From Mobula hypostoma (lineage: Eukaryota): a stretch of 64,000 nt of DNA. A program made the translations under genes and the position numbers. Under the pieces are notes generated by a model. The model saw nothing but the letters and a program-made list of their open reading frames with translations. It was not told where the DNA came from and searched no databases. Numbering within the stretch: the stretch's first letter is position 1; the number at the start of each line of letters is the position of its first letter. This document shows, in pieces, positions 1 to 64,000 of this stretch. The stretch lies in contig NC_086097.1 in assembly GCF_963921235.1 (NCBI RefSeq), forward strand, positions 12,028,001 through 12,092,000, read 5' to 3'.

Positions 1-159
1 GGTATTTTGTAGTTTCCTCGTTACCTTAAAATATTTTTCACTATTCAATTTAGTATGCAAATTCAGTTGAACATCTTATTATTCAGTTTATTTCATTATT
101 TTTTTGCACTTCTTAATACTTGAGTTTTATTTATTTGCTTTTAATTATTAAGTATATTT

Positions 160-452
160 ACTTTATTTAGAAAAACAGAGTGAAACATGCCCCTCCAGCC
201 CAACAAGTCACACCACCCAGCAACCCACCTATCTAACCTTAGCTTAATCACTGGACAACTTACAATGACCAATTCACCTATGAACCAGGAAGTCTGGGAA
301 CGTGGGAAGAAACAGGAGCATCTGAAGGAAAGACATACAGTTATGGGGAAATCATACAAATTCCTTACAGATGGTACCAGAATTGAACTCCGAACTCTGA
401 TGCCCTGAGTTGTAATAATGTTGAACTAACCACTATGCTACCCAGCTGCCCT
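160..452 (-). mobile_element. tRNA-headed V-SINE (HE1-like) copy
   Basis: Reverse strand reads tRNA-like head (gggcagctgggtagcatagtggttag), then V-domain-like core and (TAAA)n-type tail; similar to the many other copies in this window. Confidence 0.75.
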
Positions 453-577
453 ACAATACAATCAACTTCAAATTTCACAGCTGCTGCAACTTTTCTCGTT
501 CTGTTTTATCCGTTGTGTTATTTATCTGCCTTATCCCACAATATGCTTTTCTTGTTACACAAATCCTTACAGTAGGG

Positions 578-659
578 CAGGGGTTCCCAACCTGGGCTCC
601 ACTGACCCCTCCATTACTGGTAGGGGTTCATGGCATTAAAAAAAAGGTTGGGAACCCTG
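578..659. mobile_element. ~80-bp hAT-type MITE
   Basis: TIRs CAGGGGTTCCCAACC / GGTTGGGAACCCTG; same family as 20588, 25150, 49184, 59699; degenerate 8-bp flanks. Confidence 0.8.
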
Positions 660-880
660 CTATAAGGCAATCACGAATGACCTTCCATTCCCATTTTTAT
701 CGAAATCTGAAAACTAGAATCCTGTCTTCAGCTATTTTGAAACCATGTATTGACGTAAACTATCCAAACTCCTTTTCTATTTAACATAACAAATAGAATT
801 AGGAAAACAGCGTACTGTATGTTAGGTGTGTATTTAATATTTCAGTAGTGTTTGAGTAATATTGTAAATATGTTGTTGAT

Positions 881-1265
881 AAATCTCCGAGAACCACTAT
901 CATGTCATCGGGTTTGGAGGCTTGTGCGCCTCAGTGACTTGAAGAACTGTACTGGCTGGACTCAGGGCTTTATGCTTTGGCTCTTGGTAGGTTCACCCAT
1001 GCCAAGCAGGACAAAGGGTAGAAGCCAGAATAAGAATGGTCCGTTGGTCCTCCAGATTCTGGGGTTCAACTCAGGGCTAACAACTCCGACTGGTAAAACA
1101 AACCCATTATGGAAACAGCAATAAAGTGTCCTTCTACATTTGAGTGCAATGGTATTCCTGAGTCTCCTCCCGGGACTTGCAAGACTGAGAGTAGTGAAAA
1201 CTGAGAAGAATAAATTGATACAATGAAGGAAAACCAGAGCACCTTCATTGCTGCCCTAAGCACCA
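881..1265 (+). mobile_element. Non-autonomous RTE-clade derivative (5'UTR-like part fused to 3' end)
   Basis: 9-bp TSD gttgttgat (872-880, 1266-1274); motifs ggtcctccag...ggggtt...gggctaacaac and cttcattgctgcccta resemble RTE 5'UTR and 3' end. Confidence 0.6.
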
Positions 1266-1323
1266 GTTGTTGATTAAGTGTTCTTGTTTGTTTAAATAAT
1301 TCATTACAGGTTACATGTATAAA

Positions 1324-1640
1324 GTGTTGGCGCGTGGCCAAGTGGTTAAGGCGTCAGTCTAGTGATCTGAAGGTTGCTAGTTCGAGCCTCAGCTGAGGCA
1401 GCGTGTTGTGTCCTTGAGCAAGGCACTTAACCACATGTTGCTCTGCGATGACACCGGTGCCAAGCTGTATCGGCCCTAGTGCCCTTCTCTTGTACAACAT
1501 CAGTAGCGTGGAGAGGGGAGACTTGCAGCGTGGGCAACTGCTGGTATTCCATATAACCTTGACCAGGCCTGCGCCCTGGAAACCTTACAAGGTGCAAATC
1601 CATGGACTCAGGAGACTAACGGATGCCTATTTATTATTTA
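1324..1640 (+). mobile_element. tRNA-derived SINE (family A)
   Basis: A box GTGGCCAAGTGG, B box GTTCGAGCC, core-like gtgtccttgagcaaggcacttaac; 13-bp TSD ttacatgtataaa (1311-1323, 1641-1653). Confidence 0.9.
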
Positions 1641-2095
1641 TTACATGTATAAATACATGAATTGCATACGTCATCACGTTACCACGTGATACGTGCGTGC
1701 CTTGCTAGAAGGAAATTTGAAGTTAGACTCACATTTTCGGAATCCTGTGTCTTCCTTTGAATTAGTTGAATGTCTTGAAGTTACAAATCATAATAATGGT
1801 CATTGGACATATCTTGCTGTTCACTAAGACCAAGACTAATCTTGTACTTTAACCGTTTTACTTATCTGATACATATAACCCTTCATTTCATATCAAAAAA
1901 TCTATTACTGTACTATAAACCTGAGATATACTTAACAATTGAGCACCTAAAGGTGACAGCAGTGAAGCAGTTAGGACAACACTTTACAGCACCAGCAATA
2001 GGTGATCAAGTTTCCATTCCCACTGCTGTCTGTAAGGCGTTTGTACTTTTTCCCTGTGACCATGGGTTTCCTTAGAGTGCTCCGGTTACCTACCA

Positions 2096-2658
2096 TGTTA
2101 TGTTTTGTAATTTCAAAACACTAACTTAATTCAAAGGAAGACACGGGAAGTCCAAAGTATGGATATAACTTCATCTTTACTTTAAGCAAGATGCGCACGT
2201 GTCACATGGTAGCATGATAACGTATGCAATTTGGGTATTTATACATATAACACATATACACGTGTGGCCAAATGGTTAAGGCATTGGTCTAGTGACCTGA
2301 AGGTCACTAGTTCGAGCCTTGGCTGATGCAGCGTGTTGTGTTCTTGAGCAAGGCACTTAACCACACATTGCTCTGCGACGACACTGGTGCCAAGCTGTAT
2401 GGATCCTAATGCCCTTCCCTTGGATAACATCGGTGGTGTGGAGAGGGGAGACTTGCAGCATGGGCAATTGCCGGTCTTCCATACAATCTTGCCCAGGCCT
2501 ATGCCCTGGAAACCTTCCAAGGTGCAAATCCATGGTCTCACGAGACTAACGGATGCCTATAAAACACAAAATGAATTATTTAAAGGAACAGAAAAGCTTA
2601 ATAAATCAATATATATACAAGATTACTCAAATATTACTGAAATATTAAATACACAACA
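2096..2658 (-). mobile_element. Solo LTR containing a family A SINE
   Basis: TG...CA termini (TGTTATG...CACAACA); perfect 5-bp TSD TACCA (2091-2095, 2659-2663). Confidence 0.85.
2255..2560 (+). mobile_element. tRNA-derived SINE (family A)
   Basis: Collinear with 1324-1640; approximate TSD ataacaca/aaaacaca. Confidence 0.9.
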
Positions 2659-2969
2659 TACCACATTCCAAAAGCGTACAGATTAGGGTTAGTGTTAGTA
2701 AGTTATTGGTGTAATTGTTGATGCTGGAAGCATGGCGACACTTGCAGGCTGCCTCCAGCATACCCTTGGACAGTGTTATTCATTGATGTGAAACGACGCA
2801 TTGCTCTGTACACTTCGATGTTGCAATGTGTGTGTGGCAAATAAAGATAATCATTAATCTGTCTTCAAGGGAATTCCAAAAGTTTATAATCACCTAAGTA
2901 AAGAAATTTCTTCTTCTCTTACACCAAAAAGGCAACTCCTAATCCTGAGGTTATCCTAACTCCCAACTG

Positions 2970-3425
2970 ACCATAAGGCCACGAGACATAGGTGCAGAAT
3001 TAGGCCATTTGAATCTTCAATTCTGCTCTGCCATTTGATCATGGTTCAATTTAATGCCCCATCTCAAATCCATTCTCCTAGCTTTTCCTTGTAATCTTTG
3101 ATGTCCTTACTCATCAAGAACCTATCAATCTCCACTTTAAATATACCCAATGACTTGGCTTCCACAGCTATCTGTGGCAATAAATTCCACAGATCCACCA
3201 GCCTCTGGCTAAAGAAATTCCTCCTCATCTCTGTTCTAAAGAGATGTCTTTGTATTCTGAATGTGTGCCCTCTGGTCCTTGACACCCCCCCTATAGGAAA
3301 CATTCTCTCTACATCCATTCTGTCTAGGCCTTTCAATATTCAGTAAGCTCCAATAGGATCCACTCTCATTCTTCTAAATTCCAGAGAGCACAGGCCCAGA
3401 GCCATCAAACGCTCCTCATACGTTA
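2970..3425 (-). mobile_element. CR1 LINE 3' end fragment
   Basis: ORF 3064-3336 (SRTRGH...FFSQRLVDLWNLLPQ) is the CR1 ORF2 C-terminus; CR1-type tail. Confidence 0.9.
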
Positions 3426-3982
3426 GTGAGGAGGTGTACATGGGTTCATCGTCCATTCAGAAATCTAATAATGCTGGGGTAAAACTGTTCCTAAAACATT
3501 GACTGTGTGTCTTCAGGCTCCTGTCCCTCCCCCCTAATGGTATCAATGAGAAAAGAGCATCTCCTGGGTGATGGAGGTCCTTAATGATGGATGCCGCCTT
3601 TTTGATGCATTGCCTTTTGAAGATATCCTTGATGCTGGGGAGTTTGTGCCCATAATGGAACTGGCCGAGATGGCAACTTTTCTGCAGTTTTTTTTGATTC
3701 TGTGCAGTAGCACCCCCCCCCCCCGCATACCTGATGGTGATACAACTGGTTAGAACGTTCTCCACAATACACCTGTAGAAATTTGCTAGAGTCCTTCACC
3801 ATCTCTGAAGATGACACCCAGGACCTTGAAACTGCTCACACTTTCCACTAGTCATCCCTTAAAGATGAATGGCGTGCGTTCCCTCAACTTCCCCTTCCTG
3901 AAGTCCAAAATCAATTCCTTTGTCTTACTGACGTTGAGTACAAGATTGCTGTTGTGACACCACTCAACCAGCTGACCTATCA
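3426..3982 (-). mobile_element. Rex1/Babar-type LINE ORF2 C-terminal fragment
   Basis: SCITI.Y...KKLQ...IIKDLHHPGDALFSLIPLG.R.RSLK....FRNSF motif. Confidence 0.75.
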
Positions 3983-3984
3983 GT

Positions 3985-4120
3985 ACAAAAAAGGTACTGC
4001 AGATGCTGGAAATCTAGAGGAAATCCTGCTGAAGGGTCTTGGCCTGAAACATGGACTGTTTATTCCCATTTTTAGAAGCTGGCTGACCTGCTGATCTTCT
4101 CCACACATTGTGTGTATTGC
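3985..4120. mobile_element. Penelope-like terminal repeat fragments with degenerate hammerhead
   Basis: cctgctgaagggtcttggcctgaaacatggactg, preceded by an oppositely oriented end piece. Confidence 0.65.
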
Positions 4121-4994
4121 AGCTGATCTGTCGTCTCATCGTCACCCTAATCAACTGAGGACTTATTCCTTCATTCAATTTTTTTTTCAGTTTTGAAGAT
4201 CTGGCATCTTTAGTTTCTGATAACATTGGCCTTAATAAAGCTTTTGGGACTTTTCACCATTGTCCCCGCCTGCTTTGATTGCTCTGTCACTGTGTAAAAA
4301 CAGAAAAGGGAATCTCAACTGGTCTTCCTACAACTCACTGAGAAGTTCCTTATTACCAGTGTGTATGTGAATCACGCCGCACCAGATAATTAGAAGGTTT
4401 AGCTTCGCTCTGCTTGCTTAAAATGTTATTGCATTCAGTGGGAATTACGCTTGCAGATATGTTGTAAAACTACACAGGCAACATCTGGCGTGTACTCACA
4501 GCCTCTGAGTCAGACAAGTAGCTCAGCCTGAATTGAGCTTGTGTGCAACTTATCCCTAGGATATTTCTGAGATAGAAACAGTGAGGGATTCACAATGCTT
4601 GTTGCAGTACAACACATACCAGAAAAAGAACTGCATAATGCATGCTATCAGAAATTAGGCATCATTATTATGTAGCCATTACCAGACGTGATAATAATTT
4701 TCAAATTAATGGCAAACAATAGGAGCATCTATGGGGCAGCACTCTGACGCTAATAGTGCTGTTACAAATAGTAATTTACTGAAGTTAACTATCTGACCCA
4801 TTGTCTCATTGTATAGATTAAAATGTTGCAGATAAATGGCAATGATTCTTGTTTGTTCTGTTTCCATTCTAAAATATAGAATTCCAGAGGGAAATTTCCA
4901 TTGCTGCTAATACTCTCTGAAGGTTTTATTTTGGGGGAAGACAACTTTCTCCTATGGCTTACACGTTATTCTGGAAAAACCTTCCTTATCAATA

Positions 4995-5685
4995 TAACAC
5001 CTGGAGACCAAAAGATATAGGAGCAGAGTGAGTCCATTTGGCCCATTGATTCTGCTCCACCATTTCATCATGGCTGATCTACTTTCCCTCGCAGCCTTCT
5101 CCCCATAATCCTTCATGCCCTGACTAATCAAGAATCTATCAAGAAAATATACCGAATGACTTGGCCTCCAGAGCCACCTGTGGCAACAAATTCCACAGAT
5201 TTGCTGCTCTCTGGCTAAAGAAATTCCTCCTCTTCTACATTCTAAAGGGACGTCCCTCTATTCTGAGGCTGTGTCCTCCGATCTTAGACTTGCCCTGTCA
5301 TAGGAAACATCCCCTCCACATCCACTCTATTGAGGCCTTTCAATATTCACTAGGTTTCAATGAGATCTCCCTTCAGTCCTCTGGATTCCAGTGAGTACAT
5401 ACCAAAAGTAATCAAACACTACTCATATGATTAGCCTTTCAATCCCGGAATCATTTTTGTGAACCTCCTTTGAACCCTCTCCGATGTCAGCACATCCTTT
5501 CTAAGATAGGGGGCTCAAAACTGCTCACAATACTCCGTGAGGTCTCACCAGAGCTTTATAAAGCCTCAACATTACATCCTTGCTTTTATATTCCTTACTA
5601 ACATTACATTTGCCTTCCTCACCACCGACTCACTCTGCAAGTTAACCTTTAGGGAATCATGTACGAGGACTCCCAAGCCCTCTGA
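4995..5685 (-). mobile_element. CR1 LINE 3' fragment
   Basis: Homologous to 2970-3425 and 7817-8300; ESVVRKANVML motif in ORF 5572-5805. Confidence 0.85.
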
Positions 5686-6169
5686 GAGTAGGCCAAAGTT
5701 GCATTGTGAAAGAATAGGCCAAACTTGCATTGCCCCATTATGAAAGACACATTTTATAAAATGAATATTTATTATTACTTGTCTATAATTCCAACCATGC
5801 AACACAGTGGGAGTATAGGCACATGAATGTGAGGAAAATAGAAGAATATAAACATCGCTTTGGCAGAGGGGATATATTTAATTAGCCATTTGATTACTGA
5901 TTTAATTGGTTCAGTTCAACATTGTGGGCCAAAGGCCTATTCCTGTACTAAACTGCTTATGTTCCATGTTCCTTCACCAGAAGGTCTGCAGCCGTTCACC
6001 GTCACTGAAAAATTAACTGAAAACTAATTAACCTAAAAAAAAAATTGAATGTCAGTTGATTAGGGTGACAATGGGGTGAAAGGTAATTAGGATGGACAGT
6101 GAATGCCAGCCTCACAAGTGACTATCACATTCCTTAAGAAAATATGATTTAATTATTCCATTGAATTAG

Positions 6170-6295
6170 AGTGAAAAGAAAGAAAAAATGAACTGAAAAA
6201 TGAATAAAAAGGAAATGAAGGAAGGGGTAAAGAAAGAAAGAAAAAGAAAAAGGAAGAGGGAAAGTATAGGAAGAAGTGAAAAGAAAGAAAACTTA
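6170..6295. repeat. Purine-rich (A/G) low-complexity tract
   Basis: Runs of GAAA/GGAA. Confidence 0.8.
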
Positions 6296-6357
6296 AGAAT
6301 GGCTTATTACTTAATTGTTTATAATTTATAGCACTTTTAATCTTTTATATGTACTTA

Positions 6358-7111
6358 CAGTGCCTATAAGAAGTATTAGAAGTATATTACCCCCCCCCCG
6401 CCAGAAGTTTTCATGTTTTATAACATTGAATCACAGTGGATTTAATTTGGCTTTTTGACACCAAATCTTCACTGGTGCAGCCAATTGGTTTTGGAAGTCA
6501 CATAATTAGTTAAATGGAGATCATCTGTATCAGTTAAGGTGTTTCAACTGATTGTAGTAAAAATACACCTGTATCTGGAATGTCTAAAATCTGGTGAGTC
6601 CATTGGTAGTTTTATGGGATAGCAGCAAAGAGAAAGCCACTGTTGAAAAACAAAACCCAAAACCAACAAAGTTAATGTCCTGAAATGGCCAAGATAGAGT
6701 TCAGACCTCAATCCAGTTGAGAATTTGTGGCTGGACCTGAAGAGGGTTGTTCACTCATGATCCCCATGCAATCTGACAGGGCTTGAGCAGTTTTGTAAAG
6801 AAGAATGGGGGGAAAATTGCAGTGTCCAAATGTGCAAGGCTGACTGAGACCAATCCACACAAGCTCAAGGATGTAATTGCTGCCAAAGGTGTATTCATGA
6901 AATACTGATTGAAGGGTGTGAGTAATTATGTAATCAATCATTTTGTGTTTAATAATGGTAATAAATTTAAACCAATTTGTAGAAATTTGTTTTCACTTTG
7001 GCATGTTGATAGGTGTCGAAAAAGGCTAATTAAATCCATTGTGATTCAATGTTGTTAAACAATAAAACATGAAAACTTACAAGGGGGGGTGAATACTTTT
7101 TATAGGCACTG
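6358..7111 (+). mobile_element. Internally deleted Tc1 transposon
   Basis: Long imperfect TIRs beginning CAGTGCCTATAA, left TA flank; transposase C-terminal relic KVNVLKWP..SSDLNPVENLW...EQFCKEEW...VIAAKG near 6668-6908. Confidence 0.9.
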
Positions 7112-7539
7112 TGTGTCATTAATATTTTTCTTTTTATTTCTTTTTTTAGTTTAGTTTTTGGTTAATTTTATGTTTTTAAAAGATTGAGTATTTTTAAATG
7201 TTATAAGACTTTGACTGTTGCAGCTAGATTGGGATTTGTGTTTAACTGATTGTCATGTTTATCACTGGGCACCTCATGTGTTAACTATTTTATGTCCTTT
7301 GGCTACTTTCTGTCAGATGCATAGAACGTAGAACCCAACCGTACAGTACAGGCCCTTCAGACCACGATGTTGTGCCAACATTCTAACCTACTCAGCGATT
7401 GTGACCTTCCTTCCCAACTCAAGAGTTCTTCCAGGATTTTGAGTCTGTTGCTTGGATTTCCAACACCTACAGATTTTTTTTTCTGCAGATGCTGGATATA
7501 GTTGGTTATATACCTGTCTAATGCCCTGTTCCTGCTGAC

Positions 7540-7815
7540 CTCCATGCTATGGTCTTAACTGAAGTGGCTACAGAGGACAATTAATGCATTGGTTATAATC
7601 TATCAAATGTCTCCTACTTCTACAGTAGAAAAGTCCCAGATAATCTAAAACCTGTGAATGTAGCACCAATACTCAAGGAAGGGGGGAGGAGATCAGAACC
7701 AGGGTCATTTAGCCTAAAGTTTATCTTTAGAAAATGTTATCATCTAATATTAATGTGATAATAGCAATCTGTTTAGAAAATCACAAAACAACCAAGCAAA
7801 CACAGGATGATTTCA
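7540..7815 (+). mobile_element. Old CR1 ORF2 relic
   Basis: Degenerate match to the pre-RT region (EVA..I..AL.II...VP.D....NV.PI.K.GG). Confidence 0.55.
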
Positions 7816-7816
7816 A

Positions 7817-10800
7817 GACCATAAGACATAGTAGTAGAATTAGGCCATTTGACCCATTGAGTTTGCTCCACCATTTAATCATGGATGACCCTTTTTTATT
7901 TCCCACTTAGTCCCACTCCCTATCTTTGATTGCCATGTCCAATCAAGAGCCTACCAAGCTCTGCTTTCAATGCACTCAATGACCTCGCCTCCATAGCTGC
8001 CTGTGGTAATAAATTCCACAAGTTCACCACTCTATGGCTAAAGAAATTTCTCTGCATCTCTGATTTAAATGAATTCCCTTCTATCCTGAGTCTGTGCCCT
8101 CTTGTACTAGACTCCCCCACCATGGGGGACATCCTTTCCACATCATTTCTGTCTAGGCCTTTCAACATTTTAAAGGTTTCAATGAGATCTCCCCTCATCC
8201 TTCTAAATTCCAGCAAGTACAGACCCAGAGCTATCAAACGTTCCTTGTATGATAAACCTTTCATTCCAAAGAATCATCCTTGTGAACCTCCCCTGACCCC
8301 TCTCCAATGCCAGCACATCCGTCCCCCATTATTATTTCTCCGGCCTCATATTCTTGTCCTACATCCACTCTCATCACTTATTTTTCACATACTTAAAAGC
8401 TTTTACTATCCACTTTGATTATTGCTTGCTTTCATATTTCATGTTTTACCTTCAAATGATCTTTTAGTTGGTCTCTGTAGGGCTTCCCAATACTGTTCAG
8501 AATACTCAAGGGGAGGACTCACCAGTGCCTAAAAAGCCTCAGTATCACATCCCTGCTCTTGTTTTCGAGACCTTTTGAAATGAATGCTAAAATTATATTT
8601 GTTTTCCTCATCACTGACTCTACCTGAAAGTTAACCCTTAGGGTGTTCTCCCAAGTCCTTTTGCATCTCAGGTTTTTGGATTTTCTCCCCATTCAGAAAA
8701 TAGTCTGCATATTTATTCCTTCTACCAAAATGCATGACCAGGCATTTTCCAACATTGTATTTCATTTGCCGCTTTCTTGCCCATTCTCCTAATCCATCTA
8801 CGTCCTTCTGCAGCCTACCTATTTCCTCAACACTACCTGCCCCTCCACCAATCTTTATATCATCTGCAAACTCGGCAACAAATCCATCTATTCCATCATC
8901 TAAGTCATTGATATACAGCATAAAAAGAAATGGTCCCAACACCAAACCTGCGAAACACCACTAGTCACTGGCAGCCAACCAGAAAAGAATCCTTTTATTC
9001 CCACTCACTGCCTTCACTACCAATCAGCCAATACTCTAACCATGCCGGTAACTTTTCTGTAATACCATGGGCTCTTGATCTGGTAAGCAGCCTCATCTGT
9101 GGCATCTTGTCAAGGGATTATACAACATACAACACCTACTGCATCCCTTATATCTATCCCACTTATAATCTCCTCAAAGAATTCCAGCAGGTTTGTCAGA
9201 TAAGATTTTCCCTGAAGGATACCATGCTGACTTAGTCCTATCTTGTCCCATGTCACCAAGTACTCCATAACCCCGTCCTTAACAACTGACTCCAACATCT
9301 TCCTCACCACTGAGGTCAAGCTAATTGGTCTATAATTTCCTGTCCGCTGCCTTCCTCCTTTCTTAGGGAGTGGAGTGACACTTGCAATTTTCCAGTCCTC
9401 TGACACAATGCCAGAGTCCAGTGATTTTTGAAAGATCATTATTAATGCCTCCATAATCTCTACTGCTACCTCTTTCAGAACCCTAGCGTGCAGTTCGTCT
9501 GGTCCGAGTTATTTATTCACCTTCAGGTCTTTCAACTTTTAGAACACCTTCTCCCTTGTATGAACTTTTTTTGCTGTGCCATGGCCTGTTCTTCATCAAT
9601 TTATGATATTGTTGCACTGTTGTACGTTTGTAACTATATGTTATAATTATGTGGTTTTTGTCAGTTTTTTAGTCTCGGTCTGTCCTGTGTTTCTGTATAT
9701 CACACCGGAGGAATATTGTATCATTTTTTAATGCATGCATTACTAAATGACAATAAAAGAGGACTGCGTGTCCTCATAATCTAATCTAATAACTGCACTC
9801 ACTTCTCTTCCCTCACATCCTTCAACAACTGGCACACTGCTAGTGTCTTCCACATGAATACTCATTTAGTTCAGCTGCCATCTCCTTGTTCCCTGTTATT
9901 ATTTCTCCGGCATCGTATTCTTGTGGTCATACATCCACTCTCATCAGTCTTTTATTTTTTATGTTCTTGAAAAAGCTTTTACTATCTACTTTGATATTGC
10001 TTGCTTTCATATTTCATGTTTTACCTTCCAATGATTCTTTTAGTTGCCCTCTCTAAGCTTTCCAATTCTTTGTCTTACCACTAATTTTTGCCTTGTCGTG
10101 TGCCTTCTCCTTTGCTTTTACATTAGCTTTGACTTTCCTTGTTAGCCATAGTTGTACCATCCTGTTATTTGATTAGTTCCTTGTTTTTGGAATATATCTA
10201 TCCTGCACCATCCTCATTTTTCCCAGAAACCAACACCAGTGCTTCTCTGCTGTCATCTCTGACACCATCTCCTTCCAATTTACTTTGGCCAACTCCTCTC
10301 TCATACTATTGTAATTTTCTTTACTCCACTGAAATACTGCTATGTCAGACTTTACTTCCTCCTTATCAAATTTGAAGTTGAACTCAAGCATATTGTGATC
10401 ACTGCCTCCTTAGGGTTCTTTTACCTTAAGCTCCCCAATCACCTCCGGTTCATTACATAACACTCAATCCAGTATAGCCAATCCCTGAGCAGGCGCAATG
10501 ACAAACTTCTTTAAAAAGCCATCTTATAGGCATACATTCATCAAATTAACTCTCTTGAGATCCATTGTCAATCTAATTTTCCCAATTGACCTGAATGTTG
10601 AAACTCCCATGACTATCATAACATTGCCCTTTTGATATGCTTTTCCAATTTCCCAGTCCACATCCCAGTGACTGTTGGGAGGCCTGTATATAACTGTCCT
10701 CAGGGTCCTTTTAGCCTTGCAGTTTCTTAACTCAACCCACAAGGATTCAACATCTTGCGACCCTATGTCACATCTTTCTACTGATTTGATGCTATTCTTT

Positions 10801-10905
10801 ACCAAAAGAGCTATGCCATCTCCACAGCCTATCTTCCTAACTCTCTGATACAATGTGTAACCTTGGACATTCAGCTCCCAACTACAACCATCCTTCAGCT
10901 ATTTT
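7817..10905 (-). mobile_element. Long 5'-truncated CR1 LINE; disrupted ORF2 (APE endonuclease + RT)
   Basis: 10524-10853 ESLWVELRN...VIYRPPNS (APE); 9110-9454 EDWKIASVTPL..KGGR...GNYRPISLTSVV; 8631-8945 LGPFLFMLYINDL...FADD (RT); 3' tail at 7817. Confidence 0.95.
9561..9790 (+). mobile_element. 3' part of AAGATGGCG-headed non-autonomous element (family Y)
   Basis: Matches 11550-11760; ends gacaataaaagaggac...(atcta)n; sits inside the CR1. Confidence 0.8.
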
Positions 10906-10924
10906 ATGAAAGAGAAAGTATGTT

Positions 10925-11825
10925 TTTATTTTATTTAAATTTATGGTGCAGAACAGGCCCTTCTGGAACAATAAGCCTTACCAACCAACAATCCATTTAA
11001 CAACAGGCTAATCAGATGAAAATTTACAAAGACCAATTAACCTACTAATTGGTATGTTTTTGTAATGTGGAAGAAAACTGGAACAGCCAAAGGAAATTTA
11101 TGCCTTCATTGCAAGGATGTATGAACTCCTTACAGACAATGTCGGAATTGGGCAGGAGGAGTAGATGGCGTGCACAGCCCTCCGGTGAAAAATGATATTA
11201 TATCTGTTAAATAGGGGCTGTGGACAATTCTGATTTGATGGAGAATGGACGTGAAAGCACAGGGGAACATCTGGAGAAATTTCTGAAATGCCCGTTCGCT
11301 GCTGTCGTTACTGTGTGGTCGGGGATCTTTCAGAGGGTAGGCCTCAAAATCCCCGGCCTTGTCTGCTTTCAGCGACCGAGAAGGAGGTCGAATCGTTCGG
11401 ACAGAGATGGCGCTCAGTACTCGGTGTCAGAGAGCTGATCAGAGCTCGAAGTTTTCGGATGACTCAGAGTCGGATTGTGGTTGGCATGGCAGGGAGAGTT
11501 TTTCTTCCTTCTCCTGTCTGCGTGAGATGTGGGACATTTGAGAGACTTTGAACTTTACTGTGCTCACGGACTTCTTCATCAAGTTATGGTACTGTTACAC
11601 TGTTTGTAACTATATGTTATAATTATGTGGTTTTGTCAGTTTTTTCAGTCTTGGTTTGTCCTGTGTTTTGTGATATCACACTGGAGGAAATATTGTATCA
11701 TTTCTTAATGCATGCATTACTAAATGACAATAAAAGAGGACTACGTGTCTTCATAATCATAACTGAACTCCAACTCCAATGCCTGAACTATAATAATATC
11801 ACACTAACCACTATGCTGCTATGGC
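10925..11825 (-). mobile_element. V-SINE copy split by a family Y insertion
   Basis: ggaattg resumes as aactcc after 11760; homologous to 160-452. Confidence 0.7.
11151..11760 (+). mobile_element. Non-coding non-autonomous retroelement (family Y)
   Basis: 5' GGAGGAG(T/A)AGATGGCG, 3' GACAATAAA plus short tandem tail; homologous to 58273-58857 and 60825-61504. Confidence 0.8.
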
Positions 11826-11984
11826 ATTTGACAAATTTCCTAAAGTTTTAGAAGATGTGAAATACATACAGTGGATGGTGCAATGTATTTGGAATTCCAG
11901 AGATGTTCATGAGGGAACCACATGAAAGTTTACTGCTCGAGATAAAACCTGATAAACTTGGGAAGGAGGTACTGCTGGTGTGCC

Positions 11985-12180
11985 TTCATTAATGTGTTGG
12001 ACCCAGGATAGGCCCTCTGAGATGTTGACACACAGGAATTTGAAGCTGTTCACTCTTTTTTCCACTGACTCCTCAATGAGGACTGGAATGTGTTCTCGCG
12101 ACTTCATCTTCCTGAAGACCACAATCAATTTCTTGATCTTGCTAATGTTGAATCAAAGTTGTTGCTGCAACACCACTTAA
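11985..12180 (-). mobile_element. Rex1/Babar-type fragment
   Basis: MIVVFRK...V.RVNSFKFL.VNISE.LSW motif. Confidence 0.7.
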
Positions 12181-12204
12181 CTACTGTTGCTCATCCATCT
12201 CATT

Positions 12205-12580
12205 GGGCAGCCTCCTGTACATCAGTGAGACCTGACAAATATTGGGATCATCTTGTTGAGCACTTTTGCTCCATCAAGCAGAATCTCCCAGTGGCCACTA
12301 TTTCAAGTCCATCTCATTCCAATATGTCAGTGCATCGTCTCAACTACTGCCAAGGTGAGACCTCTCTCAGACTGGAGGAGCAACACTTCATATTCTATTT
12401 TGGTAGCCTCCAACTTGATGGCATGAACATCAATTTCTCTAACTTCTGTTAATTTCTCCTCCCTCCCCCTTCTCTTTTCTTCTATTCCCCATTCTGTCTC
12501 CTTGCTAATCTCTTCTCCTTACCTGCCCATCATCTCTCTCTGGTCTTCCTCCTCCTTCCCCTTCTTTGTTGGTCAACTCA
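12205..12580 (+). pseudogene. Penelope-like element GIY-YIG endonuclease C-terminus and pyrimidine-rich 3'UTR
   Basis: LLYISET (YIG motif, from 12212), then ..LVEH...LPVA...SHS.MSV...RLEEQH.IF..GSLQ.DGMNI.FSNF*. Confidence 0.8.
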
Positions 12581-12588
12581 TATCAAGT

Positions 12589-12840
12589 GGGAGGAGAAGG
12601 TGGCGGTGTGATGCAGCTCACAGCGGCCACTCCGGTGGTGAGGTCTGTTATCTGTCAAGTAGGGTGCCGTGCACAATCCTGATTTGATGGAGACAGACGT
12701 GAGAGCACAGAGGAACATCTGGTGAAACTTCTGAAATGCCTACTTAGCTGCTGTTGCTACTGTGTGGTCCAGAATCTCCGGAGGGGAAGGCCCTGAGTCC
12801 TGGGCTTTGCTTGTTGCTCAGTGGCCAGGACGGAGACGGA
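12589..12840 (+). mobile_element. 5' part of family Y element
   Basis: ggaggagaaggtggcg... matches 60827-61070; joined directly to CR1 ORF2. Confidence 0.8.
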
Positions 12841-14498
12841 GTACTCAGTATTCACTAGGGAAAAGGATCTTGGAGATTGTAGGGATGACATACAGCGGAT
12901 TGAAAAGCTTGAATATGTAGACATTAAGAAAGAGGATGTGCTGGAGCTTCTGGAAAGCATCAAGTTGGATAAGTCTCCGGGTCCCGACGAGATGTGCCCC
13001 AGGCTACTGTGGGAGGCAAGGGAGGAGATTGCTGAGCCTCTGGCAATGGGGACAGGAGAGGTTCCGGAGGATTGGAGGGTTGCAGATGTTGTTCCCTTAT
13101 TCAAGAAAAGGAGTAGAGATAGCCCAGGAAATTATACACCAGTGAGTCCTATTTCAGTGGTTGGTAAGTTGATGGAAAAGATCTTGAGGGGTAGGATTTA
13201 TGAACATTTGCAGAGGCATAATATGATTAGGAATAATCAGCATGGATTTGTCAAAGCAGGTCATGCCTTATGAGCCTGATTGAGTTTTTTGTGGATGTGA
13301 CTAAACATATTAATGAAGGTAGAGCAGTAGATGTAGTGTATATGGATTTCAGCAAGGCATTTGACAAGGTACCCATGCAAAGCTTATTGAGAAAGTAAGG
13401 AGCCATGGGGAATTTACTTTCTGGATCCAGAACTGGCTTGCCCACAGAAGGCAAAGAATGTTTGTAGACGTGTCATATTCTGCATGGCAGTCGGTGACCA
13501 GTGGTGTGCCTCAAGGATCTGTTCTGGGACCCCTTCTCTTCGTGATTTTTAGAAATGACCTGGATGAGGAAGTAGAGGGATGGGTTAGTAAATTTGCTGA
13601 TGATGCAAAGGTTTGGGGTGTTGTGGATACTGTGGAGGGCTGTCATAGGTTACAGCAGTACATTGATAGGATGCAAAACTGGGCTGAGAAGTGGCAGATG
13701 GAGTTCAACCCAGATAAGTGTGAGGTGGTTCATTTTGGTGGGTCAAATATGATGGCAGAATATAGTATTAATGGTAAGACTCCTGACAGTTTGGAGGATC
13801 AGAGGGATCTTGGGGTCTGAGTCCACAGGACACTCAAAGCTGCTGCGCAGGTCGAGTATGTGATTAAGAAGGTATACAGATTATTGGCCTTCATCCACCG
13901 TGGGATTGAGGTCAAGAGCTGAGAAGCAATATTACAGCCATATAGGACCCTGATCAGACCCCACTTGGAGTACTGTGCTCAGTTCTGGTCACTTCACTAC
14001 AGGAAGGATGTGGAAAGTATAGAAAGGGTGCAGAGGAAACTTACAAGGATGTTGCCTGGATTGGGGAGAATGTCTTTTGAGAATAGGTTGAGCGAACTCA
14101 GCCTTTTCTCCTTGGAGCAACAGAGGATGAGAGGTGACCTGATAGAGGTGTATAAAATGATGTGAGGTATTGATCGTGTGGATAGTCAAATGCTTTTCCC
14201 CAGGGCTGAAATGGTTAACATGAGAGGGCATAGTTTTAAAGTGCTGGGGAGTATGTACAGAAGGGATGTCAGGGGTGGGTTTTTTTATGCAGAGAGTGGT
14301 GAGTGTGTGGAATAGGCTGCCAGCGATCATGGTGGAGGTGGATACGACAGGGTCTTTTAAGATAGGTACATGGAGCTTAGAAAAATAGAGGGCTATGGGT
14401 AACCCTAGGTAATTTCAAAGTAAGTACGTGTTCGGCACAGCATTGTGGGCCAGAGGGCCTGTATTGTGTTGTAGGTTTTCTTTGCTTCTCTGTTTCTA
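12841..14498 (+). mobile_element. 5'-truncated CR1 LINE (RT domain to 3' tail), frameshifted
   Basis: [46 protein letters not shown]...KFADDAK; LEYCAQFWS. Confidence 0.95.
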
Positions 14499-14764
14499 TT
14501 GTATTTCTTTGTTTTACTATGAATGCCCATAAAAAAATAATCTCAGGGTAGTATATGGAGACGTGTACATATGTACTTTAATAATAAATTTACTCTGAGC
14601 TACTCTACATTTTTCTGCGTAATTATCTGCAGCTGCGGAATTGCCTCGCTTTTCCTCTCTGCCCCTCTCCCTCCTTTTAAGATTCATATTCATGCATGTG
14701 TCTTTGGCAACACTTCGGTGATTTGTCCTGTTATCGTCAAACGTTTCAGTGTCACAATTGTGAA

Positions 14765-15040
14765 TTATTTATTTAGAAATACAGCACAGTAACAGGCCCT
14801 TCTGGGGCAACAAACTTGTCTGCAAGGGGTTTGTACGTTCTCCCCGTGTCAGGATGGTTTTCCTCCGGGTGATCCGGTTTCCTCCCACTGATCATTGAAC
14901 ACTGTCCCATAGGTAGGCTAGGTATAATTCAGGGGACTGCTGGGTGGTGAGGGTTGAAGGGCTGGAACGTCCTACTCCACTCTGTATCTCAATAAATAAT
15001 ATTACTTATGCTAACAGCTATGCTACCACGCCACCCAAAT
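14765..15040. mobile_element. V-SINE pieces in opposite orientations
   Basis: Minus-strand tail (14765-14815) and head (15005-15040) flank a plus-strand V-domain and tail. Confidence 0.6.
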
Positions 15041-15094
15041 TACTGTGAACCGACCTGATACATTTGCTATGTTACTGAGGATATTTGCTTCTGG

Positions 15095-15225
15095 CTTTTT
15101 TCCCATTCCTCTCCACTCCTGACGAGTGTCTTGATCTGAAGCATTGACTGTATATTGCCCTCCATGGATGCTGCCTGACCTGCAGGGTTCCTCCAGCATT
15201 TTGTGCCTGTTGCTCCGGATTTGCG
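15095..15225 (+). mobile_element. Penelope-like terminal repeat, degenerate hammerhead
   Basis: cctgacgag...ctgaagcattgactg...gatgctgcctgacctgc...ctccagcattttgtg. Confidence 0.65.
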
Positions 15226-15844
15226 CTGTTACGTGTACTGCGGTAACACAGTATGTTGGTGTTACTTACAGATCATCATGTACAAGAGAATCACACAGAG
15301 GATTTTTTTTTTGCTCTGCTGCTGCTCATTGAAAAATTCTCAAATTAAAAAGATGTAAAATGCAATGGTTTGAAGACGTCCAAGTTCAGGCATTTACTGA
15401 ATTAGCCCAAATTAGTCTGATCAAGAGCACTTTGATTTTTGGAATTTTGATCCACATTCATTCTAATATAAATACATGTGCCAGGCTTCTGAAAACACTT
15501 TATTAATCTAAATCCCCAAGTGTGACCTCTGATCTGGAGGTTGGAGGCCTTGGTAGTGAATATCCCGAGATCCCAAGTCATTTGTACAATCTGGCTGACC
15601 TTTTTGACTTCAATTATTACAGCTGTGGAATCGTCTGCTGGGAAAGTCAGTGATGGGGCTTATCTGGTCCATGATAATTCATTTTTAATAAAATCACAGG
15701 GAATGCAGGGAGATGAAATTAAAGGCGTTTTTCACCATGTTCTCAGTGTGATAACTAGCCACATTGGCTACATGTGCTAAAGTCTTTATCCTAAAGAAAT
15801 TTAAATCTTCTCTTCGACAGGAGTTCAGTGAGATCCTCTCTCGC

Positions 15845-16092
15845 TGCTCCCCCTTTGTGACCTCTGCTGCCCTCTGACCCTCTGGTTACCTGCCAGCTTG
15901 TACTCCTTCCCCTCCCCCCAATCTACTACTTCTTGCTTCCTCCTCCTTCCTTCCCCAACCTGAAGAAGGGTCTTGGCCTGGGATGTCGAGTGTCTATTCT
16001 CCGCTGTAGATGCTGTCCGCCCTGCTGAGTTACTCCAGCATTTTGTGTGTGTTGCTCTGGATTTCCAGCACCCACAGAATCTCTTGAGTTTA
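15845..16092 (+). mobile_element. Penelope-like 3'UTR and terminal repeat
   Basis: Pyrimidine tract, then cctgaagaagggtcttggcc...gatgtcgagtg. Confidence 0.7.
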
Positions 16093-16112
16093 TGCTATGC
16101 AGCGTCTAAGTC

Positions 16113-16365
16113 TGTTATATTTTATATCTTCAAGACATTAAACTAGTTCAAAGAAACTCATGGGAGTCCCGAAATATGGAATGTAATCCGAGTTTGCTTT
16201 AAGCAAGGCTCGTGCATATCAAGTGGTGGTATGATGACATATGTAATTAACCTATTTTTACATATAACCTGTAATTAATTATTTAAATGAATAAGAATGC
16301 TTAATCAAACAATATATGTCTATACAAGATTACTCAAATGCACTTGAAATATTAAATACACAACA
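16113..16365 (-). mobile_element. Uninterrupted solo LTR (253 bp)
   Basis: TGTTATA...CACAACA; flanks aagtc/aactc; homologous to 2096-2658. Confidence 0.8.
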
Positions 16366-16650
16366 AACTCCTCTTTCCCAGCACTCCATTCTGAAATGGA
16401 TAACAAGGCCCAATTTTGCTTTGCAGGGTGGATGCCTGCTGTAACTCTGCAGAAGCTTGAACCCTGGAACGACATATTCTGGAAACATCTCTTTTAGAAG
16501 ATCTGCAATGCTTCTAGAACATGCTATGCCATCGTCTTCTCAATGACATCAGGTTTGAATGAAAAACATTTGCTAATGAAAAGAAACTCCTTTTGAGAGG
16601 TTGCCACCCAGCCCTCTGTTACCTCAGGGTGGAGAATGCATTCCTCTCTG

Positions 16651-16720
16651 TCGTCGTGGCTATCCCTCGAGGTCGAAGATGATGGTCTTCGTTCTGTTGA
16701 TCTACTTATGGGCTCTCATT
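16651..16720 (-). mobile_element. RTE-type LINE extreme 3' end
   Basis: Reverse strand ends atcatcttcgacctcgagggatagcc(acg)n; approximate TSD attcctctctgt/attgctctctgt. Confidence 0.55.
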
Positions 16721-17199
16721 GATTGCTCTCTGTACCAATGAAGTGAATTGATGATGATTTGGAGGGATAGAGACCACGTGCCGTTTAAATTTGCATCGTG
16801 AATCGGAGAGATGGACCAGAGAGAATCCGGATTGAAGCTTGAAGGGTGATCAGAGGTCTGGATTGGAGCCCGATGGCTGGAAGCTGAGCCTTTGGATCTC
16901 TGTGAGCCCTCTAGGGTAATCAGGGCCCAATGTTCTCAAATCGCTGTGAGACTGCTCGGGAAATCAGCGCCCAGTGTCCACAAGTCTCGGTGAGCCTGCT
17001 GGGAATGTTGGCACCATGAAGCCACGAGTCCTCTGGAGGCTGAAGAAGACTGCCTGTCCTGGGGTTAGAGGAGTGTGTACTCCTTGTGCATTGGTGGGTG
17101 GAAGAATGGAAGGGAGGAGGGAGTGAGGCTTGTTTCCCTGTTGTCTATTACGTTCAGGCTTGTTGTATTCTGTGTTGTTCTGCATGCTATGTTGGTGAC

Positions 17200-17490
17200 T
17201 CAGCTCCATCTTGGGCACTAACCTCCACAGTGTCCAGGACATCTTCAAAAAGGCAGCATCTACTCATTAAGGACCTTCACCATCCAGGTCATGCCCTCTT
17301 CTCATTGCCACCATCAGGATGGAGGTACAGGAGCCTGAAGGCACACACACTGGAACAGCTTCTTCCCCTTTGCCATCAAATTTCTGACAGGACATTGAAT
17401 TCATGAGCACTACCTCGCCACTTATTTTTGTTTCTGTTTCAGTGCACTATCTTTATAATTTAACTATTTAATGCACATACTTACTTACTA
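17200..17490 (+). mobile_element. Rex1/Babar-type fragment
   Basis: IKDLHHPGHALFSLPPSGWRYRSLKAH. Confidence 0.75.
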
Positions 17491-17494
17491 TGCT

Positions 17495-17625
17495 TTCTAA
17501 CTCTGATTCCTCATTTTTCCTTTCAGTCCTGATGAAGGGTCTCAGACTGAACAGTCAACAGTTTACTCTTTTCCATAGATGCTGTCTGGCCTGTTGAGTT
17601 CCACCCGAATTTTGTGAGGGTTGCT
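17495..17625 (+). mobile_element. Penelope-like terminal repeat
   Basis: cagtcctgatgaagggtctcag; GAAA box damaged. Confidence 0.7.
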
Positions 17626-17924
17626 TATTGTAATTCATGGGTTTTTTTTTTACTGCATTATTATGCATTGCATTGTACTGCTTGCCGCAAGGACAACAAA
17701 TTTCATGACCTAAATTGGTGATGTTAAACCTAATTCTGATTCTGAGCATGGTGGGTGTGAAATGTGTGGCAACACTTGCAGGCTGCCTCAGCAGAGCCTT
17801 GGTGGTTTGGTTGTTAACACAAATGACACAATCCGCTGTATGTTTCAGTATATGCATGACAAATAATCAGAATCTGAATCCGAACTGGCTTTTTCTGCCA
17901 AAGCTATAAAAAAGTATACACTTG

Positions 17925-18275
17925 GGTGGAGATGAAAGCAGTGGGGAAAATCTCCCTACTATCCTGGCCAATTCTTATCCCTCTTCCAGTGTCATTACCG
18001 TGGTAAGAAACATATCTGAAAGTACCATTGCATGATATTGGAACTGAATATGCACTGGTGAATACAACAGAAATCCAACTCTCTCGTGCACTCTCAGGGC
18101 TTGAAGACAAGTTTCTTTCCCTTATCAAGTCATTAATGCATTATTGCTTGTAGGGCCATGGTGCATGCCAAGTGACTGTTGTATTTTCAGTATTACTACA
18201 ATAACTGCACTAGAGAGATTGTTCCTTGGCTGCAAAGATTTTTGGACTGAGGTCCTGGAAGGAATTATATATTTT
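17925..18275 (+). mobile_element. Ancient Deu-domain SINE relic (AmnSINE1/SacSINE1-like)
   Basis: tcctggccaattcttatccctc and ttggctgcaaagatttttggactgaggtc resemble the remembered consensus; mutually similar to 51440 and 56065. Confidence 0.55.
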
Positions 18276-18614
18276 TTTTCTTTTTTTAAAGATCAGCTCT
18301 GAACAGTGCAGCCAGCATAGTCTGCTGCCCATCCCCAACGTACAGTGTTAGAAAAGCAAGGTATGACAATCACTGAAAATCTGAGATAAAGGCAGATAAA
18401 GCTGGAAACACACTGAACAGGTCATGTAGCAGAGCTTTCATGTGTGCGATAAAGAAATAAAACATAATAGAATAAAGAAAGATAAAGTGATTAATTTCAG
18501 CCATTCTCAAATGCTCAGTCAGATGTTTTAAAGAAAGGAAATTATTTTAATAAAGTCCAGGTAAAAAGGATAAGAAAACAGAAGGGGAGAAACAAGTCTG
18601 CTGGGCAGAAATTA

Positions 18615-19154
18615 CACTCAGTGGCCACTTTATTAGCTACCTCTTGCGCCTAATAAAGTAGACTCTGGGTGTATATTGGAAGTCTTCTGCTGCTGTAGTT
18701 GAGAGGTGCTCTTCTGCACTCCACTGTTGTACTGCATAGTTATTTGAGTTACTGTCGCCTTCCTGTCAGGATGATCCTACCTGGCCATTCTCCTCTGACT
18801 GCTCTCATTAACAGACATTTTCATCCGCAAATCTGGAGCTCAATGTGTGTTATTTTCTTTGTTTTTTGCACCATTTTCTGTAAAATCTACAGACTGTTTT
18901 GTGTGGAAAATCCCAGGAGATTAGTAGTTTCTGAGATACTCAAACCTCCCCATCTGGCACCAACAATCATTCTATGGTCAAAGTCACTCAGATCACATTT
19001 CTCCCCCATTCTGATGTTTGGTCTGCATAACAACTGAACCTCTTGGCCATGGGTGCATACTACATGTGTGGGGCTGCTGCCACCTGATTGGCTGATTAGA
19101 TATCTGCATTAATGAGCAGGTGTATAGGTGTACCCAATAAAATGGTCACAAGTG
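18615..19154 (-). mobile_element. Tc1-derived non-autonomous element
   Basis: TA flanks, TIR CACTCAGTGGCCACTTTATTAG; minus-strand ATG at 19009 gives MGEKCDLSDFDHRMIVGARWGGLSISET (Tc1 transposase N-terminus). Confidence 0.9.
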
Positions 19155-19734
19155 TAAATCATGTTGATGCCATTCAAGCAAGGTCATTGAGCTGAAAGGT
19201 TGACTCAGTTTCTGTTTCCACCGATGTTGCCTAAAATGGTGAGCAAGGCTGGTCAGTACATTTGCTCACTTGCAGTTTATTACCCACCCAAAATGCCTGA
19301 AAGATTTAAAAAAAAGTTGAAAAAGACAACAAAAATATATCCTAATTATGCTTACCTACTGGAGTAAATCACATTCAAACACACTTGTTAATTTGCCAGC
19401 TGGGGGCAGAATAACATTTGAAGTAAAACAAGCAGCAATTTGTTTTTGCCAAAAACAATTTTGTCAGGAAGGGATGCTGAGTTTCAAACTTGAGAAATCC
19501 TTTTTCCTGAGTGTCCATCAGCTTGAGGAGCTTGACTGTCATCAGGCTGCTTTTGGACAGTGTTCCCTCCCCAGCTACAGAAGTGCCACATTGAACATAC
19601 TTGGGTGACATTGGGGCTGTATAGAGTCCCGGAGAGGTACAGCGTGGAAACAGGTCCTGCAGGTCACCATCAACCACTCATTTACACTAGTTCTACACTA
19701 AACCTCTTTTATTCTCCATGCATCTCCATCAACT

Positions 19735-20262
19735 CTTCTATAGATGTACTGTGGAGAACATTCTGACAGGCTGCATCACGGACTGGTGTGGGGGGGTTTG
19801 GCTACTGCACAGGACCGAAAGAAGCTGCAGAGGGTTGTAAATTTAGTCGGCTCCATCTTGGGTACTAACCTACAAGGTACCCAGAACATCTTCAAGGAGT
19901 GGTGTCTCAGAAAGGCAGTGTCCATCGTTAAGGACCCCCAGCACCCAGGGCATGCCCTTTTCTCACTGTTACCATCAGGTAGGAGGTATAGAAGCCTGAA
20001 GGCACACACTCAGCGATTCAGAAACAGTTTCTTCCCCTCTGCCATCTGATTCCTAAATTGACATTGAACTCTTGGGCACTACCTCACTTTTTAAACATGA
20101 ATTATTTCTGTTTTTGCATGATTTTAATCTATTCAATATATGTATACTGTAATTGATCTACTTATTTTTTTTTTCTTCATCTTCTGTATTATGTGTTGCA
20201 CTGAATTGCTGTTGTTAACAAGTTTCAAGACACATGTCAGTGATAATAAACCCTATTCTGAC
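19735..20262 (+). mobile_element. Rex1/Babar-type 3' fragment
   Basis: DRKKLQRVV...IVKDPQHPGHALFSLLPSGRRYRSLKAHTQRFRNSFFPSAI; tail gataataaac. Confidence 0.8.
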
Positions 20263-20587
20263 TCAACCATCCACAAGGGGAACATGAATAAAAGAGCCGC
20301 TATTTTGTTTTCATATTTATGAATTCTTTAGTAAGCATGTCACTCAGTGTTTAAACTGTTTTTATTGGACCTTGGCTTGGTAATACTGACCAATAAAGTT
20401 GGGTTTGATATTACTTGGTTCAAGCCAACACTTCTCCACAGGGGTGCCACTTGTCCACGGTTCCCTGTTCAACTTGTTTGAAATTGAGCTGAAGGTGAGG
20501 CCTTCCGCTCTACTGCCAAACTCACTGATGAGTCAAATATACTGAAGAGTGGATCTTGTGAAGTGTATCAGCCTCTTAGCTTTACAG

Positions 20588-20666
20588 CAGAGTTTCCCAA
20601 ACATTTTTATGCCATGGACCCCTACCATTAACTGAGGGTCTGTGAACCCCAGGTTGGGAACCCCTG
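20588..20666. mobile_element. hAT-type MITE
   Basis: TIRs; perfect 8-bp TSD CTTTACAG (20580-20587, 20667-20674). Confidence 0.9.
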
Positions 20667-20689
20667 CTTTACAGCAAGGGTGGCAGATC

Positions 20690-20993
20690 AAATATTGAAA
20701 GATCCTGACAGAGTGGATATGTAGAAGATGTTTCCAATGGTGGGAGAGTCCAGGGCCAGAGGGATTAGTCTCAGAATGCAAGGCAATTCGTTGCCACAGA
20801 CGGCTGTGGAGGCCAAGTCATTTGGTATACTTAAAGTGGAGGTTGACAGTTTTTTATTAGAAATGGTGTCAGAGATTACAGGGAGAAGGCAGGAGAATGG
20901 GAGAGAAAATAAATCAGCCACAATCGAATGATGGAGCAGAATCAATAGACCGAATGGCCTAGATCTGCTCCTGTTGTTTAAGGTCTTATGGTT
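20690..20993 (+). mobile_element. CR1 3' end fragment
   Basis: MFPMVGESRARG...LPQTAVEAKS; CR1 tail. Confidence 0.85.
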
Positions 20994-22065
20994 TCACATA
21001 AAGAAGCTTGTCACCGTTTATTTGACTATTTCAAACCTAAGTAGTTAGTTTTTTTTGCATTTATTTTTTAAAATAAACTAAATTTACTTGAACAGCTTTT
21101 AAATGTCTGATTCTGAGTAACACTTAAACAGCAGACTGTACACCTTCAGGCTGTACGGATTTTCTGGTGACATGGATTCAACAATAGATCGCCTGAGGCC
21201 TGGTTGTAGCTGGCGGCCAGTTCTGTTGTGTAAACGGCTCTTGGGTATGGCGGATTAAATTGTCGGTTTCTCTGTGAGCGGAATGGGCTAATGTGAACAG
21301 GTGGCCACCAAGTTAAAGCGAAAAAATGGATCCAGGAAAATCTATTCTCGCATCTCAAATACAGTACATGATAAGGCGGTGTCAACATTGTAAATGTTTG
21401 TATTAACCGAACTTTTTTTGTTTAAGTGACAGTAAGTCATTCCTGAAAGATAAGCTAGTTTTAAAAGTTGTCTCAAAATTTATACAGTTGAAGAATTAAT
21501 TTTCAGATTTTTTAAATCTTTGGTTTTGATTAAGACTGGGAGAATTCTACCAAATTTGTCATGCTCAGAGCGATTAGTGAAGCACAAATGTGATTAGGAT
21601 CTCTGCTGTATAACAACGTGCACTCCTATATATGAACAAAGAAACTTTGCCGTGGCAACACCACCTTCTCAGAATAGCAAAAAAATTTGCAAAAAGATCC
21701 CAAATTATTCTTATTCAGTATTTCCTTTCTTCTAATTGAGCTCACTGTTAAGATAAAAGGATAATACTCTTTCTTATTTTGTGAATTGAAACTTTATAGC
21801 ACATTGAAGGAACTTCAACAAATTCGTAGTACACAGGTACTTTGGCTTTACATATTTCAATCAAATAAAAATCTTGAACTCTGTTATCATTACAATCTTT
21901 AAGGTAGGAAACCAAAAAAGTTATTTTATAAAAGGATCTTAAAAATGGTATTTGTTTAGGAACTCACCATCTCAATATAAAAATGGTCATGACTGTTGTG
22001 ACTGTGATCAAAGTCACCGGAAAGACACTAAGCTAAAGAATAGAAACATAGAAGTCTTTGGTCAT

Positions 22066-22328
22066 AACTACATAACACCTCATAGGCCTGATTTTATTCT
22101 CGCAATCAATGAATATGTTGTAAAAAAATCACTCCCTACTCTGTACATAGTTTTCTTCTTTTGATTGTTCTTTCTTTCCTCTTCTTTCTATAAGTGTATA
22201 CCTCAGATAAATATTATGTGGAGATTTGTGACAAATATGATGATATGATATATATGTACAGTATCTGAAATACATCTTATGGAAATATTTGTTTGATGAA
22301 ACTCAGTAAAAAATAAATTACAAAAAAA
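22066..22328 (+). mobile_element. Short L1/Tx1-type 3' end insertion with poly(A)
   Basis: AATAAA then A-tail; 14-bp TSD aagtctttggtcat (22052-22065, 22329-22342). Confidence 0.75.
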
Positions 22329-23339
22329 AAGTCTTTGGTCATCACGATAAGCAGGCATTCTTCTGGAGTTTCTCTTGATAAAGTCCCACAAACTCAACAG
22401 TACATCATGTTTTTATACGCTTAAGATCAAAGGTAACAGTAGGTGATTCAATACACTTTTCAATATACAATTGTTTAATTGTAATGTGTTGACAATGCTT
22501 CTTTTGAATTACATGTCAACTGGGACAAATAAATTGATATGGATAACCTAAAAACTTCTGAAGACAAAGAGCCAGGTGCCCAAAATTAGTATTGGTTTGA
22601 GATGTCTCTTTGAATACACAAAAAATCAGCTATTTGATGTGCTAAGTGATAGTATCAATTTGGTCTGCAAAATTCCTGGAACTGTTTAAAATAGTACAAA
22701 TTTCCTAAACCAGTATTGTTGCCAATATTGATGCAGACCAATTAACAGAACCCTTTTGTCTTGACTTTTGGCTCATGCATATGCAAACGTCTTGTGGTCA
22801 CTATTTTGCAAGCCATATCTCTTAGTCCATGAGCCAGTCTGTACTTTTAACTTTAGCTTGCTGCTTGCAATTTACAATTTGCATTAAGAAATGAAGATGG
22901 TTCCTGTTTAAATTAATATCTGCAATATTCACATAATTAACTCCAGAATACTCCCTAACAATGACTTCTAATTAGTATCTTGTTAATCTTGTAGATTAAT
23001 TTATTTTTCTTGCCAATGATGCTTCCATCTGCATTTTTCTTCCTTCCAGATACTGACTGCAGATTCTACATTCCTTGTTTACATGTCAAAAATTCTCATT
23101 ATCAAGACCTATAGTTGTTCTCAAACATTGAAATGGGTTTATATCATAGTCATGGAGAGAAGGGGGAGGGGGATGGAGGAGTAAGGAGGTTAGAGGGGAT
23201 ATGTAGAAGATGTAAATGGCTGAAGAAGAAGGAATCTGATTGGAGAACACAAAGTCTTCTCCCCCCCAAAAAAAAACAAAAGATGCTGAATAAATATTGC
23301 ATTTGTGAGTTACAAAGATGAGTTTCTGGAGTAACTTTG

Positions 23340-23600
23340 AGGTTAGCGTAGTGGTTACCACCACACTTTACAGTACCAGTGACCCGGGTTCAATTGCTGT
23401 CACTGCCAGTAAGGAGTCCGTACGTCTCCTTCTGCCACGTGGGTTTCCTCCAGGTGCTCCGGTTTTACCCCAGTCCAAAGATGTACCAGTTAGTAAGCTG
23501 GTCATTGTAAATTCTCTTATGAATAGTCGGAGGATTGCTGGTTCACGTGACTCAGAGGGCTGAAAGGGCTTCTTCTGCATTGTATCTCAATAAATAAGTT
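23340..23600 (+). mobile_element. V-SINE copy
   Basis: tagcgtagtggtta...ccgggttcaattg...gggtttcctccaggtgctccgg...caataaataa. Confidence 0.8.
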
Positions 23601-24428
23601 AATTAAGAAGGATCTGTTCAGTTCAAAAACTTCCCAGACATTTGAATGTGGATGTCTATGATAGTACAATTCCTAGTTAACTCCTTCCTTAATCTCCTTT
23701 AGTGGTGATGGTATTTCATACGCTAACGTCCACTTCAGCTTCCAATATAAAGCATCTTTTGATTGGACAAATAATGAGGACATGGAGAATTAATTGAATC
23801 CTAATGTTCACCCCACTACAATCATCCTTTTCATTTCAAGAAATAATAAAAGGCTAGGCCTTTTGATGTTTTATTTTCCTTGATAGCATATTGCTTTATG
23901 CCTTGGTCTACGGTTCTTTCGTACTTTATTTGGATGCAGTATTCGACCAAATTAGGGTAAAATAAGGTATAAAGGGAATATTAGTGAACATATTGGCCAA
24001 AATCTTATTAGAGAAAATTCAACATTTTCAATACAGTTGTTTAGCTGGAATCAGGTGCAGTGTGATTTTTGACAACCTTACAAAAATGGGTCCAATTTGA
24101 CTCCATGTTCATGATTTGGTTGCATACAGCACAGAGTATGGAAAATTGCAGTCCAGTACAGGCCCTTCAGTCCATGATGTTTCACCAACACTTTAACCTA
24201 CTCCAAGATTAATCTACCTCTTCCTTCCCTCCTATGTAGATCTCCATTTTTCTTTCATCCACGTACCTATCTAACAGTGTCTTAAATGTCCTTTGTGTAT
24301 CTACTATCGTCCCTGACAGGGCATTTCATGCACCCACCACTAAAGACCTACCTCTGACATCCTGCCTATCAGACTTGATGGAATGATGGAGTAGACTCTG
24401 GGGACTGAGTGACCTAATTCTGCTCCTA

Positions 24429-24983
24429 CAGTACGGTGCAAAAGTTTTAAGCACATCTATATGGCGAGGGTACCTGTATTTGTGCACAGCATCATATTTG
24501 TCAACATGGATTAGCGAATGGGTTTGCAATTCTGGTATGAGCAAAGGATGTTCGGAATGGTGAGAGTGGAGTGCTGCAAAGGGGTGTGGGACAGCTGGCA
24601 GAGAACAGGAGGAAGCACAGATGTAGACACACCGAGCCCTGAGACACCAGGCAAGGTCACTTATTTGCAAACATTTGCTTCATTGATCTTTATAGAATGT
24701 TTCTCTGGTGCCTCCCGCTCTGTTCCCTCTCCTTTCCCCTTTTCCCAACCATGATCTCCCTCTTCATGCCCCCTTCCCACTCTCAGTCCACAATAGAGAC
24801 CCATATCAGAATCAAGTTTATCATCACTCACATGTGTTATTGGTTTTTTTTTGCTGCAACAGTACAGTGGAATACATAAAATTACTATTGTATGGTGCAA
24901 AAGTCCTAGTCACCCTAGTTATATATCTATCTATCTATATCTATATAAATATATAATGTGCGTAAGAGTTCAGCACAGTACTG
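24429..24983. mobile_element. Composite Tc1/mariner-type MITE (two palindromic mini-units around a cargo)
   Basis: TA duplicated within a CR1 tail (ctgctccTA...TAcgtcttatg); TIR CAGTAC(T/G)GTGCAAAAGT; homologous to 33486-34002. Confidence 0.8.
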
Positions 24984-25009
24984 TACGTCTTATGATCTTA
25001 TAGTCTTAA

Positions 25010-25282
25010 GTGCTGGGGAAACTCAGTAGGTCATGCAGCATCTATGGAAATGAATAAACAGTTGACTTTTCAAGTGGAGACCTTTGAATAAAGAGTCCTG
25101 ATGAAGTGTCTCAGCCCAAAACATCAAAAGTTTATTCATATCCATAGATCAGGGGTTCCCAACCATTTTTATGCCATAGACCAATAACATTACGCAAGGG
25201 GTCCTTAGACCCCATGTTGGGAACCCATGCCATAGATGCTGTCTGACCTTCTGAGTTTCTCCAGTATTTTGTGTGTGTTGAA
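25010..25282. mobile_element. Inverted pair of Penelope-like terminal repeats
   Basis: Minus copy about 25010-25085 then plus copy from gtcctgatgaag near 25095; MITE inserted in the second copy. Confidence 0.7.
25150..25229. mobile_element. hAT-type MITE
   Basis: Perfect 8-bp TSD CCATAGAT (25142-25149, 25230-25237). Confidence 0.9.
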
Positions 25283-25555
25283 CGGTGGGTGAGTTTTCTC
25301 TTTCTGGGGAGATTTGTGATGTGAGTCACCAGGGCCAGAGAAACAAATCACTGGCTCGATGAACAGTGTCACAGTCAGTCGAAATGTTGCCTCACGGTTC
25401 CAACGATATGGGTCCGATTCTGACTTCTGGTGTTCTCTGTGTGGATCTTGTATGTTCTTCCTGTGACTGTGTGGGGATACTCCTTGTGCTCCAGTTACTT
25501 CATACATTCCTAAAACATACAGATTATCATGTTAACTGGCCACGGTAAACTGTCC

Positions 25556-25815
25556 GTCTTCTTCTTCTTCTTCGTTTATACTGGGACACAGGCCTCCAAC
25601 AGCAGCTTGCCAGAGTCCTCTGCCCTGGCCCTGTCTTTCTAATTGTCCCCATCCTTGAAGATCCCTCCACTCTCAGCGATGGATGTGATCTCCGGAGCTT
25701 CTGTTGTTGTTTCTGCAGCTCTAGGTTTTTATGGGATGAGGTTGCTAGCCCTATGTCCAACACTCCTCCTTTCACAGCCAGGCTTGTGACATCCATGGTG
25801 GAGCAAAATTGTCCC
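25556..25815 (-). mobile_element. Bipartite RTE-derived short element
   Basis: (GAA)n tail on the minus strand; homologous to 29394-29606; RTE-like ORF-end peptide (GQ....AQ.RGLW...V.GLC). Confidence 0.6.
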
Positions 25816-27284
25816 TGTAGTGCTGTGATACTTTGAAACCATAAGACCATAAGATACAGGAGCAGAATTAGGCCATTTGACCCATTGAGTCTGCTCCACC
25901 GTATCATCATGATCCAATTTTCTCGCCTTTCTGTGAGTCAAAGTTGGTTGTTTGCTCAGCACCCACTCAGATAGCCTGGTGGGAATCAGAAATCTTGGAT
26001 GCAAAGTGGTTATCCTGCTGTTCCTGTACTTCTAAACCATAATTTTGTGCCACTTCCACCACAATACAGTGCCATTCCATTCTTCTGGCCGTTCTCTTGA
26101 GAGCTTATTATATTACCACAAGATACGTGTGGGCAGTTGTGTCTCTGGATTCAAGTCCAAAAGATCCTGGCCTGAACACTTTTATTGGGAGATGGAAATT
26201 CCATCTTATCTGTCCCTATGGAATGAGTGATGGACTAACACAGATTGCCTCAGCAGCTGATGAAGTAATTATCGAGCTATACAATATGACCTGTTAAACT
26301 AAAGAGCATTACGCAATGGCTTCACTCTGAAAAGGTGAGCCAATTAGAAAATAATAGTCTCTGGAAATTATTTTCAGTTGCTTAGATAAACTGCGACATT
26401 TGTTTCAAATCTTTAGGGTGGTTTCGGGAGACTGAACTCAAGACGTATCGGGAGAGATTAAAGTGATACATTGTCATTTCTAAGTAGGGGACTTGTGCTG
26501 ATATGACTTGCCCCTTTAAGGTCTTTGAAGTGGTCTATTTGAACTGACAAGTGATACTGTGCATCTTTGTTTATTATTAAGGAGGCTGCATAGTCCATAA
26601 ATACTAGTTTACAAGCCAAAAACGTTAATAGCAAAGTGACAACCCAATAATGACGTTACTTTGAAGAAGAAGTGTTTAGTTGACTAGTATTGAAAAATGA
26701 GCTATTGATATAAAGATTAAATTTGCCTTCTCCTTTGATTTCATACTGAGGGATTGCTCATTCCTGATCTGGAATGAAGGCTCTGAATTTGAATTTATAA
26801 ATTCCCTGAGGTGAAAATTACTGGATAAGCATCCAAAGGTGAGAACCATTGATTAGGGTCCAAGGGCCAGATCATTTGCTTAAGCACCACATTCGCCCCT
26901 CTGACCCACTTGGCTATGTAAACACTGTACCCTCACCATCCTTCAGATGCCCTGCAGAACAAAACTGAAAGCTCAGCCTGGTTGCAGTTGAAATAGGTTT
27001 AAAATACTTTTTTAAATATGATAATTCATAAAAGCACTTTTTGCTGGGAAAAGCACATTTTGCCTGAAAACGCACACGCAATGGTTTGGAACACATTTTT
27101 CTTCTCCAATATGAACCCATGAACACTACCTCGCTGTTTTGCTCTCTTTTTGCACTATATAGTTAATTTTAAAAATATTTCTTATTGTAACTTATAGTAA
27201 TTTTTATTAAAACCCAATAATTTTTTATATATTGCACTGTACAGCCCCCATAAAACAACAAATTTCATGACAGTGGTAATATAA

Positions 27285-27382
27285 GCCTGATAAGGATCTT
27301 GGCCTGAAACGTTGACTGTTTATTAATTTCCATAAATGCTGCCTGACCTGTTGAGTTCCTCCAGAATTTTGTGTGTGTTGCT
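27285..27382 (+). mobile_element. Penelope-like terminal repeat
   Basis: cctgataaggatcttggcctgaaacgttgactg, fused to a Rex-type tail. Confidence 0.7.
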
Positions 27383-27454
27383 GATAATGTTAAACATTAT
27401 CCATCAAAAGAAAAGAATAAATTCATCATTTTTCATCCAGGTTAGAGGAGGAAG

Positions 27455-27750
27455 GATTATTGTTTCATAGTTCCAGGAAGCCGGTTTCAATCTTTCATTC
27501 TTGACCACTGGTGGTGTCTGGGTGGGGTTTCTGTGCTCTCCCTACTATTGCAAGGGTTTCCTTCAGATGCTATGTGAGCATTGATTAAGTTTACTGTAAA
27601 CTCCTAAATCATTCCTTTTGTGTACGTGAGTGGAAAAATCTATGGGTAAGTTGAGAAGATGTGCCACAAATAAAAGGGGGTGAGGTATTTGATGGCCTGC
27701 ATAGACTAAATGGGCCAATGGGCCTGCTTTTGTGCTGTCCACCTTATGAT
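27455..27750 (+). mobile_element. Degenerate V-SINE
   Basis: ccggtttcaatc...gggtttcc...gggccaatgggcctgcttttgtgctgt. Confidence 0.55.
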
Positions 27751-27849
27751 TCCTGTAAGGTGAACAATCCCATTGAAGTGAATACAGTACCCCTACATGT
27801 GGAGCTAAGCTGAGATGTCATATACAAGTTGTTTGCTGTCCCTCTACAT

Positions 27850-28796
27850 ACTCACTTTACACTTATGACTGTATGGCTAAGCACGACTTCAATGCTGTAT
27901 TTGAGTTTGCTGACAACACGACTGCCGTAGGCCGATTGAAAGGTGGTGATGAGTCAGCATATAGGAGGGAGGTTCAAAACCTGGCCGAGTGGTACCACAA
28001 CAACAGCCTCTTACTCAATGCCAGCAAGACCAAGAAGCTGATTATTGCCTTCAGGAGAAGGAAACCAGAGGCCCACAAGCCAGTCCTTACTGAAGGATCA
28101 GCGGTGGAAAGGGTCAGCAACTTTAAATAACTCAGTGTTATTATTTCGGAGAAACTTTCCTGGGCCCAGGACGTAAGTGCAATTACAAAGTAAGCAGGAC
28201 AATGCCTTTACTTCCTTAGGAGTTGGTGAAAATTCGGCATGGCATCTAAAACTTTGACAAACTTCTATAGATGTGTAGTGAAGAGTATATTGACTGCCTG
28301 CATCACAGCCTGGTATGGAATCACCAATGCCCTTGAGCAGGAAATCCTACAAAAAGTAGTGGATACGGCCCATTCCATCGCAGGTAAAGCCCTCCCCTGC
28401 ATTGAGCACATTTATATGAAACACTGTCGTAGGAAAGCAGCATCCATCGGCAGGGAACCCCTCCACCAAAGGATATTACTTCACTCAACTTCACTTGCGC
28501 CATCTTTGAACTGTTCCCACAACCTATGGAATCACTTTCAAGGACTCTTCATCTCATGTACTCAATATTTATTGCTTATTTATTTATTATTACCATTTCT
28601 TTCTTTTTGTATTTGCACAGTTTGTTGTCTTTTGCACTCTGATTGAAAGCCCAAGTTGATGTGATTGATTTCATTGATTCTGTTATGATTATTATTCCAT
28701 AGATTTATTGGTTATGCCCATAAGACAATAAGTCCCAAGGTAGTTTATGGTGACATATATGTACTTTGATAATAAATTTGCTTCGAACTTTGAACT
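27850..28796 (+). mobile_element. Rex1/Babar-type LINE: RT end to 3' tail
   Basis: FEFADNTTAVG..DESAYRREV..L..W...N.L.LN.SKTK; LTNFYRCVV.SILT.CITAWYG; (tttgaac)n tail. Confidence 0.85.
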
Positions 28797-28904
28797 TAAC
28801 CCAGCTCCCTCTTGGACTCAGTGCTGAGAACAGTGGCAGAATGTGAAGTCAGATTCACAGGCATCTGACCTGCAGTGGTGTTATTTATTCACTTGTTGTC
28901 TGTT

Positions 28905-29205
28905 TGTTTGTTTATTTACTTACTTAGAGATACAGCGCAGAACAGGCATTTCTGATCCAAGGGACACAACACTCAGCAACCCACCTATTTAAACCTGGCA
29001 TAATCACATGACAATTAACAATTAACTTGCTGACCGGTGCTTCTTTGGTCTTTGGGAGGAAACCGGAGTATCGAGCGAAAGCAACACGGTCATGGGGAGG
29101 GAGAACATACAAACCTCTTCCAGAAGGCACCAGAATTAAACTCTGAGCTCCAACGGCCTGAGTTGTAATCAGATTGCACTAACCATTATGCTATTGTGGT
29201 ACCTC
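28905..29205 (-). mobile_element. V-SINE copy
   Basis: gggaggaaaccggag V-domain on the reverse strand. Confidence 0.75.
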
Positions 29206-29393
29206 CTTAACCTCTGTGTAAGTCAGGAACATGTTAACCCTGTCTATAGCTCCTCTGTCTAGGTTCCCTTTTGAACTGTTGATGTAGGATGGTTGCCTCC
29301 AGGTGCAATTAATTCATGCACCAACATCATCGCCATGGTTCTACAATAGCTCAGGAAACTTAATTCCAGGGATTAATTAAAATGACTCTGCCT

Positions 29394-29606
29394 GGGACAG
29401 TCCCAAGTCTGGCCCAACCTGCAAAAACCCAGAGTTACAGCAACACCAACAGAAGCTCCAAAGACACCATTCCTGGGACAGGAAGGATCTTTGGATGATA
29501 GGCTACAACTGGGGACGGCTTGAAAAACTGGTTCAGGACAGAGGACTCTGATGAGCTACTATCGATGGCCTATGCTCCAGGAGAGATGATGGGCTTAAGA
29601 AGAAGA
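29394..29606 (+). mobile_element. Bipartite RTE-derived short element
   Basis: Homologous to 25556-25815; ends (aag)n. Confidence 0.55.
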
Positions 29607-29764
29607 TTTAATTAAAGTGCAGAATAAATGAACAAAGCCGGTATATCTCATTGTGACCATGAACCTGCAGGAACATCAATATGGTGAATTCTTCATTGCC
29701 CTTGAAAATGAAGATTATTAGCCATGGAATTGTATACAATTTTCCTCTTGGTTAATGATACCAA

Positions 29765-30022
29765 TCACCATGGTAGTGTAGTGGTTAGTGCAGTGCTTTT
29801 ATAGATAGGGGCATCAGAGTTCAGATTTCAAGTTCAGCACTACCTGTAAGGAGTTTGTATGCTCTCCTGTGACTGTGTGAGTTTCCTCCCACAGACCAAA
29901 GACCTACAGGTTAGTAAGCTAATTGGTCTTTATAAATGTCCTATGATTAGGCTAGGGTTAAACAGGTGGGTTGCAGGGCTATGGGGAAGGGCCTGTTCCA
30001 TGCTGTGCCTCTAAATAAATAA
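29765..30022 (+). mobile_element. V-SINE copy
   Basis: tRNA-like head, V-domain, taaataaat tail. Confidence 0.75.
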
Positions 30023-30179
30023 CATAACTCACCTCTGCCCCTGTAGTCCCTAACAGCTGATGTCCAAAGCTATTGATGTCTGACCATAATATTATATCCC
30101 ACAGTGCTTTCAGCTTTGGAACTATCTTTACATTTAATACACCTTGCAGCTTTTATTTTTGTATTATCAAGCAATGGTC

Positions 30180-30430
30180 TCAATCAGCCAACTCTGTCAT
30201 GGGACCAGCCTCCCCAGCATCGAGTACGTCGACAAAAGGCAGTACCTCTAAAACGGGATTATCTATCATTAAAGATAACCATCGCTCAGGGCATGCCCTC
30301 TTCTTATTGCTACCATCAAGGAGGAGATACAGGAGCCTGAAGAAGCGCACTCAGCATTTTATGAACAGCTTCTTCCCCACCTGCATCAGACTTCTGAAGA
30401 AACAATGAACCCATGAACACTCCCTCACTT
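30180..30430 (+). mobile_element. Rex1/Babar-type fragment
   Basis: IIKDNHRSGHALFLLLPSRRRYRSLK..TQHFMNSFFP. Confidence 0.75.
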
Positions 30431-31679
30431 TTTGTGCAGATGATGCAGAGACAGTGAGGGTATTACACCTGGGTGAGTTTTGTTGAGAAGCTGGATAGCC
30501 ACAGGAAAGAAGCTTCGAAGATGACATGAAATACATAGGGCCTTGGTAGTCAGTGAGGGACTGGCTCTCCCTCGCAAGACTGTACCCAGGTGCATGCTGT
30601 AGGAATAGTCTGCTCTCAATGTCGTGTGGTCAACAAATTTGTCCTCAGAGATTTGGCCTTATCTTTTCAAAGTTCAAAGTTCAAAGTACATTTATTATCG
30701 ACGTATATACAGTATACACTATACAACTTCGAGATTTGTCTCCTTACAGGCAGCCACAAAAAAAAAAGAAACCAATAGAACCCATTAAGTAATAGGAAAA
30801 AAGAATACCGATAAACCTCTAACAATTGAAATGTTCTCTGGCTGCAAGTTTCCTGTATGAAATTAATTTTCATAGTTTGAATTCAAGACTGATGGCTTCT
30901 TGTGGGACTGATGACACCAAATTCAACGGTACCTTTATTCAGTAGTACGTTAATAGTCTCTTATTGTGGGTAGATGCCGGAAAAAAGAACATCACACTGG
31001 CTGCAATAAGATACTTTTCATTGAAATGTTTTATTAATTTTGCTCTTGCATGAGGTTTGCTACACGTACAATGACTCAGGGAACAGTACAGCTATTGTTG
31101 ACCAATGTCCTTGCCATACTTTGACGTATTTCTCAAATGACTGACAGCTGGCCAAAACTAAATTTTATACTAAAGTTGGTTTGTTGCTTTTAGTTTCTTT
31201 ACAATTTTCTCTTAAAATCTTATTGGAAAGTGAAAACATTTTTCTATTCATCGGGTTGTATTTTAAATCTCAAGTTCAAATTCAATTTATTGTCATTCAA
31301 CTGTACACACGTATACCACCAAACAAAATAATTTTCCTCTGTACCAAGGTGCACAATACACAAACATAACAAAGTAATATCACAAATAAATTATCAAGTA
31401 ATAAGATACATTTCAAAGGTTCAAAATGTTCAAAGGTTCATTTGTAGTATACAACTCTGAGATTTGTCTTCTCTCAATAGCCACGAAACAAAGAAATCCA
31501 TGGAAAGTCATCCCTTCCAGTTAAGATGGCACTGATGAACCACTGTAACTTTGGTGGCTAACGAAACAAGGATAGCAACTAAAAACTTTGTTAACAACAC
31601 ATTTTCTGGCAAGCGATCATCACAAGTAATAGTCTGTGACTTTCCTTTGGACTTGGAAGCAATTTAATGAGGCAAAACC

Positions 31680-32385
31680 AAGACAAGGCGAGGCTGTGGG
31701 CCCATCGCCAAGACCATGAAAGAGCATGGAAGATCAGGCACAGGCCAAATCGAAGCCGCAGGGTCCAGGCCCCAGAGCGTATCGACGTGACTGAGCATGA
31801 TGCGCAGACGACAATTTACAGGCTGAATTGAAGTGGTGAACTACGGCATACACAAGCAGCAGAACCTAGTGTTTGGACTGAGAGTTAAGCACCAGGCCAG
31901 ATTAAAAAGGTCAGGATGTCAAGGCCCAAGGTGAAGTAGGGGCTGGTTCAGAGCGCGACTCGAATCGGCAGCAGCCGATGTTCGGAAGGAGTCGGGACAG
32001 GTTGAAAAGGTCAAGGTGTCAGAAAGGTCAGGGTATCGGGGCTCAAGGTGAGGTATGGGTCAATTAAGATCACTGCTCCACGACATTTACTCGGCTGTGT
32101 ACTGAACTATGAACTATTTGCTTGTGGTTACGGTTCGCATGATTTTTTTTATTGCATATTGGGTGTTCATGGTCTTTTTTATGGATTATTTTATTCCTTT
32201 ATTTCCTTTTGGACATGATGTGGTTTTTTTTATCTCTGCACATTGAGAGCTACAGTCTCTTTTTCTTACATAGGGGGTTTGTTTTTGAGTTTCTTTGTTT
32301 TGTGGCTGCCTGTTAGGAGACAAATCTCAAGGTTGTATAATGCATACATACTGTGATAATAAAATGTACTTTGAACTTTGAACTT
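31680..32385 (+). mobile_element. Non-coding element with GC-rich body and Rex-type (tttgaac)n tail
   Basis: Similar to 41345-41790; tail ttgtggctgcctgt..ggagacaaatctcaaggttgta. Confidence 0.5.
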
Positions 32386-32439
32386 CGAAAGAAAAATAGC
32401 AAATCCCCCATGAAAATAAATGCTTCTAGCACTTCATAA

Positions 32440-32700
32440 GCAATAAGACCTGGGTGGTGGCAAGAAGTCCAGTAGTCTTACTGCCTTGCAGGAGAAACTG
32501 TTTCTCATCCTAATGGTTCTTGTCCTAATGCCTCAATACCTCCTACCTGATGGTAGGGGTGTCAAAGAGATGTGGGACAGATGGGAGGGATCATTGACAA
32601 TGCTAAAGGCCCATGCATACACAACACCCTTGATGGATACCTCTGATGAGTGGAAGAGAGACCCCAATGATCCTCTCAGAAGTCCTCGCAATCCTTTGTG
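32440..32700 (-). mobile_element. Rex1/Babar-type fragment
   Basis: SIVNDPSHLSHISLTPLPSGRRY. Confidence 0.65.
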
Positions 32701-33034
32701 GTCACCAGGGAAACTTCTTGACATTGTGTTAGCTAGGAGAATCCACCCCGCAACGATACCCACTGAAATTTTGCCATGTGTTGTGTTGGATTTTCTGCTT
32801 CAGTTAATCACCATATTCAGAATCAGAGTCAGAATCACTACATCATTGCATATAATCCATGTGCAATATGGATCATTTCCTGCAGGGCCGATATCAGTGC
32901 CAAAAGTTGCCGCTTTCTCTTGTGTGCCAGCCTGAAGAAAAGAGTGAACAAGACCTCAAAATCTATCACTGACCTCATGAACTATTCAGCAGCTGTAACC
33001 CCTGCCCTCCTGCATGGCAACTCGCGGTCAGCTC

Positions 33035-34050
33035 AAGTCAAGACAATGTCGAGATTGTTCAATGTAATTTCCATTTCACAAATGTAAAGGAGAGTAAGAA
33101 AGTTGTTAGTCCGGATCTGATGCAGCGCAAAAAGAACACAATAAAATAAGGAACACAATCATAAAAAATACCATAAGCATAAATACATAAGAAAGCTTAT
33201 TTGCAGGACATAGATTGATTGTATGTCCATAAAGTGATGCTAGGCACAGGAGTGTTTGTAGATAGGGTGACTCTGACAGGAAATGATTAAGTACTGGTGG
33301 TGGGGGTGTGGAATTGTTGATCAGGCTTACTGCTTGGGGAAAGTAACTGTTTTGGGACCTGGTGGTCCTGGTGTGGAAGCTATGTAGCGTCCTCCCTGTT
33401 GGGAGTGGGACAAACAGCCCATGTTCAGGGTGGGTTGGATCCCTGATGATGTTACTGGCTCTTTTCCAGCACCTTTCTGTATCTACAACACTGTGCAAAA
33501 GTCTGAAGCATATATACACATATTTATTTATCTAGTATGCCCAAGACTTTTGCACAGTAGCAAGTGGGTAAATCTGGCATTAGAACAGGATATTGGGAAT
33601 GGCAAGGGTGGAGCGCTGTGGGAGGGTTGTGGGACAAGTTGCAGAGGAGTGCCAGGGGCAAGAGATTGCTCAGGTGCAGACACACTTAGCCCTGAGACAC
33701 CAATCAGGATCATTTGATTCCAAACAATTGCTTCATTGATCATTACAAAATGATGCTTCTTACTCAATCTCATCTCCCTTCCCCTTTCCACAACCATGAC
33801 CCCTCTCCCTGCCCCCTTCCCAATCTCAGTTCACAATAGAGACCCATATCAGAATCAGGTTTATCATCACTCACATACTGTATGACATGAAATCTGTTTT
33901 TTTGTGGTAGCAGTACAGTGCAATATATAAACTTACTACAGTAATGTACAAATGTCTTAAGCACCCTAGCCATATATATGTGCTTCGGACTTTACAATAC
34001 TGTGTATCTGGTGGTGGGCAGGCTGGTACAGGTGACAGATTGGGCAGTTT
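33035..34050 (-). mobile_element. Rex1/Babar-type fragment interrupted by the composite MITE
   Basis: RASNIIRDPTHPEHGLFVPLPTGR....TRTTR..NSYFPQAV. Confidence 0.75.
33486..34002. mobile_element. Composite Tc1/mariner-type MITE, second copy
   Basis: Same mini-palindromes and cargo as 24429-24983; left TA flank. Confidence 0.8.
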
Positions 34051-34396
34051 TGACTAAGTACAATTATAAATGCTTCTCCATCCTTTATCCTCAAGTTCCA
34101 TTGGCAGAATAAGTGAACCAATGTGAGCATTCATTTCTAAGGCACAAATTGAGATTTTAATCATGTCCAGTCAGATCCTCTGACCTGAAAAACCATAATT
34201 CAACCTCAGACTATATTCCCCTGAACTTACACTAATATATTTGAAAGCACAAGTTCAAGTTCAAGTTTAAGTGAAGCTAAGTCAAATCAGGTTTATTGTC
34301 ATTTAACGATATACATGTATATAACGTATATAACCATATAATATATATTGAAATGAGATATTTCCTTGAACCAGGGTGTAAAGCACAGTCATACAC

Positions 34397-35147
34397 ATAG
34401 AACATAGAACATAGAACATAGAACATAGAATAGTACAGCACATTACAGGCCCTTCGGACCACAATGTTGTGCCGACCCTCAAACCCTGCCTCCCATATAA
34501 GCCCCCACCTTAAATTCCTCCATATACCTGTCTAGTAGTCTCTTAAACTTCACTAGTGTATCTGCCTCCACCACTGACTCAGGCAGTGCATTCCATGCAC
34601 CAACCACTCTCCGAGTAAAACACTTCCTCTAATATCCCCCTTGAACTTCCCACCCCTTACCTTAAAGCCATGTCCTCTTGTATTGAGCAGTGGTGCCCTG
34701 GGGAAGAGGCGCTGGCTACCCACTCTATCTATTCCTCTTATTATCTTGTACACCTCTATCATGTCTCCTCTCATCCTCCTTCTCTCCAAAGAGTAAAGCC
34801 CTAGCTCCCTTAATCTCTGATCATAATGCATACTCTCTAAACCAGGCAGCAGCCTGGTAAATCTCCTCTGTACCCTTTCCAATGCTTCCACATCCTTCCT
34901 ATAGTGAGGTGACCAGAACTGGACACGGTACTCCAAGTGTGGCCTAACCAGACTTTTATAGAGCTGCATCATTACATCTCGACTCTTAAACTCTATCCCT
35001 CGACTTATGAAAGCTAACACCCATAAGCTTTCTTAACTACCCGATCCACCTGTGAGGCAACTTTCAGGGATCCGTGGACATGTACCCCGGATCCCTCTGC
35101 TCCTCCACACTACCAAGTATCCTGCCATTTACTTTGTACTCTGCCTT
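34397..35147 (-). mobile_element. Young CR1 3' fragment
   Basis: 155-aa open frame LAFISRGIEFKSRDVMMQLYKSLVRPHLEY...; (ATAGAAC)n tail. Confidence 0.95.
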
Positions 35148-35509
35148 ACACACACAGCACATGATAATTTATGAAGGTAAAGAAGAAATCTACAGATGAA
35201 TCACATAAATAACAAACTAATGTGCATTAATATTATTGTAAGGTACAGAACAATTCATCCATAGTTCTGATTTAGGGTCGTGGTCTGAAATGTTGTCTGT
35301 TTATTCACTTCCATTGATGCTGCCAGACTTAAAGAGATCTTCCAGAATTCTGTATGTGTTGCTAATGTCTTCATGTTTATTTTTGTTCATTTTGTCATAA
35401 GTTATGTATACTTCATGTTAATTTAGGTTTTGTGTAGCCTGTAATATTTGTAACATATAGTATTGATGGTATAAAAAGCTAATTTCCATGTATGCCCATG
35501 GACTAGAAC

Positions 35510-35665
35510 TTGAACCTACAGGTTGGCCACATTGCCCACAATCTGCACATCAGATTCCCAGATCTACCACTCTGCAGCAAACTCCACTGCAGCAAGAGTT
35601 TACCAGGAGGACAAGAAGAAAAAAACACTTAAGGACATTTTCAAAGCCTACTTCAAAACAAATAA
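35510..35665 (+). mobile_element. Old RTE (BovB-like) ORF2 relic
   Basis: Degenerate GH...R.P......L....R..GG..K..KD.FKA. Confidence 0.45.
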
Positions 35666-35684
35666 AAACCTTTGGCCTCACCAA

Positions 35685-36095
35685 CTCAAAGTTCAAAGGA
35701 CAAAGAAAATTTATTATTAGCGTACATAAATGTGACTGTGTACAACCCCTGAGATTCATTTTCTTGTAGGCATTTGCAGTAAATACAAAGACACAATAGA
35801 ATCAATGAAAAACAACCAATGTGCAAAACACAACAAATTGTGCAAATACAAACATTAAAAATAAACATAAATAAATAAATATTTATCTATATTGAAGACA
35901 TAAATTGTAGAGTCCTTGAAAATGAGTCAATAGGTTGTGGAATCAGTTCAATGTTGTGATGAGTAAAATTATCCCTTCTGGTTCAAGAGCCTGATGTCTG
36001 AGGGGTAATTACTGTCCCCGAACCTGGTAGTGGGGAGCTGAGGCTCCTGTACCTTCTTCCTGATGGTAGTAGTGAGAAGAGAGGAACACTGGGAA
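35685..36095 (-). mobile_element. Rex-type 3' tail element
   Basis: (caaagtt)n tail; SGRRY..L..PTTRF.DSNYP..IRLLN. Confidence 0.65.
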
Positions 36096-37014
36096 CACTG
36101 GTCCATGACTGTGTCATCTGATAGAGGAACTTTTAAAGTAGTCACCAAGCAATTTGGCCTCAGAAGGCTGTACATTGAGACTATGTGCAGACATCGTACA
36201 CGTGAGAATACAATCACCTTCGTGAGCTCCACTTAGCTTAGAAGAGTCTGATGAGTTCATATCGGATTCACCGGTCTTCTAGAAAAGCACAAAGGTTAGA
36301 TAAAATTATCTGTGAAGTCAATAAAAAGGAGGCTATTGCTCTTTCTGATGGTTCTCTAACTTATTCCTTCCATCCAAACCTTGCACTTTAACATCAGCAT
36401 GTTTCTTGATGCTCAGAATGCGATTCCTCCTGACCAAGTATTTTGATGTAATGTCCACCTAGATTTATTATGAAGGAATAAGTGACATCCTGGCCACCTC
36501 AATCAATGATTTTTCCTTTCAGTTAATGGGCATGTCGTCTTACACGGAGCTGAGATACCTAATTTCCATTGTCATTGGTGAGACTTGTCAGAGAAAGTGT
36601 GAAATTGGAATATTGACAGTAAGTCCTTTTCCTTATAGCATTGAGCCAAAGAATTCAGACATCTTTCTTGTGGTGTTTTGTGAATTCATACAACCTTTGT
36701 CAAATTTCCCAGTAAAGTTATGTATATCTTGAATCATTTGAAAATAAACATGGGTTAAATTATCAAAGATCAGCTGTGAAACTGATGAGACGGGGGATTT
36801 GATAAGTTGAAAACAAGGGACAGGATGCATAATTTTCTTTCATAATAAACCAAAATAGTCATTGCAGCAAAATCTGGATGCTTGGTTGGAGGAATATCAT
36901 TTCAGAACACATTCTGAGTATCAAGTGACAAGATGACTTGACAAGAGGAAGGTTTTAGACTTTAATGAGAGGAATAAGTTTGGGATTCTCTGATTGTCAG
37001 CTTTTCAGGAGAAA

Positions 37015-37420
37015 GAATCACTGGATATTTGGAAAACTAATACCTCCAGAAATCAAGTTTAATCATCTTGGTTCTGCAGGAAGCCAGGTTGTATATTGTA
37101 TCACTGCAATAGTTATTGTACATTTGATGGCTATGTAACAAATGTGCTTTTGGACAACATACTCGAGCTTGAACCATGTAGAATCGAGTTCCTTACAATT
37201 GGCTCTTAACCTCCCAGTGTTCCTTACAATAAACTAAACTCTCCACATATCCTGTCCCCTCCCATCCTTGCAGACTCTCTTTATCTTTGTAAGTTGCATT
37301 CATTTTCGTCACCCTGGGTTAGCCATGTCTCTGTGATTCCTCCGACAAGATAATTATCAGTTGCAAACAATGCCTCAAGTTCAACCACTTTATTCCAAAG
37401 GCTCCTGACAATCCTGCAGT
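37015..37420 (-). mobile_element. Ancient CR1/L2-group APE endonuclease relic
   Basis: Minus strand VRSLWNKVVELEAL...YLVGGITETWL, later ISGGISFPNI (GDFNFPNI-like). Confidence 0.6.
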
Positions 37421-37654
37421 TACGCATCTAATTTTAGTTGTTGTCCCCTTAACCTTCCTGTTTAATTGCCTAGTCTTGATATCTAGGTAACATGATACAC
37501 TTCGGGTTGCTGTATTTCTGGCCCAGTTCTAATCACTTCCATTATCCTGTCTGGTCTTTGAGCCGGCCCTGACCCCGCAAATCCATTCCCCCCACCATCT
37601 CATTTGAAGTATTTCTAGCCTCTGTTTCCATGGAAACGGTATCAGAATGCTTAC

Positions 37655-37925
37655 ATCAGTGGACTAGTGTCTCGAGGCTTGGACTATTGGTCCTGAGATG
37701 TGATCTCAAATTCCTTTACAGCAGAGGGGAATTTTAGATTTGCGTGATTAAGTAAATCAAGGTCGTTTTGTTTAAAAGGCATCTCTTGTTAATGGTGGCC
37801 ATGTCACAACCAAACTATAGCACAGACCTATCCAATTCACAGCTGTAGCTCAGGAAAGATAATTAGCCATTCTGAGCTTGGTCTGCCCTGGTGATTTCAA
37901 ACCCACCAAATGCAATTGGCTCAAT
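37655..37925 (+). mobile_element. Old chondrichthyan SINE relic
   Basis: ggactagt...caaattcc...gcag.ggggaattt...taatggtggccatg...caggaaag; resembles a remembered shark SINE. Confidence 0.45.
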
Positions 37926-38066
37926 GATAGATCCTTAGTCCAGGTACAATCAGAGGCTATTCTATCATCATCATCATCATTATGTGCCTTGTCGTATGAC
38001 GTCGACAATCATGGTCTCATGACCATTGATTGTTCTTGGCAAATTTTTCTACAGAAGTGGTTTGCA

Positions 38067-38290
38067 AACAACAGGAAATCTGCGGATGCTGGAAATTCAA
38101 GCCACACACATAAAAGTTGCTGGTGGATGCAGCAGGCCAGGCAGCATCTCTAGGAAGAGGTGCAGTCGACGTTTCAGGCCAAGACCCTTCGTCAGGACTG
38201 ACTGAAGGAAGAGTGAGTAAGGGATTTGAAAGTTGGAGGGGGAGGGAGAGATCCAAAATGATAGGAGAAGACAGAAGGGGGAGGAATGGA
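38067..38290 (-). mobile_element. Young Penelope-like terminal repeat
   Basis: Flanked by ttgca/ttgca; near-identical to 40425-40620. Confidence 0.8.
38163..38200 (-). ncRNA. Minimal type I hammerhead ribozyme motif
   Basis: Minus strand CAGUC-CUGACGA-A-GGGU(CUUG)GCCU-GAAA-CG-UC-GACUG: stem I, conserved core, stem II, palindromic ACGU helix III, GUC cleavage triplet. Confidence 0.7.
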
Positions 38291-38924
38291 TTGCATTGCC
38301 TTCTTCTGGGCGGTGTCATTACAAGATGGGTGGCCCCAGCCATTAACAATACTTTTCAGGGATTGTCTACCTGACATCACTGGTCGCATAACCAGGACTT
38401 GTGATCTCCACCAGCTGCTCGCATGGCTTCACGTGATCCAGATCGGAGGGCAAGCAGGTGCTACACCTTGCCCAAGGGTGACCAGCAGGCTAGTGGAGGG
38501 AAGGGGCGCCTTACAACTCCTTCGGTAGAGATATATCCCCACTCTGCCACCTATATTCTATACATGAATAAAGAAACAAATGTGCCTTTAAGAGTTTCTG
38601 ATCCCTTCCCTCTTCAAGTATAGCCCTTCTATGCCAACTCCCTGTCACATTATGAGGTCAGCTTTGTCTCCAATTTGACTATCTTCATATATGCCATGCT
38701 TCTGGGATTTTTCCAGCTTGGTAGTACCTAGAACAGCAGTGTGGACCTTTAGGAGCAAAAACTGATGCTGAACTAGATAAGGAGATATTAATCTAGATCC
38801 TGTCATGATGAAGGGTCTCAGCCCAATATGATTATTTCTTTCCATAGATGCTGCCTGACCTGCTTAAGGTCCTGCAGCATTTTGTGTGTTATTATTGATC
38901 CAGATATCTCTGATAAACAGTATG

Positions 38925-39388
38925 AGGTGTGGCAGCTACTGCACAAGTTTGAAATAAGTTGCAGAGAGTTGCAAACTTAGCTCCGTCATGGAAACTAGAC
39001 TCCATAGTATTTAGGATACCTTCAAGGAGTGATGCCTCAAAAAGGCCGCATCCATCATTTCAGCCCTCCATCACCTAGGACATGCCTTGTTCTCACTGTT
39101 ACCATCAGGAAGGAAGTACAGAAGCCTGAATTCACACACTCGGTGATTCAGGAACAGCTTCTTCCCCTCTGCCATACAATTTCAGAATGGACATTGAACC
39201 CATGGATACTACCTCACTACCTTTTTACAGTATTTTAATCTTTTCACTACATATTTACTTTAACTATTTTATATATTTATACTTACTGTAATTCACAGTT
39301 TTTCGGTGTTATGTATTGCATTGCACTGTAGCTGCAAAGACAACAAATTTCACAACATATGCTGGTGATATTAAACCTGATTTTGATA
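38925..39388 (+). mobile_element. Rex1/Babar-type 3' fragment
   Basis: Homologous to 19735-20262. Confidence 0.7.
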
Positions 39389-39679
39389 AATTCCACCAGG
39401 CTCGGCATTCCTGCATGAAGATGGAAAGTCCAGAACTCACTAGTTGAGCCATGTCATCAATTTGCTGACTGTAATTGTTCATGATATTCCCTGAAATGTG
39501 GCTAAAATCTCACAGAGTGTATTGGAGCATGGCCAACACTTTTCAGATACAAGGCTACACTTCTACTCAACAGTCACCTTTTGGTTAACTACTGACACAG
39601 TAAGCACAAGTGTGAACATCTCAGGTTTTAATCTGGTATATTCTGAACTCTTTGGAAATGAGCTGGGGAGAGAATATCG

Positions 39680-39975
39680 CCACAGTACTGTAGTGGTTAG
39701 CACAACGCTATTACAGCTTGGGGCTTTGGAATTTAGAGTTCAATTCTGGCGTCCTGTATAAAAAGGTTAGCATGTGCGCGTAGGTTTCTTCTGGGTGCTC
39801 CAGTTTTCTCCTACTGTCCAAAGACATATCGCTTAGTAGGTTAATTGGTCATTGTAAATTGTCCTATGATTAGGCTAGGGTTAAATCAGTGGCTTGCTGG
39901 GCAGCACAGTTTGAAGGGCTGGAAGGGTTTGTTCCGTGTTATATCTCTAAGTAAATAAAAATGAATAAATAAATT
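39680..39975 (+). mobile_element. V-SINE copy
   Basis: tRNA-like head, V-domain, (taaa)n tail. Confidence 0.75.
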
Positions 39976-40424
39976 TCTCTCTGCTTGCCATGCTATTATA
40001 GTCCTTCTACTTTGTGTTGTAGTCCACCTCTACTATCTTTTCAGTGCACATTAAAGTTTGTTTTATCACTGACATTTTCGAGTTGTAATGGCAGGATATT
40101 GACTTGAAAAATAAAGTCTGTTCCTCTCTCCACAGGTGCTGTCTGACCTGTTGAGTATTTCTTGACCTTACGGTTTTATCTATGATGTGGCCACTAAGCA
40201 GGTGTTACACCCTGCCTAAAGTTGACCTGCAGGCTAGTAAAGGGAAAGAGAACCTTCCACTTCCTTTGGTAGAGAGGTATCTTGTCTGCCACCCAAATCC
40301 ATAGGCATTGATAAACTTTAAACCATTACGTAGATCTGCATACTTCATTGGCACACACAAGGAGATGGTTAAGATTGGAGGAAGAAGGACTGAAAGTCAG
40401 AAATAGAGACAGGTATGTTCATTC

Positions 40425-40772
40425 AACCAACACACATCAAAGTTGCTGGTGAACGCAGCAGGCCAGGCAGCATCTCTAGGAAGAGGTACAGTCGACGTTT
40501 CGGGCCGAGATCCTTTGTCAGGACTAACTGAAGGAAGAGTGAGTAAGGGATTTGAAAGTGGGAGGGGGAGGGGGAGATCCAAAATGATAAGAGAAGACAG
40601 GAGGGGGAGGGATGGAGCCAAGAGCTGGACAGGTGATTGGCAAAAGGGATATGAGAGGATCATGGGACAGGAGGCCCAGGGTGAAGGAAAAGGGGGAGGG
40701 GGGGAAAACCCAGAGGATGGGCAAGGGGTATAGTGAGAGGGACAGAGGGAGAAAAAGGAGAGAGAGAGAAAG
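40425..40772 (-). mobile_element. Penelope-like terminal repeat and 3'UTR
   Basis: Hammerhead motif at 40489-40526 with core CUGACAA (G8 lost). Confidence 0.8.
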
Positions 40773-41344
40773 AATGCTCATTGTCATTGTATGTTCATTG
40801 TCACTTTTGGTGGAAAAGACTAAAGAGGAAGCTACTGTATATCTGGAAACATGAACTTGTGCAGTTAAAAATGGGGAACATAAAGCTAAAAGAAAATCAT
40901 GAATGAGAAAAAGTGAAAATAACAATTTAATTTTAGTCTGTCAATAAAATAAAAATTTTATTGAGGAAGAAATAATTAGTTTAACACTGAGGTACTAATG
41001 TATTGCTTACATACATGTGTGTGAGTAATAATTTCACTTGAATTACTTTGTCTATAAAGTCGGAGAAAGGGATGGGGATGCTCAGTGTGTTGGAAGTTTA
41101 TGGCAAGAATATCTGACAAGCCAGTAATCTTCCAGACAATTGTATGAAGGATCCTAACACATTTCTAGCTGTGAAGAATCTGAAGCTAAGATCCACATCA
41201 TATGACAAATACAAACCTACTGACCCAGTTCATGGAAAGGTCAAGGAGATGATCACCAAAGAGGTTCTCCTCTGCTTTGATTAAGTTGTCTATAAATAAC
41301 CACTACTTTGCATATAGTACTAACAGAATAAATGCTATGAAGAT

Positions 41345-41790
41345 GTTGCTGATGTTTGACCAATTTAAGCGCTGGGCCAGGCTGTAAAGGTTGTATATGA
41401 GCTGAATTGAGATGGCGGGTCCTGGGCATAAGAGTGTATCGAAGCGGCAAGGCCTGGATTGAAGAGCAAGGAACAACCTGCCGTTTGACTGAGTTAGGCA
41501 TGGGGCCAGATTGAAAAGGTCTGGGTGTCGTGGCCGGAGCAGGGGGACAGGTATTCATCTCAATGCTCACAAGGTTTGCCTGTCTCTGCACTGAACTGAC
41601 ATGGTGGCCTGCATCTAAACGGCTGTGACTGGTTTTGTGGCTGTGGACTCACTTTCATGAACTTTAGATCTGAATGTCATTTGCTTACTTTTATTGTTTT
41701 TATGGTTTCTTTTTTTTTCCTGTACATTGGGTGTTTGACGGTCTTTTTTTAAAATGGGATCTATTCTTTGTTTTGTGGCTGCCTGTAAGG
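41345..41790 (+). mobile_element. Non-coding element related to 31680-32385
   Basis: gggccagattgaaaaggtc..ggtgtc and Rex-type tail shared. Confidence 0.5.
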
Positions 41791-42169
41791 AAACTGTTGG
41801 CCAGAAAGGATGACAATCTACAAATCAGAGAATTCAGATGAATCAAGGACAGTGGAAGCAGACAGACTAATTGTCTTTGTCCTTGCCACATGCTTGGGGA
41901 TGGAGGCTGCCATTTTGTGAAGATACTCTATTCTCCATTTTGTGAGCTTGACATGCTGGGCTTGATCAATGTTTTAAAGAAGATACGATGATACTTCAGG
42001 TAATCTGCCGCACTGGAGATCATTTCCAAATAAGAAGTTATTTGTGAGACGTTCTTTGGCTGGCTATAATGTGCAGGTTTGTGAATATTGGGGTTGGTGC
42101 CTGCCTGGAATGACTCGAGCTCTTTGCTGATTGAGAACAAAGAGCTATAAATAAGGAACTGTCCTGACA

Positions 42170-42640
42170 GAATCAAAATGGGAATCTGGTTTATTATCAC
42201 TGGCATATGTCCTGAAATGTGTTGTTTTGTGACAGCAGTGCAATACAAAACATAGAAGAATTACTATAACTCACAATAAGAAATATTAAAAACATGAATA
42301 TGTAGAGCTCAAAGAGAGCAAGATGGTAAGGTAGTATTCATGGGTTCAGAGACTGTTCAGAAATCAGATGACTGAAGAGAAGAAGCAGTTCTTAATGCAT
42401 CTTTGGCTCTCTGATGGTTGTAATGAGAAGAGGGTATGTCCTGGATGTTACACGTCCTTAGTGATGAATGGCATCTTCATGAGGCATTGCCTTTTGAAGA
42501 TGGGGAGAGTAGTGCCCATGATGGAGTTGGCTGAGTTTGCAAACCTCTGCAGCTTTATCCAATCCTGAGCATTGGTTCCCCCCCCCCCCATACCAGCTGT
42601 GAAGCACTCAGTTAGAATGCTCTCCATGGTACTTCTATAG
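42170..42640 (-). mobile_element. Rex1/Babar-type 3' fragment
   Basis: Homologous to 3426-3800. Confidence 0.7.
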
Positions 42641-44320
42641 ATATTTAAAATATTTCAGGTGGAGATAGATAAATATTTGAAGGGTTATATGGAGCTGGCA
42701 CAGCAAAGAAGTTGAAACAAGTGTAGATCAGCCATGAATTGAAGGAAACACTCAATAGTTTATGTGGCATCTATGGAGAGAAAAGCAGTTAATATTTTAG
42801 GGCAAAGTCCCTTCATTAGAATCCTTTCACTTTCCACAGATGCTTCCTGGATCGCTGGGTCTTTTCAGCACTTTCTCTTTTTATTTCAGGTTTCCAGCAT
42901 CTGCAGGTTTTGATTTCAGTTTCCTTTTCTCTCTGCTGTCCAAGTATAAGAAACAATAAATAACCAGTCCTTGCTGTAATGTTGAATGAGTTTTCTGAGT
43001 TCTTCTGTCTGGCCAGAGCATTGTCCTGGACTGCTATTGCACGCATTTGTCGAAGTCTGTGTATTAACATATTTCATCTGTTTGAACTCTTTCTACATCA
43101 GCTCCATGCAGTATATCAGTAGAGTTCCTGACTTATTTTGAAACACATTTACAAATGTTAATGAAGATGTTTGGTATTTATGGCTGACCCATGCTGTTTT
43201 TTTGTTTTCACTGTGCATTTGGCTTATGTTAGCTGAATTGCCTTGTATGAAAAAAAAGAGCTAATGTAGGCCAATACATTAATAATTGTCTTAATGGACG
43301 GGGTTAGATGGAGCCTGTTTAATGATATAATTTATACATTGATGTTTGCCTTGTGTGCATGAAGCCGACACCAGCCATCAGATCTGAAGTCAAATTACCC
43401 ATGAGTAATAGTGTGTTACAGTAACAAATTACCACAGTCATTTTAAAATCATTTTATCTTGATGGAATTTCAAATCAGTAAATTGTGCACATTTAAAGGT
43501 TGCTGTCGGTACAATTTGCTCTGTCGGTACTCTTTGCTCTCCATACTATTTATTCTGTCAGTATTGTTTTCCATGTCTGTACTATTTTCTATACTATGCC
43601 AGTATTATTTCCAGTGGTGGTGTTAGTTCAGAATGAACTATTGACCAGGGCAGGGGAGAGACCCTTAGCTGGTAAGTGCAGAGGGTGATGGCAGAGATCT
43701 GGGACCTTCTCCTCTGCCTGTGCCCCAAAGGTAGTGGAGAATACAGCTGACACTATATTCACAAGAGCTTCCTACTGGCCAACAGAAGATCCACATACCT
43801 TTGTAATATACAAATAAGGTTCTGTAGTGTATCTCGAGGCCCTCACTGTAAACATAAAGTCATTGTTATAGAGAAGTAGAGCACAGAGACAGGGTCTTCA
43901 GCCCATCTAGTCCTTGTGTATTCAAACGTGATTCAATTTCCTGAGAAGGTGACAAAGTTAATTGATAAAAGTAGGACAGTGGAAGGTTGTTTACATGGGT
44001 GTTAGTAATGACTTCAACAGTTTCCCTCATTTTACCTTGGTCCAGAAGACTTAAGTCACCATAGGATTCATGGTGAGTTGACAAGCTGGATACCAAATTG
44101 GTTTGATCAATGAAGGCAAATGATAGTGGTGAAGATGGTGTACTTCTGATCGGAAGTCTGTGACCTGTGGTGTTCCACAATGATCAGATATGGGACTTCC
44201 ATTTGTAATATACATGAATAAGTTGGAGGAAAATACAGGTGGTCTGATTATTAAGTTTGCAGATGATGAAAGAATGATGGCATTTTGGATAGTGAAGAAG
44301 ATTGTCAAAGGTTACAGCAA

Positions 44321-44810
44321 CATTTCACAAGAATGATTCCAGGAATGAAAGGGCTACCATATGAGGGACATCTGGCAGCTCTTGGGCTGTATTCCCTGGA
44401 GTTCAGGAAAATGAGGGATGATCTCATAGAAACATTCCGAATGTTAAAAGGCCTGAACAAATTAGATATGGCAAAGTTATTTCCCATGGTAAGGGAGTCT
44501 AGGACAAGAGGACACGACTTCAGGATTGAAGGATGTCCATTTAGAACAGAGATGTGGAGAAATTACTTTAGTCAGAGGGTGGTAAATCTGTGGAATTTGT
44601 GGCCATGAGCAGCTGTGGCCAAGTCATTGGGTGCATTTAAGGCCGAGATAGATATGTTCTTGATTAGCCAGCGTATCAAAGGGTATGGAGAGAAGGCAGG
44701 GGAGTAGGGATGACTGGAAGAATTGGATCAGCCCATGATTGAATGGAGGAGCAGACTTGATGGGCCGAATGGCCCACTTCTGCTTTTACATCTTTTAGTT
44801 ATGGTCTTAT
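44321..44810 (+). mobile_element. CR1 3' end
   Basis: FTRMIPGMKGLPYE...RTRGH...YFSQRVVNLWN. Confidence 0.9.
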
Positions 44811-44998
44811 AGATATAGATCAGTTGGAAATTTGGTTGTAGAAATGGGATTTAATCTAGACAAATATGAGGTGTTGCCTTTTGGGAAGTCAATAGTGAGA
44901 GTAAAGTATTCAATATAAGGCAGGATCTTTAGGAGTACAAATGTACCAAAGGATCTTAGGCTGCAACTCCATTATTTCCTGTAAATGGATAGGGAAGC

Positions 44999-45388
44999 CA
45001 TCATCATCATTATCATCATTATGAGCTGTGTCATATGATGCGGGCGATCATGCTCTTATGACCATGATTGGTCTTCACAAATGTTCCTGCAGATGTGGTT
45101 TGCCATTGCCTTCTTCTGCACAGTGTCTTTACAAAATGAATGATCCCAGCCATTATCAATACTCTTCAGAGTTTGTTTGCCTGGCATTAGTGGTCATATA
45201 ATCAGGACTTGTGATATGCACTAGTTGCTCATACAACTATCCACCAGCTGCTCCCATGGCTTCACGTGACCCTGACTAGGGGGCTAGGCAGGTGTTACAC
45301 CTTGCCTAAGGGTGACCTGCAGTCTAGCAGGGGGAAGGAGCACCTTACACCTCGTCTGGTAGAGACGTAACTCCACCCCGCCTCTCGA
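44999..45388 (-). mobile_element. Family B SINE
   Basis: Homologous to 37966-38553. Confidence 0.75.
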
Positions 45389-45648
45389 TGGGTGGGTATA
45401 AAAGTTGACAAATCATGTTGCTACTGTAGAAATCTTTGGTTAGGCTAAATTAAAGGTTTTGTACAGTTCTGGTATCCACATTAGAGCAGAGATATAGAGG
45501 TTTTGAAAAGGGTGCAGAAGAGGTTCATCAGTTTATTCTTCAATTGGTGTGCGTTAGTGTTAAGGATTGTGTGAAGCTGAATGGTGGAGGCTAGATAGAC
45601 AGTCTTTTTCCAGAGGAGGAAATGTTAAATATCTGAGGGTACAGACTC

Positions 45649-47366
45649 AGAAACATAGAGAAACACTGAAAACCTACAGCACAATACAGGCCCTTTGGCC
45701 CACAAAGCTGTGCTGAACATGTCCTTACCTTAGAAATTACCTAGGATTACCTACAGCCCTCTATTTTTCTGAGCTCCATGTACCTGTCCAGGAGTCTTTA
45801 AAAGACCCTATCGTATACACCTCCACCATTGTCGCCGGCAGCCCATTCCACGCACTCACCACTCTCTGCATAAAAAAATTACTCCAGATATCCCCTCTGA
45901 ACCTACTCCCAAGCACGTTAAGACTGTGCCCTCTTGTGCTAGCTATTTCAGCCCTGGGAAAAAGCCTCTGACTAACCACATGATCAATGCCTCTCATCAT
46001 CTTATACACCTCTATCAGGTCACCTCTCATCCTCTGTCGCTCCAAGGAAAAAAGGCAAAGTTCACTCAATCTCTTCTCATAAGGCATGCTCCCCAATCCA
46101 GGCAACATCCTTGTAAATTTCCTCTGCACCCTTTCTATGGTTTTCACATCCTTCCTATAGTGAGGCGACCAGAACTGAGCACAGTACTCCAAGTGGGGTC
46201 TGACCAGGGTCCTATATAGCTGCAACATTACCCCTCGGTTCCTAAACTCAGTCCCACAGTTGATTAAGACCAACGCACCATATGCTTTCTGAACCGCAGA
46301 GTCAACCTGCACAGCAGCTTTGAGTGTCCTATGGACTCGACCCCAAGATCCCTCTGATCCTCCACACTGCCAAGAGTCTTACCGTTAATATTATATTCTG
46401 TCCTCATTTTTGACCTACCAAAATTAACCACCTCACGCTTATCTGGGTTGAACTCCACCTGCCACTTCTTAGCCCAGTTTTGCATCCTATCAATGTCCTG
46501 CTGTAACCTCTGACAGCCCTCCACACCACCCACAGCACCTCTAACCTCTGTGTCATCAGGAAATTTATGAACCTATCCCTCCACTTCTTCATCCAGGTCA
46601 TTTATAAAAAACACAAAGAGTAGGGGTCCCAGAACAGATCCCTGAAGCACACCACTGATCACCGACCTCCATGCAGAATATGACCTGTCTACAGCCACTC
46701 TTTGCCTTCTGTGGGCAAGCCAGTTCTGGATCCACAAAGCAATGTCCTCTTGGATCCTGTGCCTCCTTACTTTATCAGTAAGCCTGGTATGGGGTACTTT
46801 GTCAAATGCCTTGCTGAAGTCCATATACACTACATCTACTGCTCTACCTTCATCAATGTGTTTAGTCACACCCTCAAAAAATTCAACAGGCTCGTAAGGC
46901 ACAACCTGCCTTTGACAAAGCCATGCTGACTGAAGACATCCGTTAGTCTTGCGAGACCATGGATCTGCGCCTGGAAAGTCTTCACTCTCCAGGGCGCAGG
47001 CCTGGGCAAGGTTGTATGGAAGACTGGCAGTTGCCCATGCTACAAGTCTCCCCTCTCCACGACGCCGATGTTGTCCAAGGGAAGGGCATTAGGACCCATA
47101 CAGCTTGGCACCAGTGTCGTCGCAGAGCAATGTGTGATTAAGTGCCTTGCTCAAGGACACAACATGCTGGCTCGGCTGGGGCTCGAACTCACGACCTTCA
47201 GATCGCTAGTCGAACGCCTTAACCACTTGGCCACGTGCCTACACATATGCTGACTATTCCTATTTATATTATGCCTCTCCAAATGTTCATAAATCCTGCC
47301 CCTCAGGAACTTCTCCATCAGCTTACCAACCACTGAAGCAAGACTCACTGGTCTATAATTTCCTGG
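45649..47366 (-). mobile_element. 5'-truncated CR1 (RT to tail)
   Basis: [54 protein letters not shown]. Confidence 0.95.
46932..47246 (-). mobile_element. tRNA-derived SINE (family A)
   Basis: 9-bp TSD atgctgact (46923-46931, 47247-47255). Confidence 0.9.
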
Positions 47367-48524
47367 TCTATAATTTAAGTTGAAGATGTTGAAAGGGGTG
47401 GTGGTGAAATCCAATGATATATGGAGATGTATGAAACATTTTTTTTTACACAGGTTTCTAACTGCATTGGTTACACTATCAGGAAGTGTTAGAAGCAGAT
47501 ACAATATTAACAGTTTTTAGACGTTTAGAGAGATTCCTGAACAGGCAGGGAGCAGAGGAATACAGACCATGTATAGGCAGTTTAGTTTCGTTAATTTGCC
47601 ATCATGGTTGGGGCAGATGTACTGGGATGAAGGCTTGTTCCTGGGGTGTACTGGTTTATGTATGTTCTTTGTTCGTGAGTTTTGGAGCTGCAACTGAAGA
47701 ATCCTTGGGAAATTGGTGTATTGCCTCCGATGTGAGCTGAATGAATGAATGTCTGGTGGGTAGGATGACAATCAAGCAGTTCCTTTTGCTCTAGATGATT
47801 TCCAGGGCTGCATTTCTCCAGGTATGTGAAAAACAAATGAGTTTAGGAGCAGGATTAGGCTACTCAACCCTCCAAGCCTGGCCTACCTTTCAATATGAGC
47901 TACCCCAGGCCTCATTTCCTCTTCTGTATTGGTTCCCAACAGACTTCAATTCCTTGAATTTTTCGAAAATGTGTTTAATTCACCTTTAAAGACTCCTTAC
48001 GATCTTGTCTTTACAGCCTAACTAGCAAGTATTCCCTTACATCTCTGATGTTTCTTGTAGATCATAGAAAGGGTATGTAAGGAGATAAGTGACTCTCTAC
48101 AGAACACCCACATCTAACGTAGTCTTGTAGCTATAAATTTACAAGACCAGCCCAATAAGGTCTCTGATTCTGAATCTGTGGATTTTTTCCTCCTAATCCC
48201 TATCTTGTCCAAGTTTAAAACTGCAAGCATTAAATATTAAGGAGTGATTAATAGAGTCACCTCATGTCATCTCGGTTCTAAGATTATTCAGCTATTTGTT
48301 ATGAATTACACTTGCTAGCTACTTGGGTGAGGCAGTGTAACAGAGCAAAGGTGGATAGCTGAAAATGGAAGGGGGTGCTCATTGCCTTTCTGGCCAACCT
48401 TTTGTTTTGCACCTTCTCTGAACTTGAACTTGTCTGCACTTCATTTCCTATCTCATCCTATTCATGCATCTTCCTCTATGAACACTGGGCCACATTCTCC
48501 CCTGATCCTGAAATACTTTGAGTT

Positions 48525-49180
48525 TCACACACAAACAGCTGGAGGAACTCAGCAGGTTCAGGCAGCATCTATGGAGGGGAATAAGCAGTCGATGTTTATC
48601 ACATCAGGATTGGAAAGGAAGGGGGCAAAAGAACGTTAGTTCCGACTCAGTGGGAGAAGCAGTATCTCATATTCCATCTGGGTAGCCTTCATCAGGACTG
48701 ATAACATGAACATTGATTTCCCTAACTTACAGTAATTTCTCCAATCTCACCCCCTTCTCTCTTTTTACATTCCTCATTCTGGTTACCCTCTAACCCCTTC
48801 TCTTCTCCTCACCTGTCCACTACTTCCCTTTGGTTCCCTTCTTCCCTTTATTCCATTGTCCATTGGCCTCTCCTATTAGACTCCTTTTTCTTGAGCCCTC
48901 TAACTCTTCCACCTATCACTTCCCAGCTTCTTATCCCCCCCTCCGCCCACCTTCCCTCTCACCTATCTGTACATATCACCTGCCAGCTTGTACTCCTTCC
49001 TCTATCCCACCTTCTTATTCTTGCTTTTGCCCACTTCATTTCCAGTCCTGATGAAGGAATTCAAAAAAATCAAGCAACATCTATAGAGGAGAATAAACAG
49101 TTGACACTTAGACAGAGTTCTTCCAGCATTTTGAGTGTGTTGCTCAAGATTTCCAGTGTCTGCAGAATCTCTTGTATCTG
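48525..49180. mobile_element. Penelope-like element: inverted end, GIY-YIG C-terminus, 3'UTR and terminal repeat
   Basis: 48650-48735 EKQYLIFHLGSL...MNIDFPN; pyrimidine tract; cagtcctgatgaagg at 49043. Confidence 0.75.
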
Positions 49181-49183
49181 TGC

Positions 49184-49263
49184 CAGTGGTTTCCAACCTG
49201 GGGTCGACAGACCCCTTAGCATAACGGTATTGATCCATGGCGTAAAAAAGGTTGGGACTCCTG
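49184..49263. mobile_element. hAT-type MITE
   Basis: TIRs; flanks atctgtgc/gtctatgc. Confidence 0.8.
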
Positions 49264-49377
49264 GTCTATGCCTTGAGATTCACTATTTTACTCTCTAAAA
49301 TTACATTAAATCTATCAACCATTCTACTTCTCTCTTCTCCATTAAGTTTTCCTAAGGCTGAAGGGTGAAAAATTTAC

Positions 49378-50425
49378 CCTTTGTGAAGGGCAGATCATGT
49401 CTAACAAACCTGATAGAGTTCTTTGAGGAGGTGACCAGGCATATAGATGAGGGCAGTGCAGTGGATGTGATCTACATGGATTTTAGTAAGGCATTTGACA
49501 AGGTTCCACATGGTAGGCTTATTCAGAAAGTCAGAAGGCATGGGATCCAGGGAAGTTTGGCCAGGTGGATTCAGAATTGGTTGCCTGCAGAAGGCAGAGT
49601 GTCATGGTGGAGGGAGTACATTCAGGTTGGAGGGTTGTGACTAGTGGTGTCCCACAAGGATCTGTTCTGGGACCTCTACTTTTCGTGATTTTTATTAACG
49701 ACCTGGATGTGGGGGTAGAAGGGTGGGTTGGCAAGTTTGCAGACGACACAAACGTTGGTGGTGTTGTAGATAGTGTAGAGGATTGTTGAAGATTGCAGAG
49801 AGACATTGATAGGATGCAGAAGTAGGGTGAGAAGAGGCAGATAGAGTTCAACCCGGAGAAGTGTGAGGTGGTACACTTTGGAAGGACCACTCCAAGACAG
49901 AGTACAAAGTAAATGGCAGGATACTTGGTAGTGTGGAGGAGCAGAGGGATTTGGGGGTACATGTCCACAGATCCCTGAAAGTTGCCTGAAAGCTTATGGG
50001 GTGTTAGCTTTCATAAGTCGAGGGATAGAGTTTAAGGGTCGCAATGTAATGATGCAGCTCTATAAAACTCTGGTTAGGCCACACTTGGAGTACTGTGTCC
50101 AGTTCCGGTCACCTCACTATAGGAAGGATGTGGAAGCATTGGAAAGCGTACAGAGGAGATTTACCAGGATGCTGCCTGGTTTAGAGAGTATGGATTATGA
50201 TCAGAGTTTAAGGGAGCTAGGGCTTTACTCTTTGGAGAGAAGGAGGATGAGAGGAGACATGATAGAGGTGTACAAGATATTAAGAGGAATAGATAGAATG
50301 GATAGCCAGCGCCTCTTCCTCAGGCACCACTGCTCAATACAAGAGGACATGGCTTTAAGGTAAGGGGTGGGAAGTTCAAGGGGGATATTAGAGGAAGGTT
50401 TTTTATTCAGAGGGTGGTTGGTGCA
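49378..50425 (+). mobile_element. CR1 RT fragment
   Basis: [55 protein letters not shown]. Confidence 0.95.
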
Positions 50426-50985
50426 CATATGTCACCACATTCAACTCTGAGATTCATTTTCCTGCAGGTAAACTCAGCAAATCTATAGAATAGTAACTAG
50501 TCCTGATGAAGGATCTTGGCCCAAAATGTCGACTGTTTACTCTTTTCCATAGATTTCGCCTGGCCTGCTGAGTTCCCCCAGCATTTTGTGTGTGTTGCTT
50601 GGATTTCCAGCATCTGCAGATTTTCTCGTCTTTGAATAGCAATTATAACAGGATCAATGAAACATCAACCAGCGTGCAGAAGACATCAAACTGTGCAAGT
50701 GCAAATATAAATAAATAGCAATAAATGATGAGAACATGAGATAATGAAGAACTCCTTAAAGTGAGATCATTGGTTGTGGGAACACCTCAAAGGATGGGCA
50801 AGTGAGTGTAGTTATCCCCTTTTGTTCAGGAGCCCGATGTATTAGGCGTAGTAACTGTTCTTGAACCTGGTGGTGCAAGTCCTGAGGCTCTTGTACCTTC
50901 TACCTGATGGCAGCAGGGAGAAGAGATCATGACCTGGGTGGTGGGGATCCCTGATGATGGATGCTGCTTTCCTATGACAGCGACT
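50425..50985 (-). mobile_element. Rex-type 3' element split by a PLE unit
   Basis: IIRDPHHPGH.LFSLLPSGRRYKSL on the minus strand. Confidence 0.7.
50500..50633 (+). mobile_element. 134-bp hammerhead-bearing PLE-derived unit
   Basis: TSD gaatagtaacta/gaatagcaatta (50488-50499, 50634-50645); starts gtcctgatga. Confidence 0.75.
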
Positions 50986-51439
50986 TCACATTTGCTGTTT
51001 TAGTATTAAGAATCTGAAATACTTTCCTATTCTCTTGATGTCTGCAGAAATATCTCTAAGTTTGCTGCAGAAGTACATTGTGGTAATTTATGTAATTTGC
51101 ATTTTCTCCCTTACACATTGGCACTGCAGCTATTGCAAGAATATAAATACTTATTGAAAGTTGGCATGTTGAGTTGGTGACTAAGGCAGGAAACATTGCA
51201 TTTACTTGGCGGTATGACTGTTTGCTGGTGTACTGTTAAAATGTATTTCTGCTAATATATATAGAACAGCACTGAGTCATGGAGCTTGAAATTTAAAACT
51301 GCTGCATGACAAGCCATTAAAATATAAAATACTTATGGCTGCATCTGTCCATGACTTTAATCATATCTAAAATGGTTCTCTTAAAATGGGGATAAAATTC
51401 CACTACTCCGCATTAAAGGTGTAAACACTCTCAAAAAAG

Positions 51440-51636
51440 ATTTACATTTATATAACAATTTCAGAAAAGCCCAAAGCACTTTACAACCAATGAAATGCTT
51501 CTTAAACTGTGGTCACTCTTGTAATGTAGGAAATAAGGCAGTCAGTTTAAACACGGCTGGCTTCCACAAGCAATAGTGTGGTAAAGACCAAATAATTTAT
51601 TTTCAGAACACTGGCTGAGGGCTATAAATTAGGCCT
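51440..51636 (-). mobile_element. Deu-domain SINE relic
   Basis: cccaaagcactttacaaccaatgaa...gtcactcttgtaatgtaggaaa...gaccaaataat. Confidence 0.6.
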
Positions 51637-51679
51637 GTGTTTCAAAGTGACAGAAAGTTGCAAAGTAGTTATGAGTTTA

Positions 51680-52022
51680 ATAACCTTATCTCCTTACTTG
51701 CCCATCACCATCCTCTGGTGTTCCTCTCCTTTTTCTTTCTTCCTTGGTCTCCAGTCCTCTCCTATCAGATCCCTCCTTCTCCAGCCCTTTATCTCTTTTT
51801 CCAATCAACTTCCCAGTTCTATACTTCACCCCTCCCCGTCTCCTGGTTTCACCTATCGCCTACCACCTCGTACTTCTTCCTTCCCTTGCCCTCACTTTCC
51901 TACTCTGACTTCCCTTCTTTTCCAGTTCTGAAGAAGGGTCTTGGACTGAAGTGTCAACTGTTTACTCATTTCCATAGATGCTGCCTGGCCTGCTGAGTTC
52001 CTCCAGCATTTTGTGTGGGCTG
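51680..52022 (+). mobile_element. Penelope-like 3'UTR and terminal repeat
   Basis: cagttctgaagaagggtcttggactgaagtgtcaactg (degenerate hammerhead). Confidence 0.75.
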
Positions 52023-52849
52023 CTATGAGTTAAATAATTCAGTTTTTTTGAAAAAGGCTCCTTTAGCAGTGAGACTCTTGCTCTGTCCTGTACTGAAGAA
52101 GCAGTACAGATCACTATGCTAAGATTTTTCCATAAACCAGAGCATTAAGGCAGGAAAACCTAGACATCCATGCTGACTGTCAAACAGCGATTTCCACTAA
52201 TGCTATACTTACCCCATTTTATGCTTTCCAATTCCCTTCAACTTCCATCAGACACACCCACATATAAGGGCAATTTGCACTGATCAATTAACCAATCATT
52301 CCTACGACTTTAGAAAAAGGCTGTACGATATAGGAGCAGAATTAGGCCATTTGGCCCATCGAGTCTGCTCTGCCATTTCATCATGGTTGATCCATTTCTT
52401 TGTCAGCCTCAGTCTCCTGCCTTCTCCCCATATCCCTTCATGCCCAAACCAATCAAGAATCTATCACACTCTGACGAAGGATGTAAGATGAAAGAAGAGG
52501 AAGGCTACTTGAGCTGGGAGACTGTCCACTATATTGGATAGAAATTTAAACACTTTTGAGCTGCAGTTAAGAGTGCAACCAACAATTGTACCTGTAAATT
52601 CATAAAACCCAATCGAGTGATCTATCCAAAAATAACTCTGGAAACAATGCTTCCTTATGATAATGCTGTAGATCAAAATAAAATAATGGTCACCTTTTCA
52701 GAAGTTAAAAATATAAAAACCTTGAGGGAGTCTTGCTCACAAGCGGGCCGAAACTCCTGACGACAGGTGGCAGATCAACTGATGATCCCACTGGCGATAG
52801 CACAGGACAGTTAACATCTTAGTCCACTTGTATTTTCAACTCAATTCAT

Positions 52850-53457
52850 AGGTTAATATAAAGGCAAGGATATAATGTTAAGGCTTTATAAAGCCTCACT
52901 TGGAGTACTGTGAGCAGTTTTGTGCCCGTTATCTAAGAAAGGATATGCTAACATTGGTGACGGTTCAAAGTAGGTTCACAAAGCCGATTCCGAGATTGAA
53001 AGGCTTATCATTTGAGGAGCGTTTGATGGCTCTGGGCCTCTAATCACTGGAATTCAGAAGAACGAGGGGTGACCTCATTGATACCTATCGAATGTTGAAA
53101 GGGCTCGATAGAGTGGATGTGGAGACGATGTTTCCTATGGTGGGGGAGTCTAAGACCAGAGGGCACAGCCTCAGAATAGAGGGGCATCCTTTTAGAACGG
53201 GTGAGGAGGAATTTCTTTAACAAGAGAGTGGTGAATCTGTAGAATTCTTTGCCACAGGCAGCTGTGGAGGCCACGTCTTTATGTATATTTAAGGCAGAGG
53301 TTGATAGATTCTTGATTGGTCAGGGCATGAAGGGATACAGGGAGAAGGCAGGAGACTGGGGCTGAGAGAGAAAATGGATCAGCAATGATGAAATGGTGGA
53401 GGACACTTGATGGGCCAAATGACCAAAAAAAAACTCCTCCTATATTTTACGGTCTAA
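52850..53457 (+). mobile_element. CR1 3' fragment
   Basis: PHLEYCEQF.A..LRKD; MFPMVGESKTRGH; tail. Confidence 0.85.
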
Positions 53458-53972
53458 GTTCTTTATTGGCTGTAAAAAAAACTTGGTATGTCCTGAGGGT
53501 ATTAGTGTAGGTCAGTTTTTCTGTCACATCATTATAAACTGCTGTGTATGGCAGTCCACTAAAGTCCATAGAGGGTTACAGGATTGTCAGATGTCAGCCC
53601 ACATGAAGCGGATTAGACAATGGCTTTGCATACGGCAATTTAAATGTTTCATAAAATCTACATTCCATATTGTATTTGTCAGCATTTCTGTGGCCCTATA
53701 CTGATACTACTGCTTTGGGTAAGTGAAACAGTCTTTTGGGAGTTGGGATTCCTGAGGATTATGCTTGAATTTGCAAAGTCTTCTCCACACCGACAAAAGT
53801 CTGGAGTAGATTATCAGAATGTAAACTCGTTAATATAGAACTGGTCACATTCACAAATGGATCCGACCCACTAGAGGCTGGCGTCCTCCAGACCTATGCA
53901 ACCCTGGCAAAAGGAAGTCACATTCCCTATTCATGAGGCTATCTTCAAGCATTACTTAGAATGCAGGTTCTA

Positions 53973-54527
53973 AAACAGCACACAAAACGTTGGAGGAGCT
54001 CAACAGGCCAGGCAATATCTATGGAAAAGAGGAAGCAGACGACATTTCAGGATGAGACCCTTCATCAGGACAGGACAGGAAGGCGAGAAGTCGGAGTAAG
54101 AAGGTAGGAGGAGGTGAGGAAGAAGTACAAGGTGAAACCGGGAGAGGGGGAAGGGGGTGAAGTAAAGAGCTGGGAGGTTGATTGGTGAAAGAGATATACG
54201 GGCTGGAGAAGGGGAAATCTTATAAGAGAGGACAAAAGACCAGTGAAGAAAGGGAAAGGGGAGGAATATCAGAGGGAGGTAAAGGGCAGATAAGGAGATA
54301 AACCCCCTTCTCCCAGTTTCACCAATCACCTGCCTCCTTGTACTTCTTGCTTCACTCCCCCCACCTTCTTACTCTGACCTCTCCCCTTTTCTTCCAGTCC
54401 TGATGAAGGGTCTCAGACCGAAACGTTGACTGTTTACTCTTTTCCATAGCTGCTGCCTGGCCTGCTGAGTTCCTCCAGCATTTTATGTCTATTACTTTGA
54501 TTTCTAACATCTGTAGAATCTCTTGCG
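53973..54527. mobile_element. Inverted pair of Penelope-like ends
   Basis: Minus copy about 53973-54300, plus copy about 54300-54527. Confidence 0.8.
54395..54432 (+). ncRNA. Minimal type I hammerhead ribozyme motif
   Basis: CAGUC-CUGAUGA-AG-GGUC(UCA)GACC-GAAA-CG-UU-GACUG. Confidence 0.65.
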
Positions 54528-54887
54528 ATCGAAGTTCCAAAGCAGATAACTGGGAAGGATTTTCTACTTGAACCAGGGCTTTGTCTTTAAGTGTTATAAT
54601 TGAATCAGGAATTTTATGTAACACAGGAAGTGGTTTGGCTCTGTTCTGAGATCAAGTGTATCTAGATTTGGCTGTTCTCCAGTGCAGATGTCGACAGGAG
54701 GGAAATATCTGCTGGATTTACTGGATGTTGATACATGTCAAGCTATTCTCGGGGGAGGCGCTGCATTAATTTTATTGATTTACAAACTTTGACAGGCCAT
54801 GCAGCCAAGTCATTTTCACATCAACAGATTTGCAAGTAAGCAACGTATGTTATAAAAAAGTAAGTGGCAATTTCAGCTCAAGTACAA

Positions 54888-55300
54888 GGTGGCACAGAGG
54901 TGCAGCATTTAGTGTAACACCATCATAATGCCAGTAACACTGGTTCAATTCCTGCCGCTGTCCATAAAGGGTCTGCACGTTCTCCCTGTGCCCGCATGGG
55001 TTTCCTTCAGGTTCTCCGGTTTCTTCCCACATTCCAAAGATGTATGGGTTAGTAGGTTACAGACGCAAGAGGTACTGGATGCTGGAAATCTGGAGCAATA
55101 CACATAATGTGCTAGAGGTCCTCAGCAGCCGAGGCAGCATCTACGGATGAGAATAAACAGTTGGTTTTTCCAGCCAAGACCCTTCATCAGGAGTTTGGGT
55201 TAGAAGGTTAATCGGTCAAATGGGTGTAATTGCGCAGCCCAGGCTGGTCAGCCCAGAGGGACCTGTTACCGTGCTGTATCTCCAAATAAATAAATAAATA
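54888..55300 (+). mobile_element. V-SINE split by a PLE unit
   Basis: ggtggcacag...ggttcaattcc...V-domain; resumes after 55195. Confidence 0.8.
55060..55195 (-). mobile_element. 136-bp hammerhead-bearing PLE-derived unit
   Basis: 15-bp TSD tgggttagtaggtta/tgggttagaaggtta (55045-55059, 55196-55210). Confidence 0.75.
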
Positions 55301-55364
55301 ATCCTGAAGATTCTTCTCTTTTATATTTATTCCAAAACTGGATTTGAATTCGGGTGGTCATTAC

Positions 55365-55591
55365 ATAGAAACATAGAAACATAGAAAATATGTGCAGGAG
55401 TAGGCCATTCGGCCCTTCGAGCCTGCACCGCCATTTATTATGATCATGGCTGATCATCCAACTCAGAACCCCGCCCCAGCCTTCCCTCCATACCCCCTGA
55501 TCCCCGTAGCCACAAGGGCCATATCTAACTCCCTCTTAAATATAGCCAATGAACTGGCCTCAACTGTTTCCTGTGGCAGAGAATTCCACAG
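55365..55591 (-). mobile_element. Young CR1 3' end
   Basis: (ATAGAAAC)n tail; attaca on both flanks. Confidence 0.85.
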
Positions 55592-56064
55592 ATTACAATT
55601 TATTTGCTTTTAATTTGTCTAAGATAGTGAAGTTTAAGATTGAATGTGCTAATTTCTGTATACATTTTTGATAGCAATTTCCTTCCACTTGCAGTGAAAG
55701 TCTGTGAAATGTTAGTAACTTATATTTTGACTGCTTAATATATATCTGTTATAGTTTTTGCAACATGCTTTTATCGCTGAAGTAACTGAGCATTTCACAC
55801 AGATGGGGTTCCATAACGTTCAACATAGGATTCTTGTCATACGCCCTGAAGAAAATGCTTGGATAGTTCAACAGAAATTTCTGTGAGATGACTCACCATT
55901 CTCAGTAGTATAGTCACTAGTGATACCCATAACCTGTATACAAGACTGCATGTTAGATTTAGTGCATCACCATCTGTAGAAAGATCCCCTCCGCATTCCT
56001 CTGAACTGGGGCTCTGTGCCAAACGAACTACAGTTCATATAGCAAGACAATAAAAACTTGTAGT

Positions 56065-56200
56065 ATAGTGTGTTTTGCTTTACAACCAAAGAAGTACTTT
56101 GAAGAACTGTCCCTGTTACTATGGGCAATGTGGATGCCTATCTGCCCTCTGCAAGCTCCTGATAACAACAAGGCAGTAATGGCCATGTAATTTGCCTGGC
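56065..56200 (-). mobile_element. Deu-domain SINE relic
   Basis: gctttacaaccaaagaagtactttgaag...gcaagctcc...taatggcca. Confidence 0.5.
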
Positions 56201-56519
56201 ATGATGTCAGTTGAATGAGCACAAGAGTTTAAATTTCAATAGGACAATGAATGCAGTAAAGTATCAAGTCAGTTTAGTGAATACGATCAACCAAAATTTG
56301 GCAAAATAAATAGATAAAAAGCATTAAGATTACAATTAAGATTAAGAAGAGTCAGAGACATGTTTTAAGAGATAAATGTTAGCCCAGAGTTCAACGAGTA
56401 ATGCTGTATAATACTGCATCCAAGAGACGATATCCCGCCACCCCGCCACCTCAAGTGTGTAGAATACCTCAATAACTGCACAGAAATGCTGACTTTGTTT
56501 TCCAAGTTCCTAAAACGTG

Positions 56520-57340
56520 AATCAGAATCAGAAACAATATGTTGTGGAATTTGTTGTTTTGCGGCAGCAATACATTGCAATAAAAATAATTTTAAAACTA
56601 TGAATTAGAATGAGATATATATATGGTGGTTGACCATCATGTCCGGCAATGACAGGAAACCTATGCAGGAGAGTTTTTAAAGTAGAAAAGCCGTTGCACT
56701 GGGGTAGTCCCACTTTCTCGATCTCAGAGGTCTGGGTCCAGTTGGTATGAACAAGCATCACACACTGGGGTCTTCCTTGGTTGCAGTAGATGACCATAAC
56801 ACCCTCTGTGCCTCGTCACACCCTTCGTTCTCCTCGAAGCGTTGCAGTATCGCCTTCCTAGACAGTGGATCTCTCTGTAGATCTCATCTGCACAGTTTGC
56901 TGGAGTTGACTTCGCATGCGAGGACAGGCATGTTCCTAACCTCCAGGGGTATAAGATAAAGTGGTGAAAAAAGAGAGCAAAAAAAAAGAAAAAAAATTAG
57001 AGAGGTAATACACAAGGAAGCATTGTCCATTCAGAAAATTGAAGGTGGAGAGGAAGATGCTGTACTAAAACGTTAAGTGTATATCCTTTGGCTCTTTCAC
57101 CTCTTCCTTGATGGTAGCAATGAGAACAGGGCATGTCCTGGGTGATGGGGTCCTTAATAACAGATACCAACTTTTTGAGACATCGGCTTTTGAAGATGAC
57201 CTCAATGCTGGGGAAGCTCATGCCCATGATAGATCCGGCCGAGTTTGCAACTTTCTGCAGCTTTTTGCGATTCCATGCAGTGGCCCCTCTACACCAGAGG
57301 GCTGTGCAACCAGTTAGAATTATCTCCACGGCACTGGCAT
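56520..57340 (-). mobile_element. Rex1/Babar-type 3' fragment, interrupted
   Basis: ILTGCTALW..A...RKKLQKV...VIKDP; (aatcag)n tail. Confidence 0.75.
56624..56956 (-). mobile_element. Insertion resembling an RTE 5'UTR
   Basis: GC-richer block interrupting the Rex tail; family assignment from memory only. Confidence 0.4.
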
Positions 57341-58272
57341 GACATCACCAAGAGATGGGACTGAACCAAGACCTGGAAGAGATCCAAGCAGTTCAAGAAT
57401 AAGATAAAGGGTCTTGATCGAGATTAATATGTTAAAGCTCCTATAACTTGAGGGCTGGGCATGTTTAATAAAGAGCTAATTTGAACGCTGTTTCATTAAT
57501 ACTCCATCATATCAAATTTGAAACTACTCAGCTATGGAGGTATTACTAAATCACAACAAACTTCAAAATGGCTTGAGAGTAAAACTAAGATTGTGCTATA
57601 TTCTCACCACTCCAACATCCATGTAAAGTAATTTTCTCCCTAAATGTGTGCTCATTTCTTTTCCTCTGTTCCTCATTTTGTCCTGTTTATGACAAATGTT
57701 CATAACAGTCTTCATGTTGTACTTGTTTCCTTAATTTGTTTTTTAGCCTGGAGTGCTTCAGCATTTGTTGCTGAGAAGATGGAAAAAATACTTTTGCAAA
57801 ATCACTGCCAAGTTCACTAACCATAGAGCAGGGAACATAGAACTTAATGCAGCACAGAAACATGCCCTTTGGCCCAGCAGGACCGCGCCAACCATAATGG
57901 CATTTTTATCTGCTTGCACATGATCCATATCCCTCCATTCTCTGTCAATGTTCAAAGTTCAAACTAAATTTATTATCAAAGTACATATATGCCACCATAT
58001 GCTACCCTGAGATTCACTTTCTTGTAGGCATTCACAGTAAGAACAAAGAAACTGGTTGTCCCACTAGAGGCTTTGGCGAGGGTACAGAACAGAGTTACCA
58101 GGATGCTAAAGGCATGTGCAATCACTAGAGACGGAAAAACCTGGGCTGTTTTCTCTGGAGTGACGGAGGCTGAGAGGAGATCTGATAGAGGTGTATAAGA
58201 TTATGAGGCATAGAGAGAGTAGATATGCAGTATCCTTTTCCCAGGGTAGAAATGTCTAATACCAGAGGACAT

Positions 58273-58857
58273 TAGATTAGATTATGAGGACATGCAGTCC
58301 TCTTTTATTGTCATTTAGAAATGCATGCATTAAGAAATGATACAATATTCCTCCAGTATGATATCACAGAAACACAGGACAGACCAAGACTAAAACTGAC
58401 AAAAAACACATAATTATAACATATAGTTACAACAGTGTAAAGCAATACCATAATTTGATAACGAGCAGACCATGGGCACAGTAAAAAAAAGTCTCAAAGT
58501 CCCGATAACCCATCATCTCATGCAGACGGTAGAAGGGAGAAACTCTCCCTGCCATGAACCTCCAGCACCGCAAACTTGCCGATGCAGCACCCTGGAAGCA
58601 ACCAACCACAGCCGACTCTGAGACCATCCGAAAACTTCGAGCCTCCAACCAGCCCTCTGACACCAAGCACTGAGCATCATCTCTGCTGAGCGCTTCGACC
58701 CCGCCGGCCACCGAGCCCGGCAGCGAAACAGGCATTTCAGAAGTTTCACCAGATGTTCCTCCGAGCTGTCACGTCTGTCTCCATCAAATCAGGATTGTGC
58801 ACGGTACCCTACTTGACAGATAACAGATATTCATCACCGGAGTGGCCACTGCGCACT
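58273..58857 (-). mobile_element. Family Y non-autonomous element
   Basis: TSD gacat (58268-58272, 58858-58862); (tagat)n tail. Confidence 0.85.
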
Positions 58858-59085
58858 GACATGCATTGAAGGTGAGATGAGTAGGTTCATAGGGGATGTG
58901 AGGAGTAGGTTTTTTACTCAGAGAGAACAATGGATGCTGAGAATGCGCTGCCTGGGATGGTGGAAAATACATTACAGACTTTTAAGTGATGTTTAGATAG
59001 GCACATGAATATGAGGAAGATGAGGAACAACCATTCACTAAAAAGCCACATTTCTATCGTGGCTTGGCACAACACTGTGGGACAA

Positions 59086-59182
59086 AGCAACACACACAAA
59101 ATACTGGTGGAACGCAGCAGGCCAGACAGCATCCATAGGAAGAAGCACAGTCGACGTTTTAGGCCGAGACCCTTCATCAGGC
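59086..59182 (-). mobile_element. Penelope-like terminal repeat
   Basis: Hammerhead motif 59148-59182 with GAAA mutated to AAAA. Confidence 0.75.
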
Positions 59183-59357
59183 CCTATTCCTGTGCTATAC
59201 TGTTCTAGGTTCTATGAAACACAATAGAATCAATGAAAAAACACACATGACAAGACAAGTAAGCAACCACTCTCTAAAAAGGCACATTACTATTGTGACT
59301 GCCTCATCCACATGCCCTGGCATTGTCGTCCCTGCACCCACGACTCTCTGTGTAAGG

Positions 59358-59650
59358 ATTTATTTATTTATTAATTTATTTATCGAGCTACAGCACAGAA
59401 TAGGCCCTTCCAGCCACATCACCCAGCAACCCCTGATTTATCCCTACCCTAAACATCGGACAATTTACAATGACCAATTAATCAACTATCCATTATGTCT
59501 GAGTATTGTGGGAGGAAACCGGAGCACCCAGAGAAAACCCACACGATCTCAGGGAAAATGTACAAACTCCTTACAGGGAGTTGCGGGATTTGAACCTGAG
59601 CCGCTAGTACTGTAAATCGTTGTGCTGTCCACTATGCTACTATGCTGCAC
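59358..59650 (-). mobile_element. V-SINE copy
   Basis: gtgggaggaaaccggagcaccca. Confidence 0.8.
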
Positions 59651-59698
59651 CAATTGCCTTAAACGTTTTCTTTACACTTTATCCCTCTCACTTTCAGT

Positions 59699-59778
59699 GA
59701 AGAGTTCCCAACCTTTTCTATGCCATGGACCATTACTATTCTCCGAGGGGTCCATGGACCCCATTTTGGGAATCACTG
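59699..59778. mobile_element. hAT-type MITE (degenerate)
   Basis: gttcccaaccttttctatgccatggacc...gggaatcactg. Confidence 0.7.
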
Positions 59779-60408
59779 CTTTAAACCTATGCCTTCTAAT
59801 AATTGACACTTCCATTCTGGGGAGAAGTATGACCATCCACCCCGTCTATGCTTCTCATCATTTTTGTCTTCCAAATAACAAACCTTTCAAGCTATAAAGT
59901 GCTGACTGTTCAGTGACTGAACTGATTTCACAGACCTCCTCGCCTTGCTTTAGTTTATTTGCACTGTTAATTGGTTCCATGTCTGGGCGTCTCAGTACCG
60001 ACATCCATCTCACCTCCTGAATCTGGTTCCCATTACTGCTGCCATTGCTTTCAGCTTTCAGCACCAGTTGTACTAAGTTCTTCAGATCTGGCATCAACAA
60101 TAAGTTCTGCAACTTGCAAGCTACTAGATGACTTTTTTTTATGCCTGCATTACTTCCATTCTCTTAGCTTAAATCATGTATTAATTAAAGTTACATGCTA
60201 TCAATCAAATTCCAAGCAGCTTCATGCAAAATTTTCCAATGACAAGAGCAATAGACAGACAACCGTGTTAAGAATGTTATGGTTTTCCAATAAGAGTTTC
60301 TGAATTTATCCTTTCACCTACAAAGTTTCATGTACGCGAGCCCTATGATCACTGTTATCGAAGCCCCTTTATAACTTTATCACTTGTATTGACTTCCTAC
60401 AAAAATCA

Positions 60409-60513
60409 TTTTACTCTCTGTAAAATGATGTCTGAATTAAATATCTGTAAAATGATTTTTGCAATTAACTCTCTGTAAAAGGATTTTCTTTTCCTATTAA
60501 CTCTCTGCATTAA
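60409..60513. repeat. Degenerate minisatellite, unit about 28-32 bp
   Basis: About four copies of attaactctctgtaaaa(t/g)gat. Confidence 0.6.
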
Positions 60514-60579
60514 ATTACTTTTAACTATTTTCCTGCCATCTCTGGCTCCATCCCACCAGAAGGAAACACACGTGGAAGG

Positions 60580-61645
60580 GTCATATTGACACTGGAGAGG
60601 TGCAGAAGAGATTCATCAGGATGTTGCCTGAATGGACTGGTTTAGTTACAATGGGAGAATAGATCGGCTTTCTTTATTTCCTTGAAGTGGAGGAGGCTGA
60701 TGGAGGTTTCCAAAAATAATGAAGGCCATGGGCTTAGCAGATAGTAGAACGTTTTTGCAGAGGGGGTCTAAAACTAGATGAATTAGAGGGAGATTAGATA
60801 TTAGGGATGAATTAGAGAAAACTAGAGGAGGAGAAGATGGCGGCGTGACAGCAGCGCGTGCGGACTCTCCAGTGAATGATATCTGTAATCTGTCAAGTAG
60901 GGTACCGTGCACAATTCTGATTTGATGGAGACAGACGTGAGAGTACGGAGGAACACCTGGAGAAACTTCTGACCGTTTCGCTGCCGCTGCTACTGTGTGG
61001 TAACCGGAATCTCTGGAGCAGAAGGCCCCGAATCCTCGGCTTTGCTTGTTTCAGTGGCCGGGGCGAGGTTGAAGGTACTCGGCAGAGGATGGCGCTCGGG
61101 AGGCTGTATCGGAGGGGCTGGTCGGAGGCTCGAAGTTTTCGGATGGACGGACTCGGTATCGGCTGTGGTCGGCTGCTTCCAAGGCATCGGCAAGTTGACG
61201 GTGCCTGGAGGTTTATGGCAGGGAGTTTCTCTTTTTTGCCGCCTGCTGTCGGGGACTCGGGAGTCGATCAACTCTGGGACCCTGAGACTTTTTTTTACCG
61301 TGCCCATGGTTTGTTCTTCATCAAATTATGGTATTGCTTTGCACTGCTGTAACTATATGTTATAATTATGTGGTTCTGTCAGTGTTAGTCTTTGGTTTGT
61401 TCTGTTTTCTGTGATATCACTCTGGAGAACCATTGTATCATTTCTTAATGCATGTATACGTTTCTAAATGACAATAAAAGAGGACTGAGTGTTCTCATAA
61501 TCTAAAAGAAATTGGTTAAGATAAAGACTTGGAGGTTTAGCGTTGAGGAAGACCCTGTTACGCAGCAAGTGGTTGGAATCTGCAACATCTGTCTGAGTGA
61601 GTGGTGGAGACAGAGAGCATCACAACATTGAAAAAGGGTTGAGGT
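60580..61645 (+). mobile_element. Old CR1 3' fragment split by a family Y insertion
   Basis: LERVQKRFIRMLP; tggttggaatctgcaac. Confidence 0.65.
60825..61504 (+). mobile_element. Full-length family Y element
   Basis: GGAGGAGAAGATGGCGG start; gacaataaaagaggac...cataatcta end. Confidence 0.85.
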
Positions 61646-63307
61646 GATCTCTTCAAAGTTCAAAGTGCATTTATTTATTGAAGTACGTATACAGTACACA
61701 ACACTGAAATTTGTCTTCCCCGCAGACAATCACAATAAAGCAGAATCATGGAACCAACCCACCCAAAGACAAACAACAAACATTAAAACCCCCTCCCTGC
61801 ACAAAATAAATGTGCAAATAGCAACAAAAAAAGATTGAAAACACAGAATGGCATATTCCATTCAGCTCAGAGTCCATTATCTGAAGGCCACCCCCATTCA
61901 AAAATCACCCTCAAATAATAACAAAAAAGAGTGACCAAAACGAGAACACATTATAAACCCGAGAGTCCAAATCTACATCTGTGTCAGTTACATTGTGTTC
62001 TGGCCCCATTTGTCGACAGCGTTGAGGGTGAGAGACATTACTCAAAATCAAGGACCTTCTGTAGGGAGCACCGAGCGCGAGGCCATCACACCCAAACACC
62101 GTCTCCGTCAGCAGCAAAGGAGAGGCCGGTAGATGGTGCTGAACACTCGCTTGCCCCTGCATCGGCCTCGATAATTTACAGACATAGATCAAGTCTTGGT
62201 GAATAACATTGTAAGGATAGAAACTTAACGGTCGGTCAGCATTGACATAGAGAGGCAAAGGGTCTGTATAGCTGACAACAAGATGTATAGATGAAAACAA
62301 GATGGTGTACTATTCCCCTAGAGTGCAGGAGCAAAGAACTCATGGTGAGCCTTTATTATGCATTTTTTTCTATCACCCTTGGAGAACTGTATCCAGTACT
62401 AAGAACCAAAGTTTAGAAATAAATGAATATTTTAGAGCGGGTGCTGTAGAGAGTTATTAGAATGACTTCACTGTGTTTCTTTGCAGTTACTGTGAATGCC
62501 CACAAGTAAATGAATCTCAAGGTTGTATATGGTGATATAGATGTACTTTGATATTAAACGTACTTTGAACTTTTAACTTTAGAGTTATATTTCGAATTCT
62601 GGTACTGCTTTTCATTTTGTACTATGTCGATGTACTTATGCTTGGAATGATCTGATTGGATTGTTCGCATAAACATATCTTTTCACTTTATGTCAGTTCA
62701 TGTGATAATAATACACCAATTACCAACTACTAGATCTTAAAGTACACCCAATAAATAAAATAACTTTTCCCAACACCTCACATGTTTTATCCTTTAGCAT
62801 ATTTTCTTTCCATGTTAAACATTTAGTGCTTAATTTATTATGTTTATTATGTGTCTTCAACTTACAGCTGCTTCAACGATGACTGTTGGAACTGAGGAAA
62901 ACTGAACCTCATGGAAGCATTAAATGGGAAATGTAAAAGGTTTTTATTTTCAGCAAACTTTCAGATGAGCAAGAGTCCAAGAAAATCACACAACCTAGTC
63001 ACAATGTTTTATACTTCAACACAAAGATAAAATAAATGATTAGCTAGTTTTGTTTGCTATAGTCTCCTATTTAATTTTAACATTTGGAAAAGAAGTAATT
63101 TTATAAAAGTGCATATTTGCAATGGTAGCAATGAACTTCTTTTGCACAAAGACTGAATGCCAATTATTCATTGACTCCTTCACCAAAACTTATGAGAGGA
63201 TGAGATTTAACATCTGGGGAGCAGAAGTTCTTGATGCAAAGCACACACAAAATGCTGGATCAAAAGATCATAAGGACCATAAGACATAGATCTGATGGTC
63301 TTTCATA

Positions 63308-64000
63308 ACAAGAGGAACTCGGCAAATCAGGAAATAAACAGGCCAAGACTCCGGAGGCCCAGTCACCAGCGGGAGGAGAGCACTTTGGGGTGGTTACTCG
63401 CAGGTTGGCAAAACTTGTAGAAAAGGAGAGTTTCGCGGGCATTCAAACGTTCCAGAGGACCAATCAGCAGCGGGAGCAGAACACTGCAAATTAAATAGGA
63501 ATACAGGATGGACAAGCGGGGTGGTCATGGTTGGGAGTAGGCCAGTGGTGGGAGTAGGAGCGTCAGGCTTTGTCTCAAGAGGCTTCGGTGAGAAGAAGCT
63601 GAGGCCAAAGAAACAGGTTAGAAGATTTGGCCTTGGTTACCCATTGTACAATGCAGGCAAGACGGCAGATATGGCAGTGGAATGCTCCTCATGTGGGAAT
63701 TCCTGGAACCTGATAGTCTTCCTGATGACCACACCTGCAGGAAGTGCAGCCAGCTCCAGCTCATGAAAGACCACATTAGGGAGCTGGAGCTGGAGCTGGA
63801 TGAACTTAGGATCATCAGGGAGGCAGAGCAATCGCTAGATATGACCTTTGAGCAGATGGTTACACCCAGAGTTCAGAATTTGGGGAGTAGATGAGTGAAC
63901 ACCAAGAAAGATAAAAGGAGAAGGAAGTCAGTGCAGGGTCCCCCTATAGCTATTCCCCTCAGCTACACCTATACCCCTTTGGATACTGCTGTGGGGGATG
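63308..64000 (+). mobile_element. CR1 5' end (5'UTR and ORF1 start), continuing beyond the window
   Basis: GC-richer leader followed by the ORF1 relic; 5' boundary approximate. Confidence 0.75.
63671..63894 (+). pseudogene. CR1 ORF1 N-terminus (zinc finger and leucine zipper), frameshifted
   Basis: MAVECSS / MWE...PDDHTCRKCSQLQLMKDHIRELELELDELRIIREAE. Confidence 0.8.

Follow-up and report, generated by a model that had tools for sequence, protein, structure and literature searches.

Short hammerhead-bearing insertions with a clustered 5′ end in Mobula hypostoma: probable tips of a Penelope-like element

Short insertions that begin at a hammerhead ribozyme recur in the window studied here, a stretch of 64,000 nucleotides from Mobula hypostoma. 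They raise the question whether they form a small mobile element of their own or are the ends of a larger one. A preliminary description of the sequence had proposed a minimal retrozyme-like unit of about 135 bp, based on two insertions (copies A and B) that are much alike in length and ends. The window is repeat-rich DNA with decayed LINE fragments; RVT_1 was found in two of six ORFs scanned, in one above the Pfam cut-off.

Two insertions and their parent element

The coordinates of copy A (134 bp, plus strand) and its 12-bp TSD with two mismatches were confirmed (Table 1). Positions in the unit are numbered from the G at 50500 (+1). Random placements reached the score of this TSD in 0.2% of 5000 trials when the ends were tight and in 4% of 1500 when they were loose. 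For copy B, the 15-bp TSD with one mismatch was retained, none of 5000 random placements being as good, but the span of 55060–55195 (136 bp) had to be corrected. The duplication lengthens to 18 bp with two mismatches, which moves the start to +2 (the T of TCCTGATG) and gives a better length of 133 bp. Because the host repeats of both copies are older than the insertions, an empty-site check was possible. The motif duplicated around copy A is single in the paralog at 28764–28590 (minus), the one of three aligned paralogs in which it is recognisable, the other two being too diverged at this place. The motif duplicated around copy B is single and recognisable in all six aligned host-repeat paralogs.

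Copy A carries a hammerhead of the minimal, helix-III-less kind defined for the pseudo-LTRs (pLTRs) of Penelope-like elements (PLEs) (PMC4209133). As described before, the boundary of the unit lies about 30 nt upstream of the predicted cleavage site, the cut being between +31 and +32, and the unit is not simply a cleavage product. The ribozyme cores of both copies are broken (AAAA for GAAA in A, loss of the stem III box in B). At the Rfam gathering score, the 64 kb gave no match, hammerheads included. The five stem I pairs are kept in 5 of 13 copies, and the copy at 38198 has a complete minimal hammerhead, with an intact core, a palindromic ACGT junction and both of its stems (I and II). Unusual fold stability, such as a retrozyme circle should have, was not found in six copies or fragments (z-scores −0.12 to 0.70), although the copies are decayed. 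Copies A and B are old, mutated and probably devoid of function. Two members of a younger subfamily, 38066–38290 and 40427–40777 (minus), are 90–94% identical to each other and have CUGACGA in place of CUGAUGA. They thus lack the ATG that starts the ORF of PAc, the Poseidon element of Anolis carolinensis. In one subfamily, an ATG after a second pyrimidine tract and AG (about +54; 50553–50633 in the window) opens a frame through the tail, and this frame is shifted in the younger subfamily.

The unit was placed in a larger element by its relatives in the window. A profile HMM built from 16 copies matched 27 pieces of the window, against none when the window was reversed. DNA homologous to the endonuclease (EN) fragment at 12246–12449 precedes the UTR and hammerhead at 48645–49045, placing EN upstream of the pLTR on the same strand. 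This fragment matches 21 proteins (E ≤ 0.001), and GIY-YIG was found in two of nine scanned relatives, below the Pfam gathering score. Another protein homology search with the fragment returned eight candidates, none at E ≤ 0.001. One relative, P0009 (59% identical to the EN fragment), contains the CX2-5CxxC linker that lies between RT and EN and marks Neptune/Nematis elements (PMC8557442). It also has RT-like motifs by eye, with no Pfam match. The window itself holds neither the linker region nor the RT portion of the element. The order EN, 3′ UTR, hammerhead and tail on one strand, together with the EN relatives and the minimal hammerhead, identifies the unit as the 3′ tip (pLTR end) of a PLE, probably of the Neptune type. 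With a probability of about 90%, we regard the units as pLTR tips of an EN+ Neptune-type PLE that were inserted by its own RT-endonuclease and arose repeatedly from several subfamilies.

Metagenome contigs yielded 14 distant EN/RT-relative loci (24–42% identity), none of which is matched by the unit HMM, and two of the 14 hold an unrelated hammerhead-like motif. In a distant PLE of metagenome contigs (L011:3045 and L012:2626), an identical type I hammerhead-like motif lies 3′ of the ORF match and has no upstream pyrimidine tract. No EN/RT-relative loci were found in viral contigs, and a pattern scan detected no further copies of the unit in metagenome or viral contigs. Pieces of the PLE endonuclease also occur in the predicted host proteins P0003 (ATP synthase c), P0010 (7TM receptor) and P0014 (RecQ5). 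They are probably gene-prediction artefacts, or possibly exonisation.

Table 1. Coordinates of the insertions, their parts and related copies within the window
Feature	Positions	Strand	Remarks
Copy A	50500–50633	+	spans unit +1 to +134; short PLE tip with a minimal hammerhead, then ~65 nt and the optional tail
Minimal type I hammerhead, copy A	50498–50535	+	presumably inactive
Stem I 5′ strand, copy A	50498–50502
CUGAUGA, copy A	50503–50509
Stem II, copy A	50510–50522
GAAA box, copy A	50523–50526		mutated to AAAA
Predicted cut, copy A	50530/50531
Stem I 3′ strand, copy A	50531–50535
Optional ~34-nt tail, copy A	50600–50633	+	second 3′ end class
Left TSD, copy A	50488–50499	+	last 1–2 letters possibly the element's own
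Right TSD, copy A	50634–50645	+
Uninterrupted paralog of copy A's host repeat	28590–28765	-	empty-site control
Copy B	55060–55192	-	short PLE tip with tail; begins at +2; stem III box mutated
Upstream TSD, copy B	55193–55210	-	18 bp, 2 mismatches; 15 bp of the preliminary description, 55196–55210
Downstream TSD, copy B	55042–55059	-
Long copy fixing the anatomy	48645–49175	+	EN C-terminus, ~350-nt pyrimidine-rich 3′ UTR, hammerhead at 49045, ~65 nt, tail
Inverted arm ahead of this long copy (head-to-head pair 48525–49175)	48525–48633
Decayed GIY-YIG endonuclease C-terminus of the parent PLE	12246–12452	+	followed by the same 3′ UTR
Short copy bounded by TSD	3969–4132	+	tail (~3984–4022) inverted ahead of the +2 to +100 body (4024–4120)
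Short copy 38799–38892	within 38786–38905	+	13-bp TSD, 2 mismatches; start −3 to +1, end ~+95
Short copy	59084–59182	-	no TSD; microhomology to host repeat at both ends
Short copy	27286–27382	+	joined to host repeat via shared CCTGAT; 5′ end between +3 and +9
Head-to-head pair	25008–25280	.	minus arm from ~+10, plus arm from −1
Short copy	35264–35363	+	TSD sought, not found
Inverted pair, more distant family	42734–42920	.	minus arm starts at stem I, plus arm ~+44
Long copy 51684–52023	within 51670–52037	+	14-bp TSD, 1 mismatch; closest relative of copy A in the window (85%)
Head-to-head long pair	53970–54525	.	54071 minus, 54397 plus

Ends of the short copies

The clustering of 5′ ends noted in the preliminary description is real in the window: nine of the 16 ends located between −50 and +50 fall within 10 nt (scan p 0.00026 under a uniform null). 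Nine of 19 hammerhead-anchored arms lack upstream element sequence and have their 5′ ends at −3 to +6, around stem I. Their upstream homology scores are 0–8, compared to a null 95th percentile of 18. The copies named earlier at 4024, 25095, 27286, 35263, 38803 and 59182 start near the core without upstream element sequence, as does a further one at 42819 (minus). That copies begin within a few bases of the core holds for these nine arms, whereas ten of the 19 run upstream, three by 23–33 nt and seven by about 70 nt or more. No unit end within −50 to +50 (0 of 16) falls at the cleavage site (+32). The end positions were assigned by hand, with the flank of the 42819 arm taken from the TSD scan. 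The count leaves out seven long arms, the inverted tail, two fragments that begin at +68 and +77, and three pieces that are continuations or lie internally.

Public contigs were aligned to the long copy at 54285–54560: 84,150 from a DNA run (X1, possibly from the source of the window itself), 68,865 from a second organism (X9), and 9,286 and 4,710 from two more runs presumed to be RNA. Among the 15 joints listed of 198, ends at −1, +1 or +2 were observed in 24 of 25 X1 contigs (14, 4 and 6, respectively), and no listed reference mismatch at this place would clip long copies. Long copies of another subfamily clip at −5 (54392; 423 contigs in X9), and none of the matches listed shows a reference mismatch that would account for the alignment starts at 54396–54398. 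The contig data are compatible with the stem I boundary, weakly so and with a seed bias. Depth at stem I steps up about 12-fold, from 82k to 1014k (X1) and from 30k to 401k (X9). This step was rejected as evidence, since depth swings about tenfold inside the unit and falls equally where the reference merely diverged. Opposite strands are joined in seven of the 15 listed joints, five of them with ends at 54391–54398 to 54433–54443, and joints that go back from 54484/54488 to 54396–54398 were seen in 16 X1 contigs. With few of the letters between the joined sides known, these joints sample 5′ starts and prove neither dimers nor fold-backs. Among the contigs on 54285–54560, no position qualified as a start or end shared by many molecules. 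Run X15 shows a loose end at 54398 (56 contigs; agreement 0.36), for which splicing was rejected as a reading, X15 being only presumed RNA.

Could the peak arise from ordinary, smooth 5′ truncation, through small numbers, microhomology joining and a few upstream bases missed in old copies? Under four exponential nulls the scan p was 0.0005–0.017, and the value of just 0.017 under the steepest one leaves room for this, as do the hand-assigned positions. Two of the nine junctions (27284 and 59183) are set by microhomology with the host. Upstream extensions shorter than about 10 nt would go undetected at the null percentile given above, and the contig depth profile is uninformative. Against this, the six short copies whose junctions are fixed by a TSD or host sequence still give 7 of 13 ends in 10 nt (p 0.004), extensions of 23–33 nt were detectable, and the contig starts at 54396–54398 differ from the place where long copies clip and are not mismatch-explained among the matches listed. 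Smooth truncation is thus unlikely.

The TSD directly adjoins +1 in copy A and +2 in copy B, which leaves no shared exon or leader upstream. A shared short first exon was rejected for this reason, and copying of a spliced RNA is unlikely. The three arms that end 23–33 nt upstream of the unit (15086–15116, 17490–17526 and 48610–48633) do so near the place expected for a branch point. A lariat branch-point stop was considered for them and dropped, as 17526 runs past the branch-like motif.

At the 3′ side, two classes of ends, at about +100 and about +130–134, are common to short and long copies. A length of about 135 bp applies to two of the nine short copies, or three if the copy at 4023 with its tail inverted ahead of the body is included, but the other six end at about +90 to +100. 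The tail that separates the classes occurs at similar frequency in short (3 of 9) and long arms (4 of 10). An optional tail of 30–40 nt has been described for PLEs (PMC11167929; PMC8557442), in Anolis PAc it lies between two internal RT start sites (PMC11167929), and a tail inverted ahead of the body is a known PLE pattern (PMC8557442). The 3′ ends of the units are known biology and match the optional tail. Among 18 units scanned for TSDs, four scored at least 7, three scored 6, five were weak and six had none; the TSDs are 12–18 bp in short and long copies alike. The parentage, the TSDs, the two classes of 3′ ends and the clustered 5′ end are all demonstrated in this analysis.

Several copies were rearranged. 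The plus arm of the pair at 25008–25280 is interrupted by a small inverted-repeat element (25150–25225), which splits copy 25095 and is accompanied by a duplication of 8 bp. An element of similar kind stands behind the tail of the copy at 49045 (about 49178–49250). We take the element at 25150–25225 to be hAT-MITE-like. The long copy at 49045 also contains an internal inversion from about +7 to +63 (49060–49117). Two very old fragments of related hammerhead units, at 19183–19243 and 40091–40161, have blurred boundaries.

Ancestry of short and long copies

A separate minimal retrozyme-like unit was not borne out. A single clade of the seven short rows was rejected (p-AU 0.005), and the 3′ ends and the style of the TSDs are shared with long copies. 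In a tree of 15 rows, of low resolution with 9 of 12 inner branches open, short copies are interspersed among long ones: the short label needs five changes, compared with a mean of 5.3 on shuffling, and 281 of 500 shuffles need no more. Copy A is 71% identical to copy B, compared to 85% and 82% to the long copies 51925 and 54397. Diagnostic positions, read by eye, assign the short forms to three subfamilies and a more distant family. To judge from these sequences, the unit is not one discrete family.

We also considered a non-autonomous element, a minimal retrozyme or SINE-like, with masters of its own and mobilised in trans by the PLE. The likeness of A and B in length and at both ends would fit such an element. 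Copies B and 4023 group together (support 88/80), the A+B clade alone is not rejected (p-AU 0.058), and one subfamily tends to be richer in short copies (6 of 10 versus 2 of 8; p 0.19). The backward joints in 16 X1 contigs could be head-to-tail dimers, but they may equally be independent neighbours. No tandem array of the unit is present among nine TRF rows in the 64-kb window, the ends lie away from the cleavage site, and the greater identity of A to long copies and the rejected clade speak against separate masters. Taken together, an element of this kind is unlikely.

Metazoan non-LTR retrozymes resemble the units in being small and non-coding, with a type I hammerhead and kinship to PLE pLTRs, and dispersed monomers have been reported (PMC7761336; bioRxiv 10.64898/2026.07.22.740005). 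They are described there as tandem repeats of about 150–300 bp that are processed by the ribozyme to circular RNAs. In contrast, the units in this window are single, bounded 31 nt upstream of the cut, polyphyletic and mostly broken in their cores. Identity with retrozymes is not supported: the window shows no tandem units and no cleavage-site junctions, and the tree gives the short copies no ancestry of their own. What remains is a real but modest regularity: PLE truncation products with a focused 5′ end, not a new retrozyme.

5′-truncated or solo pLTR copies of EN+ PLEs (Neptune/Nematis) share with the window copies the C-terminal GIY-YIG, the 3′ UTR, the pLTR hammerhead, the optional 30–40-nt tail, the inverted 5′ tail or arm, and variable TSDs or microhomology junctions (PMC8557442, PMC3846280). 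Solo pLTRs, TSDs, microhomology junctions and inverted arms of PLEs are thus already published (PMC3846280). Truncation as treated in these two papers is frequent and not focused, whereas about half of the hammerhead arms here start within about 10 nt at stem I. In the literature searched, which left most subscription papers and Repbase outside, no report of a 5′-end hotspot at stem I or of a strong-stop model for PLEs was found.

Possible origin of the 5′ boundary

The preliminary description had offered, as its other option, a strong RT stop or processing point at the folded ribozyme. In outline, the data support a fixed stop, or an end of the RNA, at the ribozyme's 5′ edge; whether this is due to a run-off or to an RT stop is a choice that we infer. 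Tentatively, we favour the short copies as by-products of internally primed reverse transcription running off the RNA 5′ end at stem I. Transcription would begin at the initiator-like CCAGTCC/TCAGTCC in the 5′ pLTR, so that the template RNA would start at stem I. RT would prime 100–134 nt downstream of the RNA start and run off the 5′ end, and the short cDNA would be integrated. Priming so near the RNA 5′ end would give a short cDNA of fixed length, and long copies would arise when priming takes place at the downstream pLTR. The units span the cleavage site, which suggests that the template was uncut, as in PAc. The ribozyme would be a passenger in the formation of short copies, most of them dead on arrival.

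The letters CCAGTCC/TCAGTCC at the unit start presumably fit the 7-nt initiator consensus. The same letters are also constrained by stem I, which weakens the case for a run-off. The number of copies is small (nine short arms, six of them junction-fixed), and contigs cannot show RNA ends. In support of internal priming, PLE reverse transcription was found to initiate at two internal sites, by which the tail is defined, with RNA not cleaved by the hammerhead as the template (PMC11167929). In PAc these two starts lie about 110–150 nt 3′ of the hammerhead and produce two genomic 3′ ends (PMC11167929), and two 3′ ends are likewise found here. The ORF of PAc starts at an ATG in the hammerhead core (PMC11167929), whereas in the window copies that frame stays open for no more than about 65 nt and one subfamily carries CUGACGA. 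The 5′ ends of PAc are not analysed in the text consulted (PMC11167929). An initiator-type promoter inside the pLTR is known for Penelope of Drosophila virilis (PMC2377424).

The same Penelope also provides a precedent against a run-off. Its transcription begins farther upstream, by 46 nt and an intron of 75 nt, and this intron has its 3′ end at the 5′ end of helix I (PMC2377424, PMC4209133). The likeness to the present element consists in the promoter inside the pLTR and an acceptor-type site at the helix I 5′ end; in D. virilis about 120 nt separate the start from helix I, which lies downstream, and the intron has been proven (PMC2377424, PMC4209133), whereas here start and intron are putative. 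By analogy, this precedent favours a splice-acceptor reading over a run-off. In such a case the RNA would continue upstream and RT would stop at a splice-acceptor-like boundary. One possible cause is a roadblock formed by splicing factors that are bound to an unspliced 5′-UTR intron at its pyrimidine tract and AG; another is a release of the cDNA through self-folding once stem I is copied, followed by a weak dA-rU hybrid on the U-rich tract. A pyrimidine tract and YAG stand directly before +2 in six of the ten upstream-extending arms (by eye), though the entire 3′ UTR is pyrimidine-rich and the tract is unspecific. Copies B and 4023 begin at +2, the predicted exon start, and the Penelope intron ends at helix I (PMC4209133), but a donor site or spliced joint was not identified and 10 of 19 arms pass the boundary. 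The opposite-strand joints 54391–54398 to 54433–54443 and the pair at 42734–42920 fit a stem I fold-back; however, the partner coordinates of the joints coincide with differences between subfamily and reference, and a fold-back requires all of stem I, which copy B lacks. We regard an RT stop of this kind as a possible reading, somewhat less likely than the run-off. As a separate observation, a 14-nt patch at 48688–48701, within EN-coding sequence of a long copy, is reverse-complementary to stem I and core (−3 to +11), and it looks like a brief template switch that may have involved the stem I boundary.

In a bolder version of the run-off, PLEs would undergo a strand transfer like that of retroviruses, and the short copies would be "strong-stop" products left where this transfer failed. 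A start at stem I together with a downstream hammerhead cut at +31 would leave a 32-nt terminal redundancy on the RNA. RT would prime at +100 or +134, run off the 5′ end and jump to the redundant 3′ end, yielding long copies and the pLTR, and a failed jump would leave a 100–135-bp unit to be integrated. In PAc, cleavage was unneeded in vitro, and in the data of that study no RNA-seq reads end at the cut (PMC11167929). We consider this model improbable. If true, it would assign a specific function to the PLE hammerhead and provide seed units for non-LTR retrozymes.

The replication of PLEs is known from one in vitro system, and the in vivo role of their hammerheads has been called a mystery (PMC7761336). 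A 5′ boundary that is fixed across copies is a fossil record of one replication step, either the start of the RNA or a halt in its copying, and it makes an open question on PLE replication and the ribozyme directly testable. A 2026 preprint proposes that retrozymes derive from truncated PLE ends, without stating a mechanism (bioRxiv 10.64898/2026.07.22.740005). The short copies suggest, in concrete terms, how retrozymes could have come from such ends.
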